Shown piece after piece: positions 1 through 64,000 of a DNA stretch of 64,000 bases. Below the pieces are notes generated by a model that saw only the letters and a program-made list of their open reading frames with translations, had not been told where the DNA came from and did no database searches. Position 1 is the first letter of the stretch. The number at the start of each line of letters is the position of its first letter. Source of the stretch: Escherichia phage JS10; sequence record EU863409. The stretch is one strand, 5' to 3'. Both the position numbers and the translations under genes were made by a program.

Positions 1-777
<777 letters not shown>

Positions 778-806
778 ACAATAAAGCATAACCAAGAGGA
801 TTCAAA

Positions 807-2789
807 ATGGCTTTATTATCACCGGGCATTGAGCTCAAAGAAACGTCCGTACAGAGTACTGTCGTTCGTAACGCAACGGGTCGTGCAGCGCTGGTTGGTA
901 AATTCCAGTGGGGCCCTGCTTTCCAGGTAACTCAGATTACCAATGAAGTTGAACTGGTTGATTTGTTTGGAGGTCCTAATAACGAAGTAGCAGATTACTT
1001 TATGTCTGGTATGAACTTCCTCCAGTATGGTAATGACCTTCGTACAGTTCGTGTCGTTAGTCGCGAATTTGCTAAAAACGCATCTCCTATCGCTGGTAAT
1101 ATTGAAACCACTATTACTACGGCTGGTTCCAACTATGCTGTAGGCGATAAAATTAATATTAAATATAACCAAACTGTAGTCGAATCTGAAGGTCGTGTGA
1201 CTTCTGTAGATACAGACGGTAAAATTCTTTCTGTGTTTATTCCGTCAGCAAAAATTATTGCTTACGCACGTTCTTTAAACCAGTATCCTACCCTAGGCCC
1301 GGCTTGGACTGCTGAAGTTACTTCTGCCTCTTCGGGTGTTTCTGGTACTATTACCGTAGGTAAAATTGTTACGGATTCTGGTATTCTTTTGACCGAAGCC
1401 GAGAATAGTGAAGAAGCTATTACTTCTCTTGAATTCCAAGCGGCCCTTAAGAAATTTGCTATGCCAGGCGTAGTGGCCCTTTATCCTGGTGAAATTGGTT
1501 CTACTCTGGAAGTAGAAATCGTTTCTAAAGCAGCTTATGAAGCTGGTTCTTCTAAAATGTTGGATGTTTATCCTGGCGGCGGTACCCGTGCTTCTATTGC
1601 CAAGGCAGTATTTAATTACGGACCTCAAACAGATGACCAATATGCTATTATCGTTCGTCGTGATGGTGCTATCGTAGAATCCGTCGTACTTTCTACCAAA
1701 GAAGGTGAAAAAGACGTTTACGGTAATAACATTTATCTTGACGATTATTTCGCTAAAGGTACTTCTAATTACATCTATGCTACCTCGTTAAACTGGCCGA
1801 AAGGATTTAGCGGTATCATTAATCTGTCTGGTGGTATTTCCGCTAACGATAAAGTTACTGCAGGTGATTTGATGCAGGGTTGGGATTTGTTTGCTGACCG
1901 TGAAGCACTCCATATTAACCTGCTTATTGCTGGTGCTGTTGCTGGTGAAGGCGATGAAGTGGCTTCTACTGTTCAGAAACACGTTGTGAGTATTGCTGAT
2001 GAACGTCAGGATTGCTTAGCATTTATTTCTCCTCCTAAAGGTCTGTTGGTTAACGTTCCACTGACTCGTGCAGTAGATAACCTTATCGACTGGCGTACCG
2101 GTGCAGGTACTTTCGATGCCAACAACATGAACATCAGTACCACTTATGCCGCTATTGATGGTAACTATAAATATCAATACGACAAATATAACGACGTAAA
2201 CCGTTGGGTACCACTGGCTGCCGATTTGGCTGGTTTGTGTGCACGTACTGATGATGTGTCTCAGCCTTGGATGTCTCCTGCCGGTTATAACCGTGGTCAG
2301 ATTCTTAACGTTCTGAAATTGGCAATTGAACCACGTCAAGCACAACGTGACCGCATGTACCAGGAAGCTATTAACCCAGTTGTTGGTTTTGCTGGTGGTG
2401 ATGGTTTCGTATTGTTTGGTGATAAGACTGCAACTAAAGTTCCATCTCCGATGGACCACATTAACGTTCGCCGTCTGTTCAACATGCTTAAGAAAAATAT
2501 CGGTGATGCCTCTAAATATAAACTGTTTGAATTGAACGATAACTTCACTCGTTCAAGCTTCCGTATGGAAGTTTCTCAGTACTTAGACGGTATTAAGGCA
2601 CTTGGTGGGATTTATGAAGGACGTGTGGTTTGTGATACTACAGTGAACACCCCTGCGGTTATCGACCGTAATGAGTTTATTGCTAATATCTATGTTAAAC
2701 CTGCTCGTTCTATTAACTACATCACGTTGAACTTCGTTGCAACGAGCACTGGTGCTGATTTTGATGAATTGATTGGACCTTTAGTATAA
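807..2789 (+). CDS. 18: tail sheath protein gp18
   Basis: 660 aa (T4 gp18 about 659 aa); gene order 17-18-19; RBS AAGAGGA upstream. Confidence 0.9.
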   Translation: MALLSPGIELKETSVQSTVVRNATGRAALVGKFQWGPAFQVTQITNEVELVDLFGGPNNEVADYFMSGMNFLQYGNDLRTVRVVSREFAKNASPIAGNIETTITTAGSNYAVGDKINIKYNQTVVESEGRVTSVDTDGKILSVFIPSAKIIAYARSLNQYPTLGPAWTAEVTSASSGVSGTITVGKIVTDSGILLTEAENSEEAITSLEFQAALKKFAMPGVVALYPGEIGSTLEVEIVSKAAYEAGSSKMLDVYPGGGTRASIAKAVFNYGPQTDDQYAIIVRRDGAIVESVVLSTKEGEKDVYGNNIYLDDYFAKGTSNYIYATSLNWPKGFSGIINLSGGISANDKVTAGDLMQGWDLFADREALHINLLIAGAVAGEGDEVASTVQKHVVSIADERQDCLAFISPPKGLLVNVPLTRAVDNLIDWRTGAGTFDANNMNISTTYAAIDGNYKYQYDKYNDVNRWVPLAADLAGLCARTDDVSQPWMSPAGYNRGQILNVLKLAIEPRQAQRDRMYQEAINPVVGFAGGDGFVLFGDKTATKVPSPMDHINVRRLFNMLKKNIGDASKYKLFELNDNFTRSSFRMEVSQYLDGIKALGGIYEGRVVCDTTVNTPAVIDRNEFIANIYVKPARSINYITLNFVATSTGADFDELIGPLV

Positions 2790-2914
2790 TCTATTATCCC
2801 AGGCTGTAATATAAAGAACCTAAAACCATTATACCATGTGTTTGGTTACAGCGTACATCACGTAGAATTGCGCCTGGGAGTGATTAACTATAAGGAATAT
2901 GATTTATCAACTGT

Positions 2915-2922
2915 TATAAATA
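2915..2922 (+). promoter_or_regulatory. late promoter box TATAAATA for gene 19
   Basis: exact TATAAATA upstream of gene 19. Confidence 0.5.
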
Positions 2923-2974
2923 AATTAATCAGAACGTTCCTGGTGTGGCCAGGAACTGACTTATGAGGCATCCC

Positions 2975-3466
2975 ATGGAGTTGACAGATATCACTCGTGC
3001 GTTTGAGTCAGGTGACTTTGCACGCCCTAACCTTTTCGAAGTGGAAATTCCATTTCTTGGTAAAAACTTTAGCTTTAAATGTAAAGCAGCACCTATGCCG
3101 GCAGGCATTGTAGAAAAAGTACCGGTTGGCTACATGAACCGTAAAATTAACGTAGCTGGCGACCGTACGTTTGATGATTGGACCATTACCATTTATAACG
3201 ATGACGCCCATGACACCCGTCAGGCAATTGTTGATTGGCAAAACCTCTGCCATGGTATGACCAATGAAATTACAGGTGCAGCACCTGCAGAATATAAGAA
3301 ACAAGCAGTTGTTCGTCAGTTCCATCGTGACGGTAAAACTGTGACTAAAGAAGTTACAATTTATGGCTTATGGCCTACTAACGTTGGTGAAGTCCAGATG
3401 GATTGGGATTCTAACAACGAAGTTGAAACGTTTGAAAGTACGTTCGCTATCGATTGGTGGGAATGA
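2975..3466 (+). CDS. 19: tail tube protein gp19
   Basis: ORF 2963..3466; second ATG (2975) has a GAGG RBS and gives 163 aa; sequence recalls T4 gp19 (TRAFESGDFARPNLF..., C-terminal WPTNVGE...DWDSNNE). Confidence 0.9.
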   Translation: MELTDITRAFESGDFARPNLFEVEIPFLGKNFSFKCKAAPMPAGIVEKVPVGYMNRKINVAGDRTFDDWTITIYNDDAHDTRQAIVDWQNLCHGMTNEITGAAPAEYKKQAVVRQFHRDGKTVTKEVTIYGLWPTNVGEVQMDWDSNNEVETFESTFAIDWWE

Positions 3467-3467
3467 G

Positions 3468-3475
3468 TATAAATA
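3468..3475 (+). promoter_or_regulatory. late promoter box TATAAATA for gene 20
   Basis: exact TATAAATA; followed by hairpin AGGAGC-TTCG-GCTCCT (3485..3500) before the gene 20 ATG. Confidence 0.5.
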
Positions 3476-3523
3476 GAATTATAAAGGAGCTTCGGCTCCT
3501 TATCCCATTCATCGGAGACTCTA

Positions 3524-5101
3524 ATGGCAAACTTTAATACAATATTAAGTTTTCTTAAGCCATGGGCTAATGAAGACGAAAAAGAATATAAACAACAATT
3601 AAATAACAATTTAGAGTCTGTCACTGCACCTAAGCTTGATGATGGCGCTCGCGAAATTGAAACCCAAGAGCAAAATATTCCTTATAACGCTCTTATGCAA
3701 CAAATGTTTGGTAGTAATGAGCCTGAAGTTAAAAACACCAGGGAACTCATTGATACCTACCGTAATTTGATGAACAACTATGAAGTCGATAACGCAGTTC
3801 AAGAAATTGTGTCTGACGCTATTGTCTACGAGGATGATAAAGAAGTAGTTGCATTAAATTTAGACGGGACAGATTTCAGTCAATCAATTAAAGATAAAAT
3901 TTTGGCTGAATTTAGTGAAGTTTTGAATCTTTTAAATTTCCAACGTAAAGGCACCGACCATTTCCAACGTTGGTATGTAGACTCGAGAATATTCTTTCAT
4001 AAAATTATAAACCCTAAAAAAATGAAAGATGGCGTACAAGAGCTTCGACGCTTAGACCCGCGCCAAGTCCAATATATTCGTGAAATTGTTACACGTATGG
4101 AAGATGGTGTTAAAATTGTAGATGGGTACCGCGAGTTTTTCGTTTACGATACTGGTCATGAAAGTTATTGTGCTGATGGACGCATTTATTCAGCTGGGAC
4201 TAAAGTTAAAATTCCTCGTGCTGCTGTAGTTTATGCACATTCTGGGTTATTGGATTGTTGTGGTAAAAACATCATTGGCTATTTGCAACGTGCTATTAAG
4301 CCTGCAAACCAGCTTAAATTGATGGAAGATGCAATGGTCATCTATCGTATTACCCGTGCTCCTGACCGTCGTGTATTTTATATCGATACAGGAAATATGC
4401 CTTCTCGTAAGGCTGCAGCACAAATGCAACATATCATGAACACGATGAAAAACCGTGTGGTATATGATGCTTCGACCGGTAAAATTAAAAACCAGCAACA
4501 TAATATGTCAATGACCGAAGACTATTGGTTGCAACGTCGAGACGGTAAAGCGGTAACAGAAGTTGATACCATGCCTGGTGCCACAGGTATGAGTGATATG
4601 GATGACGTTCTTTATTTCCGCACAGCACTTTATCGTGCGCTGCGTATCCCAGAGTCACGTATCCCTAGTGAATCCAATTCCGGTGTTATGTTTGATGCTG
4701 GTACGGCTATAACTCGTGATGAGTTGAAATTTGCTAAATGGATTCGACAGCTCCAAAATAAATTTGAAGAAATTTTCTTAGACCCATTAAAAACAAACCT
4801 CATTCTTAAAAAGATTATTACAGAAGATGAGTGGGAAAGAGAAATAAATAATATTAAAGTTACGTTCAACCGTGATAGCTATTTCAGTGAAATGAAAGAT
4901 GCGGAAATCATGGAACGCAGAATCAATATGCTAACGATGGCTGAACCATTTATTGGTAAGTATATTTCACATCAAACGGCTATGAAAGATTTCCTTCAGA
5001 TGACTGACGAAGAAATTAATCAAGAAGCTAAGCAAATTGAAGAAGAGTCTAAAGAGGCTCGTTTCCAAAACCCAGATGAAGAAGAAGAAGAGGATTTCTA
5101 A
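3524..5101 (+). CDS. 20: portal vertex protein gp20
   Basis: 525 aa, position between 19 and 67; acidic C-terminus ending EEEEEDF. Confidence 0.9.
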
Positions 5102-5376
5102 TGGAAGATTTAATCGAAGCTATTAAATCAAACGACCTCGTAGCAGTTCGTAAAGCAGCAGGCCCGCTTATCGAATCTCGAGTAGCCGCTTTGATTGAAG
5201 CCCGTAAAGCAGAAATTGCTCGCTCCGTTATGATTGAAGGCGAAGAAGCCGATAAAGATGACGAAGACGAAGATAAAGACGAAAAATCCGATAAAGCAGA
5301 TAAGAAAGACAAAAAAGAATCTGACGATGCGGATGAAGGTGATGACGACGATGATGACGACGAGGACGACGAATAA
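5101..5376 (+). CDS. 67: prohead core protein gp67 (polyacidic C-terminus)
   Basis: 91 aa, start overlaps gene 20 stop (TAATG); D/E-rich tail; position as in T4. Confidence 0.6.
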
Positions 5377-5804
5377 TGTTCCTTATCCCTGATGATTACG
5401 AATTAACTCTAGAAAGCGTAGAGGCCAAAATTCCAGAAGCACAGGGACGTTTTGCTACTCTTTCTGAAGCCCTCGAGAAAAGCGATATAAATAATCTTGT
5501 AGAGAACATGATTGCTGATGGTGATATCGATACAGCTATTGCCATTGCCTCTTTGAATGAAAATATGGCTCTTAACGAATTTATCGTTAAGCATGTCTCT
5601 TCTAAAGGTGAGCTTACTCGTACTAAAGATATTAAAACCCGTCAACGCAACGCTTATCAAACGACTGGGTTGTCTAAAGCAAAACGCCGTCAGATTGCTC
5701 GCAAAGCGTCTAAAACCAAACGTGCTAACCCGTCTACTCAAGTACGTGCTGAACGTAAGCGTAAGAAAGCTCGTTCTAAACGTAAAGCCTTTGGACTTAA
5801 CTAA
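5376..5804 (+). CDS. 68: prohead core protein gp68
   Basis: 142 aa (T4 gp68 about 141 aa); basic C-terminus; position between 67 and 21. Confidence 0.6.
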
Positions 5805-6439
5805 TGAAACCTGAATTGCTCATCGAACATTGGGGACAACCAGGTGAAATTATCGATGGGGTTCCGATGTTGGAATCTCATGATGGAAAAGATTCTGGAC
5901 TTGCCCCGGGCCTTTATATAGAAGGCATATTCATGCAAGCCGAAGTGGTTAACCGTAATAAACGCCTTTATCCAAAACCTATTTTGGAAAAAGCTGTTGC
6001 TGATTATATGGCAGAACAGGTTGCTACTAAACAAGCTTTAGGAGAATTAAATCATCCGCCTCGTGCTAACGTCGACCCTATGCAAGCCGCTATTATTATT
6101 GAAGATATGTGGTGGAAAGGTAATGACGTTTATGGACGTGCTCGTATTATTGAAGGCGACCATGGTCCTGGTGATAAACTAGCTGCTAATATTAGAGCCG
6201 GTTGGGTGCCTGGTGTTAGTTCTCGTGGTCTAGGTTCTTTAACCGAAACCAATAAAGGATATAAGCGTGTAAACGAAGGTTATAAATTAACCGTCGGTGT
6301 TGATGCAGTATGGGGTCCATCTGCTCCTGATGCTTATGTAACTCCTAAACAAATTACAGAATCACAAACGGTAGATACCGATACCAGTGCCGATGACGCC
6401 TTTATGGCTCTCGCAGAGGCCATGAAAAAAGCGTTATAA
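5804..6439 (+). CDS. 21: prohead core scaffold protease gp21
   Basis: 211 aa; N-terminus LLIEHWGQPGEIIDGVPMLESHDGKD matches T4 gp21. Confidence 0.9.
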   Translation: MKPELLIEHWGQPGEIIDGVPMLESHDGKDSGLAPGLYIEGIFMQAEVVNRNKRLYPKPILEKAVADYMAEQVATKQALGELNHPPRANVDPMQAAIIIEDMWWKGNDVYGRARIIEGDHGPGDKLAANIRAGWVPGVSSRGLGSLTETNKGYKRVNEGYKLTVGVDAVWGPSAPDAYVTPKQITESQTVDTDTSADDAFMALAEAMKKAL

Positions 6440-6442
6440 ATA
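6435..6442 (+). promoter_or_regulatory. late promoter box TATAAATA for gene 22
   Basis: exact TATAAATA about 28 bp upstream of the gene 22 ATG. Confidence 0.5.
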
Positions 6443-6469
6443 TTATTATCTAAACAACAGGACTACAAA

Positions 6470-7285
6470 ATGCTTAAAGAACAACTGATTGCCGAAGCAC
6501 AGAATATTGATGCTTCCGTTGCTCTTGACAGTATTTTCGAATCAGTTAATATTTCTCCGGAAGCAAAAGAAACTTTCGGCACTGTATTCGAAGCTACCGT
6601 CAAGCAACACGCCGTTAAACTGGCTGAGTCTCATATCGCTAAAATCGCTGAAAAAGCGGAAGAAGAAGTTGAGAAAAATAAAGAAGAAGCTGAAGAAAAA
6701 GCTGATAAGAAAATCCAAGAAGCTGCCGGTCGTTTCCTTGACCACGTCGCTAAAGAATGGATGGCTGAAAACCAGCTGGCTGTTGATAAAGGTATTAAAG
6801 CCGAACTGTTCGAATCCATGTTGATGGGTATGAAAGAACTGTTTGTTGAACACAATGTGGTTGTTCCAGAAGAAGCAGTGGATGTTGTTGCTGAAATGGA
6901 AGAAGAACTCCAAGAGCAGAAAGATGAAACCGCTCGTCTGTTCGAAGAAGTTGGTAAGCGTGACGCATATATTAATTACGTACAGCGTGAAGTTGCGTTG
7001 ACTGAAGCAACTAAAGACCTGACTGAATCTCAGAAAGAAAAAGTTAGTTCTCTGGTAGAAGGCATGGATTATTCCGATGCATTTGGTAAAAAAATTGGCG
7101 CTATCGTTGAAATGGTTAAAGGCCAGACTGACGTTGAAAAACCAATCACCGAAGCCGCTATAAATAAAACTGAAGACGATGCTGCAGCACTGAATTATAT
7201 TTCGGAAGCAGTTGAAGAAAAAGGCACTAAGCCTACCCTGTCCTTCGCGGACCTGTCTGCAATCGCAGCATCTCGAATTTCTTAA
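6470..7285 (+). CDS. 22: prohead core scaffold protein gp22
   Basis: 271 aa, E/K-rich coiled-coil-like composition, position between 21 and 23. Confidence 0.85.
   Translation: MLKEQLIAEAQNIDASVALDSIFESVNISPEAKETFGTVFEATVKQHAVKLAESHIAKIAEKAEEEVEKNKEEAEEKADKKIQEAAGRFLDHVAKEWMAENQLAVDKGIKAELFESMLMGMKELFVEHNVVVPEEAVDVVAEMEEELQEQKDETARLFEEVGKRDAYINYVQREVALTEATKDLTESQKEKVSSLVEGMDYSDAFGKKIGAIVEMVKGQTDVEKPITEAAINKTEDDAAALNYISEAVEEKGTKPTLSFADLSAIAASRIS
7159..7166 (+). promoter_or_regulatory. candidate late promoter box TATAAATA inside the 3' end of gene 22, upstream of gene 23
   Basis: exact TATAAATA about 140 bp upstream of the gene 23 ATG. Confidence 0.3.
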
Positions 7286-7306
7286 TTTAATAAGGTTATA
7301 CAACAC

Positions 7307-8866
7307 ATGAAAAAGAATGCATTAGTTCAAAAATGGTCCGCTCTGCTGGAAAACGAAGCTCTTCCTGAAATCGTTGGTGCTTCTAAACAAGCTATCATCG
7401 CTAAAATTTTCGAAAACCAGGAACAAGACATCCTGACTGCCCCGGAATACCGTGACGAAAAAATCTCTGAAGCATTTGGTTCTTTCCTGACCGAAGCTGA
7501 AATCGGTGGTGACCACGGTTATGATGCTACCAATATCGCAGCTGGCCAGACCTCTGGTGCTGTAACTCAGATTGGGCCGGCAGTAATGGGTATGGTTCGT
7601 CGTGCTATTCCTCATCTGATTGCTTTTGATATTTGTGGTGTTCAGCCTCTGAATAACCCTACCGGCCAGGTATTTGCACTGCGTGCAGTATACGGTAAAG
7701 ACCCTATCGCTGCTGGCGCTAAAGAAGCTTTCCACCCGATGTATGCTCCGAATGCTATGTTCTCTGGTCAGGGCGCTGCTCAGACTTTTGAAGCACTGGC
7801 TGCAGGTAAAGTTCTGGAAGTTGGTAAAATTTATTCTCACTTCTTCGAAGCTACCGGTGCTGCACACTTCCAGGCTGTTGAAGCCGTAACCGTTGATGCT
7901 GCTGCTACTGATGCCGCTAAACTGGATGTTGCCGTAACCGCTCTGTTGGAAGCTGGTCAGCTGGCTGAATTGGCTGAAGGTATGGCTACTTCTATCGCTG
8001 AACTTCAGGAAGGCTTTAACGGTTCTCAGGATAACCCGTGGAACGAAATGGGCTTCCGTATCGATAAACAAGTTATCGAAGCTAAATCCCGTCAGCTGAA
8101 AGCAAGCTACTCCATCGAACTGGCACAGGACCTTCGTGCAGTACACGGTATGGATGCAGATGCTGAACTGTCCGGTATCCTTGCTACCGAAATTATGCTC
8201 GAAATCAACCGTGAAGTTATCGATTGGATTAACTACTCTGCACAGGTTGGTAAATCTGGTATGACCAACACCGTTGGCGCTAAAGCTGGTGTGTTTGACT
8301 TCCAGGACCCGATTGATATCCGTGGTGCTCGTTGGGCCGGTGAGAGCTTTAAAGCCCTTCTGTTCCAGATTGATAAAGAAGCAGCCGAAATCGCTCGTCA
8401 GACCGGTCGTGGTGCTGGTAACTTCATCATCGCTTCCCGTAACGTAGTTAACGTACTGGCTGCAGTTGATACTTCTGTAAGTTATGCAGCTCAAGGTCTG
8501 GGTCAAGGTTTCAACGTTGACACCACTAAAGCAGTATTTGCCGGTGTTCTTGGTGGTAAATATCGCGTTTACATCGACCAGTATGCCCGTGCTGATTACT
8601 TCACCATCGGTTATAAAGGTTCCAACGAAATGGACGCAGGTATCTACTACGCTCCTTACGTTGCACTTACCCCACTGCGCGGTTCCGATCCGAAGAACTT
8701 CCAGCCGGTAATGGGCTTCAAAACTCGTTACGGTATCGGTATTAACCCGTTCGCTGACCCGTCTGCACAGGCTCCTACCAAACGTATTCAGAGCGGTATG
8801 CCTGACATCGTTAACAGCCTCGGTCTGAATGGTTACTTCCGTCGCGTTTATGTTAAAGGTATCTAA
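7307..8866 (+). CDS. 23: major capsid protein gp23
   Basis: 519 aa; long stretches match T4 gp23 as recalled (QAIIAKIFENQE, GSFLTEAEIGGDHGY, YAPYVALTPLRGSDPKNFQPVMGFKTRYGIGINPFA, YFRRVYVKGI). Confidence 0.97.
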   Translation: MKKNALVQKWSALLENEALPEIVGASKQAIIAKIFENQEQDILTAPEYRDEKISEAFGSFLTEAEIGGDHGYDATNIAAGQTSGAVTQIGPAVMGMVRRAIPHLIAFDICGVQPLNNPTGQVFALRAVYGKDPIAAGAKEAFHPMYAPNAMFSGQGAAQTFEALAAGKVLEVGKIYSHFFEATGAAHFQAVEAVTVDAAATDAAKLDVAVTALLEAGQLAELAEGMATSIAELQEGFNGSQDNPWNEMGFRIDKQVIEAKSRQLKASYSIELAQDLRAVHGMDADAELSGILATEIMLEINREVIDWINYSAQVGKSGMTNTVGAKAGVFDFQDPIDIRGARWAGESFKALLFQIDKEAAEIARQTGRGAGNFIIASRNVVNVLAAVDTSVSYAAQGLGQGFNVDTTKAVFAGVLGGKYRVYIDQYARADYFTIGYKGSNEMDAGIYYAPYVALTPLRGSDPKNFQPVMGFKTRYGIGINPFADPSAQAPTKRIQSGMPDIVNSLGLNGYFRRVYVKGI

Positions 8867-8880
8867 TACCTAACCTTATT

Positions 8881-8902
8881 ATGGGAGACTTCGGTCTCCC
8901 AT
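8881..8902. terminator. hairpin GGGAGAC-TTCG-GTCTCCC between gene 23 and a convergent small ORF
   Basis: perfect 7-9 bp GC-rich stem, TTCG loop, T-rich tract after it on the plus strand. Confidence 0.6.
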
Positions 8903-8915
8903 TCTTGTTTCTGTA

Positions 8916-9182
8916 CTATGCAATCTTAACTCGACGGTTGATGATATCACGGAAGTCAATACGATTTTCTTGGATTTTCAGCCAGTTACCAGATTTGTCT
9001 TTGGTGTGGGTAGAGTATTCACCGTTCCACCAGAAGTCGGTTTCATAAGCCAGAGCTTCGTATTTCTTAACCAATGCATTAACTGCATTACCGTTAGGAT
9101 TGGTACCAAATTTTTCTACCAGAGCTTTGATGTCTTTGTCAAGGTTAGAAAGCGTGGTACGGATAAAGTTTAATTTGTTCAT
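8916..9182 (-). CDS. hypothetical 88-aa early protein in the 23/24 intergenic slot
   Basis: ORF 8916..9197; internal ATG at 9182 preceded by AGGAGA RBS and an early-promoter cassette. Confidence 0.5.
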   Translation of the reverse strand: MNKLNFIRTTLSNLDKDIKALVEKFGTNPNGNAVNALVKKYEALAYETDFWWNGEYSTHTKDKSGNWLKIQENRIDFRDIINRRVKIA

Positions 9183-9192
9183 TTTTAATCTC

Positions 9193-9241
9193 CTCATGTT
9201 TTGATAGGTCTATAGTAACACGTGGGAACCTTGCTGTAAAC
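9193..9241 (-). promoter_or_regulatory. early promoter cassette copy 1 (GTTTACA-N17-TACTATAGACCTATCAA...ATGAGGAG)
   Basis: read on the minus strand; drives the 88-aa ORF. Confidence 0.55.
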
Positions 9242-9247
9242 AACTTT

Positions 9248-9255
9248 TATAAATA
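9248..9255 (+). promoter_or_regulatory. late promoter box TATAAATA for gene 24
   Basis: exact TATAAATA about 29 bp upstream of the gene 24 ATG. Confidence 0.55.
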
Positions 9256-9283
9256 AACATATACCCTCAATAAGGAAAGCGCA

Positions 9284-10567
9284 ATGGCAAAGATTAACGA
9301 ATTACTGCGCGAGTCAACAACTACTACCAGCAACTCATTGGGTCGCCCTAATCTTGTTGCTTTGACCCGTGCTACCACTAAACTAATTTATCGCGATATC
9401 ATCGCTGAACAACGTACTAGTCAGCCTATTGCTGCATTGTATGGTGTCAAATATCTTACCCCTGATAATGAATTCAGTTTCCAAACTGGTGCTGTTTATG
9501 GTGGTGAAGTTGGTTCTAAAGACCGTGAAACTATCCCGGAACTCACAGATAAAGCCCAGGCGATTGCCAAGGGTGACTACTTTAAGTATCAGAATGTGGT
9601 TTATAAGGCTCTTCAAGCAAGCCCACTCGCATCCACTAGCGCTACAGGATTGGCCGATGCTCTTCAAGAAGGTTTGGTGTCATTAACATGTCGTCTGGTT
9701 CCTGATGCAGCCCATACCACTAAATTCGAAGCGAGTAATGTAGAAATCTCTGATGCTGTATTCCAGGTTAATAAATGGAATGCTCCTGTTAAGACCCGTA
9801 AATTGAAGACTGCTTTGACTGTAGAATTGGCACAGGATATGGAATCAAATGGCTTCGACGCCCCTGCATTCTTAGAAGACCTCCTGGCTACAGTAATGGC
9901 AGATGAAATTAATAAAGACGTTCTGCAATCTCTGATAACCGTATCTAAACGCTATAAAGTTACCGGTGTATCTGATAATGGCATCATCGATTTGACTTAT
10001 GATAGTGCTCCGGAATCTGCCCGTAAACTTTATGAAATTGTCTGTGAGATGAATTCTGAAATCCAGAAAACTACTTCTTATTCTGGTACGTTTGTTGTGG
10101 CTTCAAGTCGTGTGGCTGCAATGCTTGCAGGTTCTGGCTGGTTAAAACATAGACCTGAAGATAATAATTGGCTCCCGGAAACTGCCTATGGTTATTTGTT
10201 GAATGGATTACCACTGTTCTGTGACGTTAACAGCCCATTGGATTATGTTATCGTAGGTGTTAAAGAGAACTATGGTGGTAATGAAGTTGTCGGTTCTATT
10301 TTCTATGCCCCATATACAGAAGGCCTGGATTTAGACGACCCAGAACACGTTGGTGCTTATAAGGTTATTGTCGACCCGGATTCATTACAGCCTTCTATTT
10401 CTCTGATGGTTCGTTATGCACTTTCGGCTAACCCATACACCGTAGCTAAAGACGACAAAGAAGCTCGTATTATCGACGCAACCAATATGGATTTAATGGC
10501 GGGCCAGAGTAATATGTCTTATCTGCTTGGTGTTAAACTTCCAGCAATTATTTACGAGGCTGATTAA
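9284..10567 (+). CDS. 24: capsid vertex protein gp24 (copy 1)
   Basis: 427 aa (same length as T4 gp24); gp23-like fold signatures (ELAQD, YYAPY); position after 23. Confidence 0.9.
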   Translation: MAKINELLRESTTTTSNSLGRPNLVALTRATTKLIYRDIIAEQRTSQPIAALYGVKYLTPDNEFSFQTGAVYGGEVGSKDRETIPELTDKAQAIAKGDYFKYQNVVYKALQASPLASTSATGLADALQEGLVSLTCRLVPDAAHTTKFEASNVEISDAVFQVNKWNAPVKTRKLKTALTVELAQDMESNGFDAPAFLEDLLATVMADEINKDVLQSLITVSKRYKVTGVSDNGIIDLTYDSAPESARKLYEIVCEMNSEIQKTTSYSGTFVVASSRVAAMLAGSGWLKHRPEDNNWLPETAYGYLLNGLPLFCDVNSPLDYVIVGVKENYGGNEVVGSIFYAPYTEGLDLDDPEHVGAYKVIVDPDSLQPSISLMVRYALSANPYTVAKDDKEARIIDATNMDLMAGQSNMSYLLGVKLPAIIYEAD

Positions 10568-11850
10568 TGTCTAAGATTATAGACCTAATTAAAGAATCCA
10601 CATTGACGGCTGCCAACTCGGTTGGCCGTCCTGCTCTTCTTTCATACACCCAAGCAACTAATAAACGAATCTTTAAAGCCCTAGTTGCTGAACAAAAAAC
10701 AAGCCAACCTGTTGCCGCTCTGTACGGGGTTCGTGTACTTAATCCTGACGACAAAATGACTTATCTTGGTGGCGCTACATTTGCAGGCCAGATTGGTATG
10801 TCGGAACGTGAAAATATTCCTGAATTTACCGATTCGTCTACAGCTTATGCAGCCGGCGATATGTTCCAGTTTGAAAGTGTAGTGTTTAAAGTTCTAGAAG
10901 CATCTCCTTTCGCCGGAACCACAGAAACCGACCTCGGTGAAGTTATTTCTGAAGCAGTGGCCGCTGGGCATATTCGTATGGTATCAGATGCTGCTATTAC
11001 TTCTAAATTTGAACAAGGCCACCCTGAAATTGCTGAAGCAGGCTTCCGTATTGACAAATGGCAATCTGAAGTTAAATCACGTAAACTGAAAACTTCATTG
11101 ACAGTCGAATTGGCCCAAGACCTAGAATCAAACGGGTTTAATGCTCCTAATTTCGTTGAAAATCTGCTAGGCATTCAAATGGCAGAAGAAATTAATAAGG
11201 ACGTATTACAGTCATTAATTACGGTGAGTTCTCGTTTTAAAGTCCAAGGTGTTTCTGAAAAGGGCGTATTAGACCTTACCAACCCACGTTACGATAATGC
11301 CCAGGACCGTGCTCGTACATTATATTATTACATGTGTGAGATGAACTCTGCCGTCCAACGTCAAACTTCTTTCGCCGGGACTTATGCAGTAGCTAGTTCT
11401 CGTTGTGCTGCTATTCTCGCCGCTTCCGGTTGGGTTGAGAAAAAGGAAGACCAAGACGAATTGGCTTATGGTGTATTAAAGAATGGTCTGCCTCTTTATG
11501 CCGATATGAATAGTCCATGTGATTATGTTATTGTTGGTGTAAATGCTCAGATGGGTGAAGGACAGACGGTCGCATCTTTATATTATGCGCCTTATACGGA
11601 AGGTTTGGATGTGGTTGATGAAGAAGGTGATACTTCAGTAGGTGAATTTAAGGTTATTGTTGACCCAGAAAGCTTACAACCTACAGTAGCATTGCTTGCT
11701 CGTTATGCATTGACTGCAAACCCTTATACCGTCGCTAAGGACGATAAAGAAGCCCGCATTATTGATGGCTCTGATATGGACAAAATGGCTAACCAAAGCC
11801 AGTTGAGTTCTTATCTTGGTGTAAAACTTCCTCCATTGGATAAAAACTAA
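10567..11850 (+). CDS. 24: capsid vertex protein gp24 paralogue (copy 2)
   Basis: 427 aa, collinear with copy 1 (TVELAQDLESNGF, DVLQSLITVS, YTVAKDDKEARIID); start overlaps copy 1 stop (TAATG). Confidence 0.85.
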   Translation: MSKIIDLIKESTLTAANSVGRPALLSYTQATNKRIFKALVAEQKTSQPVAALYGVRVLNPDDKMTYLGGATFAGQIGMSERENIPEFTDSSTAYAAGDMFQFESVVFKVLEASPFAGTTETDLGEVISEAVAAGHIRMVSDAAITSKFEQGHPEIAEAGFRIDKWQSEVKSRKLKTSLTVELAQDLESNGFNAPNFVENLLGIQMAEEINKDVLQSLITVSSRFKVQGVSEKGVLDLTNPRYDNAQDRARTLYYYMCEMNSAVQRQTSFAGTYAVASSRCAAILAASGWVEKKEDQDELAYGVLKNGLPLYADMNSPCDYVIVGVNAQMGEGQTVASLYYAPYTEGLDVVDEEGDTSVGEFKVIVDPESLQPTVALLARYALTANPYTVAKDDKEARIIDGSDMDKMANQSQLSSYLGVKLPPLDKN

Positions 11851-11872
11851 AAAGGGACCTCACGGTCCCTTT
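11851..11872. terminator. bidirectional hairpin AAAGGGACC-TCAC-GGTCCCTTT between convergent gene 24 copy 2 and rnlB
   Basis: perfect 9-bp stem, flanked by A/T runs on both strands. Confidence 0.6.
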
Positions 11873-11877
11873 ACTGT

Positions 11878-12906
11878 TTATTTGGATACTAGTTCAATCC
11901 ATACAGCTCGTAGCGTATCTTTAACGCACTCAACGAGCTGCTTTTTAACTTCAACAGGGTTTTCTGCATCGGTTAATTCTAATTCTTCACGGGCTGCCTC
12001 TTCCAAAATATCTTGGACCGTCAAGCCCATTACCTTTCCAAAATCTTTAGGTGTTACTTCACCAATCTTACTGATAACGTTATTGATACGGTTAACTGTC
12101 ACATAATCTGTGAATTGCCACATCAAGTCCATATCGTCTTGGGACAATACTACTGCAGCCTTAATAGGCTTATCAGATTTTTTCTTCTCGCTGAATTTAG
12201 AGTTCTTACATTTAATCGCTACACGATTTCCATTAGGAAGCCAGATTGGAACATCAGGTTTCAGTACAAAGCCTTCAGCCGTAAATACTTTACCTTCGAC
12301 CTTAGGAATAAAATCGGTTGAGTTAGCAATGGTTAAACCTGCATTATCCACTGCAAAATTGTAATCTGGGATAACAGAATCAAAATCATTCGGCAGTTTA
12401 ATAAGGTCTTCAAAGCTACCTGTGGCTAAGCACGGAGCAACCTTAAACTTATGGATAATACAGAAAGCTTCCATAAGGGTATCAGTTAAAACGGATTCGG
12501 TGCCATCTTCTTTAGTAACACGGATATCAAATACATAAAAGTCTTTATCGCCGTAATCCACATTCTTCTGGATACCCGTACCAGCGAACTCGCCATAAAT
12601 TTGGTACGACTGATAATTAATAGATTCGATTAGATGTTGAACAGATTTAATAGAATCAGCATAGTTCTTAAGTACAATTTCATAGCCATAGAAATCTTCG
12701 GCCGGGAGAATTGGGCCAGTGCGCTTGGCGCACGTGACTGCGTCACGTTCTATGATTAAACTAAAGTTGGTTCCATGAATCTTCTCACGTGCTACCCATT
12801 CACCACCAGTCAAACCATGGGTACGGAGTTTTTCGATAAACTTACTGTTGTAATGGTTTTCCAGACTGCTATATTTCTTGAACATATTATTTGCTTCCAT
12901 AATCAA
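11878..12906 (-). CDS. rnlB: RNA ligase 2 (RnlB)
   Basis: 342 aa; nucleotidyltransferase motif I EKIHGTN; position between 24 and hoc as in T4. Confidence 0.85.
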
Positions 12907-13255
12907 TTTTAACTAATTTACCTTTAAGGTAACCATAATTTGAAGGTTTACAATCAGACATATACATGCTTTCTACCAGAGTGTGGTGCCTAGCATGGTG
13001 TATTTCTGTTTTCCACAACCCTATATTAGTAACTTCTTTGGCCCTTGGCATAACTATAACAAGTCCTAACCAAGATTTCCATATAACAGGACACAAATAC
13101 GGGTCCTTCAATGATGAGAATTCATGTTCTGTTATATTGCAATAGAGTCCAGTTAAAAACAGTTTCCAACTATAGAAGCTTGGTATCTTAATGGCGTATC
13201 GTTTCGTCAGGAAGACCTGCCGGGTTGCACCATTTCTTTTTCTGATAAATGGCAT
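12887..13255 (-). CDS. hypothetical protein with protein-kinase-like motif spacing
   Basis: 122 aa; AIK ... HH ... DCKPSNYG ... KIDYG resemble kinase VAIK / catalytic-loop / DFG motifs; overlaps rnlB start by 20 bp. Confidence 0.4.
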
Positions 13256-13370
13256 AAAACCACCATAATAAATATAATTAAATAGAAGAGCTAGTAATCT
13301 TCTGTCACCAAGCCAAATGGTTTAACGGAAGGACCTAGACCCATTATAACACACCTAAATTTAAAGCATA

Positions 13371-13580
13371 TTACTTTGAACTAGAACGCGCTTTGCGCCG
13401 AACCTTGTTGTTCAATCTTTTACGATAAACAACCTTTTCTTTTGATTTAAATTTCTCTTTGGCTTGTTCTACATCGACCCAAGCTTTAGCCATGTCCTTA
13501 GCAGTACCACCTAATTTTTTAGCAATTTCTATAAAATTTAGTCCAGATTCGTGTAAAAAATGTACTTTAACCTTATCCAT
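13371..13580 (-). CDS. hypothetical small basic protein, possible helix-turn-helix
   Basis: ORF 13371..13619, probable start at MDKVKV (13580); GLNFIEIAKKLGGTAKDMAKAW segment; basic C-terminus. Confidence 0.4.
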   Translation of the reverse strand: MDKVKVHFLHESGLNFIEIAKKLGGTAKDMAKAWVDVEQAKEKFKSKEKVVYRKRLNNKVRRKARSSSK

Positions 13581-13609
13581 AACAATTCTCTTGTTGAGTT
13601 GGTAAAGCC

Positions 13610-13639
13610 ATCTTAACATAGGATTTTTAACTTGTAAAC
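13610..13639 (-). promoter_or_regulatory. candidate sigma70-type early promoter (GTTTACA-N17-TAAGAT) for the small HTH-like ORF
   Basis: -35 GTTTACA and a weak -10 read on the minus strand. Confidence 0.3.
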
Positions 13640-13650
13640 AGGAGTATTAA

Positions 13651-14658
13651 ATGGCAGATTCTATTTTTGGTCATGACGGTCGAGGGACCTTTTCCGGTAT
13701 TGCTTTAAAGGAATCGGATACTGTTATCCCTTTTGAAAAAATTCTTACTAAAGAAAGTCTTATAAACCCGGCAAGATTGGTAGGGAGTAATTCGTATGGC
13801 TTAGGCTTGGTTAGTAAATCCGGAAGAGCTGAAGTTCTGGCCCATTTGGGGATAACCGAAGAAATGTTATCCCCTGGTATCCCTGGCCCTAAAGGTGAAA
13901 GCATTGTAGGACCGAGAGGCCCGGCTGGTCCTGTAGGCCCTGTGGGTCTAAATTGGAAAGGAACATGGAGTGCTGCAACAGCCTATGTTAAGGATGATGC
14001 AGTAGGGTACAATGGGGCTTCTTATTTTTGCGTTCAGGATTCTACCGGTAATAATCCTGCTGAAGAAAACAGCCTTTACTGGGCCTTATTGGCTTCTCAG
14101 GGTGCACAAGGCGAACAGGGTATCCCGGGTAAAGATGGTGAGCAGGGTCCGCAAGGTGTTCAAGGTCCTCCTGGGGTGGATGGGATTGATGGACTTGACG
14201 GAGCTACTGGCCCTCTAGGTCCTCAGGGTCCTCAAGGCGAACCTGGTAAAGATGGCACAGATTTGTTTTCATTCCATAAGTATACCAACGTTGCTGCTGG
14301 GTACGGTGAAATAAAAATACCTGGGGTCGCCAATACGGTTCTTAGAGTTAGATTGGTTAACAACCAAATAGAATACAGCATTTTAAGTAAAGGTGGGACT
14401 ACCCGATATTGTGATTATCACTTTGTTGCTCCTAGTGTTTCGGGTGGAACGGTTACTACCGGTGGCGGAACTAAGACTTTGTCTCCTACAGGCTCATTTG
14501 TTATAGTAAGTGCGGCATATAACGGGCTACGTCCTATTAATATAACCTTAAAGGAATGGGGTTCTAAAACAATTTCAGAAATAACAGTATTTCAACACGG
14601 GCGCAGTGTAGATTCTAATAAACCTATATTGGTTAAAATGGTTAGTTTCCCTTATTAA
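13651..14658 (+). CDS. collagen-like (Gly-X-Y repeat) protein with non-collagen N- and C-terminal domains
   Basis: 335 aa; GIPGPKGESIVGPRGPAGPVGPVG and an uninterrupted run of about 18 G-X-Y triplets (GAQGEQGIPGKDGEQGPQGVQGPPGVDGIDGLDGATGPLGPQGPQGEPGKDG); AGGAG RBS. Confidence 0.8.
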   Translation: MADSIFGHDGRGTFSGIALKESDTVIPFEKILTKESLINPARLVGSNSYGLGLVSKSGRAEVLAHLGITEEMLSPGIPGPKGESIVGPRGPAGPVGPVGLNWKGTWSAATAYVKDDAVGYNGASYFCVQDSTGNNPAEENSLYWALLASQGAQGEQGIPGKDGEQGPQGVQGPPGVDGIDGLDGATGPLGPQGPQGEPGKDGTDLFSFHKYTNVAAGYGEIKIPGVANTVLRVRLVNNQIEYSILSKGGTTRYCDYHFVAPSVSGGTVTTGGGTKTLSPTGSFVIVSAAYNGLRPINITLKEWGSKTISEITVFQHGRSVDSNKPILVKMVSFPY

Positions 14659-14669
14659 TTGGAGGTAGC

Positions 14670-15530
14670 ATGTCTATACAAGTAAATGGACCTCATTATG
14701 AATTGGTTGGGAGAACGGTAACTCTTAGGGCTGTTTTATCTGAATCTTTAACTGACGCTGATATAAAATGGTACAAAAACGGTGTAAACGTTCCATTATT
14801 AGATAAAGAAGACCCGATGTATCTAAATCTTTGGGATGTAGGGTTTCCGGCTTCTGGGACCTATTATGCAATAGCAACCGATAAACTTACACAAGAGGTT
14901 TTTCAAAGCGACGATTTTGTTTTAGAAATAGGAATGGAGCCTAGAGATATAGTTATTTCCGTAGAAAATTTAGATGCTATCGTAAAGGCGGCCATAGGTC
15001 AAAAAGTTTCTTTACAACCTTTAATTTCTATGGGTGCCACGCCCTGGGCTGAAGTCGAGTGTGAATGGTGGAAATACGATAAAATGGTTTCAAATGTAAA
15101 GGATTTGGACGTTGATATAAATCCTTCTATGTACGGGACATATTCACTTAATGTTTCTGCTACCGCTGAAGGAGCCTATAATCCGTATCATGATATAGTT
15201 ACGGTAGATATCATGCCTTTAGATGGTATTTTACCAGAACCTGAAGTGTGTCCTTTTATATACTCGAATGATTTAAATCAATATTTGTCTTATCCTGGTG
15301 GAAGAAATAGGGCTCATATGTGGATAGGTTGGTGGGTATTGGATGAGATAAAAGGAGCCCTTGCTAAAGACCAGGATTGGGCTATCAATATAGAAGATAG
15401 CAATTTTAGGTATAAGTGTGAGCTCATGAAAGTGGCAGAACTTTTGTCACGATATCCTGATGTAGAAATACAGGAATCAAGAAATGGATACATTTTGAAT
15501 AGGAAGCACCTGACATTAAATGTCATATAA
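14670..15530 (+). CDS. Hoc-like paralogue: two Ig-like domains plus Hoc-type C-terminal capsid-binding domain
   Basis: 286 aa; GGAGG RBS 12 bp after the collagen-like gene; C-terminus (WIGWWVLDEI...YPDVEIQESRNGYIL) parallels the C-terminus of the 469-aa Hoc. Confidence 0.7.
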   Translation: MSIQVNGPHYELVGRTVTLRAVLSESLTDADIKWYKNGVNVPLLDKEDPMYLNLWDVGFPASGTYYAIATDKLTQEVFQSDDFVLEIGMEPRDIVISVENLDAIVKAAIGQKVSLQPLISMGATPWAEVECEWWKYDKMVSNVKDLDVDINPSMYGTYSLNVSATAEGAYNPYHDIVTVDIMPLDGILPEPEVCPFIYSNDLNQYLSYPGGRNRAHMWIGWWVLDEIKGALAKDQDWAINIEDSNFRYKCELMKVAELLSRYPDVEIQESRNGYILNRKHLTLNVI

Positions 15531-15531
15531 C

Positions 15532-15561
15532 AAAACGGGAGAGCGAAAGCTCTCCCGTTTT
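15532..15561. terminator. bidirectional hairpin AAAACGGGAGAGC-GAAA-GCTCTCCCGTTTT between the convergent hoc-like and hoc genes
   Basis: perfect 13-bp stem with GAAA loop and U-tracts on both strands. Confidence 0.75.
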
Positions 15562-15574
15562 TATTTAGCCAAAA

Positions 15575-16984
15575 TTAGTAAAAATAAATTATACCTGTGT
15601 CAAGAGCCGAACGATGGATAATTCTTCCATTTCGTGATTCTTGTACATCAACCTCTGGATAATCCGCAACCATTTTTTGAAGAGTGTAGCGATGGAGATA
15701 ATAATTGCTATCTGGGTCATCAGTTTTCCAATCTTTACCTTCAAGTGTCATTTTCTGGATTTCATCCATAACCCACCAACCGGCCCAAATATACGCTGAA
15801 TTACGAACCGGCAGCGGATGGACGTAAGGTAGTTCGCCTTCCGGTTCAGGAGCAACTTTAGGCGTAATTGTTACATTACCAGATTTTTTGACAGTCACAG
15901 GATTATAGTCGGTAGCCGAAACCACAACAGAAACTTCAATAACCTGTGAACCTTCAGCACTTGTATCGACTACTAAAGTATCTGTGGTGCCGGCAACAGG
16001 TGAACCATCTTTCTTCCAAGAATATGCAAAAGTAGCACCAGCAGGCGCACCTGCTACGGTAGCTTTAAAAGAAGCTGGAGTTCCTTCCGGAGTATTAATA
16101 GAGGCCGGCGCTAAAGTAACAGAAACACCTGTCATGGTCTTTTTAGTAATTGTTACACTTCCGGTTTTGGTAACGGTTAAATCGTTATAATCCGTACCTT
16201 TTAGGACTACCGAAACTTCAATAGTGTAAGAACCTACTGTAGATGTATCAACAGCAAGGGTATTACTGCTTTCGCCCGGAATAATAGAACCATTTTTCTT
16301 CCAAGAATAAGTTGCATTTACGCCGGAAGGAGCGCCAACTACATCCGCTTTAAACTGTGCAGATGAGCCTTTCTCTGTACTAATTGAGGCTGGTGTTAAA
16401 GTAACGGAAGCACCTGATATAGTTTTCTTAACAAAAGTTACCGCAATACCTTTAGTAGCTGTAGCCGGGTCATATTCAGGGGCGGTAACAGTAACTTCAC
16501 AGTTCAACGTGTAATTTGCTTCTGCTGCTTCAGTTACAGTAATAGTTTTACCAGTTTGACCTGAAATTACAGTTGTATTACGTTTCCAAACATAAGCCAT
16601 TGTAGCGCCAGCAGGGACACCCGATACGTTAGCAGTAACAACTTGGGATTGACCGATTTCTTTAGAAACGGAAGTAGGGTCTAAGGTCAAAGAAAGAGCC
16701 CCAATGGTCTTATTAGCTACAGTAACTTCAAAAGTTTTTTCAGCTACCTCAGGTTCGCCTTCGGTCGGAGTAGAAGTTGCTACTACTTTTAAAACTTTCT
16801 TACCAGCTGGAGCCGCACCGGTATATCTCAAAACATTGGTGGCCTCTGGATTAGAAGCACCGTCAATGGTCCATACATATGTAACGGTTCCTTCTACAGC
16901 TGCACCTGTTGCGGTAGCAGTGTAGTTGGCGCTTTCGCCTATTTTAATAGACGCAGCGCCGGCTATACTTACAGTAAAAGCCAT
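15575..16984 (-). CDS. hoc: Hoc outer capsid decoration protein, four tandem Ig-like domains plus C-terminal capsid-binding domain
   Basis: 469 aa; four repeats of roughly 90 aa with the pattern TYxWKKNG...Y; C-terminal WAGWWVMDEI...YPEVDVQESRNGRII. Confidence 0.85.
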   Translation of the reverse strand: MAFTVSIAGAASIKIGESANYTATATGAAVEGTVTYVWTIDGASNPEATNVLRYTGAAPAGKKVLKVVATSTPTEGEPEVAEKTFEVTVANKTIGALSLTLDPTSVSKEIGQSQVVTANVSGVPAGATMAYVWKRNTTVISGQTGKTITVTEAAEANYTLNCEVTVTAPEYDPATATKGIAVTFVKKTISGASVTLTPASISTEKGSSAQFKADVVGAPSGVNATYSWKKNGSIIPGESSNTLAVDTSTVGSYTIEVSVVLKGTDYNDLTVTKTGSVTITKKTMTGVSVTLAPASINTPEGTPASFKATVAGAPAGATFAYSWKKDGSPVAGTTDTLVVDTSAEGSQVIEVSVVVSATDYNPVTVKKSGNVTITPKVAPEPEGELPYVHPLPVRNSAYIWAGWWVMDEIQKMTLEGKDWKTDDPDSNYYLHRYTLQKMVADYPEVDVQESRNGRIIHRSALDTGIIYFY

Positions 16985-16993
16985 ATTTTACCC

Positions 16994-17665
16994 TTATTTT
17001 AAAGTTACGAAAGATGAATTACGCGTTTCACGTACTAATACTGAACCATTACGATTAATGTAATAAATCAGACTGAATAGTGTTTGGTGGGCAGATGGGT
17101 GTTGGAAATCTTTAGGGCGTTCTTTCCAATCAGGGGTTTCGGTAATCCATTGATAAATCCACCAAGGCACGGTACAATACCCTGGGTTTTTACCAATGAG
17201 TAAAAGATTAGGGCTAAAGTTTTCAGGCAAAGAGAATACAGGTTTTTCCGATTCAATAACCTTGGTTACGGCCTCTTTGAATTTCTCTTCGACAAACGGA
17301 ACATCTTCTTCAATAATCTCTACCTTAGGAAGTTCGGCTACCTCAATAACTTCAACTACTGCTTCAGGGGCATCAAATAATAGGGTAGCTTCTTCTTTGG
17401 CAGGTTCCGCACCATCAACAAATTCGTTAGCGCCTGTGAGTTCGTCGGCGGCATCAATCAAATCAGAAATAGACAAACCTTCGGTTTCTGGAAGTGGTTC
17501 ATCAGCCAAGGCTTTAAGGCCTTCAGAGATATCGATAATCAAATTATCAAACGAACGGGTTTTCTTAAGTTTTAAACCGAATTGTTCGCCGTATTCGATT
17601 AACTTAGCTTTAGCTTCTTTTTTATCTTCGAGTGCACGAAGCTCTTCAATATATTGAGTATCCAT
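16994..17665 (-). CDS. inh: probable Inh (inhibitor of prohead protease)
   Basis: 223 aa (T4 Inh about 226 aa), between hoc and uvsW as in T4; late promoter upstream on the minus strand. Confidence 0.5.
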   Translation of the reverse strand: MDTQYIEELRALEDKKEAKAKLIEYGEQFGLKLKKTRSFDNLIIDISEGLKALADEPLPETEGLSISDLIDAADELTGANEFVDGAEPAKEEATLLFDAPEAVVEVIEVAELPKVEIIEEDVPFVEEKFKEAVTKVIESEKPVFSLPENFSPNLLLIGKNPGYCTVPWWIYQWITETPDWKERPKDFQHPSAHQTLFSLIYYINRNGSVLVRETRNSSFVTLK

Positions 17666-17684
17666 AATTAGTCTCTTGTTGGTG

Positions 17685-17706
17685 TATAAATATAATTATA
17701 TTTATA
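17685..17706. promoter_or_regulatory. divergent late promoters: TATAAATA (plus, 17685..17692) for uvsW and TATAAATA (minus, 17699..17706) for inh-hoc
   Basis: two exact late boxes in opposite orientation within 22 bp. Confidence 0.55.
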
Positions 17707-17720
17707 ACTGAGAATTAGAC

Positions 17721-19217
17721 ATGCAAATTCAAGTACATTTTGATAATTTTAGTCATGTTCGTGTCGAGTGTGATGAATCCACCTTCTACGAACTCAGAGA
17801 CTATTTCAGCTTTGAAGCTGATGGATATAAATTTAACCCTAAATACCGTTACGGGCAATGGGATGGGAGAATTCGTCTTCTAGATTATAACCGTAAACTT
17901 CCATATGGTCTAGTCCCACAAATTAAAAAATTCGCTGACCAGTTTGAATACTCTCTGTGGATTGACCCACGTATTCTTGAACAGGAAGATATTTCTCGCG
18001 AAGATTTTGACTCATGGGTAGCTTCACAAGAGATTTATTCAGGTTCTACCAAGATTGAGCCGCATTGGTATCAGAATGAAGCCGTATACAACGGTCTGAC
18101 GAAACGTCGTGCAATTCTGAATTTACCTACATCTGCAGGTAAATCATTGATTCAGGCGCTCCTGAGTAGATATTATGTTGAGAACTATGAAGGTAAAATT
18201 CTTATCTTAGTTCCTACTACTGCACTTGTTGACCAGATGATTAATGACTTCATTGATTATCGTTTGTTCCCTAAAGCTGCTATGCTTGGTATTCGTTCAG
18301 GTACTGCTCGTGATTCCGATGCAATGATTTATGTTTCAACTTATCAAACGGCTATTAAACAACCTAAAGAATGGTTTGCTCAGTTTGGTATGTTTATGAA
18401 CGACGAATGCCATTTGGCGACAGGTAAATCAATTTCTACCATCATCGAAGGCCTAACCAATTGTATGTTTAAATTCGGTTTGTCTGGTTCTTTAAAAGAC
18501 GGTAAAGCCAATTTAATGCAATATATGGGTTTGTTTGGTGATGTGTTTAAGCCAGTATCCACTTCGCAGTTAATGGAAGAAGGACAGGTTACAGACCTTA
18601 AAATCAACAGTATTTTCCTTCGTTATCCGGATGAATTCACTGTTAAGATGAAAGGTAAAGATTACCAATCAGAAATAAAGGTCATTACTAAGGCTACTCG
18701 TCGTAATAAATGGGTTGCTAATTTAGCTGTTAAACTCGCTAAGAAAGAAGAGAACGTATTCCTGATGTTTAAAAACATCGAACACGGTAAAACTCTTTTT
18801 GAAATGGTTAAAGAGCAACATAAAGAAGTTTATTACGTATCAGGTGAAGTTAATACCGAAACGCGTAATGCTCTGAAAGTAATGGCGGAAAATGGTAAGG
18901 GTATTATTGTTGTGGCAAGTTATGGTGTGTTCTCTACTGGTATTTCCGTTAAGAACCTTCATCATGTTGTATTTGCTCATCCGGTAAAATCCAAAATCAT
19001 TGTACTCCAGACAATCGGTCGTGTACTCCGTAAACATGCTTCTAAATCAACAGCACAAGTTTGGGACATTATAGACGACATGGGCGTTAAGCCTAAATCA
19101 GCAAATGCTAAAAAGAAATATGTTCATTTGAATTATGCATTAAAACATGCCTTAGAACGTATTCAACGTTATGCTGACGAGAAATTTAATTACGTAATGA
19201 AACAGGTGGATTTATGA
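17721..19217 (+). CDS. uvsW: UvsW DNA/RNA helicase
   Basis: 498 aa; helicase motifs (NLPTSAGKS, DECH); position as in T4. Confidence 0.9.
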   Translation: MQIQVHFDNFSHVRVECDESTFYELRDYFSFEADGYKFNPKYRYGQWDGRIRLLDYNRKLPYGLVPQIKKFADQFEYSLWIDPRILEQEDISREDFDSWVASQEIYSGSTKIEPHWYQNEAVYNGLTKRRAILNLPTSAGKSLIQALLSRYYVENYEGKILILVPTTALVDQMINDFIDYRLFPKAAMLGIRSGTARDSDAMIYVSTYQTAIKQPKEWFAQFGMFMNDECHLATGKSISTIIEGLTNCMFKFGLSGSLKDGKANLMQYMGLFGDVFKPVSTSQLMEEGQVTDLKINSIFLRYPDEFTVKMKGKDYQSEIKVITKATRRNKWVANLAVKLAKKEENVFLMFKNIEHGKTLFEMVKEQHKEVYYVSGEVNTETRNALKVMAENGKGIIVVASYGVFSTGISVKNLHHVVFAHPVKSKIIVLQTIGRVLRKHASKSTAQVWDIIDDMGVKPKSANAKKKYVHLNYALKHALERIQRYADEKFNYVMKQVDL

Positions 19218-19441
19218 AGTCCTTTAAAGAAGTTATCTATGAAGCCTCTATCGAGAGCTTCATGTCTAAAATTAGTTCTTGTCAGACCATGGAAGGTCTG
19301 GAGGAATTAGAGAAGTATTACAAAACTCGTAGTAAGGAAGCCGAACTTCGTGATTCGGATGATATCAGCGTACGCGATGCATTGGCTGGTAAGAGAGCCG
19401 AATTGGAGTCGATGGACGACGAGGAAGAGGAAGATTTCTAA
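19214..19441 (+). CDS. uvsW.1: UvsW.1 (small acidic C-terminal partner of UvsW)
   Basis: 75 aa; ATGA overlap with the uvsW stop; ends DDEEEEDF. Confidence 0.65.
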   Translation: MKSFKEVIYEASIESFMSKISSCQTMEGLEELEKYYKTRSKEAELRDSDDISVRDALAGKRAELESMDDEEEEDF

Positions 19442-19450
19442 ACAAAAAAG

Positions 19451-19470
19451 GCCCAACCTTTCGGAAGGGC
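19451..19470. terminator. imperfect hairpin after uvsW.1
   Basis: GCCCAACC-TTTC-GGAAGGGC with an internal A.A mismatch pair. Confidence 0.3.
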
Positions 19471-19501
19471 CAATAACCATAAAATGGCTATACACACTAG
19501 A

Positions 19502-19669
19502 CTAAAGTAATAATTGTGTTTCGTTCAGCTGTTCTTCAGTGTTTTCCGTAACAGGCATGCTTTGAACGTAATTATAACATGAACCCGGATGAACCGGACC
19601 TTTTTCTGTTTCAACAACCAATGCAGCATCGATTGGAGTTTTACAGACAACGCAAATCTTATCTGACAT
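19502..19669 (-). CDS. hypothetical 55-aa Cys-containing protein (uvsY.-2-like position)
   Basis: translated by hand: MSDKICVVCKTPIDAALVVETEKGPVHPGSCYNYVQSMPVTENTEEQLNETQLLL; AAGGAGA RBS 5 nt upstream; below the ORF-track size cut-off. Confidence 0.45.
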   Translation of the reverse strand: MSDKICVVCKTPIDAALVVETEKGPVHPGSCYNYVQSMPVTENTEEQLNETQLLL

Positions 19670-19697
19670 GATTGTCTCCTTAGTTTAACTTACATAT

Positions 19698-19796
19698 CTA
19701 TTTATTACTTGCTAAAGCGGCATTAATGAATTCTTGGAGAAGTTTCATCTTATCGGCATCTACTTTAATGGGTTTGGTATTTTTAGTACGTCTCAT
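19698..19796 (-). CDS. hypothetical 32-aa ORF translationally coupled to uvsY (uvsY.-1-like position)
   Basis: ATG overlaps the uvsY stop as TAATG; MRRTKNTKPIKVDADKMKLLQEFINAALASNK. Confidence 0.3.
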   Translation of the reverse strand: MRRTKNTKPIKVDADKMKLLQEFINAALASNK

Positions 19797-20230
19797 TATT
19801 TGCCAGCCTCAAATTGTCTCATTTCATGCATGGTCTTAAGGTTAAAACCTCGCGCCTTAATAGCATCCAGTGCTGAACTACAAAAGTCCTGTAATAAGGC
19901 CCAATACTGGATTGATGTATCTATTTTAATCACGCTAGAATCTGCGGCCATTACAGTCTTTAATTCTGACTTCTCGTATTGGTCCATACAAACCTCATCA
20001 CCAGGCTCTCCACGTCCCGTGTAGAAATCTAATCGCTTCTTAAGTGAGGTCTTTTTCTGGATTTCTAATCGCATTATCTCTTTCTTACAATTCGTATACA
20101 GCCTTAGCCATTTGCTGTGCAGCAAAACATTGTTCTGTACTTCATACTGTAAACGAGTCCCATCAATCTTTAAATCTTCATCTAATGCATCTTGGAATGA
20201 TTCCAATTTATATTCAATCTCTTTACTCAT
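19796..20230 (-). CDS. uvsY: UvsY recombination mediator
   Basis: ORF 19796..20263; start at MSKEIEYK with AGGAAA RBS; close match to T4 UvsY as recalled (KWLRLY, KSELKTV, LQYWALLQDFCSSALDAIKARGF, FEAGK). Confidence 0.9.
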   Translation of the reverse strand: MSKEIEYKLESFQDALDEDLKIDGTRLQYEVQNNVLLHSKWLRLYTNCKKEIMRLEIQKKTSLKKRLDFYTGRGEPGDEVCMDQYEKSELKTVMAADSSVIKIDTSIQYWALLQDFCSSALDAIKARGFNLKTMHEMRQFEAGK

Positions 20231-20261
20231 CGCATGTTTCCTGTGTAATAACCATAAGACC

Positions 20262-20290
20262 ATTATACACTATTCATTTGAACAGCAATT
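20262..20290 (-). promoter_or_regulatory. candidate MotA-dependent middle promoter for uvsY
   Basis: minus strand reads aatTGCTGTtca-N-TATAAT; MotA-box-like element 11-14 bp upstream of the -10. Confidence 0.35.
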
Positions 20291-20678
20291 AACCACTCTG
20301 TGAGAGCTGGATTCTAATTTGCTCTAATGTATCCGGGTCATCAACAATACTAAACTGGACGGATACTATAATAGAGTTGTCATCATAAACAGGGGTAACG
20401 CCTACGGCAAGAGCAGAAATTCTGGGTTCGAAGTTCCGCACGGCGGAAACTATATTACGCTTAATGGTATCCGTAATTAATGGGGTAATATTCTCAAATA
20501 GTTGATTACTGATATCACAACCAAATTCAGGCATAAAAGGGCGAGAACCCTTACGAGTGGTAATAATGCCTAACAAACTATTTTTTACTGCACGGGCCCC
20601 TGTAGCTTTAGCGACGTCTCTATTCCAAGACGTCCTCATTTCGGGGTCCAAATCTGAATACATTTTATCGATATTCAT
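20289..20678 (-). CDS. 25: baseplate wedge subunit gp25
   Basis: 129 aa; near-identical stretches to T4 gp25 as recalled (NSLLGIITTRKGSRPF, PEFGCD, SAVRN, PVYDD). Confidence 0.9.
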   Translation of the reverse strand: MNIDKMYSDLDPEMRTSWNRDVAKATGARAVKNSLLGIITTRKGSRPFMPEFGCDISNQLFENITPLITDTIKRNIVSAVRNFEPRISALAVGVTPVYDDNSIIVSVQFSIVDDPDTLEQIRIQLSQSG

Positions 20679-21301
20679 TACATCACCTTAAAGAACTCTT
20701 TAAGTCCCTCAATAACGTGGACGGTATGCTCACCACATTCACAAGAAATAGGTATGGCCAAAATAGGCTTAGGGGCGACTAGAGCATCATAAACTTCTTT
20801 TACATCTTTTTCTGTTATCACAGAATAAAGGTCGTCTAGTTCCGCATCACTTAAATCAGAAAGAAGAAGCTTTTCACCTGCAGAAGTTAAAATATAATCG
20901 ATACATCCTGCAACCATCATAGCCCTATTTTTGTCTTCAAAGAGCTTAGGATATCTGAACACTATTTTAAAGTTGCCGAAGTCCTTAATAATATCAGGCT
21001 CTTTACCTAATGTAGCGCGGGTTAACGTCATAGGGACAACCTGGGAGCGGCCACAACTGCAAACCCACTCACGTTCTATATTCACTTCAGCTAGTGAATG
21101 GGCCCACAGGTTTATCACCAGGAGCTCAGATTCTTGCTTGTTTAAACCACGAGCATCTGTGCAATTCAAAATGAGTTCATTGATAAAGGGCTCTATTCTG
21201 TCTTCTAATTTAGCTTGGAGCAAGTCCTTATACTCTCTGAGGGTAAATGCTCTGCATTTTATGGTCTTGTTTTTAATTTTTACGTCAAAAGTATAATTCA
21301 T
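20678..21301 (-). CDS. 26: baseplate hub subunit gp26
   Basis: 207 aa (T4 gp26 about 208 aa); upstream of 25 with overlapping stop/start; AAGGAGA RBS. Confidence 0.8.
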   Translation of the reverse strand: MNYTFDVKIKNKTIKCRAFTLREYKDLLQAKLEDRIEPFINELILNCTDARGLNKQESELLVINLWAHSLAEVNIEREWVCSCGRSQVVPMTLTRATLGKEPDIIKDFGNFKIVFRYPKLFEDKNRAMMVAGCIDYILTSAGEKLLLSDLSDAELDDLYSVITEKDVKEVYDALVAPKPILAIPISCECGEHTVHVIEGLKEFFKVM

Positions 21302-21319
21302 TGTCTTCTCCTTTAAGCT

Positions 21320-21331
21320 TATTTATAAATA
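21320..21331. promoter_or_regulatory. overlapping divergent late promoters (TATTTATAAATA) for gene 26 (minus) and gene 51 (plus)
   Basis: 12-bp element contains TATAAATA on both strands. Confidence 0.5.
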
Positions 21332-21351
21332 CATCAATAAGAGGATACCCT

Positions 21352-22104
21352 ATGGCTAATATAGTACGTTGCGAAATGCCTGATGGAGTCCACCGATTTA
21401 AACCTTTTACAGTAGCTGATTATCGTGATTTTATTTTGATTCGAAATGATATGAATAATAAATCACCTGAAGAGCAAAAACAAATTTTAGATGAGTTACT
21501 GGAAGAATACTTTGGTGAGTACCCTGTGTCATGGCGCCCATACATGTTTATTGAATTGTATACGTCATCTCTCGGCAAGACCAAAATTCCTATCCGATAC
21601 ACTTGCAGTAAGTGTGAAAAGGATAGACAAGTTTTATTCAATTTGAAGCAGACCAAGTTAGTTAACCCTACAATTGAAGTGGCTGGCTTGAAATTGACAT
21701 TCAAATTCCCTGAAATAGAATATCATGATAAATCTGAATTGATTTTGAATACCCTCCAGACAGTAGAAGATGAAAATGGGGTTTATAACTGGTCAGACCT
21801 TTCTGAAGAAGACCAGTTAGCCGTAATAGATGCTATAGACTTATCTACTTTAGAGGATATAGTCAAACAAACAAGCCCTATTCATTTCGAGCTCAAATAT
21901 GGGTGCTGTAATCGTAGAACAATTACATACACTGACGTTTTAGAAGTGTTTAAACTTATAGTCAATCCGGATGAGATATTTTTATTTTACCAAATAAACC
22001 ATTTACTGGTAAAGAACAATTATTCATTAGAAAGCATTATGCAGATGATTCCAATCGAACGCGGTATTGCTTTGTCTTTGGTTGAAAAGGACCTTAAGAA
22101 ATGA
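21352..22104 (+). CDS. 51: baseplate hub assembly protein gp51
   Basis: ORF 21301..22104; start at MANIVRC (21352) downstream of the late box and an AAGAGGA RBS; 250 aa (T4 gp51 about 249 aa). Confidence 0.7.
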
Positions 22105-23270
22105 GTTCAAAAACTATGCAGCGTGAAGGCTTTCCTAATATTAGTATACGCCTTTACGAAGATTATGACGCCTGGTTAGAGCATCGTTTTGTTGAACTAG
22201 GCGCGACATTTACTACCCTAACAATGCGAGATGGTCTTTATGGTAATAATGAAGGATTGCTCCAGTTTTATGATGCAAAAAACCTTCATACTAAAATGGA
22301 TGGTGAACAAATTATCCAAGTTTCTGTTAAGAATGCCAACTCGGAACGTACCCAATCAAGAATTTACGGAAGTAAACACTTTGCAGTAGGGGTGGATTCT
22401 AAGGGCGACAATATCATAACAATACAACTCGCCCCTATCCACTTTTTAGAAAATCTTAAATTCGGACGTATGTTCTTCCCTAGTGTTCAAGAAACATTAA
22501 CCGAAATGATTGGGGTTATTTATCAAGACCGACCACTCCTTGCACCTCCATTGAACGGGATAAACGTTTATGTTCCTAATGTTCCGTGGTGTGATTCTAT
22601 GGACAGATATATGGAATTTGTACGAGAAGTTGGTATGGCCGTTGAATCCGATAAATTTGTATTTGTCTGGGAAGATATAGATGGTATTTCTATCATGGAC
22701 TACGAATTTATGGTTAATCAAGAGCCTATCAATTTTGTGGTTGGTGAGCCTCGTTTAATAGGCCAATATGTCCAAGATATGGATACTCCTATTGCATTTG
22801 ATTTTGAGTGGTTAACTAAAGCCAACCAACATACCCGAAAACCGTACGAAAATGCTACAGTATATGCCCATTCGTTCCTAGATAAAAACGCCACACGAAT
22901 TACTTTTGGTGACGGGCAAAACAGTATATTGGTTTCTCGTTCAGGTGGATATTCTGATTATACCTACCGAAACGGGTTTGAAGAAGCTGATAGATTGGTT
23001 ACTATGGCCCAGTATGATGGGTACGCTCATTGCAAGGTATATGGGAACTTTGAATTAACTCCGGGTGATAAGATTAACTTCTATGACCCTAAAAACCAAT
23101 TCCAATACGATTTTTATGTAGACGAAGTTATTCATGAAGTGAGTAACAATACATCAATTACAAACCTTTATATGTTTACTAATGGTAAGCCTATTAAGAT
23201 TGAAGAGCCACCGAAGGTTAAAAATGAACTTAAAACTGATACTCCCGATCAAGAAAATAACGCTGGGTGA
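22101..23270 (+). CDS. 27: baseplate hub subunit gp27
   Basis: 389 aa (T4 gp27 about 391 aa); order 51-27-28-29. Confidence 0.85.
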
Positions 23271-23745
23271 TAAAGAGATTTCCATTCCTAAATTGGGTCT
23301 TAAACACCAAAAATTGGTTAAAGATGAAAAAGACCCTTATAAAGCTCTTCATATATTAATGAGTTCCATTTATAAGGGTTTAACTGCAGCCGAAACCGAT
23401 TTCGCTGCTCTTCATCTTTTAGAATTCAACGGACGGCTAAAAGAAAAGGTAACTAAGGATGGGTTTACGTATAACCTAAATGACCTTTATATCTGCCAAC
23501 GTCTTGAATTCCAATTCCAAGGTAAAACATTTAAATTTAAATCACATGAACCGTTCCAAACATTTGGTCCTGTTGATAGTGTATTACAATCTCTTTACCT
23601 TGGGGACGATGTACCAGATTTTCTGGATATGCCTGCCTTTGTTGCTACATGGGCCGACGATATAACTTCTACTGTAGCTATCCCTGGTCCTAATGGTCCT
23701 ATTAAAGGATTGCTTAAAATCATGGATATCTTAAATGAAGAATGA
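23224..23745 (+). CDS. 28: baseplate hub distal subunit gp28
   Basis: ORF 23182..23745; internal start MNLKLIL (23224) gives 173 aa (T4 gp28 about 177 aa). Confidence 0.65.
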
Positions 23746-25471
23746 ATCTAATCAGAATAGTTTTCGTCGCAATAAACTGATTGAAGAAATGGCTCCTCAG
23801 CGTCGTGCTGAGGCGCTAGCCCAAACCCAGAACGACGAATTAGGAAATATAACAGAAGCTTTATCAGAAACCCAGGCGGCGTCTGAATTGCTCTCTGAAG
23901 TTGTTGAAACAAAGTCTAATCAGATTATTAATTCTATAGACCGAGTAGATAAAAGTGTTCAGGATGTTGTCGCCGGAACAGAATTAACGGCTGAAGCTAT
24001 ATCAGAGCAAACCCAACAATCTAAAGCTCTTTCGGATGCATTAAACGAAAAGATTAATAAGCTTTCTAATATGTTGGAGGCTAAATTCTCTGGTATTTCT
24101 ATTCCGCCGGAAGGGAGCTCATTAAAGGTTATTGAAGACTCTATTCCAGAAGAACCTAAGGCCGAAACTCCTAAAGTCCCGGCAGTTATTGAAGATATTC
24201 TTCCGCCTGAAGATAATAAACCTGATGCTGAATTTGTACCAGAGCCTCCTAAAAATTCGGATGAAGGTAAAGAAGGTGATAAGTCTTCTCTTTCCGATAA
24301 AATCGAAGCCCTTACAAAAATAACCGAAAAAGGATTTAAAGCTTCTATAGGCGTCGCTGATAGAATTTCAGGTATGCTTTTTAAGTATACTATTACTGCT
24401 GCTGCAGAAGCCGCTAAACTGGCAGCAGGCCTGGCCCTTTTAATATTTGGTATAGATGCTATTCGCGTATACTTCCAATATTTCATGGACCAATTTAATG
24501 AAGGATGGAAAAAATTTAACGATAAGTTTAAAGAGTGGGGTCCGTTACTTGAAGGATTAATGACATGGGCCAAGAATGCTGAAGCTATGTTTAGCGAAAG
24601 AAATTGGCTAGGTCTGGCTGAAGCTATTATTCGCGGTATGGTTAATCTTACCAAAAATATGGCACAACTGCTAATGCTCGGTATTTCTAAATTGATTTCT
24701 GCTATTTTAAGTAAAATACCGGGTATGGGTGATTTGGCTGAAAACGTAGAGGCATCCGCTTTAATGTCGTATCAACAAAATACCGGAGCCACTTTAGATG
24801 ACGAAGACCAAACTAAAGTAGCCAAGTACCATGATAGACGTTCAGCTGAGGCTTTAGAAACAGCCGAGAAAATGAATAAGAAGTATAAGGGTAAACCTGA
24901 GCTTATAAACCAGGCAGAGAAATACGGTAACCTTACTAAAGAACAAGCCGACCAATTACGCGCTGGTGGAATTGACACAAGCTTCCGTAACCTCCCTGAA
25001 GAAGAACGTTTAGAGTATTTTAAGAAACGTGATAAAGCACAGGCTGATATTATTCGTTTAACTCAAACCGCCGATAATATAATGAAGCCTGATTCTAAAG
25101 ATATCGAAAATGCCAAGGCATTTAAAGCGGATATCGAGAAACAATTGGCTGACCCTATTATGGCTAAAGGTGGAGCACCTAAAGACCTTAATATCCAGCA
25201 ATTACTTGATAAGATGAATAAATCTTTAGAGAAATTTAATGAAGCTGAAAAGCCTAAACCTGCTTCTGTAGCGGAATCTCCTGAAAATACCCAGGTTAAA
25301 AAGGTTGACGAGCAAATGAGAGCAAAGGAAAATGCTAAATATAGTCAGCAAGCTCCAACTCAAATAAATCAGCAAACGAATATCAAGAAAACGAGTAAGA
25401 CTAGTTATAATTTACCACCACAGTCTTCCACTCCTGCTCCTGGTATGCGTCAAGCTACTAAAGTTAATTAG
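23735..25471 (+). CDS. 29: baseplate hub / tail length determinator gp29
   Basis: 578 aa (T4 gp29 about 590 aa); position. Confidence 0.8.
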   Translation: MKNESNQNSFRRNKLIEEMAPQRRAEALAQTQNDELGNITEALSETQAASELLSEVVETKSNQIINSIDRVDKSVQDVVAGTELTAEAISEQTQQSKALSDALNEKINKLSNMLEAKFSGISIPPEGSSLKVIEDSIPEEPKAETPKVPAVIEDILPPEDNKPDAEFVPEPPKNSDEGKEGDKSSLSDKIEALTKITEKGFKASIGVADRISGMLFKYTITAAAEAAKLAAGLALLIFGIDAIRVYFQYFMDQFNEGWKKFNDKFKEWGPLLEGLMTWAKNAEAMFSERNWLGLAEAIIRGMVNLTKNMAQLLMLGISKLISAILSKIPGMGDLAENVEASALMSYQQNTGATLDDEDQTKVAKYHDRRSAEALETAEKMNKKYKGKPELINQAEKYGNLTKEQADQLRAGGIDTSFRNLPEEERLEYFKKRDKAQADIIRLTQTADNIMKPDSKDIENAKAFKADIEKQLADPIMAKGGAPKDLNIQQLLDKMNKSLEKFNEAEKPKPASVAESPENTQVKKVDEQMRAKENAKYSQQAPTQINQQTNIKKTSKTSYNLPPQSSTPAPGMRQATKVN

Positions 25472-25473
25472 GA

Positions 25474-26568
25474 TTGATAATGAAAGTAAAAGAAATTGAC
25501 ATTGACGTAGCCTCCTTATTTAAAGGAGGTTCAAAAACCTCCGCGGGCCAATCTAAAGCTAAACCAGCCCAAACTACGGTAACTGCCCAGTATCCAGCCG
25601 AAAGGGCCTCTGGCAATGATACCTCTACAGATATGGTGTTAAACGATTTATATAAAAATGGATTACTTTTTACGGCATATAATTTTAGCTCTCGCGTATC
25701 ACCTGATTTACGTAACGACCGCTCAAGCCAAATGACCAAAAAGTTTTCAAAAGCTGCAGGTAAACTTACCAGTAATACTGGAGGGTTCAGTGCTGTTAAA
25801 AACCTGTTTAGTAACAACTCTAAAGGAGTTAAATTTGATAGCCAGGCTTTAGCCAATATTTTGCTCCCTCGTTCTAAATCTGATGTTGATTCGGTTACGC
25901 ATAAATTTAATGATGTAGGCGAATCATTAATTACTAAAGGTGGTGGTACTGCTACGGGTATTTTGAGTAACGTTGCCAGTACTGCTGTATTTGGTGCATT
26001 GGAATCTGTAACTAACGGTGTAATGGCCGATTCCGGTGAGCAAATATACACAACCGCACGTAGTATGTATGCAGGACCAGATAACCGTACTAAGGTATTC
26101 ACTTGGGAAATGACCCCTAGAAACGCCCAAGACCTTATTCAGATTATTAAAATATACGAAATCTTTAATTATTATTCTTATGGTGAAACAGGCAACTCTG
26201 CCTTCGCCGGTGAATTAAAAGAGAAGATTGATACTTGGTACCGTTCCACATTTAAAAAAGAAGCTATTGATAACTTTGACGGCAAGCTATTAGGAGAAGG
26301 TATCACAAGTTTCCTTTCTAATGTTATTGTGGTAAGTAACCCAACTATTTGGTATATTCGAAACTTTGGTAATACAAGTTCATATGACGGACGTGAAGAT
26401 ATTTTCGGACCGTGCCAAATCCAAAGTATACGATTTGATAAAACTCCCGACGGACATTTTAATGGTTTGGCTATTGCTCCTAACTTACCATCCACGTTTA
26501 GTTTAGAAGTTACTTTCCGTGAAATCATTACTTTGAACCGTGGCTCACTTTATACGGAAGGATTCTAA
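25474..26568 (+). CDS. 48: baseplate tail tube cap gp48
   Basis: 364 aa (same as T4 gp48); position. Confidence 0.85.
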   Translation: MIMKVKEIDIDVASLFKGGSKTSAGQSKAKPAQTTVTAQYPAERASGNDTSTDMVLNDLYKNGLLFTAYNFSSRVSPDLRNDRSSQMTKKFSKAAGKLTSNTGGFSAVKNLFSNNSKGVKFDSQALANILLPRSKSDVDSVTHKFNDVGESLITKGGGTATGILSNVASTAVFGALESVTNGVMADSGEQIYTTARSMYAGPDNRTKVFTWEMTPRNAQDLIQIIKIYEIFNYYSYGETGNSAFAGELKEKIDTWYRSTFKKEAIDNFDGKLLGEGITSFLSNVIVVSNPTIWYIRNFGNTSSYDGREDIFGPCQIQSIRFDKTPDGHFNGLAIAPNLPSTFSLEVTFREIITLNRGSLYTEGF

Positions 26569-27521
26569 TGTATACTTTACAAGAATTTCAAAACCAGGCA
26601 ATTAATATTGACCTACAAAGGAATAACCTGTTTAGTGTAGTATTTGCTACAGTTCCTTCTTCTAAATCCCAAGCGCTCCTCGACCAGTTCGGTGGAGCTT
26701 TATTTAACAATATCCCGTTGAATACCGATTTGTTTGGAATTACCCAAGGAGATTTAACCCAAGGTGTTACGACATTAGTGACAGCGGGCACTCAGAAGTT
26801 GATTCGTAAGTCCGGCATAAGTAAATATCTGATTGGAGCTATGTCATCCAGGGTTGTGCAGAGCTTACTAGGTGAGTTTGAAGTAGGTACATATCTGATG
26901 GATTTTTTCAATATGGCTTATCCTACGGCAGGTCTTTTAGTCCATGCCGTTAAAATTCCGGATAATACTTTGAACTATGAAATGGATTTGAACCACAACT
27001 CGCCTAATATCAAAATTACCGGAAGAGAATATTCCCCATTGGTATTAAGCTTCCGTATGGATTCTGAAGCTGCTAACTACCGTGCTTTTAATGATTGGGT
27101 CAATAGTGTCCAAGACCCTATTACACAATTAAGAGCATTGCCTGAAGATGTTGAAGCTGACATCCAAGTCAACCTTCATTCTCGTAATGGATTGCCACAT
27201 ACGGTGGTAATGCTTAATGGATGTGTTCCTGTTAGTGTTTCATCGCCGGAATTATCCTATGATGGTGATAACCAAATTGCTTCGTTTGATGTTACATTTG
27301 CTTATAGAAGTGTGCAGACGGGTGCAGTTGGTAAACAAGCTGCTTATGAATGGCTGGAAGATAAAGTCCTTAAAGGCGTAGCAGGTATAAGTGAGAGTAA
27401 CTCATTAAGTGCTTCTGTAGCTAAATTAAGCCGACTTTCAGGAGCTTCTAGTGGATTGACCGGATTGGTTAATACATTTGGTGGGCGTGCTATTAATAAT
27501 GGAATATCCAGGTTGTTATAA
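26568..27521 (+). CDS. 54: baseplate tail tube initiator gp54
   Basis: 317 aa (T4 gp54 about 320 aa); position. Confidence 0.85.
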   Translation: MYTLQEFQNQAINIDLQRNNLFSVVFATVPSSKSQALLDQFGGALFNNIPLNTDLFGITQGDLTQGVTTLVTAGTQKLIRKSGISKYLIGAMSSRVVQSLLGEFEVGTYLMDFFNMAYPTAGLLVHAVKIPDNTLNYEMDLNHNSPNIKITGREYSPLVLSFRMDSEAANYRAFNDWVNSVQDPITQLRALPEDVEADIQVNLHSRNGLPHTVVMLNGCVPVSVSSPELSYDGDNQIASFDVTFAYRSVQTGAVGKQAAYEWLEDKVLKGVAGISESNSLSASVAKLSRLSGASSGLTGLVNTFGGRAINNGISRLL

Positions 27522-27525
27522 CAAA

Positions 27526-27549
27526 AAAGGAGAGCTTACGCTCTCCTTT
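27526..27549. terminator. bidirectional hairpin AAAGGAGAGC-TTAC-GCTCTCCTTT after gene 54
   Basis: perfect 10-bp stem between convergent genes. Confidence 0.7.
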
Positions 27550-27555
27550 AGGGGT

Positions 27556-27846
27556 TTATTTACGGAACGAAATGAAACCTGCTGCGGTCATTAATGGCTG
27601 CTTTTTAACAAAGACCGTGATAGAAATAGGAGCTTCAGATTCAAGCTGACCGGTTACTACACCATTAAAGATATTTTCAGTTTGTTCAGGTTGTGAAAAA
27701 TTTTCAACCGGGCGTAAGTCGAACTGTTTGTCTTCGCCGAAAACTCGGCGTAATTCATTACCGACTGCACTGTCGAACTCTTCAGAAGCAGGGATAACGT
27801 TTTCAACTACCAGTTCTTGACCGTTAAAGCGGAATGTAGATTTCAT
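27556..27846 (-). CDS. hypothetical 96-aa protein (alt.-1-like position)
   Basis: ORF with GAGGAG RBS and an early-promoter cassette upstream. Confidence 0.5.
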   Translation of the reverse strand: MKSTFRFNGQELVVENVIPASEEFDSAVGNELRRVFGEDKQFDLRPVENFSQPEQTENIFNGVVTGQLESEAPISITVFVKKQPLMTAAGFISFRK

Positions 27847-27904
27847 AATGTTCTCCTCATGTTTGTGTAAGGTAATAGTACCACATCCTTGTGGTGTTGT
27901 AAAC
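27844..27904 (-). promoter_or_regulatory. early promoter cassette copy 2, with spacer hairpin ACCACA-TCCT-TGTGGT
   Basis: GTTTACA-N17-TACTAT ... ATGAGGAG-N6-ATG in front of ORF 27556..27846. Confidence 0.55.
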
Positions 27905-30027
27905 TACATTTTGAATTTATTTGGTAAAGAAGAGATGTCCAAAGATGCAGCAAGGATTTCCATAGCCTCATTACTTTCTGAAACAGATTCTGAAACTAGG
28001 AATTCTTTAAACCCATTCATCAATTTAACTTCACCGGTTTCCATCAGATGGTCGCCATCGTAAACGGACTCACTGAGTTCTGAAGGAGATGTCACTGTAG
28101 CTTCCATAAGGTATTTGTGAGATACTCTATCATTCATAGCAAAAGCCGCTACTTTATCAACCTTCAACAATAATCCGCGCGGAAGGATAATTTCTGCTTC
28201 TTCAGAATATTCCGTAAGGTCACCAGGAGCGATAACTTTAACTGCTTCAGCACCTCGAATAACCATACCGATTTCAGCAATCCTGTCTGCAGGGCCTTCA
28301 GGTGCAATTGGATTACCGAACTCATCTTCTTCCCATTCTACCTCTTCATCATCAACTTCACCTACGTCAGATGAACTACCACTAGCCAATTTAAACAACT
28401 CATCGGCGGAGGATAAAGAACCTTCATCACCAACAAAAACTGCTTGGTTGTCGAGGGCCATATAATTTTTACCAAATTCGCCAAAGATGTTAGGCTTTAA
28501 TGAAGCGGACACAAAGTTCTTAAAGTAAAATGTTTTGTTATCAATATTATGGCGTAGAATTTTGTATGGTAAATCCTGGCCACGATACAAAATAGTACCC
28601 TTAGGAAGTTTAATACCCTTAGTAAATGCTGAGTCTAAATCCTTAATCAATTTAATAGCTGTTGTATTGTTTTCGGATTCAGGTTTACCTAAAAGGAATA
28701 AGTTCATAGGAGCATATTCAGCTGCACAATATTCGATAATGGCATTACTTTCGTCTTTTGTCAAGCCCTTAGGTTTAATGAGCTCGCCTGAATAAGCATA
28801 CGCATCGCCAATAGAATCGTTAATTAGTTTATAAACGGCTTCCATAGCGAAAGCAATTCGGGATGCTTTCTCTGAAGGAGACCCCTGAAAACGGGCACTC
28901 AGGTTATTAACAATTCTCTTAATAATATCCAGACTATTGGTAGTATTGATTTGAGAAAGGCCGCTTAAAAGTCTATCGACTTCCGTATTAAAAAACGCCA
29001 TATTATTAGAGTAAATTTCAAACCCTTGTTTATCTCTATTAGCATAATTTAGTTTAAATTTACTATCAGTCATTAAAGCGTGCGTGAGAGCAATGGTGTA
29101 TCTAAAGTTGGCAAGGTCCTCACTCTTAGATTTAAACTGAGAGGCCTGTCGCATTTTAGTAATAGCACCTTTTTTAAAGTTCTGGCTAATCTGCTCAATA
29201 CCTTCGTTCTCAGGGCCTTCGGCCGAGTGAACAGGTACAGAAACTTCAAACTCGTTATAAACCTGCAATTCTTTAGGTGATAAAGTTTCAGGTTCGGCAG
29301 TAGAATACTGCGCTGCTGCAGCCATACGACGGGAAATTTTAGTACGAGAGATAACGGCCTTATCGGTACGTTTCTCTTCAACCTGTGCAATAGATGCCGC
29401 TACGGCTTCGACCTTACTTACGGCCTGTCCGGTTTTCTTAGAAACATAAACTTCACCGACTTTAGACTCAACCTTGGTATAAAGGTCCGCATCAATTTCA
29501 GGCATACCCTTGATATCTTCAATATTAGTGCCACGACGTGCTAAAAGAACGTATGTATGTTTACCACTAAACTGGAACATATCATCAACAACTTTAAACT
29601 TACCACCAGTACGAGCCATAGCCAAACGAGCTAATACACGCTGAACAGTAGGACCCTTACCTTTCATTTTCTTGGTAGGGAAACGGAACAAAACTGCATC
29701 CATTTTAAGTTTACTTACTTGTTCGTATATCGTATCGAAAATAGTATTCAATGCACCAAGAGGGTCAGAACCAAGGCCACCTTTGAGTTCAGCTGGAGCA
29801 CCCTTGCTCGACAAACTCATTAAAATAACATGAACGTATTTGTCGCCAGGCTTAACCATTTTAATAGCGTCTCCTTGAGACGCATAAGATACCATACGAG
29901 CAACAAGATTATCATTACCCGGTGCTTTAATAGAGAAAATCTGTGGGATACCGGAGCCCGGCTTAAGATTTGTTACTGGATAGTTTTTAGCGGAATCACT
30001 ATCAAAAACTTCGTTTAAATTTTCCAT
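27904..30027 (-). CDS. alt: Alt-like ADP-ribosyltransferase, paralogue B
   Basis: 707 aa; N-terminal about 200 aa collinear with paralogue A; ART motifs ILYRGQ (Arg), FVSAS (S-x-S), EEAEIILPRG (E-x-E). Confidence 0.8.
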   Translation of the reverse strand: MENLNEVFDSDSAKNYPVTNLKPGSGIPQIFSIKAPGNDNLVARMVSYASQGDAIKMVKPGDKYVHVILMSLSSKGAPAELKGGLGSDPLGALNTIFDTIYEQVSKLKMDAVLFRFPTKKMKGKGPTVQRVLARLAMARTGGKFKVVDDMFQFSGKHTYVLLARRGTNIEDIKGMPEIDADLYTKVESKVGEVYVSKKTGQAVSKVEAVAASIAQVEEKRTDKAVISRTKISRRMAAAAQYSTAEPETLSPKELQVYNEFEVSVPVHSAEGPENEGIEQISQNFKKGAITKMRQASQFKSKSEDLANFRYTIALTHALMTDSKFKLNYANRDKQGFEIYSNNMAFFNTEVDRLLSGLSQINTTNSLDIIKRIVNNLSARFQGSPSEKASRIAFAMEAVYKLINDSIGDAYAYSGELIKPKGLTKDESNAIIEYCAAEYAPMNLFLLGKPESENNTTAIKLIKDLDSAFTKGIKLPKGTILYRGQDLPYKILRHNIDNKTFYFKNFVSASLKPNIFGEFGKNYMALDNQAVFVGDEGSLSSADELFKLASGSSSDVGEVDDEEVEWEEDEFGNPIAPEGPADRIAEIGMVIRGAEAVKVIAPGDLTEYSEEAEIILPRGLLLKVDKVAAFAMNDRVSHKYLMEATVTSPSELSESVYDGDHLMETGEVKLMNGFKEFLVSESVSESNEAMEILAASLDISSLPNKFKM

Positions 30028-30030
30028 TAT

Positions 30031-32115
30031 TTACCCTTGGATGAATTTTTCTGGTATGTCATAGAGGTCTATGCATGAAGCCAAAAGAGGCAGTACGTCA
30101 AACCGTGTAGATTTAACAAATGAATCAAAAGATACAGGGCTTTCGGAAGTATCGAAGTCATCTTGGTATACGACCAACTCACCGGTTTCCATTAGTACGT
30201 CACCATCATACACTACAGATTCTTGAAGCTCATCCGTCGTCATAACTTCGGCTTGAACGAGTTTTGTATTACTAGATGTCGTTCCGTCATTATTAGAGGC
30301 ATCAGTTATTTTATTAACTTTGACCATCAATCCGCGTGGTAGAATAACTTCAGCTTCTGTTGCTATTCCAAGACTTCCTGGATATACCGCATTAACTTTA
30401 TGGGCTCCATCAATTGCCCATCCTATTTGAACTTTAACGTAATCAGGGTTTTCTTTATACGCTCTTATTTCATTAGGATTAATGGTTATTCCTTCTTCAT
30501 TTTTATCGACTGTCAATTCGTTGCGAACTTCCGGTTCTAAAAGACCAACCCCGGCATGTGTAACACCAAAACGTCCAAAAATGATAGGAGTCAGTGAAGT
30601 AGATACAAAATTTCTAAAATAAAATACCTTATTTTTAACTAGTGCTTCGTATATAGGAGCGGTCATACTCTGTGCACGATAAACTGTAATGCCTTCTGGT
30701 ATACGGTCACCATTTTCAAAAGCTGAATCAAGATTATTAACAGCAGATTCAATAGACCTTTCATTCATTACATCATAGTTCTGAGGATTATAACGTCCTA
30801 AAAGAAGATTATTGATGTCGGTATAACCTGAGCCGCAGTATTCTCTGATGCCGCGCTTTTGTGATGGGGTGTATTTAGAACCATCACGAGCGATAGTAAT
30901 ATCGACCATAATACCACCACCTACACCGGCAAAACTATAAATGCGTTTTTTAATGAACTTGGTCTTGGCCGCTTTCCACTTGGACTCGGTTAATTCATTC
31001 CAGACGTCGTCAGGTTGACCTTTACGAGTTTTGTTATGCATAGCCAGCCATTCGCCTTTATATTCTTCAAAAACCGTATTAATAACAGAGGCATATTTTT
31101 CTAGAGCTTTAACAGATGTCAAAGGTTCGTTTTTGATGGCTGTAAGAATTTTATCTTTAATTTTCTCTTGGATTTCACCTATACCGTGAAGAGGAAACAT
31201 TTTATATTCGTAATGCAATTCTTCAGCAGTGCCTTCAGCTACTATATTAGCAACTTTATTTTTAGCCGCAGGAGAATTGTTATTAGTGACCATTTCCTGT
31301 GCCTCAGGGATTAATGGAGCTGTTGCAGGTTTATTAAAATCTGCTGCAGTAGCTTCATATTTCTTAAACAGTTCACTTTCATTACGATAAGATTCTAAAG
31401 ACTGACTTGCTGCAATAGCGCGACGAGAAATCTTAGTCTTGGTTATAACCATTTTATCAGTGCGACGTTCTTCAACTTTAGCAATACTGCCGGCAATAGC
31501 AGTTTCTTTAGTAACCTGCACACCTTCTTTTTTAGAAATATAAACTTCACCAACATCAGAATCTACCTTAGTATACAATTCGGCATTAATTCCTGGCATA
31601 CCTTTGATATCTTCAATATCAGCTTGTTTACGAACTACTAGGATATAAGTATGTTTACCGGTAAATTGGTACATAGCCGGAACTACTTTGAAGCGTCCAC
31701 CAGTTTTTTGAGTTACCAGACGTTGGATAATCCGTTGGACAATAGGCCCTTGCCCTTTCATTTTCTTGGTTGGAAAACGGAACATCACAGCATCCATACG
31801 AAGCTTTTTAACTTGTTCGAATACTACGTCGAAAATGGTATTAATAGCATCAATAGGAGTAGGGCCTAAGCCGCCTTTAAGTTCGGCTGGAGAACCTTTA
31901 GCCGAAAGGCTCATAAGGATAACGTGGGCGTATTTATCACCTAATTTAACCTGTTTAATAGCATCGCCTTCAGAGGCATAAGATACCATACGAGCAACTA
32001 ATTGGGATTCGACATCACCAATCTTCCAAATCTGGGGTACTTTAAGTTTCGGGTTTAAGTTTACAGTAGGCAGCGTGCCTTCAGACTCAAACACTTCATT
32101 TAATTGTTCGGTCAT
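30031..32115 (-). CDS. alt: Alt-like ADP-ribosyltransferase, paralogue A
   Basis: 694 aa; ART motifs TVYRAQ, FVSTS, ATEAEVILPRG; 3-bp spacer to paralogue B. Confidence 0.8.
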   Translation of the reverse strand: MTEQLNEVFESEGTLPTVNLNPKLKVPQIWKIGDVESQLVARMVSYASEGDAIKQVKLGDKYAHVILMSLSAKGSPAELKGGLGPTPIDAINTIFDVVFEQVKKLRMDAVMFRFPTKKMKGQGPIVQRIIQRLVTQKTGGRFKVVPAMYQFTGKHTYILVVRKQADIEDIKGMPGINAELYTKVDSDVGEVYISKKEGVQVTKETAIAGSIAKVEERRTDKMVITKTKISRRAIAASQSLESYRNESELFKKYEATAADFNKPATAPLIPEAQEMVTNNNSPAAKNKVANIVAEGTAEELHYEYKMFPLHGIGEIQEKIKDKILTAIKNEPLTSVKALEKYASVINTVFEEYKGEWLAMHNKTRKGQPDDVWNELTESKWKAAKTKFIKKRIYSFAGVGGGIMVDITIARDGSKYTPSQKRGIREYCGSGYTDINNLLLGRYNPQNYDVMNERSIESAVNNLDSAFENGDRIPEGITVYRAQSMTAPIYEALVKNKVFYFRNFVSTSLTPIIFGRFGVTHAGVGLLEPEVRNELTVDKNEEGITINPNEIRAYKENPDYVKVQIGWAIDGAHKVNAVYPGSLGIATEAEVILPRGLMVKVNKITDASNNDGTTSSNTKLVQAEVMTTDELQESVVYDGDVLMETGELVVYQDDFDTSESPVSFDSFVKSTRFDVLPLLASCIDLYDIPEKFIQG

Positions 32116-32151
32116 AATAATTCCTCTTTAATAACCGTATTTATGCCATAA

Positions 32152-32167
32152 AAGGCCCGAAGGCCTT
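32152..32167 (-). terminator. hairpin AAGGCC-CGAA-GGCCTT upstream of alt
   Basis: perfect 6-bp stem, U-tract on the minus strand; followed by CATAAATA (32138..32145, 7/8 match to the late box) and an AAGAGGAA RBS. Confidence 0.4.
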
Positions 32168-32336
32168 AAAGTGGTAGCAACGTACGATATACTTCGAATG
32201 TCGGGCCTTTTTCATACCGGTCAAAAGTATCTTTGAAATCAGCAAAAGCTATTTCATCCTCAAACTCGAGGATGATTTGAGAGGCCGCGGTGGTGTTTGT
32301 ATTTGTTACAACAATTGTTTCTAAATAAGCTTTCAT
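32166..32336 (-). CDS. hypothetical small protein
   Basis: ORF 32166..32378; ATG at 32336 lies just after the ligase stop; weak RBS. Confidence 0.3.
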   Translation of the reverse strand: MKAYLETIVVTNTNTTAASQIILEFEDEIAFADFKDTFDRYEKGPTFEVYRTLLPL

Positions 32337-32337
32337 A

Positions 32338-33861
32338 TTATAGTCCAGTTTGAGACCAATCACCAAATACATCTTCAAATGTATCAGCTTCTGTTTTATC
32401 GAAACGCCAACCTTTAATAATTGGAAGGAAAATACCTACAGTATCAGTACGTCCTTTAGAATGAACCCAACCATTACATTCACAGTCAGCAATACGTCCA
32501 ATCAACTTACCTTCACGGGCTTGTTTCATAAGAAGTTCACGGTCTAAATCAGGACGGTCTTCTAATGGAATCAATACCTTTTTACCTGATTTATCTTTCT
32601 TATGGGTAGTATCTTTAAAACCTGAACCACAGTCAGATGTAATTCGACGACACCGCGATACCAGCTCGACACCACCAAGTTTGTTTGGGTCTTTAGAGTG
32701 TTCATAATAACCTACCACTTCTAAAGCGATATCGATTACTTCTTTGAACTTGATAAGATTCTTAGAACGGCGGTTTTCCCAGTAGGAGTCCATGTTCTTA
32801 AGGATAATACCTTCCAGGCCTTGGTCGACATATTTCTTATAAACAACTTTAGCTTCGTCAAGATTATTAACCCATTGGTTTTCGATAGCTTCAACACGCG
32901 TTGTACCATGCAATACGACATTATGAGCAACCATAAGTTCTAAGGCTGCAAAGCGTACATCATACTTATCGCCTTTAATTTTACCTTCGGAATATACGAC
33001 ATCCAATGGGACATAATCCCACGCCTGTAATACCATACCTGCTGCTTCGGTTGGAGTAATAGTTCCTTGAAGAGCCTTGTTAGCCAACCCGTTTGAAGTA
33101 GAACGATCGGCTACGGTTTGGAATTCCTTGGCTTTACTTAATTCAGGAAGTTCCTCATCAAACATACTAAACAAATCATTAGACGCTTTAGGTTCTACTT
33201 TAGGAGTGTGGTAAACTAATTCACCGTCAATCATAACACCATTAGGATGGCGCTGTCGAGCTTCTTCAGTCATGGCCATTAATTCAGCCGCCAAAAGATT
33301 AAGCCCTTGGTATTCATTACCACCGCGAGTAAGGAATGTTACGCCATCGTTACGAACTTCAGCAAAACAACGAGCACCGTCAGCTTTTAATTGGGCGAAC
33401 GCAGGCCATTTAATATTTTTCTTAATCAAATCTTCATCATAAGAACTAGCCAACATTTGAGGTTGTTCAGGGATTAAACCTTTCCAAACCTTGTTAGCAA
33501 TAGAAATCGATGCACCACATTCAAGGTCACGCATCATTACGCGACGTAATACCTCAGCGTCAGGACCCTTAGCATCGGCAATAATTTGGGCAAGCTCTTC
33601 AATAGCAGCATTACCCGTAATCTTACGGGTGGCTAATGTGAACTCGGCGAAATCAAGAAGGTCTTCAAGAGTAATCATACCAAAGGATTGAGACGTAAAT
33701 CCAGGTTCAGGCCACTTTTTAATACCGTAGTTTAAACGACGGGTATAAGCCATACGATATACACGTTTCAGAAGCTCGTTATCCTTTTCACGAGCAATAA
33801 TAGCTTCTTTAGATTTAGTAGAATCAATAGAAGCAATTTCGTTTAAAATATCTAAAATCAT
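32338..33861 (-). CDS. 30: ATP-dependent DNA ligase gp30
   Basis: 507 aa; adenylation motif KADGARC; position next to alt as in T4. Confidence 0.9.
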   Translation of the reverse strand: MILDILNEIASIDSTKSKEAIIAREKDNELLKRVYRMAYTRRLNYGIKKWPEPGFTSQSFGMITLEDLLDFAEFTLATRKITGNAAIEELAQIIADAKGPDAEVLRRVMMRDLECGASISIANKVWKGLIPEQPQMLASSYDEDLIKKNIKWPAFAQLKADGARCFAEVRNDGVTFLTRGGNEYQGLNLLAAELMAMTEEARQRHPNGVMIDGELVYHTPKVEPKASNDLFSMFDEELPELSKAKEFQTVADRSTSNGLANKALQGTITPTEAAGMVLQAWDYVPLDVVYSEGKIKGDKYDVRFAALELMVAHNVVLHGTTRVEAIENQWVNNLDEAKVVYKKYVDQGLEGIILKNMDSYWENRRSKNLIKFKEVIDIALEVVGYYEHSKDPNKLGGVELVSRCRRITSDCGSGFKDTTHKKDKSGKKVLIPLEDRPDLDRELLMKQAREGKLIGRIADCECNGWVHSKGRTDTVGIFLPIIKGWRFDKTEADTFEDVFGDWSQTGL

Positions 33862-34121
33862 TTTACCGTCCTTACAGTTTGTGTACTTCTATTATAAGCT
33901 ACTTCATCTAAAAGCTCATTTAAAGTTTTGTGATACGATATAATACGCTTATCTTTAATATCATATTCAGTAACATACATAAATCCACGCCGAACACATT
34001 GGATAAAGATATCTTCATCTTTGGCTTGGAAATATACAGGATTCAATCGAAGGAATTGTCTAAAGTTTCCATAATCATGGGATTTAGGGATTCCATCAGT
34101 AATAGTATGAACAACAAACAT
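33858..34121 (-). CDS. hypothetical protein (30.1-like position)
   Basis: ORF 33858..34154; ATG at 34121 with GAGG RBS, just after the upstream stop. Confidence 0.4.
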   Translation of the reverse strand: MFVVHTITDGIPKSHDYGNFRQFLRLNPVYFQAKDEDIFIQCVRRGFMYVTEYDIKDKRIISYHKTLNELLDEVAYNRSTQTVRTVK

Positions 34122-34122
34122 A

Positions 34123-34761
34123 TTAACCTCGTGCAATCCATTCAACGGCTGCATTATTACGAAGGGATTCGATTGCTGCGATATCGTCCCATGAATTAAC
34201 CTTTACGGCTAAATTAGGTTTAAAGTCGCGTTCACCACGGGCTAACCAATAAACTTGGATATCCATGAGAATATTAGATGCAGCATCACAGTGGTGAGCC
34301 AAATCGTCAACATAAAACTTAATGCGTTTGCCGTACGTATTTTTAGCTCTTATGAACAGGTCTTCTTTTGATTCTGAATGACCACACATCAGAATCTCCT
34401 TGAATGCGCCAGGGAACAAAGCATTCAAATTGAATTGTCTATTCAGCAGAGCATCAATTGAGTCGCCTAGCGCAGTCACGGCCACAAAATCGAAGTCTTT
34501 TTTGAGCTTGTTGATGTGTTTTAATGCGTCCATGTAAGGGGACAGATAACGAATAAAATCCGACTGATTATATTTCTCAATTAAACGTGCGCCTAATTCG
34601 TCGTCACAATTAAACAGTTCGCCTGGAGATAAGAAACGTTCGTCCTGAATCATATTCAAAATATGTTCTAAAGGCAAATTATATTTCTGTGCGAAATAAG
34701 GCAAGCCGGACTGCCAACTTAAACATACTCCATCGATATCTGTTAAGATAACTGGTTTCAT
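34123..34761 (-). CDS. HAD-superfamily phosphatase-like protein
   Basis: 212 aa; N-terminal LTDIDGV (HAD motif I) and FYVDD near the C-terminus. Confidence 0.55.
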   Translation of the reverse strand: MKPVILTDIDGVCLSWQSGLPYFAQKYNLPLEHILNMIQDERFLSPGELFNCDDELGARLIEKYNQSDFIRYLSPYMDALKHINKLKKDFDFVAVTALGDSIDALLNRQFNLNALFPGAFKEILMCGHSESKEDLFIRAKNTYGKRIKFYVDDLAHHCDAASNILMDIQVYWLARGERDFKPNLAVKVNSWDDIAAIESLRNNAAVEWIARG

Positions 34762-35225
34762 AATAAATCTCTCAATTTGTTTAGGATGTCGATAAACTCT
34801 TTTTCAGTTAGTATTGTATCACATTCTTTGAGGTGGCTTGCCATTGAATGCTTTAAAACCTTACCTTTAGTGGCTTGTAAAGCTTCTCGGAATCCTTTGT
34901 TCTGGAGCGCTGCTTCAAAATACGCACTTTCGTAAAGCTCTTTCCACGCTTCGGAATATCTTGAAAACGGGGTTCCAAGCCAGAACAACGTGCCACGGTC
35001 CTGAGCTCTAGCATAAGCTCGTCCAGCTTTTTGCGCGTCTAACCCGGACATCCTAAATATACGTCTTTGTTGTTCAACATTTTTCACCTTACACCCTTGG
35101 AGGAATCCTTCGAGTCCACCAAATTGGATACCATCCATAACGAAAGGCCATTTAGCAAAGTTACTTAATGCACATGATGGCCACGGAAAGTTACTTCTAA
35201 TTTCTAACTCAGACATCTTTGACAC
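34758..35225 (-). CDS. NADAR/YbiA-family (DUF1768-like) protein, 30.3-like
   Basis: 155 aa; LSNFAKWPFVMDG...F segment resembles E. coli YbiA (DFSNFAAWPIKVDG) as recalled. Confidence 0.5.
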   Translation of the reverse strand: MSKMSELEIRSNFPWPSCALSNFAKWPFVMDGIQFGGLEGFLQGCKVKNVEQQRRIFRMSGLDAQKAGRAYARAQDRGTLFWLGTPFSRYSEAWKELYESAYFEAALQNKGFREALQATKGKVLKHSMASHLKECDTILTEKEFIDILNKLRDLL

Positions 35226-35424
35226 TTATAATTTCAACATCGGCCCAATAACCATAACCCGGCAGTCGGTCTTCAATGGATAAACCACCGTCATGTTTAG
35301 GCATTTTAATTGTCATGATATAAGGTTCTAAATGGTCCGCCGTATGAGGAGAAACATCAGTCACACGATAAGTCACTTCAACCATTTCCGTACCTAACAA
35401 TTTCTGAATCAGTTTCTTAACCAT
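35209..35424 (-). CDS. hypothetical protein
   Basis: 71-aa ORF in a tight minus-strand gene array. Confidence 0.4.
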   Translation of the reverse strand: MVKKLIQKLLGTEMVEVTYRVTDVSPHTADHLEPYIMTIKMPKHDGGLSIEDRLPGYGYWADVEIISVKDV

Positions 35425-35425
35425 A

Positions 35426-35620
35426 TTATCCTCGCTTCAAACATTTGATTACAGACAATTCAGAACCCATGCGCACGTCTTCAGTGCCATCGACCCATAG
35501 GACCGTGTAGGCTTCTTTAATAGTAGCATTACCCAATTTAAAAGCAGGTAAAACCTTTGAAATCATACCAGGAATACCAACGCCTTTTAACTGAACGGTT
35601 TGTGATAAGAATAGTTGCAT
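35426..35620 (-). CDS. hypothetical protein
   Basis: 64-aa ORF in a tight minus-strand gene array. Confidence 0.4.
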   Translation of the reverse strand: MQLFLSQTVQLKGVGIPGMISKVLPAFKLGNATIKEAYTVLWVDGTEDVRMGSELSVIKCLKRG

Positions 35621-35907
35621 TAGAACCTCATCTGAAATCCATGTGATTTAACATTACCGCCGTAGATGTCAGAAGTATTGACTTCGCGGGCAGCGCTAGG
35701 GTCGATGTTAATATCATGGTTGAGCTTAGTGATTGCTAGGGTGTCACGACCATTGACTGTACGGAATTCTACTGGACAAACCACATCAGCATAGGCCTTA
35801 ATGGATTCACGAGTAGGCTGTTTGTCAGCAGGAACATCTTTACCTGCCTTAGAGAAAACAACTTCACAGAAATTTTTACGAGTATCGAAATAAGTGGTCA
35901 TAAACAT
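35620..35907 (-). CDS. hypothetical protein
   Basis: 95-aa ORF; GAGGAAA RBS and an early-promoter cassette upstream. Confidence 0.5.
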   Translation of the reverse strand: MFMTTYFDTRKNFCEVVFSKAGKDVPADKQPTRESIKAYADVVCPVEFRTVNGRDTLAITKLNHDINIDPSAAREVNTSDIYGGNVKSHGFQMRF

Positions 35908-35966
35908 AATATTTTTTCCTCATCAGTTGATAGGTCTATAGTATCATGCCTACTGGAGATGTATAC
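35905..35966 (-). promoter_or_regulatory. early promoter cassette copy 3
   Basis: GTATACA-N16-TACTATAGACCTATCAAC ... ATGAGGAAAAAATATT-ATG. Confidence 0.5.
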
Positions 35967-35983
35967 CCTTTTTTAAAGATTTA

Positions 35984-36001
35984 GAAACAAAAATGGGACT
36001 C
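35984..36001 (-). terminator. hairpin GGGACTC-CGAA-GAGTCCC
   Basis: perfect 7-bp stem, followed by ATTTTT on the minus strand, directly 3' of the 53-aa ORF. Confidence 0.55.
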
Positions 36002-36017
36002 CGAAGAGTCCCATAAC

Positions 36018-36179
36018 TTATGCAATAACTTTACCGAAGCAAGCAGCATCTGCACGCAATACTGCACGAGCACGAGCTTGAAGCTTATCAACTACCTGAT
36101 TGATACGCTTGTTAGACGCACGCTTGTAACCAGCGCGTTTAGAGGTTCCGTCAACTACTTTAACTTCTTTCTTAGCCAT
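36018..36179 (-). CDS. hypothetical 53-aa basic protein
   Basis: translated by hand: MAKKEVKVVDGTSKRAGYKRASNKRINQVVDKLQARARAVLRADAACFGKVIA; AAGAGA RBS; terminator hairpin just 3'. Confidence 0.35.
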   Translation of the reverse strand: MAKKEVKVVDGTSKRAGYKRASNKRINQVVDKLQARARAVLRADAACFGKVIA

Positions 36180-36533
36180 TTTTTAAATCTCTTAAATTAG
36201 GATGCAGGACTTATTGACATTGCCTGCGCAAGCCCTCAAGGGGAACATAGGTTTTAGATATTTAACGACAGGATAACCGTAAACCTCGTCATCATAGCTC
36301 TTATCTGTTGCACACCGTTAGCTTAAAGGTTCCGGGTTCGATTTCTCGAGGATAAGATATATACTGATGGATATATAGGCCTTGAGGCGTACTCCCGATT
36401 GGCCATCACCTCGGGGTAGCATGCACTTGCCGCTATAAAATACCATTCAAGAGGTACACCGTAAAACTGCTGTGGTCTTAAAACTATAATGATTCGCAAA
36501 TCATTAATCAGACAGTTCGACGGCTCCTCGATT

Positions 36534-36782
36534 TTACTTCAGGGTAATAATAAAATGACGTACTGCTTTACGAGCTGCTGAAGCCAAAGGCTTAGCATAT
36601 TTCAGTTCATCTTTTGCTTCCAGTTCAGCAGCCAGAGCGGCCTGAGCCGGATTAAGATGTTTGAAATAACGCAGGATTTCCAGTGCTTCGGCTTCAACAT
36701 CAATAGATGCGCCGTAGTTTTCGTGACCGTTGTTCCAAGCGTTGCGTTGCAGTTCAAGAGCGTGATTCAGATGTTTGTTCAT
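36534..36782 (-). CDS. rIII: rIII (lysis inhibition accessory protein)
   Basis: ORF 36534..36836; internal start MNKHLNHALE gives 82 aa (the T4 rIII length); next to gene 31 as in T4. Confidence 0.65.
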   Translation of the reverse strand: MNKHLNHALELQRNAWNNGHENYGASIDVEAEALEILRYFKHLNPAQAALAAELEAKDELKYAKPLASAARKAVRHFIITLK

Positions 36783-36920
36783 TTTAAATTCTCGATTCGA
36801 GATAAAGATTGGTGGACACGTTCTTCTGAATTTCACTTCCTTTCGGCAAGTCTCTCAGTTGTAGTCCACCGCTTAGGATTCTCCGGTTAACTAACTAGTC
36901 CGGCAGCCAATCCATATTAT

Positions 36921-36928
36921 TATTTATA
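36921..36928 (-). promoter_or_regulatory. late-promoter-like TATAAATA on the minus strand between 31 and rIII
   Basis: exact box on the minus strand, about 140 bp upstream of the rIII ATG. Confidence 0.35.
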
Positions 36929-37252
36929 TCACTTATAAAGACACGGAATAGCTTTATAGTGACAGGTAACGAATTTCTGTTTAATTTCTTTAGGCTGTTT
37001 AATACCTAATGCAACTAAAGGATGTGGCACGTTAGCAATCTTACCAACAGGAAGTGGAGTCAAATCACCTACTTCACAAAAACCTTCAGGGACATCGGGT
37101 CCTACAGAATAAATTTCACAAAGTTCAGGGATTTCACCTTGATGAAGTTTGCCAATAACGATACCAGATGCAGTAGTTTCTTCATCACCAGCTTGTTTTG
37201 GTTCGGAAACGAGAATAACATATTCTCCGACCGCTTTAATAGGAAGTTCCAT
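36929..37252 (-). CDS. 31: co-chaperonin gp31 (GroES analogue)
   Basis: 107 aa; near-identical to T4 gp31 as recalled ([56 protein letters not shown]). Confidence 0.92.
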
Positions 37253-37310
37253 ATTTAATCCATGTTGTTTTGTTGATAGATTAATAATAACACGCTATTC
37301 TTAAAGCATA

Positions 37311-37577
37311 TTACAGGACAAGCAGAGTTTCAGTCTGAAGCCCATTAATAGAAATCAGTTTATCGAAACGGAACGAGCGCCAGTCATTAACCTTGGTATC
37401 AAATACACGAATATAATTAACCGGTTCTTTATTAGCTTCTGGGCCCGGTGCTTGAATTTCTTTATACGGGAGAAGGTCCAGGTCGCGAGTACATGTCATA
37501 CGACGAACGCTACCATCCGCCTTTTCAAACAGAACTTCGTGAGTACCCCACGGACAGAATAGTCTTAGCTTTTTCAC
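37311..37577 (-). CDS. hypothetical protein (31.1-like position)
   Basis: 88-aa ORF. Confidence 0.4.
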   Translation of the reverse strand: MKKLRLFCPWGTHEVLFEKADGSVRRMTCTRDLDLLPYKEIQAPGPEANKEPVNYIRVFDTKVNDWRSFRFDKLISINGLQTETLLVL

Positions 37578-37613
37578 GGAGTCGAATAGTTTCTTGTTCA
37601 GTTAAAATCATAA

Positions 37614-37847
37614 TTATTCCAGAATAGTTTTAATAGTGGTTGCATTACGCTCTTTTAGAGCTCTTAATAGGCTATGGCAATTATCAAGAATAGGCACCGT
37701 TTTGTATTTCATGTTGGCATAAACCCACTCAGATTTATAGTACGATTTCCATCGAGAGAAAAAGTACTTTTTGTATTCTACTGAATAGGCTACTAAGCTT
37801 TCACCTTTTGAATTCAGACCTGAAAACTTAACTAGACGAAATTTCAT
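37614..37847 (-). CDS. hypothetical protein (31.2-like position)
   Basis: 77-aa ORF. Confidence 0.4.
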   Translation of the reverse strand: MKFRLVKFSGLNSKGESLVAYSVEYKKYFFSRWKSYYKSEWVYANMKYKTVPILDNCHSLLRALKERNATTIKTILE

Positions 37848-38392
37848 TATTCACCACAATAGTTTTGAATTGATTCCCAGTTCAGAGAACGGAGACCGGT
37901 ACGGTTATACTGGATAACTTCGATGCCGGATTCACGGAGGATATCATCCCACCCTTCAGGATTTCGGTCATAGAGTTCAGCATAAACCAGCGTTTTAATT
38001 CCGGACTGCGCAATAGACTTAGCACAATCTGCACATGGGGACAGTGTCACATACATCGTAGCACCGTCAATAGAACTTCCTGTACGAGCTGCGAACAGGA
38101 TAGCATTCAGTTCAGCATGGATTTCATTTTTGGATGACCATGCGGCATGAGCCATACGATGTTCTTTAAGAAGAATCGATTTATGGGACATTCGTGCCGT
38201 GTCATACACAACACGAGTCCAGTCCTGTTCCACTGCATGGTCACAACAGTTAACACCACCAGACGGAGAACCATTATACCCTGTAGAAATAATGCGACCA
38301 TTCTTTTCAATAACCGCGCCCACTTTCCATGAACAACATTTTGATTCCTGAGAAATCAGATAGGCAATCTGAAGATATGTACTTGCTTTCAT
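37847..38392 (-). CDS. cd: dCMP deaminase
   Basis: 181 aa; zinc-binding deaminase motifs HAELNA and PCADC; position as in T4. Confidence 0.9.
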   Translation of the reverse strand: MKASTYLQIAYLISQESKCCSWKVGAVIEKNGRIISTGYNGSPSGGVNCCDHAVEQDWTRVVYDTARMSHKSILLKEHRMAHAAWSSKNEIHAELNAILFAARTGSSIDGATMYVTLSPCADCAKSIAQSGIKTLVYAELYDRNPEGWDDILRESGIEVIQYNRTGLRSLNWESIQNYCGE

Positions 38393-38622
38393 TCTACGAA
38401 CACTCGCTGCGCTTCGACCAGACCATCAGAACCAAGTTTTAACTGGGTAATCTGGCCGCCATTTTTAGGATTAACGATAACCAATACCGCACGTGGTGAT
38501 TCCTGGATTACTCGCAGAGTCGCATCAGGAAAACGTACAGAAACCTTATTAATCAGGGCCTGAGCAAATTCTTTAACTTTAACTTGAAACTGCTCTACAG
38601 TAATAGGTTGTTCGCTCAGCAT
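38389..38622 (-). CDS. hypothetical protein (cd.1-like position)
   Basis: 77-aa ORF overlapping neighbours by 4 bp. Confidence 0.4.
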   Translation of the reverse strand: MLSEQPITVEQFQVKVKEFAQALINKVSVRFPDATLRVIQESPRAVLVIVNPKNGGQITQLKLGSDGLVEAQRVFVE

Positions 38623-39176
38623 TAGATGGTCTCCAACTTAAGTTGTTTGGTAGTGGTAGCTTGGGTAACGTCGCCTTTAACAATATAACACACTTGGTGG
38701 AACGAACTGGTCAAAAGCTCTTCGGCTTGACGGTCGGCTTGTTCCTTTGTGTTATGGCGAGAATGAACTTCAATCTTACCATTTTTAATGATAAGCACTT
38801 TCCAATCCGCGGTGGCTTTTACCGGTTTAGGTCCACCATTTTCAGAAATACTCACCGAGGCCAGTGGACGTACTACTTCAATAAAGTATTCGAATTCATG
38901 GCCAAAAAGGCCTGTTGAATTAAAAAGAACAGCATTTACATCATCAGGATTACCTGTGATTTTGCTCGGGTCGACAAACATCATCTCGTCATATACACGA
39001 ATTCGGCTTACACGTTCACGCCCATTATGGTAATCAATTTCAACTTCAAACGGATTCATACCTACATACTTGGCAAAAGCTGTATTGAGGCCATAAGAGC
39101 CGTTATTAGTGAATTTGTTTTTAGTGTATTCGCTAATGAACTTATAAAACTTACGCTCTTCAAAGAACTTACCCAT
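38622..39176 (-). CDS. hypothetical 184-aa protein
   Basis: ORF 38622..39287; start at MGKFFEE (39176) downstream of an early-promoter cassette and ATGAGGAAATCGAA-ATG. Confidence 0.5.
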   Translation of the reverse strand: MGKFFEERKFYKFISEYTKNKFTNNGSYGLNTAFAKYVGMNPFEVEIDYHNGRERVSRIRVYDEMMFVDPSKITGNPDDVNAVLFNSTGLFGHEFEYFIEVVRPLASVSISENGGPKPVKATADWKVLIIKNGKIEVHSRHNTKEQADRQAEELLTSSFHQVCYIVKGDVTQATTTKQLKLETI

Positions 39177-39236
39177 TTCGATTTCCTCATTTGTTTCGGT
39201 AGGACTACTATACCACAGTCCTACCATGATGTAAAC
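39174..39236 (-). promoter_or_regulatory. early promoter cassette copy 4, with 9-bp stem GGTAGGACT/AGTCCTACC
   Basis: GTTTACA-N17-TATAGT ... ATGAGGAAATCGAA-ATG. Confidence 0.5.
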
Positions 39237-39238
39237 AC

Positions 39239-39517
39239 TTAAATTGCTTCGACAACTACCGTTTGTTTCTGGAAGTCCATTTTGCATGAAATAGCCAAAA
39301 TGTGGTCATCAATTTTAAATGGAACAATTGCAAATGCTGCACCAGTCGTGAGTTGGACAGTGATTGCATCAACTGCATCCGGGAACATGATTTCCAGAAT
39401 AGCAGACAAACGTCCGTGCACTTTTAATTCAGTCGACGTGTCGACAGGTTCGTATAGGTAATCAGATACAATCTGACTAAAAACCACTTTAACAATTTCA
39501 GAATAAGTAGGGAACAT
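39239..39517 (-). CDS. hypothetical protein
   Basis: 92-aa ORF, GAGG RBS. Confidence 0.45.
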   Translation of the reverse strand: MFPTYSEIVKVVFSQIVSDYLYEPVDTSTELKVHGRLSAILEIMFPDAVDAITVQLTTGAAFAIVPFKIDDHILAISCKMDFQKQTVVVEAI

Positions 39518-39524
39518 AATTACC

Positions 39525-39740
39525 TCAGTGTACTGTATGGACCTTCACGTTAACAATAAACCGGTCAACGACTTCAGTCAGAGGAACGAACTCAACATAG
39601 TACTCACCTTTGTAACGTTCATTCAGGTCATTACGAAGGGCTGCTAGTGAGTTAATGAGGGTAGGAGACATATTAAGCCCTACCAGTTTCTGAAGCTCTT
39701 TATAAGCTTCTTCTTCAACTTCATGGTGTTTGTTATACAT
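39525..39740 (-). CDS. hypothetical protein (start uncertain)
   Basis: ORF 39525..39845; the upstream part overlaps the next ORF in another frame, so the internal ATG at 39740 is proposed. Confidence 0.3.
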   Translation of the reverse strand: MYNKHHEVEEEAYKELQKLVGLNMSPTLINSLAALRNDLNERYKGEYYVEFVPLTEVVDRFIVNVKVHTVH

Positions 39741-39929
39741 AATGTTTTTCCAAGAAGGCAAGGAGTTCTGGCGCCGATTTAAAAATACCACCATCGACCC
39801 TGTCTTCATCTCTATAGTCCATAACATCCAGGCCAATACGTCCATCAGTTAAAGGCCATACGCTGAAGAAAAAGCATTTACGTTTTTCAATTTCTTCGAT
39901 TGTACGAAAAATCTTTTCGATATTATTCA

Positions 39930-39930
<1 letters not shown>
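39733..39930 (-). CDS. hypothetical protein, translationally coupled to pseT
   Basis: ORF 39733..39960; ATG at 39930 overlaps the pseT stop (TAATG); GGGGA RBS. Confidence 0.35.
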
Positions 39931-41151
<1,221 letters not shown>

Positions 41152-41155
<4 letters not shown>

Positions 41156-41613
41156 ACACCAAGCTCCTTATAAAGCTCTTCACGGCAGGTTTTAAGGATT
41201 TTACCAGTTTCATAAGCAACACTTTCAGGAACATCGCCGAGGGTTACTGCGGATTGCATTTGACCATGGCGCTTAGCTGCGTATTCAAAACTTTTTACTA
41301 GCTCACGAATACGTTCTTTTTCTTCATAAAGCGATTGGTTTTCTTTATAGCACGCCGTAACATCTAAGATTGAATTCCACACATCAGAAGGAATAGGTTT
41401 GGACAATTTCAACACTCGGCTCGGGAAATCATTCCATGGGGCATAGTATTCAACTTCTGTAATAACTCCACCTTTACATTCTGTAATAAAAAATCGAGCT
41501 TTACCTTCCAAAGGTGTTTTACGGCAAGAACCAATTCGGGCCAGATTTTGGAAGAATTCGTCTTTACACTTCATGATATTATTAGCGTTCTCAACATACC
41601 ATAATATTTTCAT
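41152..41613 (-). CDS. hypothetical protein
   Basis: ORF 41152..41649; ATG at 41613 with GAGGAA RBS. Confidence 0.4.
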
Positions 41614-41780
41614 ATCCAATTCCTCAATTTTTATAATCCGTAGGAGCATTATACTCTGCTCCCAAGAGTTTGTAAACTACTTTCCAAAAATGCCATTCAT
41701 ACACAGGCTGAACACGATACCAAAGCAAAAACATGCAGCACCGAATTTAAAAACATCCCACCCATCGATACAGGCTTCAA

Positions 41781-42071
41781 TCATTTGCACTTCTCCTCTT
41801 TTAGTCCAGAACGATAATAACATAACATAGATTTCTGGTCTTGTACATATCTTTTTACGTCGTTCAACCAAATGCGATGTTCTTGCGAGTCTTCAAACGG
41901 CATTCCAACCCAGGCCTTACCATCGATTACCTTAACCTGCCATTTAACATTATGTTCGGCAATAGGTTGTGGCCATGAAGGGTGGAGTTGTTGTTTAGGC
42001 GCTACAGGAACATCCTGGGCACATCCAACTAACAAGCCAATAGATAACATTACAGCAGTCAATTTAATCAT
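41781..42071 (-). CDS. outer-membrane spanin (o-spanin, Rz1-like lipoprotein; pseT.2 equivalent)
   Basis: 96 aa; signal peptide with lipobox LLVGC; Pro-rich mature N-terminus; directly follows the i-spanin candidate with ATGA overlap. Confidence 0.55.
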   Translation of the reverse strand: MIKLTAVMLSIGLLVGCAQDVPVAPKQQLHPSWPQPIAEHNVKWQVKVIDGKAWVGMPFEDSQEHRIWLNDVKRYVQDQKSMLCYYRSGLKEEKCK

Positions 42072-42421
42072 TCTGTGATGCTCCTGAAGTCTTGGGTAAA
42101 GGAATCGAAGGACTTGTTGATTTGTTTTTCGACCAATCCTGGCTTACTTGCCACCACGTGCGCCTTCTTCGAATCTTTACGGAGCTTTTCATTTTCTGCC
42201 TTAATTTTATCCATTCGGGCATTCATTTCAGTAGTACGGAATTCAATATCCGAGTATTGACCACGAAGGTCCTCTACAGCTTCGGCGTTCTGTTTAGCTG
42301 TTTGCTGGGTTGTTTTCAGTTCTTCAGTTAATGTATCAATACGGCTTGATTGATACGAAATAAAACCGTAAGCACCTACTGCAATGGCCCCAGCTAAAAG
42401 GTAAATACTTAATTTAGACAT
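42068..42421 (-). CDS. inner-membrane spanin (i-spanin, Rz-like; pseT.3 equivalent)
   Basis: 117 aa; N-terminal transmembrane segment IYLLAGAIAVGAYGFI followed by charged coiled-coil-like sequence. Confidence 0.55.
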   Translation of the reverse strand: MSKLSIYLLAGAIAVGAYGFISYQSSRIDTLTEELKTTQQTAKQNAEAVEDLRGQYSDIEFRTTEMNARMDKIKAENEKLRKDSKKAHVVASKPGLVEKQINKSFDSFTQDFRSITE

Positions 42422-42909
42422 TTGGTAATAATCTCGATGATGTCATCACGTGACAGGGAGTTGATAAGAACCGTTTTAGGGTTTTCACACTGGATTTTAT
42501 ACGTTTCGAACATCACGCACAATTCTTCAGCGGTATGGTAAGGGCTCGAAATGCCAAGGCGATTAAACTTGTCGCTTAATGGGTCGCAAATCAAATAAAA
42601 TGTGATTCCTGCGATTTTGACATTAGGTTGGCTGATATTAATGAATATCTCAGCATCATACTTAGAAAGGTTGTTTTGGAGAAACTCAACCATAGAGTTA
42701 ACAGCTTCAGGCATGGCTTCACGCTTTTCTTCTGCATAACGGGTAGAGTATTCTTTTTGCTTAATTTTCTTTTTAGCATTTTTAGCTAAAGTAACACGAA
42801 GATCGGTTAGGTACCCTACTGCACGAGAACCTTTAAAAACTTGGATACCGTCAGTAGAGTCACCAAAAGCTTTAACAACCATTTCGTTGGTAATCATTTG
42901 CATATTCAT
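42409..42909 (-). CDS. hypothetical early protein (Alc-like by position and size only)
   Basis: 166 aa, between rnlA and the spanins where T4 has alc (about 167 aa); no motif recognised. Confidence 0.3.
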   Translation of the reverse strand: MNMQMITNEMVVKAFGDSTDGIQVFKGSRAVGYLTDLRVTLAKNAKKKIKQKEYSTRYAEEKREAMPEAVNSMVEFLQNNLSKYDAEIFINISQPNVKIAGITFYLICDPLSDKFNRLGISSPYHTAEELCVMFETYKIQCENPKTVLINSLSRDDIIEIITKCLN

Positions 42910-42968
42910 TTTGTTTTCTCCTCATTAGTTGGTAAGTCTATACTAACACATCATGAGGAGATGTAAAC
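42907..42968 (-). promoter_or_regulatory. early promoter cassette copy 5, with inverted repeat CTCCTCAT/ATGAGGAG
   Basis: GTTTACA-N16-TAGTATAGACTTACCAAC ... ATGAGGAGAAAACAAA-ATG. Confidence 0.5.
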
Positions 42969-44116
42969 TACTCTATTACAATTTCTTTCAAATATTTTTC
43001 AGGGATTTGGGCCTTATGATTTTTCAAGAACACAGAGTTAATCTGGTCCATGACCGTATCATAATTAATACCGTCTACGTACGCCTGCATAAGAATAGAG
43101 AACAGCCCTGGGAAGTCTTTGAGGATTAACTGACCGGTGACAGCATAGTCTTTACGGTCACGGCCCTTGAGCTGAGAATACGCTGCTTCTAACAAAGCCA
43201 AGGACTGTTCTAAGTAGTCTAAATGGATACGTTCAAATGCATTGATTTTCTCGATAGCAAATGAATCAGTGCTGAACAAACCTCGGAGGTCATCGGTTCC
43301 ACCAGCCACTACAACTTCAAACAAACGTTCGTTGTTGTTAATGGAATCTTTGGTATGATGCAGTGCGCTATACCAAGCGGTTTTGAGTTTAAAGAACGTG
43401 CCATCTTTAAGTACAAAGATAAAGCCTTCAATACCCTCTTGTTTACGGATATTGTCAACAAAATCACCTTCGGTGAGTTCATAGCTTTTAACCAAATGCT
43501 TACGCAGAGCGCCATCTTTAAACAGTTCAGCGTAAGGGATATATTCACCCGTTTCGTTATTACGAACGTTCAGTAAGATAAGGTTTGTTTCTTGGTAAGC
43601 CAGCACAATACGGTTAGTAGGCGAAACATACTCGAGGTTACATGTATAGCCTGCTTTAGTAATTTCTTCTAAACGAGCAGCGAAGGCCTCGTTTTCAGGG
43701 AGTCGAAGGAAACGTAAAGAATCGTGTACCATCGACGAGTGGATAGAGCCTTTAGATTTAACAGAAAGATATTGTCTGTCCATGAAGGTAGAAATCAAGG
43801 AACCATCTTCCTTAGCCATTACGAGGTCGATATTTTCTTGTGATAAATCTAAACCAATAGTCAATGGGTTTTCATCGAGATTAAAGAACTTTTGCATAGG
43901 ACGAGCCGCGATACGTACAGGACCGTTCTCGTCCATTTCAAACATAATGCCTCGGCACTCTAGTGCGCCGTCTTCCAACCAATCACTGTACGATGCATAG
44001 TTATAACTAAAGATGCGATAGTTGACTCCTAGCGCACTCTGGAAGTCTTTAAAGAAGAACTTAGATTTAGTTGAGTTTTTAACCAAAGTCATCAAGTTAT
44101 CATATAATTCAATCAT
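42968..44116 (-). CDS. rnlA: RNA ligase 1 (RnlA)
   Basis: 382 aa; matches T4 Rnl1 as recalled (YRIFSYNYASYSDW, ALECRGIMFEMD, motif I KEDGSL). Confidence 0.9.
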   Translation of the reverse strand: MIELYDNLMTLVKNSTKSKFFFKDFQSALGVNYRIFSYNYASYSDWLEDGALECRGIMFEMDENGPVRIAARPMQKFFNLDENPLTIGLDLSQENIDLVMAKEDGSLISTFMDRQYLSVKSKGSIHSSMVHDSLRFLRLPENEAFAARLEEITKAGYTCNLEYVSPTNRIVLAYQETNLILLNVRNNETGEYIPYAELFKDGALRKHLVKSYELTEGDFVDNIRKQEGIEGFIFVLKDGTFFKLKTAWYSALHHTKDSINNNERLFEVVVAGGTDDLRGLFSTDSFAIEKINAFERIHLDYLEQSLALLEAAYSQLKGRDRKDYAVTGQLILKDFPGLFSILMQAYVDGINYDTVMDQINSVFLKNHKAQIPEKYLKEIVIE

Positions 44117-44526
44117 TGCTTTATCCTATGTTGGGTATTCCAAGGTGGATTAAATTTCTTTATGAACATTGGCTCTTCAAGAGACATGGTCTCAACTGAC
44201 ATAGTTCCAAGTTCGTTAGTCATCGACAGATTAAAGCACTGTCTAGCATAGAACTCTACCTTTTTACCTGCCATTAATGCTTCATGAATCAGAATGGACT
44301 TGGTCGAATCCGACGTTTGGTCCTTACGATTAATAGCGGTTCGGTAGTAGTTGATGCGCTTACGAAGATTTTTAGTCTTCCCGATGTAGACTAGTATATC
44401 ATCAACCGCTATAGCATATATGACATTTTGTTTATTTGGAACCGTGATAGGGGCTATAGTAGCATCTGTTTGGAGCTCCAGTGTAACGTACTTGATAAAG
44501 CTAAATTCATCTGCGATTTCTTTCAT
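44113..44526 (-). CDS. denA: endonuclease II (DenA), GIY-YIG nuclease
   Basis: ORF 44113..44550; start at MKEIADE gives 137 aa; GIY-YIG core VIYAIAVDDILVYIGKTKNLRKRINYY; position between rnlA and nrdB. Confidence 0.8.
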   Translation of the reverse strand: MKEIADEFSFIKYVTLELQTDATIAPITVPNKQNVIYAIAVDDILVYIGKTKNLRKRINYYRTAINRKDQTSDSTKSILIHEALMAGKKVEFYARQCFNLSMTNELGTMSVETMSLEEPMFIKKFNPPWNTQHRIKQ

Positions 44527-44553
44527 AGCAATAAGGGGCCGAAGCCCCATTCC

Positions 44554-45693
44554 TTAAAAATATTTCTTGTATGACGCCATTACTTTTTCATCGACATCAT
44601 TATCAATTTGTGCTACAAGGTAAGAACTGATTTCCACTTCCTGAGGAGCGGCCTGTACAGCATCAGAGTTCAGGTATTCGCGAATCCAAGGATATGGATG
44701 GCGAGTAGGAGCATCAGTAATAGGACACGGTAAGCCACATTGCTTCATACGAGAAACTGTCAGGTAATCGACAAAAGCACCCATGTTCTGAGTATTTAAT
44801 CCAGGGCAAGTACCATCTTTGAACAGGTGGCCAGCCCACTCTTTTTCTTGTCGGTTAACTTCCATGAAAATATCAACTGCTTCTTGTTCACACTCTTGAG
44901 CAATTTTAACCCATTCATCACCATCAGTACCAAGCTGGAGTTGACGAATAATATATTGGGTGCCTTTAAGGTGAAGCTGTTCATCACGTGCAATGAACTT
45001 CATAATCTTAGCATTACCTTCCATGATTTCCATATTCTTATGGAAGTTAAAGGTACATGCAAAAGATACATAAAAACGAATAGCTTCCAATGCGTTGATT
45101 ACATGGAGGCAGAGGTAAAGAGAACGCATTAGTTCGTATTTGGCCTGTTTTACGCCTTCGCTAAACTCATGATATTCTTCTAAAGCATTCTGGTAAAGTC
45201 GGGTTTTCTCAATAACATCATCATAATAACGACCAATAGATTCAGCACGTTTCATGATAGCTTCATCTAACAGAATTTCATCAAATACCTTAGATGGGTC
45301 TGTATAGAGGTTACGCATGATATGGGTATATGAACGAGAGTGAATAGTTTCACTAAAGGTCCATGTAGCAACCCACGTATCAAGGCTAGGGTCTGAAATC
45401 AATGCTTGGAGTGCAGCAGAAGGAGCACGTCCCTGGATACTATCCAGAAGTGATTGATACTTCAGGTTATTGGTAAAAATATTTTGCTGGAATTGTGGAA
45501 GCTTATTAAACTGGGCCGCATCCATCATCAAGTTAACTTCCTCTGGACGCCAGAAGAAACTCAACTGCTTTTCACAAAGCTCTTCGAATACTTTATGACG
45601 CTGGATATCGTAACGAGCAATACCCAATCCTGAACCAAAGAACATCGGTTCGACTAAAACATCAACTGGGGTAGTATTAAAAACTGTAGACAT
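44554..45693 (-). CDS. nrdB: ribonucleotide reductase small subunit NrdB (uninterrupted)
   Basis: 379-aa continuous ORF; position. Confidence 0.9.
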   Translation of the reverse strand: MSTVFNTTPVDVLVEPMFFGSGLGIARYDIQRHKVFEELCEKQLSFFWRPEEVNLMMDAAQFNKLPQFQQNIFTNNLKYQSLLDSIQGRAPSAALQALISDPSLDTWVATWTFSETIHSRSYTHIMRNLYTDPSKVFDEILLDEAIMKRAESIGRYYDDVIEKTRLYQNALEEYHEFSEGVKQAKYELMRSLYLCLHVINALEAIRFYVSFACTFNFHKNMEIMEGNAKIMKFIARDEQLHLKGTQYIIRQLQLGTDGDEWVKIAQECEQEAVDIFMEVNRQEKEWAGHLFKDGTCPGLNTQNMGAFVDYLTVSRMKQCGLPCPITDAPTRHPYPWIREYLNSDAVQAAPQEVEISSYLVAQIDNDVDEKVMASYKKYF

Positions 45694-45708
45694 GTTATTC
45701 TCATTTGT

Positions 45709-45726
45709 TAGTGACTCATCCGTGAG
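45709..45726 (-). promoter_or_regulatory. hairpin TGACTCA-NNNN-TGAGTCA between nrdA and nrdB
   Basis: perfect 7-bp inverted repeat about 15 nt upstream of the nrdB RBS. Confidence 0.3.
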
Positions 45727-45746
45727 TCAATTATAATCAGATTTTA

Positions 45747-48002
45747 TTAAAGCTTACAAGCTGCACAATCATCGGCTTTAGGAGTTTCGATTTCATAATC
45801 GTCAGTACCAGAGCCATCACGGGTGTTATGATAGTAAAGGTTCTTACCACCAAAGTACCAGAAATATAACAGGTCATCAAGCATTACTGACATAGGAACT
45901 TTTCCTTTCTCATAATTCTGAGGGTCGTAATACGTATTCGCTGATGCTGATTGGCAAACCCATTTCAACATAATTGCCACTTGGGTAAGATAAGGTTTAT
46001 TACCTTTCTTAGCGAGGCTCCAAGCGTAATCATAAAGGCCTTGGTTATGTTCTACATTAGGAACTACCTGACGGAAGTTACCTTCTTTAGATTCTTTAAT
46101 ACTTACCGGACCACGCGGAGGTTCGATACCGTTGGTAGAGTTGGAAACCTGGCTGCTTGACTCGCATGGCATAAGTGCTGATAATGTGCTATTACGGATG
46201 CCATGTTTAGCCAAGTCTTCCCGCAACGCCGACCAGTCACAAACATAGTTTGGGGCTGCGATTTGGTCAATCTTTTTATTGTACCAGTCGATAGGAAGCT
46301 CGCCTCGAGACCACTTAGTGTCTGAATAATACTCGCAAGGTCCTTTTTCTTCGGCCAACTTGATTGATGCTCGGATAAGTCCATACTGTAATCTCTCAAA
46401 CAGTTCATGAGTTAAATCGTTTGCGTCTTCATAAGAAGCAAAGTTGCTTGCCAGCCATGCTGCGTAGTTAGTAACACCCACACCAAGGTTACGACGTTTC
46501 TTAGCCTTAAGAGCTTCAGGAACAGGATAATCTTGGTAGTCTAACAAGTTATCAAGTGCACGTACCTGTACTTCAGCAAGTTCGTTGATTTTGTCTTGGT
46601 CTTGCCAATCGAAGTTATCCAATACGAATGCAGACAGAGTACATAAACCAATTTCAGCATCAGGACTATTCACATCGGTAGTCGGGATGGCAATTTCACA
46701 ACACAAGTTGCTCTGACGAATAGGAGCTTTCTCACGAATGAATGGCGTGAAGTTGTTAGTGTTATCAACGAATTGAGGATAAATTCGTGCAGTGCCTGAA
46801 CGTTCGGTCATGAACAATTCAAAGAGGTCGCGTGCTTTAATACGTTTCTTACGAATACTAGGGTCTTTTTCTGCGGCTTCATACAATTCACGGAAACGTT
46901 CTTGGTCTTCAAAATAAGAATAATAAAGCTCGCCACCCATTTCATGAGGACTAAACAGGGTAATATAATCATTCTTACCGAAACGTTCCATCATCAGGTC
47001 GTTTAACTGGATTCCGTAGTCCATATGACGAATACGGTTTTCATCGACACCTTTGTTGTTTTTCAGAACGAGCAGATTTTCAACTTCCAAATGCCAAATA
47101 GGATAATAAGCAGTAGCAGCGCCGCCACGGATTCCACCTTGTGAACATGATTTAACAGCAGTCTGGAAATGTTTCCAGAATGGAATAACACCAGTATGTT
47201 TGACTTCACCCATGCCAATACGAGAACCTTCAGCACGAATCATACCAACGTTAATACCAATACCTGCACGTTTAGAAATGTATTCAATTATTGAGTTTGC
47301 AGTTTTGTTAATAGATTTCAGTGAGTCACCTGCTTCAATAACAACACAAGAACTAAATTGACGGGTTGGAGTACGTGCACCAGCCATAATAGGAGTAGGC
47401 AACGAAACCTGACGAGTACTTACAGCGTCATAAAAACGAATAATATGTGCTAAACGGTTGCCCGGCTCGTCTTGGTGTAAGGCCATACCAATACACATTA
47501 TAGCGAACTGAGGAGTTTCGTAGATTTTACCTGTTGTTTTATCTTTAACCAGATATTTCTCTTTAAGCTGCATTGCACCAGCATAGGTTAATTCGAAATC
47601 GCGTTCATGCTTGATATGAGATTCCAGGAAAGTAATTTCTTCTGCAGAATATCGAGACAACAATTCAGGGTCATATTTACCTTCGTTAACACAATAGGAA
47701 ATATGGTCGATAAAACTGCGTGGTTCAAACTGGCCATAAACTTCTTTACGCAGTGCAAACATCAATTGCTTTGCAGCAACATACTGATAGTCAGGCTCTT
47801 CAACCGAGATAAGGTTGGCCGCTACCTTAACAGTCAGATTTTGGATATCTTTGGTAGTCATACCATCACGAAGGTGGGTTTTGATTTCTTCGTATAATTC
47901 ATAGGGGTCGATTTGGGTTCCTTCACAGCCCCAAGTCAGAACTTTAATAATTTTTTGTGCGTCAAAATCTTGGGATACACCACTACTTTTTTGTACTTGC
48001 AT
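45747..48002 (-). CDS. nrdA: ribonucleotide reductase large subunit NrdA
   Basis: 751 aa (T4 NrdA about 754 aa); position. Confidence 0.95.
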   Translation of the reverse strand: MQVQKSSGVSQDFDAQKIIKVLTWGCEGTQIDPYELYEEIKTHLRDGMTTKDIQNLTVKVAANLISVEEPDYQYVAAKQLMFALRKEVYGQFEPRSFIDHISYCVNEGKYDPELLSRYSAEEITFLESHIKHERDFELTYAGAMQLKEKYLVKDKTTGKIYETPQFAIMCIGMALHQDEPGNRLAHIIRFYDAVSTRQVSLPTPIMAGARTPTRQFSSCVVIEAGDSLKSINKTANSIIEYISKRAGIGINVGMIRAEGSRIGMGEVKHTGVIPFWKHFQTAVKSCSQGGIRGGAATAYYPIWHLEVENLLVLKNNKGVDENRIRHMDYGIQLNDLMMERFGKNDYITLFSPHEMGGELYYSYFEDQERFRELYEAAEKDPSIRKKRIKARDLFELFMTERSGTARIYPQFVDNTNNFTPFIREKAPIRQSNLCCEIAIPTTDVNSPDAEIGLCTLSAFVLDNFDWQDQDKINELAEVQVRALDNLLDYQDYPVPEALKAKKRRNLGVGVTNYAAWLASNFASYEDANDLTHELFERLQYGLIRASIKLAEEKGPCEYYSDTKWSRGELPIDWYNKKIDQIAAPNYVCDWSALREDLAKHGIRNSTLSALMPCESSSQVSNSTNGIEPPRGPVSIKESKEGNFRQVVPNVEHNQGLYDYAWSLAKKGNKPYLTQVAIMLKWVCQSASANTYYDPQNYEKGKVPMSVMLDDLLYFWYFGGKNLYYHNTRDGSGTDDYEIETPKADDCAACKL

Positions 48003-48068
48003 AATTTCCTCAATATGTTAGGTTCTACATCTATAATAACATAGAACCTGTTAAGCATGGACTGATAT

Positions 48069-48464
48069 TTATAGGTCTTCTAATGAGAACGTATCTTTGA
48101 AAAGTTTGTTAACAACCAGGGCTATCACATCCCCATGACAGTCCTTAGGTTTACAGGTACACGCTATTCGCATACCTCTAAGGGTTTCAAGGTGTTCTCT
48201 TTTAATTTCACCTGATTTTATTTTAGCAATAAAGTATTCTTTAAAGTTCTTGATGTTTTCCTCACGAGTCCCATCTTTAAATGGATTACCCCACATAGTT
48301 CCACGCTGGATATTGACATCAAAATCTTCTTTATACTTGTTAACAACTCTACAGACTCTCATTATAGCACCAAATTCAGCCCAATCATAATAACCAAAAA
48401 TAAGGTACCAGCGATTTGAATTTTCATACAGCCATCTTAGCCTTAATAGTAGGGTGTGATTCAT
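48069..48464 (-). CDS. hypothetical protein with WGNPF ... C-x-C ... CHGD motifs (DUF4326-like); start uncertain
   Basis: ORF 48069..48479; candidate starts at 48464 or 48362; overlaps the td 3' end. Confidence 0.4.
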   Translation of the reverse strand: MNHTLLLRLRWLYENSNRWYLIFGYYDWAEFGAIMRVCRVVNKYKEDFDVNIQRGTMWGNPFKDGTREENIKNFKEYFIAKIKSGEIKREHLETLRGMRIACTCKPKDCHGDVIALVVNKLFKDTFSLEDL

Positions 48465-49280
48465 AACCTTTAAGAACAAAATCAGACGGCTTCATTGAAT
48501 CAATCCAAGACAGTTGTGTCTTAGTGTCCCAAAGAATAAACTCTTCCGGTAAATCAATCTCGAGTTCACAAAGATCTTTAGGTTCGCGACGAAGAACTTC
48601 TTGGCATTGTTCAACGTGATTAGAATAGATGTGCGTATTGCCGCCTGAGAACACTAAATCGCCAGGAATAAGATTACACATCTTAGCTACAATATGCACA
48701 AGAGCGGCGTAAGAGGCGATATTAAATGGCAATCCTAAGAACACGTCAACAGAACGTTGGTACCACTGGAGGTCAAGATGGCCGTTACGAACGTTGAACT
48801 GATAAAAACAATGACATGGCGGAAGAGCCATCTGGTTGATTTCAGCCGGGTTCCATGCGGATACGATTTGACGTCGGTCATTAGGCATCTTTTTAATACG
48901 GTTGATAATTTCTACAACCTGGTCGACACCACCAAAATCTCGCCATTGTTTCCCATATACAGGACCGAGTTCGCCGCTATGATAACCTAGGTCTTTGGCC
49001 TGATTTTCATAGTTCTCGTCCCAAATAGTTTTACCGTCAATTAATGAACCGTGAGTACGGAAACGAAGGTCGTTAACGTTTGTTGAACCCGAAAGGAACC
49101 AAAGGAGCTCAGCAATACAGGCTTTCCATGCTAATTTTTTAGTTGTTACTGCAGGAAAGCCTTTAGTTAAATCAAAACGTAATTTAGTACCGAACAGTGC
49201 AATTGTACCGGTGCCGGTACGGTCGTCGGTTTCGTAGCCATTTTCCAGGATATCTTTAATTAAAAATTGATATTGTTTCA

Positions 49281-49293
<13 letters not shown>
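48424..49293 (-). CDS. td: thymidylate synthase (uninterrupted)
   Basis: 289-aa continuous ORF; ThyA-like sequence throughout. Confidence 0.95.
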
Positions 49294-50402
<1,109 letters not shown>

Positions 50403-50403
<1 letters not shown>

Positions 50404-50648
50404 TATAGCACCTCAACATGTGTGATATCGTTTGGCCAAATGATGTCATGATGGTTATAATAGGAAATATCTCCCTTAACAAAACGATAATTATTACCAC
50501 GGCCTTGCTCCCAGGCCAAAGATACCTTATGGAGGTTTTCATAACGGTCCCTGACCCAAAAGGATTCGTCATATGCTGTATTATTATAAAGTCTATCCAA
50601 TTCTGCTTCGGTACCAGTAAACTCTTTTAAATTGATAGTAATTTGCAT
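50403..50648 (-). CDS. hypothetical protein
   Basis: ORF 50403..50789; start at MQITINL (50648) with GAGGAAAA RBS. Confidence 0.45.
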
Positions 50649-50658
50649 TATATTTTCC

Positions 50659-50898
50659 TCACGCTTTCTTAGCGATTTTCCAGTCAGCTTTAAATTGGTC
50701 AACATCAGAATGGTGAATCCAGAAACCAGATGAGCTACCATCTTCATAAAGAGGACAACCATCACACTCATCTTTCCAGCCCATTTCACACAAAGCTTGT
50801 TCGGCTTTTTCCAGAGCTTCCGGATTGTTACCTTGGATTGTAAAGTACCATTTGCCTTTAACTTCAGAATCTTTAATTGATTCGCGTTGTAATTTCAT
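50659..50898 (-). CDS. hypothetical protein
   Basis: 79-aa ORF with an early-promoter cassette upstream. Confidence 0.5.
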   Translation of the reverse strand: MKLQRESIKDSEVKGKWYFTIQGNNPEALEKAEQALCEMGWKDECDGCPLYEDGSSSGFWIHHSDVDQFKADWKIAKKA

Positions 50899-50954
50899 TT
50901 TATTCTCCTCAAGTTGATAAGGCTATAGTATCACTACCATAGCCTTAGGTAAAC
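50896..50954 (-). promoter_or_regulatory. early promoter cassette copy 6, with 8-bp stem AAGGCTAT/ATAGCCTT
   Basis: GTTTAC-N18-TACTATAGCCTTATCAAC ... GAGGAGAAT ... ATG. Confidence 0.5.
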
Positions 50955-50956
50955 AC

Positions 50957-51184
50957 TTATTTTTGAATTAAGCCCATATAAAATTCAGCGTCTTCAGCAT
51001 GCATACCATCGCAATATTCATCAGCCATAAAGCGGGTAAGGTCTTCAAGAGGACCTTGGACTTCAATTTGCATACTACAGAATTGTGTGTCTTTGATATA
51101 AGTCATAGTCAAAGAAGGATAACGATTACGGATAACTTCGTAGGTGTATTCAAAATCAACGATATCAATATTAACCTTAGCCAT
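50957..51184 (-). CDS. hypothetical protein
   Basis: ORF 50957..51202; start at MAKVNID with GAGGAAAA RBS; early-promoter cassette upstream. Confidence 0.5.
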
Positions 51185-51245
51185 TTTATTTTCCTCACTC
51201 ATTAGTTGATAGGTCTATAGTATCATGCCTATAGACCATGTAAAC
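51182..51245 (-). promoter_or_regulatory. early promoter cassette copy 7, with 9-bp stem GGTCTATAG/CTATAGACC
   Basis: GTTTACA-N16-TACTATAGACCTATCAAC ... ATGAGTGAGGAAAATAAA-ATG. Confidence 0.55.
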
Positions 51246-51247
51246 AT

Positions 51248-51508
51248 TTATTTTTGAATTTTATCAAGCCATTTACCAAGTTTAATCATTTCTTTGGTAG
51301 CTTTTTCCATACTTCTGAATTTAACCAGTAAGGGTTGAGCATCAACACCCATAACTAAGGTGGTTACAAGACTATGTTCGCCTACAAGCCATAACGAATA
51401 CGTTTGGATATCGAGGCCGTAATTTCGGTCTTTATGAACTCGTACACCCATCACTTCAAATTTCTCACTGGCTTTTTCTACTGCATCCAGGAAATCATCT
51501 TTAGTCAT
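51248..51508 (-). CDS. hypothetical protein
   Basis: ORF 51248..51571; start at MTKDDF (51508), just after the upstream stop. Confidence 0.4.
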   Translation of the reverse strand: MTKDDFLDAVEKASEKFEVMGVRVHKDRNYGLDIQTYSLWLVGEHSLVTTLVMGVDAQPLLVKFRSMEKATKEMIKLGKWLDKIQK

Positions 51509-51509
51509 G

Positions 51510-51893
51510 TTAGGCCTTAAAAGTTTTTTGCAAAAGTTCAATAATTTGGTCGACGTTCTGTTCAGTGACAATGCAATGGATTTGGGTCACGCCGGTCTTA
51601 GTAACAGGTTTGTCAACTTCATCTTGTCCATCATATTCACGGAAGCAATAGAACTCATCTTCATGCAATTCAAAATATTCCTCTAGTGTTCCGTCTGCAC
51701 TAAAAATCTTGCCATTAGCACATTTGATTTTAGTTACAAATTTATCCCCATCTGTGGTCGTTGTATCCTTTACTTCAAACCACCCACCATTTTCTTGGAT
51801 AATATCGACCATATCATTATTATTGATAGGGGTGATATTAATAAAAGCTTTGATACACTCAGGGCGAAGTTCGTATTTTTTACCAATTTTCAT
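51510..51893 (-). CDS. hypothetical protein, tandem paralogue 2
   Basis: ORF 51510..51908; shares a C-terminal pattern with 51898..52269 (EYFEL.E.EF..F.E.DG ... TF). Confidence 0.5.
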   Translation of the reverse strand: MKIGKKYELRPECIKAFINITPINNNDMVDIIQENGGWFEVKDTTTTDGDKFVTKIKCANGKIFSADGTLEEYFELHEDEFYCFREYDGQDEVDKPVTKTGVTQIHCIVTEQNVDQIIELLQKTFKA

Positions 51894-51897
51894 TTTT

Positions 51898-52269
51898 TTA
51901 AATTCCAAAGGTAGCTTTAATCAAGGCAACAACTTCTGCCGCATTTTTGTGGTTTACCTGTACATGGATAGTTTGGGTATCAACGGCAGGAGCATCGCCA
52001 TCAACTTCCAGGAAGTGACAGAATTCCCATTCACCGAGTTCAAAGTACTCATCAGCACCGCCCATACTATTCAGGATGGTGCCATCTTTCATTTCAACTT
52101 TTTCAACAAAATAATCACCTTCAATATAACTCATATCCAGGACTTTGAAGGAATTGCCATGTTGTTCCAACAATCTGACTATGCACGAATTATAATTATC
52201 ATCAGGACTACCAGCGATGAATTGTTTTTTGGCAGCAGGGTCTAATACGTAAAATTTACCAATTTCCAT
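51898..52269 (-). CDS. hypothetical protein, tandem paralogue 1
   Basis: 123 aa; early-promoter cassette and GAGGAAA RBS upstream. Confidence 0.5.
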   Translation of the reverse strand: MEIGKFYVLDPAAKKQFIAGSPDDNYNSCIVRLLEQHGNSFKVLDMSYIEGDYFVEKVEMKDGTILNSMGGADEYFELGEWEFCHFLEVDGDAPAVDTQTIHVQVNHKNAAEVVALIKATFGI

Positions 52270-52327
52270 TTTTATTTCCTCATGTAGTTGATAGGACTAT
52301 AGTATCATGTTTAAAGGCATTGTAAAC
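52267..52327 (-). promoter_or_regulatory. early promoter cassette copy 8
   Basis: GTTTACA-N16-TACTATAGTCCTATCAAC ... ATGAGGAAATAAAA-ATG. Confidence 0.55.
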
Positions 52328-52343
52328 CATTAAATGCCAAAAA

Positions 52344-52363
52344 GGGAAGACCGAAGTCTTCCC
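52344..52363 (-). terminator. rho-independent terminator after gene 32 (GGGAAGAC-CGAA-GTCTTCCC)
   Basis: perfect 8-bp stem followed by TTTTTGG on the minus strand. Confidence 0.7.
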
Positions 52364-52379
52364 ATTATAAATCAATAAC

Positions 52380-53285
52380 TTATAGACCAGCTAACAGGTC
52401 GTCCAGACCATCGTCATCAGAAGGACTTACTGATGGCTCAGGAGTAGTGGAACGGGTCGGTGTAGACGGTTTGGAATCATATGCATCAAGGTCTGCACTG
52501 AATGCGTCCAGGTCATCACCAATCTTATCAGCAGCTGCAGAAGCTTTAGCGGCAGCACCACCAAGAGCAGCAGTACCAACAACTTTCTTAAACTTGGCTT
52601 CGTTAGTTTCAAAGGATTTGAACTCGAGCAGTTTAGAAAGGTCGTGCATTTCTTCCATCAATTTAGCTTGGTAAGCTTCATCATTGATGTTAGGAATTTC
52701 AGACTGACCCATGAATTTGGAATCGTCGTAGTTTTTGAAGTCACCAACTTTCTTAGATTTCAGTACGAAGTTAGCACCATCAAACGGACACGTTACGTCA
52801 ACCGGCACTTCACCAATATCAGTATCAACTTCAACCATCTGGTTGATTTTATCCATAATTTTCTGACCGAAACGGAATTTAAACACTTTACCTTCGTTAG
52901 CAGGCACTGCACTATCCTTAATAACAAGGATATTAGCCCAGAAGGAAGTTTTACGTTTCATCAGTTTGTATTCGGCGTTATTAGTATTATACGTATCGTT
53001 CTGGTTCATGTATTTACATACAGGACAAGAATCGAAATCACCGTGAGTAGACGTACAGTTTTCAATATACCATTGACCATTTTTCTTAAAGCCGTGGTTA
53101 ACGAGCTTAACGAATGGAGATGGATTTTCTTCGTTTTTCGAAGGTAGGAAACGAATTACCGCAGTACCAACACCATTGTCATCTTTCAATTTCCATTCAG
53201 CTTTATCATCGGAAGAGAAAGAAGAACCACCTTTCATTGCAGACAGTTGAGCAGCCAGTTGGGAAGGGTCTTTACGTTTGAACAT
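52380..53285 (-). CDS. 32: single-stranded DNA-binding protein gp32
   Basis: 301 aa (same as T4 gp32); acidic C-terminal tail. Confidence 0.95.
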
Positions 53286-53375
53286 ATTATTTACCTTAGC
53301 AGATTTTAGCAGTTGTATTTTATTAACAGTTTTTAACAGATTGAGTTAGTATATTAACACATTTAATATGAAGCA
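53286..53375 (-). promoter_or_regulatory. gene 32 5' leader, candidate translational operator
   Basis: 90-nt A/U-rich leader with repeated UUAAA/UAAAA elements, read on the minus strand. Confidence 0.4.
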
Positions 53376-54029
53376 TTAAAACTTACAAGATTTGATAGTT
53401 TCAATGAACAATTTACGAGCTTCTAAATTATCGATTATAAGAATTTTCTTATAAGCATTTAATTTAGTCGAATACTTAGACCACACTAAATCGTTGGTCT
53501 GTTCATCATGTTTATTTATTATATCCATAAATGAATCAAGCAAAATAAACGTTTCGAATGAAATAACATTCGATTGAAGGAGCTTAAAAATATAGCTCGA
53601 GTTAACTTTTTTATTATATTCAAAAATTTCAGAAAGCGCTTGAACTTCCACTTTCTTACTGAAATAATAGATGTTTTTGATATCATCCTCAAAAACTTGT
53701 TTTATTCTTTTAAGTCTACCGATATATTCTCGGTAAAAGACTAAGGCGTCAGCATCACTGATGTCGCCAATCCATGCGTCTTGGTTAGCCACCAAGTTAC
53801 TCATGAAGATAAGAGCAAGCTCTTTCAAAGTGTATTTATCACTCAATTTCTCGAAGAAATATTTGTCACGACGTTTTTGGTAAGCCGTATCAGAGATTCG
53901 CATGACCCAGTTATATTTTATAACGTCGTATTTGGCGTTGAAGTGATGTTTGAGCATTAAGTATAGTGAATATACGCTCTTACCATTCACCATACGATTA
54001 TTGTTTGGTGGCATGCGAATCTTAATCAT
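53376..54029 (-). CDS. 59: helicase loader gp59
   Basis: 217 aa (same as T4 gp59); position between 33 and 32. Confidence 0.85.
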   Translation of the reverse strand: MIKIRMPPNNNRMVNGKSVYSLYLMLKHHFNAKYDVIKYNWVMRISDTAYQKRRDKYFFEKLSDKYTLKELALIFMSNLVANQDAWIGDISDADALVFYREYIGRLKRIKQVFEDDIKNIYYFSKKVEVQALSEIFEYNKKVNSSYIFKLLQSNVISFETFILLDSFMDIINKHDEQTNDLVWSKYSTKLNAYKKILIIDNLEARKLFIETIKSCKF

Positions 54030-54328
54030 AACAAGAAATCCAGGGTATTAGTTTTTTGCGTTCGTGCCATTGAAGGCCGAAGCAAGTTATCATCAATGGC
54101 CTCGTTCATAATTTTATCAATAATTCCTGCAGGCAAATAACGAGCAAAGTTACCTTCAGGGATGCTGTTCTCTTCCAACCATGCGGTAGCCGCTTCGAGG
54201 TAACTACAACCTTCAGCCTCAACAAAGGCCTCAATATCAAGGCCATTCTGTTGTTTATTTACCAATACATGGACAGGTTCAGAAGCGGTATTAACCGCTC
54301 CATCAAAATCATTCAAAGATTGTGTCAT
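54026..54328 (-). CDS. 33: late transcription co-activator gp33
   Basis: 100 aa, acidic; position between dsbA and 59. Confidence 0.65.
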   Translation of the reverse strand: MTQSLNDFDGAVNTASEPVHVLVNKQQNGLDIEAFVEAEGCSYLEAATAWLEENSIPEGNFARYLPAGIIDKIMNEAIDDNLLRPSMARTQKTNTLDFLL

Positions 54329-54587
54329 ACAGTTCTACCACTTCAGTTTTTTCGTCTTCGAAACGTTCACGAGTGCCTTTATGATACAGGGAGAACAGCT
54401 GGTTAAACATTTTACCGTCTACACCAAGTTCGGTCTTAGCACGGTCTTTGATATCTTTAATTTCGTCACCATATGCTTCCATTTTTAATTTGGTATCGGA
54501 AGCAGTTTTAATCAATTGGGCTAGGGTATTACCATGTTCTTCTTGGTTGAATTCAACTTTCACTTTTTCTTTAGCCATTATATTCAC
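54309..54587 (-). CDS. dsbA: DsbA (double-stranded DNA-binding protein)
   Basis: 92 aa (T4 DsbA about 89 aa); position next to rnh. Confidence 0.7.
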   Translation of the reverse strand: MNIMAKEKVKVEFNQEEHGNTLAQLIKTASDTKLKMEAYGDEIKDIKDRAKTELGVDGKMFNQLFSLYHKGTRERFEDEKTEVVELYDTIFE

Positions 54588-54588
54588 C

Positions 54589-55536
54589 TTAATAAAAATC
54601 AGCTACTGTAGCAGTTAGTTTAGACAAACCTGATTTAACGAAATAAGGATAAACTTTAGATTTCGAAGGTTTGTCATACGTATTATATCTTTCAGTAATT
54701 AAAGCAACAATATCATCTGGGATAAAGTCCATATCAATTAAGATTTGGTTTTCACAGAAACGTTCATATTGTTCCTCAGTAAGAAGTGTTTTAATTATAT
54801 CATGGTCATAATAATTCAGAGCAATTGCTTCAAGTTCCTTGGCACGAGTGCTAGGAGTACGTTCGCCTTCAACCATTGTCAACCAATAATCACCACGAAC
54901 TTTAATACTTGCAACGTTGTCCTTGCGGTCACCTTTAATAACCTTAGTCACGCAATCAAGCAGAGCATCACCAGATTTTGTTTTGACGAATTTTTTCTGC
55001 ATTGGAGACCATTGTTTTACACCAGGGAATTTATGAAGTTGGGTAAAGTCACCATCAGAAGAGCCAATCATAACAGGATGGCCTAAAGCCGTAAGGATGC
55101 GAGTCAATACAGCAATATGGTCATCAGCCTCGATTGTATCGATATTCATAACAATATAAGGCATGTTTTGTTCAAGCTCATCCACAATAATATGCATTGC
55201 AGTGAATAAGCCTTCCCAATCAAATGGTGATTCGTCACGTGCCTTGGCACGGTTTTTCTTATAATAAGAAGAATATCGACGACGCCAATAACCTGATTTA
55301 GAGTTATCAACACAAATGATTAATTGGTTGTAACCTTGTTTTTTAAAGTCTTTAATGTTTTTCTTAATTGAATTCAACACGAGGTGTCGAAGCATTGCTG
55401 TGGTTACTTTAGGAAATCCAGCGTTTTCACCAAATTCTTGGAAGGCTGCCGCCATAATGATTTGGCTGAAATCCAGGAGTAAAAATCCGTCTTTTTGTTG
55501 GTCTTCTTCAGGAAGTAAAAAATCTAAATCGTTCAT
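54589..55536 (-). CDS. rnh: RNase H (5'-3' flap exonuclease)
   Basis: 315 aa (T4 RNase H about 305 aa); acidic FEN-family clusters; position upstream of gene 34. Confidence 0.85.
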   Translation of the reverse strand: MNDLDFLLPEEDQQKDGFLLLDFSQIIMAAAFQEFGENAGFPKVTTAMLRHLVLNSIKKNIKDFKKQGYNQLIICVDNSKSGYWRRRYSSYYKKNRAKARDESPFDWEGLFTAMHIIVDELEQNMPYIVMNIDTIEADDHIAVLTRILTALGHPVMIGSSDGDFTQLHKFPGVKQWSPMQKKFVKTKSGDALLDCVTKVIKGDRKDNVASIKVRGDYWLTMVEGERTPSTRAKELEAIALNYYDHDIIKTLLTEEQYERFCENQILIDMDFIPDDIVALITERYNTYDKPSKSKVYPYFVKSGLSKLTATVADFY

Positions 55537-55567
55537 ATGAACCTCTGTCCAATTAGTGTAGAAGGTT

Positions 55568-55596
55568 ATTATATCATGGCCCTGGAAGAAGTAAAC
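55568..55596 (-). promoter_or_regulatory. candidate early promoter for rnh (GTTTAC-N17-TATAAT)
   Basis: minus strand reads GTTTAC ttcttccagggccatga TATAAT about 30 bp upstream of the rnh ATG. Confidence 0.45.
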
Positions 55597-55603
55597 ACTT
55601 TGC

Positions 55604-55611
55604 TATAAATA
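55604..55611 (+). promoter_or_regulatory. late promoter box TATAAATA for gene 34
   Basis: exact TATAAATA about 33 bp upstream of the gene 34 ATG. Confidence 0.55.
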
Positions 55612-55643
55612 GTTCTATACCCTGAAAACGAAAAGGAAATAAA

Positions 55644-58600
55644 ATGGCTGATATTTTAAAACCTGCATTCCGTGCTACATCCGGACTCGATGCTGCGGGC
55701 GAGAAAGTTATCAATGTTGCCAAAGCCGATTACAATGTACTAGATGATGGCGTCAACGTTGAATTCTTTATAGATGAGAACACCATCCAGGCGTACGACG
55801 AGACGCGCGGATATAAGAAAGGGTTTGCCGTAATCCATGACCAACGTATTTGGGTTGCTCAACGTGATATCGCTGCACCATCTGGAACTTTTGTACCCGG
55901 TTATTGGACTGCTACCCGTACTGACCCTAAATGGATTACAGTAGCATCTCCTACGCGCCAGTTGGCTTCCGGTGAATATATTGCGGTGGACTCAGCTGCT
56001 AGCTTTACTACATTTACTCTGCCTCCTAACCCTACTGATGGTGATACCATTGTAATCAAGGATATCGGTGGCCGTGTAGGTTATAATGAAATCAAGGTTC
56101 AATCTAGTTCTGCTCCAGGCGGCGGTAATCAGAAAATTGTTCGATTTGGTAACCAGTTCTCTGAAACTCTGATAACCAAACCTTTTTCTTATAACATGCT
56201 TATCTTTGCTAACCGTCTTTGGCATTTCTGGGAAGCAGGTAACGAAGAACGTGGTATTCGCGTAGAGCCTAATACTGCACAGTTCCAAGCTCAAGCGGGT
56301 GATAACGTTTTACGTCGTTATACTTCAGGTGCAGTAATTAAATTTACTCTTCCTAAGTATGCGAACCAAGGTGATATGGTTAAAACCGTAGATATCGATG
56401 GTCTTGGAAGTAAGTTCCACTTAATCGTTGAAACCTTTGATGCATCGTCTTCATTAGGTAAGCCTGGTCAGCATAGCATGGAATTCCGTACCTCTGGTGA
56501 TGGGTTCTTTGTTTATAACTCTGTTGAAAAAGTGTGGTATGTTTGGGACGGTGACCGCCAAACTCGACTGCGTGTTATTCGTGATGACGTAGAACTTTTG
56601 GCTAACGAAAGTATTATTGTTTTTGGTCCTAATAACACAACTCCACAAACTATTAATATCACTTTACCTACTAGCGTAGCACAAGGCGATACTATTAAAA
56701 TCGCATTGAACTATCTTCGTAAAGCACAGACAGTAAATATTAAGGCTGCTGTAGGTGATAAAATTGCTTCTTCGGTCCAATTGCTCCAGTTCCCTAAACG
56801 TTCTGAATATCCACCAGATACTGAATGGGTGTTGAATGACGTATTGACCTTTAATGGTAATATAAGTTATACCCCGGTTATTGAACTGAGTTATATCGAA
56901 GACACCACTACAGGCGGTAAATATTGGGTTGTTGCCCAGAACGTTCCTACGGTAGAACGTGTGGATTCTAAGGATGATTTAACTCGTGCTCGTCTTGGTG
57001 TTATTGCCCTTGCGTCTCAGACCCAGGCAAACGTCGACCATGAAAATAATCCTGAAAAAGAACTTGCAATTACTCCGCAGACTTTAGCTAATCGTGTTGC
57101 CACTGAAACTCGTCGTGGTATTGCTCGTATTGCTACGACTGCTCAGGTGAACCAAGACACCACTTTCGCTTTCCAGGATGATTTGATTATTTCTCCTAAG
57201 AAATTAAACGAACGTACTGCAACCGAAACTCGTCGTGGTGTAGCCGAAATTGCTACGCAACAGGAAACTGATGCTGGTGTTGACGATACCACCATTATTA
57301 CTCCTAAGAAGCTACAGACGCGCCAGGGCACTGAAAGTCTTTCAGGTATTGTAAAATATACCTCTACGGTAGACACCACTCCTGCGACTGCTAGGGACAC
57401 TGTAGGTACTAACGTTTATAATAAGAACGTAGGCAATTTGGTTATTTCTCCTAAAGCTTTAGACCAATATAAAGCTACTCAAGCCCAACAAGGTACGGTA
57501 TATCTTTCTACCCAGTCAGAAGTTAATACCGGACAATCTGCTAGCGGATTTGCTAACAGTGCAGTTTCTCCTGAAACGTTGCATGCCCGTGTGGCTCTTG
57601 ATACTCGTACAGGGTTAATTGAAATTGCTACGCAAGTAGAGACAGATACTGGAACAGATTATACTCGTGCGGTAACGCCTAAAACGTTAAATGATAGGAA
57701 AGCTACGGAAGGATTGACTGGTATTGCTAGAATTGCAACCCAAGAAGAATTTGATGCAGGCACGTTAGATAATGTTATTTCAACTCCGTTGAAAATTAAA
57801 ACAAGACTTAATGATACTGCTAGAACTTCTGTCTCAGCAGCCAGCGGTTTGATTGAATCAGGAACCTTATGGAACCATTATACACTAGATATTAGAGAAG
57901 CAAATGAGACCCAACGTGGTACCGCTCGTCTGGCTACCCAGACCGAAGTCAATGTTGGCACCGATGACAAAACCATCATCACTCCTTTGAAATTACACTC
58001 TAAAAAATCTACTGAAAGTTCTGAAGGTATTATTCGTGTTGCAACGAATACCGAAACCACTGCAGGAACTTCTAAAGTTCTGGCTGTAAGCCCTTCTGGT
58101 TTAAAATATGTAGTACAGTCCGAAACCACTTGGGAAGCTACTGCACTTCGCCGTGGATTTGTTAAATTGACCGAAGGTGCTTTGACTTACTCAGGAAATA
58201 AAGTTACCGGTTCTGGTGTTAAATTTAACTCAGGTACAGGCCTTTATGAGAACGACGATACTGTTCTGAATGCAGCCAACTATCCTAAAACAGGTTATGC
58301 GGTTTCATCTTACGAGATGAATAAAACTTTACAGAACTTTTTACCTATAAATGCTACGGCTGTGAACTCCGAGAAATTGGATGGCCTGGATTCACTTCAG
58401 TTCATTCGTAGAGACGTCGACCAAACGGTTAATGGTTCTTTAACCCTAACCAAACAATTGAACCTGGCAGCCCCTCTGGTGTCTTCTAGTACTGCTACAT
58501 TTACGGATGTTACAGCTACTAATTCTACCTTTGGTACAGTGAACGTTGTTAACGGAACTAATAAATGGAAAATAACATCTCCATCTACTGGAACTACGTT

Positions 58601-59612
58601 AACTATCGGCGATACTACTAACGTATTGACATTAAACACTGCTACAGGTAATGTTGCTGCACTTAATAACCTTAGCGCTGGTAATGATGTTCAGGCCAAA
58701 AATAACTTTGTGTTAAATGGAAGAACTATCGCAACCACCACTGGTGAAGCTTCTGGTGCTACATTGTCTTTAGGCGATAACTCACAGAATTTAGTGCTCA
58801 AAACTCTTGATGCTGGTAATATCGTAGCTAATGGTGGCGGTGCTTATAAAGTTCTTACCGAGAAAAACGCAGTAGAAATTGTAGACAGAAACTTTGTTAA
58901 CCAAGCCGGTGATACAATGTCCGGTGTACTCCGTGTGAATGCCCCGGTTCGTGTATTTGGTACTAAGCCTACATTAGCTTCTCAGGTTCCTACGGCAGAG
59001 ACAGTTGGCTTCTGGTCTGTTGATATCAATGACGAGGCTACTTATAGTAAGTTCCCTGGTTATTGGACTATGAAGACCAAACGTCAAGTTAATATTGACA
59101 CGGTCCAAACTAAACCTGCTGGTGTTTCTGATGAGATATGGAATGCTTCTGGTTGGTTAACAGAAACCGGTGCATTTAGTTCTCCGGCCATTCGTTATCG
59201 TAACGAAGACGGTAGTTTTGGTGATGAAGTTCTTGGTACGTCTGGTCAGAAATTACGTGGTGCTTGGTTTGATTATTCTGTTCGTGATAAGGAAGTTAAA
59301 TATCCTGGTACATTAACTCAGTTTGGTAATACGTTAGATTCATGTTATCAGGATTGGGTGTGTTATCCTACAGGACTGAATGGCGGTACTATTCGCTATA
59401 CCCGCACCTGGCAGAAGAATAAAAACGCATGGACTACGTTCTCAATGGTCTATACGGCAGATAACCCTCCTTCTGCGGAAGATGTTGGTGCACTGCCGGC
59501 AGATAACGCTACAATGGGTAACATTACAATCCTCGATTGGTTGCGTATTGGTAACGTTCGCATTATTCCTGACCCAGTCACTAAATCCGTTAAGTTTGAG
59601 TGGATTGAATAA
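55644..59612 (+). CDS. 34: long tail fibre proximal subunit gp34
   Basis: 1322 aa; matches T4 gp34 as recalled (TETRRGIARIATTAQVN, TETRRGVAEIATQQE, LDGLDSLQFIRRD, C-terminal VKFEW); position. Confidence 0.9.
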   Translation: MADILKPAFRATSGLDAAGEKVINVAKADYNVLDDGVNVEFFIDENTIQAYDETRGYKKGFAVIHDQRIWVAQRDIAAPSGTFVPGYWTATRTDPKWITVASPTRQLASGEYIAVDSAASFTTFTLPPNPTDGDTIVIKDIGGRVGYNEIKVQSSSAPGGGNQKIVRFGNQFSETLITKPFSYNMLIFANRLWHFWEAGNEERGIRVEPNTAQFQAQAGDNVLRRYTSGAVIKFTLPKYANQGDMVKTVDIDGLGSKFHLIVETFDASSSLGKPGQHSMEFRTSGDGFFVYNSVEKVWYVWDGDRQTRLRVIRDDVELLANESIIVFGPNNTTPQTINITLPTSVAQGDTIKIALNYLRKAQTVNIKAAVGDKIASSVQLLQFPKRSEYPPDTEWVLNDVLTFNGNISYTPVIELSYIEDTTTGGKYWVVAQNVPTVERVDSKDDLTRARLGVIALASQTQANVDHENNPEKELAITPQTLANRVATETRRGIARIATTAQVNQDTTFAFQDDLIISPKKLNERTATETRRGVAEIATQQETDAGVDDTTIITPKKLQTRQGTESLSGIVKYTSTVDTTPATARDTVGTNVYNKNVGNLVISPKALDQYKATQAQQGTVYLSTQSEVNTGQSASGFANSAVSPETLHARVALDTRTGLIEIATQVETDTGTDYTRAVTPKTLNDRKATEGLTGIARIATQEEFDAGTLDNVISTPLKIKTRLNDTARTSVSAASGLIESGTLWNHYTLDIREANETQRGTARLATQTEVNVGTDDKTIITPLKLHSKKSTESSEGIIRVATNTETTAGTSKVLAVSPSGLKYVVQSETTWEATALRRGFVKLTEGALTYSGNKVTGSGVKFNSGTGLYENDDTVLNAANYPKTGYAVSSYEMNKTLQNFLPINATAVNSEKLDGLDSLQFIRRDVDQTVNGSLTLTKQLNLAAPLVSSSTATFTDVTATNSTFGTVNVVNGTNKWKITSPSTGTTLTIGDTTNVLTLNTATGNVAALNNLSAGNDVQAKNNFVLNGRTIATTTGEASGATLSLGDNSQNLVLKTLDAGNIVANGGGAYKVLTEKNAVEIVDRNFVNQAGDTMSGVLRVNAPVRVFGTKPTLASQVPTAETVGFWSVDINDEATYSKFPGYWTMKTKRQVNIDTVQTKPAGVSDEIWNASGWLTETGAFSSPAIRYRNEDGSFGDEVLGTSGQKLRGAWFDYSVRDKEVKYPGTLTQFGNTLDSCYQDWVCYPTGLNGGTIRYTRTWQKNKNAWTTFSMVYTADNPPSAEDVGALPADNATMGNITILDWLRIGNVRIIPDPVTKSVKFEWIE

Positions 59613-59620
59613 GAGGTATT

Positions 59621-60742
59621 ATGGAAAGATTTATGGCAGAATTTGGACAAGGATATGTCCAGGTTCCTACATTATCTGAAAACAATGCTGTAAGGTATAA
59701 ACTTAGTATAGCTGGTAGTTGTACTAAGTCTACTAAAAAAGCGTATGTTAAATTTCAAGATGGGGACTTCGGTCCCCAGAATTTTCAAAATGGACTAAAC
59801 CTTATAGAAATTGATGTTAGTGCCGAACCTAAAGTGGTGGCTAACAAAACTTATAGCTTTACAAAAGATTTTGATGTTATCTCTGAAGCTTTTATTACTT
59901 ACATAAGTTCAATACCAGCCAATAGAATAGTTTGTTTAGTATCTTCTGGTAGATTAAATGCTTCACAAAATCTTATTGATTGGTTCCGTGCAGCAGGAAG
60001 TACCGCATTTCCATCTAAATGGCTAATAGACCGCTTCGAGCCGTCTTATTCAGCCTTTTACGTGTCCGGTAGAAATACTATAGTGATGGAACACGTCCTT
60101 TATAATGATGGGGTGTTTGTTGAAGATGTTTCTACACCATTAGAAGTCGTTTTTGACGATATCAGTGATGTAGGCGGGACCGGGTATCCTATAAGAATAG
60201 TAGAAGATGAAAACACTTATCTAAGTAATGGTGGAGAAGAAATAAAACGTTTCCCTACCGAATCTCCTACTACTCCTTGCGCCGATTATAACATGAAGCC
60301 TGGGGAATTCTTTTATCTTAAATTCCAAATGATGTGTGACCAGGAATTAAAAGATTTAGGGACCTCTCAGATGTCTGTTAGATTTTTTAATGCCTCAGGT
60401 GCTTTAACAGGGTCGGTTAATATGGAAGTTCCACCTAATGTCCCTGCTGGGTCTTGGATGACTTTTGAGCGGGTAATTGAAGTTCCTGCTAATACTGAAA
60501 CATTTACATTGTATGCAAGAAAAACAGTGGCCGATGGAGTCGGCGGTGTACGTAATGTGATGTTTGGGGAAGTATCAGAGCCAGAATCACAGCCTAAATC
60601 AGCCGAATTTGGTGTAAATGGTATTCGTATGAATTTCGGTACCGAAACTAAGAATATGGGTACTACCATAGCCCAGTTATACGATAAAACAGGTACTAAA
60701 CCGGGACAGGTTTGGGTGTCTGAATTTAGAGAAAAATATTAA
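59621..60742 (+). CDS. 35: long tail fibre hinge protein gp35
   Basis: 373 aa (T4 gp35 about 372 aa); TAAGAGGTATT-ATG junction after gene 34. Confidence 0.8.
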   Translation: MERFMAEFGQGYVQVPTLSENNAVRYKLSIAGSCTKSTKKAYVKFQDGDFGPQNFQNGLNLIEIDVSAEPKVVANKTYSFTKDFDVISEAFITYISSIPANRIVCLVSSGRLNASQNLIDWFRAAGSTAFPSKWLIDRFEPSYSAFYVSGRNTIVMEHVLYNDGVFVEDVSTPLEVVFDDISDVGGTGYPIRIVEDENTYLSNGGEEIKRFPTESPTTPCADYNMKPGEFFYLKFQMMCDQELKDLGTSQMSVRFFNASGALTGSVNMEVPPNVPAGSWMTFERVIEVPANTETFTLYARKTVADGVGGVRNVMFGEVSEPESQPKSAEFGVNGIRMNFGTETKNMGTTIAQLYDKTGTKPGQVWVSEFREKY

Positions 60743-60760
60743 GGAACCTTCGGGTTCCTT
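60741..60760 (+). terminator. hairpin AAGGAACC-TTCG-GGTTCCTT after gene 35
   Basis: perfect 8-bp stem, TTCG loop, followed by TTTTCGTTTTC. Confidence 0.65.
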
Positions 60761-60818
60761 TTTCGTTTTCTACAGCCATAAATATATAAAAAGGCTATAA
60801 CTCCCAAAGGAAACTCAA

Positions 60819-61466
60819 ATGGCAGATTTAAAATTAGGTTCTACAGCAGGAGGTTCGGTATTATGGCACCAAGGTAATTTTCCTTTAACGCCTGTATCAA
60901 ACGACCTTCTTTACAAAACATATAAAGTTTACACCGAGTATAATAAACCTCAAGCAGTTGATAACGATTTCGTTTCAAAAGCTAACGGTGGTAATTATCA
61001 GAACAACGTGTATTTTGAAAAAGGTTTGACCTTTAATGATACTAATGGATATGGTATTAAATTAGGAGCAAGAACCGCCGGAGCCCCTTTCACAGCTTCT
61101 TTCCGTATTAAAGGTGCTTTTGGATATGAAACGGAAGATGGTACTCCGTTTATGATATTTGACCCAAGTACAGTAGTAGGTGCTAAACGCCTCACAGTAA
61201 TGGGTGATTCATTATTCCGTCAAGTTTATGACGAATCAGGTCGTGTATTCAGCCCAGGCAACACCCCTACTAAAGCTCAAGTAGGATTATCGTTAGTAGA
61301 TAACGCAAAACAGGTCCAAATAAATAATACTAACATGCAAACAATGACCGGAGTACTTGCTGCTCCTAACTTTATTTCGCTGAATCCGGCCTCTGACGCA
61401 GGACACGTTCCTCGTTTTGACCAGATTGTCATTAAAGATTCTATTCAAGATTTTGGTTATTATTAA
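60819..61466 (+). CDS. 36: long tail fibre distal subunit gp36
   Basis: 215 aa (T4 gp36 about 221 aa); CATAAATA about 35 bp upstream (7/8 match to the late box). Confidence 0.8.
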   Translation: MADLKLGSTAGGSVLWHQGNFPLTPVSNDLLYKTYKVYTEYNKPQAVDNDFVSKANGGNYQNNVYFEKGLTFNDTNGYGIKLGARTAGAPFTASFRIKGAFGYETEDGTPFMIFDPSTVVGAKRLTVMGDSLFRQVYDESGRVFSPGNTPTKAQVGLSLVDNAKQVQINNTNMQTMTGVLAAPNFISLNPASDAGHVPRFDQIVIKDSIQDFGYY

Positions 61467-61474
61467 GAGGCATT

Positions 61475-64000
61475 ATGGCTACTTTAAAGCAAATCCAATT
61501 TAAAAGAAGTAAAGTGGCCGGTGTACGTCCGACACCGGCCCAGTTGGCTGAAGGCGAACTGGCTATTAACTTAAAGGACCGTTTACTTTTTACTAAAGAC
61601 GATACTGGAGCGATTATCGACCTTGGCTTTGCTAAAGGTGGTAATATCGACGGAAACGTTATTCATAACGGTAACTACAACCAGACCGGCGATTACACTC
61701 TTACGGGTGTATTTACTCAAATAGGTGATTTTAATCTCAACGGTATTGCTCGCGTAACTCGTGATATTATTGCTGCAGGTCAGATAATGACACACGGTGG
61801 CGAACTTATTTCTAAGAGCGCCTCAACTTCTCACCTTCGTTTCTTTGACGGTAATGATCGCGAACGTGGCATTATTTTTTCTCCTAATAATGCAGGAGCA
61901 ACCAACCAAATAGTTAATATTCGCGTACAGGATTATTCTACTGCAAGCGAAAGCACTTATGCATTTTCAGGTAATGGTTTATTTTCTTCTCCTGAAGTTT
62001 TTGGATGGAAATCCGTATCAACTCCAGTAATTTATACTAATAAAGTTATTACCAATGGTAAAGTTGCTGGCGATTACGATATATCTTCATTATCAAATAA
62101 CACTCCATTGGCAGAAAGCGAAACGGCTATTAACCACCTCCGTGTTATGCGAAATGCTGTAGGAGCAGGTATTTTCCACGAAGTTAATGTTAATGACGGA
62201 ATAGCCTGGTATTCCGGAGATGGCTTAGACACTTATCTTTGGTCGTTTACCTGGTCCGGTGGATTGAAAGCCGGTCATTCTATTTCTGTAGGTCTTCCAG
62301 GTGGCCCTAAAGGATATTCTGAATTAGGGACGGCTTCAATTGCTCTTGGTGACAATAACACTGGTTTGAAATGGAAACAAGACGGCCAGTTCCATACAGT
62401 TAATAATGGAGCTTATACTTTACTTACAACTCCGACTGAAGTTACAAGCCTTAAACAGTTAGTTGCGGGTTATTCAACCAACGGTTCTGATTTAATTCTT
62501 CCTACAACTCAAAACTATCCATTAGTTATTGTTAATACTACTAATGATAAAAACGGCTTCGGCGACGGTCAAACTCTTTTAGGTTATCACCAAAGCGGTA
62601 AATATCACCATTATTTTCGTGGTAAAGGCGTAACAAACGTTAATACCGATGGTGGGTTGTTGGTTACTCCTGGTAACGTTGAAGTCCGTGGTGGTTCTGT
62701 TAATATTGACGGTCGTGGTAACGCTTCCACTGTGCTTTTTAAAGGAAGTACCTCAGGATATAGTTCAGTTGATAATATAGAGCTCAAAGGTTGGGGTGAC
62801 ACTTTTAATACGGTAGGTGGTTCTCGTAAAAACGTATTGGAAACATCTGATGCTACCGGCTGGATGCACTATATTCAACGAAATACGGCAGGTAAAGTCG
62901 AATCTTATTTAAACGGCACGATGAACATCGCCGAAGGATTGTCTGTCAGTCAAGATACATCCTTAAAACGCAATCTGTATGTTTCCAATGAAATTAAAGT
63001 CCGCGCTGCTAGTGGTCTTCGTATTTGGAATGATAAGTATGGTGTTATTTTTCGAAATTCAGAAGACCAGCTGCATATTATCCCAACCAATGTTAATGCT
63101 GGTGAAAGTGGCGGATTAGGTCCATTACGCCCATTAAGTATTATGCTAGACACCGGTCGGGTTAAAATCCCTAACTTAGAAGCAGACCAGGTTTCTTTTA
63201 AGGGCACCGGTGTATTGGAATTCCCTAATAGTAGCGGCGCATCTTATGCCAACCAGAACACGACTAAAGCTCCGTTGTATCAAGCACTTGATGCTGCAAC
63301 TCAAGCATTTTACCCTATTACTAAGCAGAAAAATGTTGATTCGAACGTAACTGTTACTCAAGGTATGGACCGAGCTACAAGTGAATATCGAATTGTTGCT
63401 CAAGGTGATTTGCTTGGTGATGGTGATGCTACAGGATTAAAATATTGGCGCTTTACCAAAGAAGGTAACTTCATGGCTCAGAACCGCTTATATGCAGGTA
63501 CAGCTTTCATGAATACTGATGGTAATATTGCAGGTTCTATTTGGAACAAGTATAGCGGTGCTACTAACCTTGACGCAGCGGTGAGTACTCGTGTGGCTAA
63601 AGAAGGCGACACAATGACAGGCCGCTTAACTCTTAAAACCAATTCAGACGCTATTGTTATTGATTATCCGGCAGATGAAGCTGGTTATGTTAAGGGTAAA
63701 AAAGGTGGTGTTGATAACTGGTATGTAGGTAATGGTGGTGCTGATAACGGTTTAGCCTTCTGGAGCTTCCAATCCCAAGGTGGTATTAATATCACCCATA
63801 ATGGTGAGGTTGTTTTATCTCCACAAGGTGCTTCAGTATTCAATATAAACCGAGACCGTATTTATATGAACGGTTCCAACTGGATTGCACATAAATCTGG
63901 TGCATGGGGTGACCAATGGGGCTTAGAAGCACCTTATTTCCTTGAGTTTGGTAGTGTGGGTGAAGACAGTTATTATCCCATTATTAAAGGCCGATCTGTA
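61475..64000 (+). CDS. 37: long tail fibre distal subunit gp37, N-terminal about 840 aa (continues beyond window)
   Basis: open frame from ATG 61475 to the window end; N-terminus MATLKQIQFKRSKVAGVRPTPAQLAEGELAINLKDR matches T4 gp37 as recalled. Confidence 0.85.
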   Translation, partial: MATLKQIQFKRSKVAGVRPTPAQLAEGELAINLKDRLLFTKDDTGAIIDLGFAKGGNIDGNVIHNGNYNQTGDYTLTGVFTQIGDFNLNGIARVTRDIIAAGQIMTHGGELISKSASTSHLRFFDGNDRERGIIFSPNNAGATNQIVNIRVQDYSTASESTYAFSGNGLFSSPEVFGWKSVSTPVIYTNKVITNGKVAGDYDISSLSNNTPLAESETAINHLRVMRNAVGAGIFHEVNVNDGIAWYSGDGLDTYLWSFTWSGGLKAGHSISVGLPGGPKGYSELGTASIALGDNNTGLKWKQDGQFHTVNNGAYTLLTTPTEVTSLKQLVAGYSTNGSDLILPTTQNYPLVIVNTTNDKNGFGDGQTLLGYHQSGKYHHYFRGKGVTNVNTDGGLLVTPGNVEVRGGSVNIDGRGNASTVLFKGSTSGYSSVDNIELKGWGDTFNTVGGSRKNVLETSDATGWMHYIQRNTAGKVESYLNGTMNIAEGLSVSQDTSLKRNLYVSNEIKVRAASGLRIWNDKYGVIFRNSEDQLHIIPTNVNAGESGGLGPLRPLSIMLDTGRVKIPNLEADQVSFKGTGVLEFPNSSGASYANQNTTKAPLYQALDAATQAFYPITKQKNVDSNVTVTQGMDRATSEYRIVAQGDLLGDGDATGLKYWRFTKEGNFMAQNRLYAGTAFMNTDGNIAGSIWNKYSGATNLDAAVSTRVAKEGDTMTGRLTLKTNSDAIVIDYPADEAGYVKGKKGGVDNWYVGNGGADNGLAFWSFQSQGGINITHNGEVVLSPQGASVFNINRDRIYMNGSNWIAHKSGAWGDQWGLEAPYFLEFGSVGEDSYYPIIKGRSV

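Follow-up and report, generated by a model that had tools for sequence, protein, structure and literature searches.

A compact structured RNA, ~145 nt long and folding as an independent unit, is predicted, by comparison of its homologues, to be encoded on the minus strand between the genes rIII and 30.9 of a T4-type phage. It was recognized in the window (the whole 64-kb stretch of DNA analysed here, which comes from a JS98-like Dhakavirus with 99% identity to JS98 and UP19), and in one or other of two forms it is present in about 430 sequenced T4-type phages, with the paired fold kept across at least eight genera. In its architecture, a stem (P0) closes a four-way junction, the arms of which are the hairpins P5 and P4 and a three-way sub-domain made up of P1, P2 and P3. 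The case for this fold is built on paired changes that preserve its helices, on a covarying contact between the loops of P4 and P5, and on the wobble pairs that mark one strand as the folded one.

Setting and distribution

The gap between rIII and 30.9 (36180-36533, 354 bp) lies among genes that all run on the minus strand (Table 1). The original prediction had seen no convincing ORF here, and this is confirmed: the gap ORFs are all short (24, 42, 58 and 30 aa), and no frame is open throughout the homologues. The three perfect hairpins that it quoted, along with a string reminiscent of a tRNA T-loop, were all found letter for letter. Perfect 5-bp hairpins number 12 in the gap as against 4.5 +/- 2.7 in mononucleotide shuffles, an approximately 2.7-fold excess, with 12 or more being reached in 8 of 500 shuffles. 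Only one of the three quoted hairpins, CCCGA...TCGGG, is a part of the structured RNA, the other two lying in flanks that T4 shares.

Table 1. Features of the rIII-30.9 region in window coordinates, listed in the direction of the genes
Feature	Position	Strand	Remarks
cd	37847-38392	-	
gene 31	36929-37252	-	
rIII	36534-36782	-	gene upstream of the RNA module, same strand
AT-rich hairpin AAUGAUU-UGCG-AAUCAUU (AATGATT-CGCA-AATCATT of the original prediction)	36488-36505	-	just past the rIII stop; followed by AUAGUUUUAA; outside the module
TTTACG-N17-TATTTT	36437-36465	-	early-promoter-like, by motif match only; adjoins P0
Structured RNA module, P0 to P0	36294-36436	-	predicted; ~143 nt
P0, 5' strand AUAGC	36432-36436	-	pairs with GCUAU 36294-36298; closes the module
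J0/5	36421-36431	-	single strand; GGCAAGUGCAU here, consensus GGCAAG(U/G)GCAU
P5 hairpin	36387-36420	-	10 bp, two 1-nt bulges, loop 36399-36410; holds CCCGA...TCGGG
CCCGA...TCGGG hairpin	36394-36415		within P5 of the module
Kissing-loop strands	36403-36408 with 36365-36370	-	P5 loop (UGAUGG) with P4 loop (CCAUCA)
J5/4	36378-36386	-	single strand CUCAAGGCC; conserved, GGCC invariant
P4 hairpin UAUAUA/UAUAUA	36358-36377	-	6 bp, loop 36364-36371
P1, 5' strand UCUUAUC	36351-36357	-	pairs with GAUAAGA 36299-36305 (7 bp); encloses P3 and P2
P3 hairpin UCGA-GAAA-UCGA	36338-36349	-	its plus strand is part of the T-loop-like string
T-loop-like string GGGTTCGATTTC	36334-36345	+	plus-strand letters
P2 hairpin	36312-36337	-	5 bp, bulged U, 15-nt loop GAACCUUUAAGCUAA
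J2/1	36306-36311	-	single strand GCAACA; conserved, within invariant GCUAACGGUGNGCAACAG
TTTACG-N17-TATCTA	36255-36283	-	second promoter-like motif
30.9-side flank	36204-36283	-	common to T4
CCCCUUGAGGG hairpin	36233-36243	-	
GCAGG...CCTGC hairpin	36204-36227		outside the module
30.9	36018-36179	-	53-aa basic protein; gene downstream of the RNA module, same strand
Terminator hairpin after 30.9	35993-36014		sole terminator found by scan

A blastn search with the gap matched 992 phage records. T4, T2 and T6 match it in two pieces with the centre missing, and in the Klebsiella Jiaodaviruses and the Erwinia phage Cronus the central ~135 bp alone matches, at 91-96% and 80% identity, respectively. 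When the rIII-30.9 interval of seven phages is aligned, a unit of ~145 bp emerges in Dhaka-, Mosig-, Jiaoda- and Roskildeviruses and in some Tequatroviruses; it is cleanly missing from T4, and its flanks are unalignable between genera. This rIII-type module occurs in 406 of the 1095 phage records encoding rIII (~37% of those searched), always between rIII and 30.9, with one copy per genome region examined, the window included. It is gained or lost as a whole unit, its presence being polymorphic among close relatives, and no target-site duplications were found at the T4 boundary. Its absence from T4 and most Tequatroviruses implies that the phages do not require it, at least on laboratory hosts.

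As judged from pairwise identities, the module is better conserved than the genes on either side of it. Between the window and the Tequatrovirus SA21RB the module is 99% identical, as against 83% for rIII and 67% for 30.9, and the comparison of Dhaka-, Tequatro- and Mosigviruses as groups gives 99% for the module, 83-90% for rIII and 67-70% for 30.9. With the Jiaodavirus JD18 the module retains 90% identity as against 27-38% for the flanks, and with the Roskildevirus Cronus it retains 77%, the flanks being unalignable. The module is thus conserved across genera, and the pattern of identities indicates that it is under strong purifying selection, helices and joining strands alike.

A divergent subfamily, scoring 78-84 bits against the covariance model described below, occupies a second locus in the phages JC221 (Yersinia) and Olmo (Klebsiella), 18 other Pseudotevenvirus-type records and two IMG/VR contigs. 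Here, the module lies downstream of uvsY/uvsY.-2 and directly before the convergent uvsW genes. Each helix differs in sequence from its rIII-type counterpart, but none is lost, and the kissing loop and invariant joining strands are retained too. The unit is portable across loci as well as genera. In Olmo no further element separates the module from a terminator-like hairpin and the convergent genes, and a copy so placed has nothing downstream to regulate. T4 is without the module at both loci, its uvsY.-2-uvsW gap amounting to 55 nt. The copy in JC221 (L008, MN508817) sits in a stretch of ~700 nt that is poor in ORFs (~1640-2340, minus strand); a uvsY.-2-like gene lies at one end of it and a strong terminator, bidirectional and at L008 ~1605-1640, at the other, and the remaining ~500 nt of that stretch, over which there is no Rfam or tRNA match, may hold further non-coding elements.

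Beyond these carriers, the rIII loci of S16, Pet-CM3-4, Vettismorki and the Providencia, Proteus and Acinetobacter phages have no module, and degenerate-pattern scans of IMG/VR for distant subfamilies returned the known members and two uvsY-type loci (L070 and L071) only. A bacterial copy was sought by pattern scans of 185,579 species genomes, which gave chance matches only (0, then 2: L074 and L075); these two, together with four other pattern-only matches (L019, L023, L063 and L067), are rejected by the model or prove to be unrelated sequence. A blastn search of 5,426 complete E. coli genomes, which is insensitive to short complementarity, gave no match.

Fold and strand

Alignment across the related phages shows covariation that preserves the structure. 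In a MAFFT alignment of 21 distinct sequences, built without any model, 99.3% of 901 cells are standard pairs; both sides have changed in 17 of the 43 pairs, 3 of the 6 kissing pairs among them. None of 500 shuffles did as well, and pairing fell to 28-42% when the partners were slid by 1-3 columns. A covariance model built from this alignment (R1) and searched against the fetched loci added divergent members, namely EcS1 (109 bits), a lineage from IMG/VR (158-161 bits) and the second subfamily. Across 28 distinct sequences, 99.2% of cells are paired (25-48% in the slid controls) and 28 of the 37 nested pairs covary; this larger alignment is fitted to R1, which makes the MAFFT result the cleaner control. 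Some of the covariation counts represent a few events inherited by many genomes: sequence diversity is modest, many members are close relatives, and the signal is dominated by the two subfamilies. On the window itself R1 scores 187.8 bits (E = 3e-48), the single match in 64 kb with filters off, and the match extends with 5-nt flanks over 36290-36441.

The support is spread over all the helices. In P0, 5 of 5 pairs covary (ATAGC/GCTAT, TAAAC/GTTTA, ACAC/GTGT, GTAG/CTAC and others) and 96% of cells are paired; the corresponding values are 8 of 10 pairs and 99.6% of cells for P5, and 4 of 6 pairs and 100% for P4. Within the three-way sub-domain, covariation is seen in 5 of the 7 pairs of P1 once EcS1, JC221 and Olmo are in the set, in all four pairs of P3, and in two of the five pairs of P2 (A-U to U-A in Cronus and C-G to U-A in Olmo). 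The loops vary in places: that of P3 is GAAA in most members but is not strictly kept, GUAA, UAAA and UAAU also being found, and the uvsY-type has a longer P3 stem with a U-rich loop; that of P2 has invariant ends and a variable centre, where phage EcS1 carries a 9-nt insertion. Of the joining strands, J0/5 is near-invariant in both subfamilies, and the junction strands GGCAAGNGCAU, GGCC and GCUAACGGUGNGCAAC are near-invariant as well.

The loops of P4 and P5 are complementary over 6-7 bp in every member, and this kissing contact comes in seven sequence versions: CGAUGG/CCAUCG, UGAUGG/CCAUCA, CAAUGA/UCAUUG, CUAUGG/CCAUAG, CAAUGAU/GUCAUUG, UUGUAUU/AAUACAA (JC221) and UGCAUUU/GAAUGCA (Olmo). The last two bear no resemblance to the sequences in the window. 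Further tertiary pairs were sought by an all-against-all column scan, which was swamped by the phylogenetic correlation between the two subfamilies, and two pairings picked out by eye, a GGCC-GGCC pseudoknot and a UGCA-UGCA pairing, are given no support by the divergent members.

A minimum-free-energy fold of the single minus-strand sequence recovers P0-P4 and most of P5. Its thermodynamic z-score is a modest -1.4 (that of the plus strand being +0.07), so the case for the fold rests on covariation and not on stability. Watson-Crick covariation is strand-symmetric, whereas wobble pairing is not: read in the minus sense, the non-Watson-Crick cells comprise 12 G·U versus 0 A·C in the MAFFT alignment and 23 G·U versus 0 A·C in the larger one, which identifies the minus strand as the one that folds. 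The GAAA/GUAA loop, likewise, is legible as a GNRA loop on the minus strand only. The folded molecule has the same sense as the surrounding genes rIII and 30.9, which points to RNA. The plus-strand fold, implicit in the orientation of the original prediction, was rejected: RNAalifold gives it a partial structure with C·A mismatches that turn into G·U pairs on the minus strand. The suggestion that the gap holds a small RNA is thus strongly supported as regards a conserved, covarying RNA fold, for which the comparison of sequences is the evidence.

Known RNAs and possible function

Rfam 15 (4227 models, those for ribozymes, riboswitches, group I/II introns and phage RNAs included) has nothing above noise over the module, whether in the window, L013 and L070 (E <= 10) or in L008 (E <= 1); the one match nearby, mcrA, falls outside it and reaches 12 bits where the gathering score is 57.6. 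T4-type phages carry tRNA clusters, and ARAGORN found no tRNA or tmRNA genes in the whole window, L008 or L069, so that the T-loop-like string indeed completes no cloverleaf. For tmRNA there is no Rfam match, the local alignment score with E. coli ssrA (17) is on a par with that of shuffled sequences (mean 16.8), and an apparent likeness of GGCAAGUGCAUGC...GGCC to what we take to be the pseudoknot 1 (PK1) region of that RNA proved to be at chance level on test. Antisense matches to the conserved single strands were none beyond chance within the 64-kb window. No published description of the module was found in open-access full text, and T4-type phages go unmentioned in the main text of a catalogue of viral structured RNAs (PMC10690425). 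By these comparisons, the module is related to no catalogued RNA family and is new at the family level, a statement on the family and not on its biochemistry.

A parallel may be drawn with the T4 RNAs rnaC and rnaD (species 1 and species 2), which are likewise phage-encoded, non-coding, ~120-140 nt in length and placed among same-strand genes. To our knowledge, their function is still not known. The likeness does not extend to homology or locus: T4 lacks the present RNA, and R1 run with filters off over T4 69500-73500 gave 5.4 bits at best and nothing over rnaC/rnaD. Moreover, rnaC has a tRNA-like T-arm and the module RNA has none. A second parallel is with the purine and lysine riboswitch aptamers, multi-helix junctions with conserved joining strands organised by the loop-loop contact of two hairpins, which in the lysine aptamer is an L2-L3 kissing loop of six pairs. 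The module shares this architectural principle of a junction plus a kissing loop; however, it has no sequence or covariance-model similarity to the riboswitches in Rfam, no conserved expression platform and no consistent downstream gene.

The best explanation, held here with middling confidence, is that the module yields a stand-alone RNA which, once released from the rIII or uvsY transcript, binds a protein or a ligand. Trimming from the 31-rIII (or uvsY) transcript would probably take place at the AU-rich flanks of the module. The kissing loops would hold the invariant junction nucleotides in place, thereby creating a specific binding surface or pocket, the partner of which could be a conserved host or phage protein or a small ligand, and the module would not act as a cis regulator of 30.9. 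Invariant strands around a four-way junction that is locked by a loop-loop contact are a pattern typical of RNAs with a specific pocket or surface. Further, no sequence following P0 is conserved across genera, and a stand-alone RNA is favoured by the fact that the two loci share neither a downstream gene nor a conserved 3' platform.

A cis-acting element of the polycistronic mRNA, affecting its stability, processing or read-through or serving as a riboswitch, is a real though somewhat unlikely alternative. It might take the form of a 3'-UTR structure that guards the rIII or uvsY mRNA from 3'-to-5' decay or marks a processing site, of an RNA that modifies RNA polymerase for read-through in the manner of the put RNAs, or of a riboswitch-like sensor of read-through into 30.9. 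This would suit the position of the module, which is always co-directional with its neighbours and directly 3' of a coding gene (rIII or the uvsY operon), and which in the window is flanked by a weak hairpin and promoter-like motifs. Yet simple hairpins suffice for 3' protection, and an invariant junction with a tertiary contact points to specific recognition. Nor does any cross-genus expression platform come after the module, which in the uvsY-type has nothing credible downstream before the terminator and the convergent genes, and which in the annotated rIII-type members lies at distances from ~90 to >200 nt from the next start. A riboswitch as such is disfavoured on these grounds, the 3' side of P0 being unconserved between genera and the downstream genes differing (30.9, or none before the terminator). 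An intrinsic terminator was rejected: the terminator scan finds only that of 30.9, and a WebGeSTer 'terminator' inside the SA21RB module is P5, which has no U tract.

It appears improbable that the transcript is processed by the module acting as a new ribozyme, whether self-cleaving or catalytic in some other way. Small self-cleaving ribozymes are often phage-associated, and a compact multi-helix junction with invariant unpaired nucleotides, a loop-loop contact and 5' and 3' ends brought together by P0 would be in keeping with one; against this, no Rfam ribozyme family is matched, which rules out the known classes only, and no cleavage-site signature can be recognised.

Very little probability attaches to an element working at the level of DNA, i.e., a single-strand initiation site or origin, or a packaging or recombination signal, made up of hairpins or a cruciform. 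Watson-Crick covariation would by itself be equally compatible with it, and the second locus is near uvsY, a gene which in T4 contains oriF. However, the strand-specific wobble (23 G·U cells on one strand and 0 on the other), the GNRA-type loop, the four-way junction and the loop-loop interaction of 6-7 bp speak against it, and the first and last of these disfavour the replication or packaging cis element that had been envisaged for this gap. In addition, oriF was defined in T4, a phage with the module at neither locus, and the uvsY-type copy is several hundred bp from the uvsY promoter.

Slimmer still is the chance of a relic in decay and devoid of present function, for instance of a tRNA, an intron or a miniature mobile element. 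Such a relic would account for the presence/absence polymorphism among close relatives, the two loci and the T-loop-like plus-strand string, in which GGGTTCGATT is similar to the T-arm consensus. Nevertheless, it is largely refuted by covariation, with 99% pairing upheld through compensatory changes in at least eight genera and with the module more conserved than its flanking genes; ARAGORN and Rfam are empty, target-site duplications are absent, and there is a single copy per region. The string itself, on the non-folding strand, takes in the 3' side of helix P2 and the 5' side of hairpin P3, and its variants occur with matched partners (TCGA/TCGA, CCGA/TCGG, CTGA/TCAG, CAGA/TCTG). Substitutions in the string are matched by substitutions in the paired stem bases. 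It is not the tRNA remnant that had been proposed. The intron remnant proposed alongside finds no group I or II match, and the presence/absence difference with T4 breaks no gene.

A missed small protein gene, for which there are the 42-aa and 58-aa minus-strand ORFs (36318-36446 and 36323-36499) and short ORFs annotated across the module in the CLB_P2 (58 aa), JC221 and Olmo records, has a next to negligible probability, given at least one stop in each of the six frames of every member, indels of 1 or 3 nt, and ORFs that extend into unconserved flanks.

Returning to the stand-alone RNA, a bolder extension can be offered as a speculation, itself unlikely: the module may be the first representative of a new class of functional RNA, carried by virulent T4-type phages as an optional cassette that moves between genera. 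It would then be either a new ribozyme or a high-affinity aptamer or decoy, the junction pocket of which receives an Enterobacterales-specific host factor or metabolite, for example to counter host defence or to reprogram RNA metabolism. More generally, the module outconserves its neighbours, and its 145 nt combine a four-way junction, invariant joining strands and a kissing loop that covaries; such a profile marks RNAs with a specific biochemistry, be it ligand or protein binding or catalysis. Its function is directly testable by cassette swaps, given the natural knock-outs (T4, T2 and T6) and the natural variants at the second locus, and among the carriers are phages of E. coli, Klebsiella, Enterobacter, Yersinia, Shigella and Salmonella that are candidates for therapy. 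That T4, the reference organism of the group, is without the RNA at both loci is probably why the element has gone unannotated.

Flanks and annotation

The distance from the rIII stop codon to the start of the R1 match is 3 nt in Cronus, 12 nt in KMB17 and 19 nt in EcS1, so in these genera the RNA must be transcribed as the 3' UTR of rIII. In the window, 93 nt separate the stop codon from the module. The AT-rich hairpin just past that codon is reminiscent of a weak terminator, or else of the stem-loop part of a promoter-early stem-loop (PeSL) cassette, and it is also found in T4, which has no module. PeSL cassettes (Arbiol 2010; Comeau 2014) are, like the module, short intergenic non-coding units of T4-type genomes tied to indels between relatives, and in the window the module is flanked by pieces that resemble them, a stem-loop plus TTTACG-N17-TAnnnT. 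The stretch 36437-36505, a hairpin plus TTTACG-N17-TATTTT, would fit their pattern by motif match; the module is not itself such a cassette, a PeSL being a simple terminator hairpin plus a promoter and the module a 145-nt multi-helix fold with tertiary covariation.

The consensus of T4-group early promoters in PeSL cassettes is TTTACW-N17-TAYWAT (PMC4122927). In the motif upstream of the module, which is like this consensus, the -10 abuts P0, as does a promoter-like -10 in several lineages, and a putative start would fall inside J0/5, with transcripts then predicted to be devoid of the 5' strand of P0. This does not fit a simple excised closed unit. T4 retains -35-like TTTACG motifs and has GAATGA at the -10 position, and a generic sigma-70 scan yielded no promoter in the gap region. 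On the other side of the module, the flank with the second promoter-like motif is probably the promoter and 5' UTR of 30.9; it is 91% identical to that of T4, the 30.9 CDS only 67%. Taken together, the non-coding flanks (36204-36291 and 36439-36533) have 91-96% identity to T4 and SA21RB as against 67% for the 30.9 CDS, and have therefore been either far better conserved, as regulatory sequence, or exchanged more recently. The two promoter-like motifs share a direct repeat, GTTT(T)ACGGTnTnCC. A small hairpin motif, ACCC(U)UNNGGGGCUUG, occurs at 36233-36243 in the window, downstream of the module in JD18 (L006) and upstream of it in KMB17 (L026); its position relative to the module varies by genus, and it may be the stem-loop unit of local PeSL-type cassettes. 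Farther upstream, the 146-nt spacer between gene 31 and rIII (36783-36928) has a T4 late-promoter box TATAAATA on the minus strand at ~36920-36929, and a candidate long-range stem, GGUGGAC...GUCCACC, might form in the rIII 5' UTR.

In the records inspected, the region of the module is blank, lies under spurious short ORFs or is labelled 'terminator', and a gene close by bears the label 'glycogen branching enzyme'. Short ORFs or a 'terminator' are placed over the module in CLB_P2 (L002) at 1373-1549, L008 at 2060-2236, L069 at 2455-2586 and 2627-2728, and L003 at 1421-1459; in view of the covariation and the lack of a conserved frame, they are probably false calls. The minimum gain from the present analysis would thus be a new covariance model for phage annotation and the removal of such ORF calls. 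Two protein labels in the neighbourhood also look like annotation-transfer errors: in some GenBank records the homologue of gp30.9, a very basic protein of 53 aa, is labelled '1,4-alpha-glucan branching enzyme', and the 31.1/31.2 homologues are labelled 'tail fiber protein'.

Follow-up and report, generated by a model that had tools for sequence, protein, structure and literature searches.

A 64-kb segment of Escherichia phage JS10 with uninterrupted td and nrdB genes, no recognised homing endonuclease gene and an empty nrdB intron site within a T-even-like patch

The 64,000-nt stretch of Escherichia phage JS10 DNA that was analysed (EU863409; referred to below as the window) opens with the end of gene 17 and closes with the start of gene 37. 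It is very probably a segment of a JS98-type Dhakavirus genome in which the denA-nrdB-nrdA-nrdA.1-td-frd region and the rest of the 64 kb contain neither a group I intron nor a homing endonuclease gene, and in which td and nrdB are intact with empty insertion sites. Though no selfish element is resident, the locus, in our reading of its sequence, appears to have exchanged DNA with intron-carrying T-even (Tequatrovirus) lineages, given that a T-even-like patch was found in nrdB and a near-identical gene of 68 codons was found beside td. When positions 44000–50000 of the window were compared by megablast with 50,697 phage records, the top match was JS98 (96.6% identity, 100% coverage), and the next matches were ~35 other Dhakavirus phages at 92–96%. 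The entire 64 kb was collinear with JS98, mostly at 91–98% identity, which places the window in the JS98 type (genus Dhakavirus). A promoter and terminator scan of positions 44000–50200 yielded signals no richer than those of shuffled sequence.

Both td and nrdB had been described in the first-pass annotation as uninterrupted, and this was confirmed: the open reading frames run across the exact T4 insertion sites in the alignment, and the Rfam scan was negative. The nrdB gene is located at 44554..45693 (minus strand) as a continuous ORF of 379 aa, the length originally given, and its product shows 87.6% amino acid identity to the spliced NrdB of T4. For td, the continuity was upheld and the annotated length of 289 aa was corrected, given that this ORF (48424..49293, minus strand) begins at an upstream TTG, while the ATG at 49281, which is the start matching T4 and JS98, gives a continuous gene of 285 aa (48424..49281, minus strand). 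When the genomic td of T4 (NC_000866) was aligned to the window, two blocks were obtained that are contiguous in the window and 1017 nt apart in T4; the blocks of the genomic nrdB of T4 (NC_000866) were also contiguous in the window and are split in T4 by an intron of 598 nt. The T4 exon junctions were set by demanding an open spliced frame, which placed the td intron between ...TTCTTGGGT and CTACCG... and the nrdB intron between ...TTTTGCGT and GTACC.... In the window, the empty td site (TTAGGA followed by TTGCC) is at 48732..48733 (minus strand), and that of nrdB (TTTTGCAT followed by GTACC) is at 45056..45057 (minus strand), exactly the point at which the introns of T4 and Bp7 are inserted. 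Neither coding sequence is split, as it would be by a T-even-type group I intron. Since no Rfam family was returned on either strand at gathering thresholds, no group I intron is present in the 64 kb. The nrdA gene (45747..48002, minus strand; 751 aa) is collinear with T4 NrdA (754 aa), and therefore carries no intein; no insertion was seen in it. The nrdA.1 homologue (DUF4326) is located at 48069..48479 (minus strand).

The window had further been said to encode no homing endonuclease and to have DenA as its only GIY-YIG protein. This statement stood, as the Pfam, PHROGs, tblastn and seg/mob HMM searches were all negative, including the profile scan of the small ORFs that had been put forward as the result that could overturn it. 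A total of 83 genes were called in the window and the longest uncalled stretch was 354 bp, so that no space is left for a hidden endonuclease gene. The denA gene (endonuclease II; 44113..44550, minus strand) overlaps rnlA by 4 nt and encodes the sole GIY-YIG protein of the window (Pfam PF01541, E=9.8e-5). Its assignment to endonuclease II was based on this domain, on orthology to T4 DenA (71.5% identity over 144 aa, E=5e-70, which served as the tblastn control) and on its position between rnlA and nrdB. DenA is a GIY-YIG nuclease that degrades host DNA, and is not a homing endonuclease. A Pfam scan of 47 ORFs that are small or hypothetical revealed no HNH, LAGLIDADG or AP2 family, nor any GIY-YIG domain beyond that of DenA, and the 20 ORFs searched against PHROGs were assigned to families of tail fibre or Hoc-like proteins or to families of unknown function, with zero homing endonucleases. 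The same 47 Pfam-scanned and 20 PHROG-scanned small ORFs were negative for the other classes (LAGLIDADG, HNH-AP2, His-Cys box and PD-(D/E)XK); the large genes, which were outside the profile scans, were judged by their collinearity with JS98 and T4 orthologues.

Pfam alone was not accepted as a sufficient negative, given that the seg-like gene of IME281 was missed at E<=0.01, yet matched T4 SegA at 1e-18 in phmmer. Therefore, tblastn and purpose-built HMMs, checked on positive controls, were added. When 15 T4 homing endonucleases were compared with the window by tblastn, no match below E=0.09 was observed. Against 1191 six-frame fragments, the best match of the seg HMM was DenA, at E=0.3, and that of the mob HMM had an E-value of 1.1, while the positive controls in Dhakavirus relatives were detected at 6.9e-33 (seg, IME540) and 9.4e-84 (mob, LHE83). 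No I-TevI or I-TevIII ORF was found below E=0.7, either by tblastn with I-TevI and the defective T4 I-TevIII or by phmmer with the full-length I-TevIII of Bp7. Thus, neither a free-standing seg-type GIY-YIG gene nor a mob-type HNH gene was found in the window. This absence covers 64 kb of a genome of ~170 kb, the remainder of which could carry homing endonuclease genes, and very divergent or new endonuclease families could evade all the scans used.

All of the sites (6/6) that are occupied by such genes in the matching region of T4 were found to be empty in the window. The segE site of T4 corresponds to the inh-uvsW spacer of 55 nt (17666..17720), and the segG site to the spacer of 90 nt between gene 32 and gene 59 (53286..53375). 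The nrdA-nrdB spacer (45694..45746, minus strand; 53 nt) contains no insertion, whereas mobE and nrdB.1 are inserted at this place in T4, and a mobE-like gene in LHE83. The gap between genes 23 and 24, which holds segD in T4, is occupied by an ORF of 93 aa (8916..9197, minus strand), which matches PHROG 6003 over its full length and has no similarity to SegD. The remaining two T4 sites are those of I-TevIII within nrdB and I-TevI within td. With these sites empty and the scans negative, the description of the phage as a relative lacking the td and nrdB introns and all seg and mob genes of the region was borne out.

A degenerate or unrecognised homing endonuclease might be sought among three small ORFs: one of 68 codons located between frd and td, the 93-aa ORF that stands in place of segD and one of 122 aa beside rnlB. 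They lie at junctions where mobile genes are found in other phages, and Pfam can overlook seg-like genes. The 68-codon ORF (49281..49487, minus strand; PHROG 9550) overlaps both of its neighbours (ATGA and TAATG) and is variably present, being found in 236 phage records and missing from T4, Bp7, fDHCT2 and LHE83, in which frd and td directly abut. It is also near-identical across genera: over ~240 nt, its DNA is 97.5% identical to that of the Tequatroviruses C2-3 and PYPS2T, both of which carry td introns, and the frd and td genes beside it are 75–85% identical to those of the same two phages. The 122-aa ORF covers only positions 39–168 of a 225-position PHROG profile. However, most of the small ORFs, including those of 68 and 93 aa, match PHROG families of their own length from end to end, so that these two cannot be regarded as leftovers of larger genes. 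Pfam recognised no nuclease domain in any of the three ORFs (the 68-codon ORF had no Pfam match of any kind), no significant PDB match was obtained for the 68-codon or the 122-aa ORF, and a protein of 68 aa cannot accommodate both a nuclease and a DNA-binding domain. Moreover, tblastn and the seg/mob HMMs were negative while the controls scored 1e-33 to 1e-84. An endonuclease concealed among these ORFs is thus most improbable, and the 68-codon ORF is not an endonuclease. Motifs picked by eye in the 122-aa ORF (YAIKIP, DCKPSN and IDYG) had suggested a kinase, a guess that was set aside since there was no Pfam kinase match. The frd-td junction, which lies ~550 nt from the td insertion site, is shown by the 68-codon ORF to participate in cross-genus exchange.

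Selfish elements are present in other members of the genus. In Bp7, nrdB is split at the exact T4 site by an intron of ~1.09 kb encoding an HNH I-TevIII of 268 aa; the intron is 99% identical to the copy in RB3, and the Bp7 exons are only ~78% identical to T4. A mobE-like gene of 213 aa lies between nrdA and nrdB of LHE83 (E=4.8e-44 against T4 MobE), and a seg-like gene of 215–216 aa lies between rnlA and denA of IME281 and IME540 (E=1e-18 against T4 SegA). At the corresponding insertion junctions, the window has the 53-nt nrdA-nrdB spacer and the 4-nt rnlA-denA overlap. In fDHCT2, a D12 adenine methyltransferase is encoded between nrdB and nrdA; this 'dam' ORF was considered as a misnamed endonuclease and rejected, as it is a genuine D12 methyltransferase.

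Alignment with the T4 exons had been proposed as the way to confirm that the insertion sites are intact, and the outcome was not the same for the two genes. From -31 to +22, the nrdB site shows one difference from T4, a synonymous G to A change at -2. I-TevIII cleaves at -14/-16 (PMC1865063), and as the sole difference within -31..+22 is at -2, the cleavage positions are identical to those of T4. The I-TevIII target at the empty nrdB site is therefore almost intact and looks cleavable. The I-TevI target spans 38 bp, with cleavage 23 and 25 nt upstream of the insertion site (PMC2988022). At the td site of the window, the amino acid sequence is conserved (FLGLPFNIASYA), so that the site is intact at the protein level and not at the DNA level: between -27 and +13, 10/40 bases are unlike the intron-less I-TevI target of T4 (at -22, -19, -16, -13, -10, -4, -1, +1, +3 and +6), and CAACG is kept at -27..-23. 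I-TevI tolerates substitutions; the td site, having drifted at synonymous positions, may be a poorer substrate for it. No high-identity tract was found around the td site, where synonymous codon identity to T4 was 32/72 (44%) compared with 71/140 (51%) elsewhere in the gene (p=0.47).

Around the nrdB site, by contrast, a T-even-like patch of 236 nt was observed (44852..45087, minus strand; about -31 to +205 relative to the site, which includes -14/-16). It differs from T4 at 9/236 positions (96% identity), whereas its flanks are 67–71% identical; just upstream of it 19/58 positions differ from T4, and downstream ~29% do. When the whole window was scanned against T4, the mean identity was 73% across the 56% that aligns, and only two stretches in the 64 kb reached at least 93% identity over at least 200 nt, namely 44831–45101 (the nrdB patch) and 6341–6721 (the gene 21/22 border). 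Among codons for the same amino acid, 71/78 (91%) were identical to T4 inside the patch and 147/250 (59%) outside it in nrdB (Fisher p=2e-8). The patch used as a query matched 380 phage records at 95–99%, including the intron-less T6 and T2 as well as intron-bearing Tequatroviruses, and a 6-kb query reached 95–99% identity in only 14 records. The distance between the window and T4 was 0.038 in the patch, compared with 0.021–0.047 within Dhakavirus and 0.043 between T4 and T6; in the flanks of the patch the window-T4 distance was 0.17–0.26.

RB69 was rejected as an outgroup for the patch, in which it is 40% divergent, and the nrdB genes of Jiaodavirus and Kanagawavirus were used instead. In these genera, the patch distances (0.13–0.15) were again smaller than those of the flanks (0.25–0.36), the segment being ~two-fold closer. 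Given that the patch is slower-evolving in distant genera also, we take the segment to be constrained and part of its conservation to reflect selective constraint. Carried further, this would make the patch a product of strong purifying selection, acting on synonymous sites as well, with no exchange; the encoded part of NrdB is invariant (100% amino acid identity to T4), and conserved sequence is a known target of homing endonucleases (PMC2790892). However, a constraint like that in the distant genera predicts a window-T4 distance of ~0.10, and not the 0.038 observed. In the patch, the distance between genera equals that within the genus, and synonymous codons are far more often identical to T4 than elsewhere (91% against 59%). 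Moreover, the divergence of RB69 in this segment indicates that the nucleotide sequence is not universally fixed. Selection as the whole explanation is possible and rather unlikely; since constraint alone under-predicts the similarity, an exchange of alleles between Dhakavirus and Tequatrovirus around the intron site appears to be the better explanation of the patch.

Such an exchange could also have been the homing of an intron that once resided in nrdB and was then precisely lost, the patch being its co-conversion scar. The patch does straddle the insertion site with sharp edges, and Bp7, in which the exon sequence matches T4 at every base from -40 to +45, demonstrates the uptake of a T-even intron by a Dhakavirus nrdB. 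We nevertheless regard a lost intron as quite improbable, given that the intron-less T6 (96.6%) and T2 (95.3%) have the same patch: an intron-less donor is enough, and the patch is therefore no evidence of a former intron. In addition, the patch is common to all Dhakavirus members examined, no intron remnant is present in the window, and precise removal needs recombination with an intron-less allele anyway. As to how the favoured allele exchange came about, we suggest only tentatively, as an unlikely origin, that the nrdB patch and the 68-codon gene might be scars left where I-TevIII, MobE or I-TevI of co-infecting T-evens had cut the DNA and repair had drawn on foreign templates, with no intron retained. 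If this were true, the action of homing endonucleases would make their target regions more uniform among phage genera, including in genomes that lack the enzymes.

In homing, the endonuclease of a co-infecting donor would cut the empty allele, which would then be repaired from the donor copy. As the nrdB site is nearly identical to the I-TevIII target, it should, judging from its bases, be open to invasion by I-TevIII, and Bp7, of the same genus, indicates that invasion of nrdB does occur in nature. The first-pass annotation had called the window a clean baseline for studying the gain of introns and homing endonucleases. This was right with respect to the sites, which are empty; it was not right if the region was meant to be untouched, in view of the T-even-like patch, the 68-codon gene with its 97.5% identity, the diverged td target and the elements found within the genus. 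The patch at nrdB thus warns against assuming that a site has been left untouched because it is empty. The window, with a cleavable-looking nrdB site and a diverged td site, forms together with Bp7, LHE83, IME281 and IME540 a natural set of donors and recipients within one genus, which is useful for homing crosses.

The endonuclease-free and intron-free state itself is already known for JS98 and JS10, and JS98-type genomes without introns or endonucleases have been in the literature since 2007–2010. Petrov et al. 2010 listed both phages as 'None' for every class of homing endonuclease in their Table 5, as they did RB69, CC31 and others, and found the three intron-borne endonucleases to be confined to the T-even cluster (PMC2993671). 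Wilson and Edgell 2009 used JS98 and JS10 as nrdB sequences lacking mobE, and reported that codon 42 of nrdB is AAG in all phages without mobE (PMC2790892). In the window, this codon is AAG. The td and nrdB introns are missing from most relatives of T4, and what is mildly new is limited to the nrdB patch and the 68-codon ORF.

Compared with known systems, the window resembles JS98 in its gene order, its continuous td (285 aa) and nrdB (379 aa) and its lack of any homing endonuclease gene, and the frd-td interval with the 68-codon ORF is the same in JS98, in which this ORF is unannotated. It differs from JS98 by insertions of 370 bp and 1.94 kb, both between rnlB and hoc, by a longer hoc, by the absence of genes 30.7 and 30.8, and by divergence in parts of alt and of the tail-fibre genes 34 and 37. 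With T4, the window shares an identical gene order in the td-nrdA-nrdB region, and NrdB, NrdA and thymidylate synthase (the td product) are 82–89% identical; unlike the window, T4 carries two introns (with I-TevI and the defective I-TevIII), mobE and segD/E/G, and all six of these endonuclease genes are absent from the window. RB69 (Mosigvirus) is similar in that td and nrdB are continuous and no endonuclease genes have been reported, but its nrdB is 40% divergent in the patch in which the window is 96% identical to T4. Bp7 belongs to the same genus as JS10, with nrdB 88% identical and the insertion site at the identical point; between -40 and +45 its exon sequence is that of T4, whereas the site in the window is empty and has A instead of G at -2.

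A seg-like GIY-YIG gene annotated only as "hypothetical protein" was found in the rnlA-denA interval of two Dhakavirus genomes, IME281 (positions 1614-2264 of that sequence) and IME540 (positions 417-1064). Its product matched T4 SegA by phmmer at 1e-18, while no Pfam family was returned for it at E<=0.01; seg genes are therefore under-called by scans that use Pfam alone. The td gene of Tequatrovirus C2-3 is interrupted at positions 3758-4073 of that sequence by a gap of only about 314 nt with no annotated ORF, which may represent a td intron without an endonuclease.

Relative to JS98, the window carries a 1.94-kb insertion (13644..15584) with two plus-strand ORFs (13651..14658 and 14670..15530), on the strand opposite hoc. 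The 335-aa protein of this insertion contains collagen repeats and a CBM_5_12 motif and falls in the tail-fibre family PHROG 5073, and the 286-aa protein has a Hoc-like C-terminus (PHROG 1149). Among 50,697 phage records, Esco_phi_B-01 alone shares the insertion at the DNA level, and it may constitute an additional capsid-decoration or fibre module. The hoc gene itself (15575..16984, minus strand) encodes 469 aa, compared with 282 aa in JS98. Because its central part could not be aligned to JS98, the presence of additional Ig-like repeats is suggested.

Another insertion relative to JS98, in the rnlB-24.3 interval, holds a minus-strand ORF of 122 aa (12887..13255), which covers only positions 39-168 of the 225 positions of PHROG 4301. 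No kinase match in Pfam and no match in the PDB was obtained for this ORF. Inspection by eye picked out the kinase-like motifs YAIKIP, DCKPSN and IDYG. Genes 30.7 and 30.8 of JS98 are missing from the window at ~35903..35934, where about 30 bp stand in place of about 830 bp of JS98.

At the junction of frd and td, a 68-codon ORF (49281..49487, minus strand; PHROG 9550) overlaps both genes. It is present in some Dhakavirus and Tequatrovirus phages and absent from others, and its DNA identity between the two genera is 97.5%, compared with 75-85% for its flanks. Homologues with about 43% amino acid identity occur in coliphages of ~150 kb.

Besides the nrdB patch, the only stretch of the 64 kb at least 93% identical to T4 is 6341..6721, which takes in the last part of gene 21 and the beginning of gene 22 and where identity to T4 reaches 98%, against a mean of 73% for the window; this stretch looks like a second mosaic patch. 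Within the nrdB segment that is 96% identical between T4 and the window, the nrdB of RB69 (6701..7873 in that phage's sequence) diverges from both by ~40%, compared with about 20% in the flanks of that segment, and RB69 may have undergone a replacement of this part of the gene.
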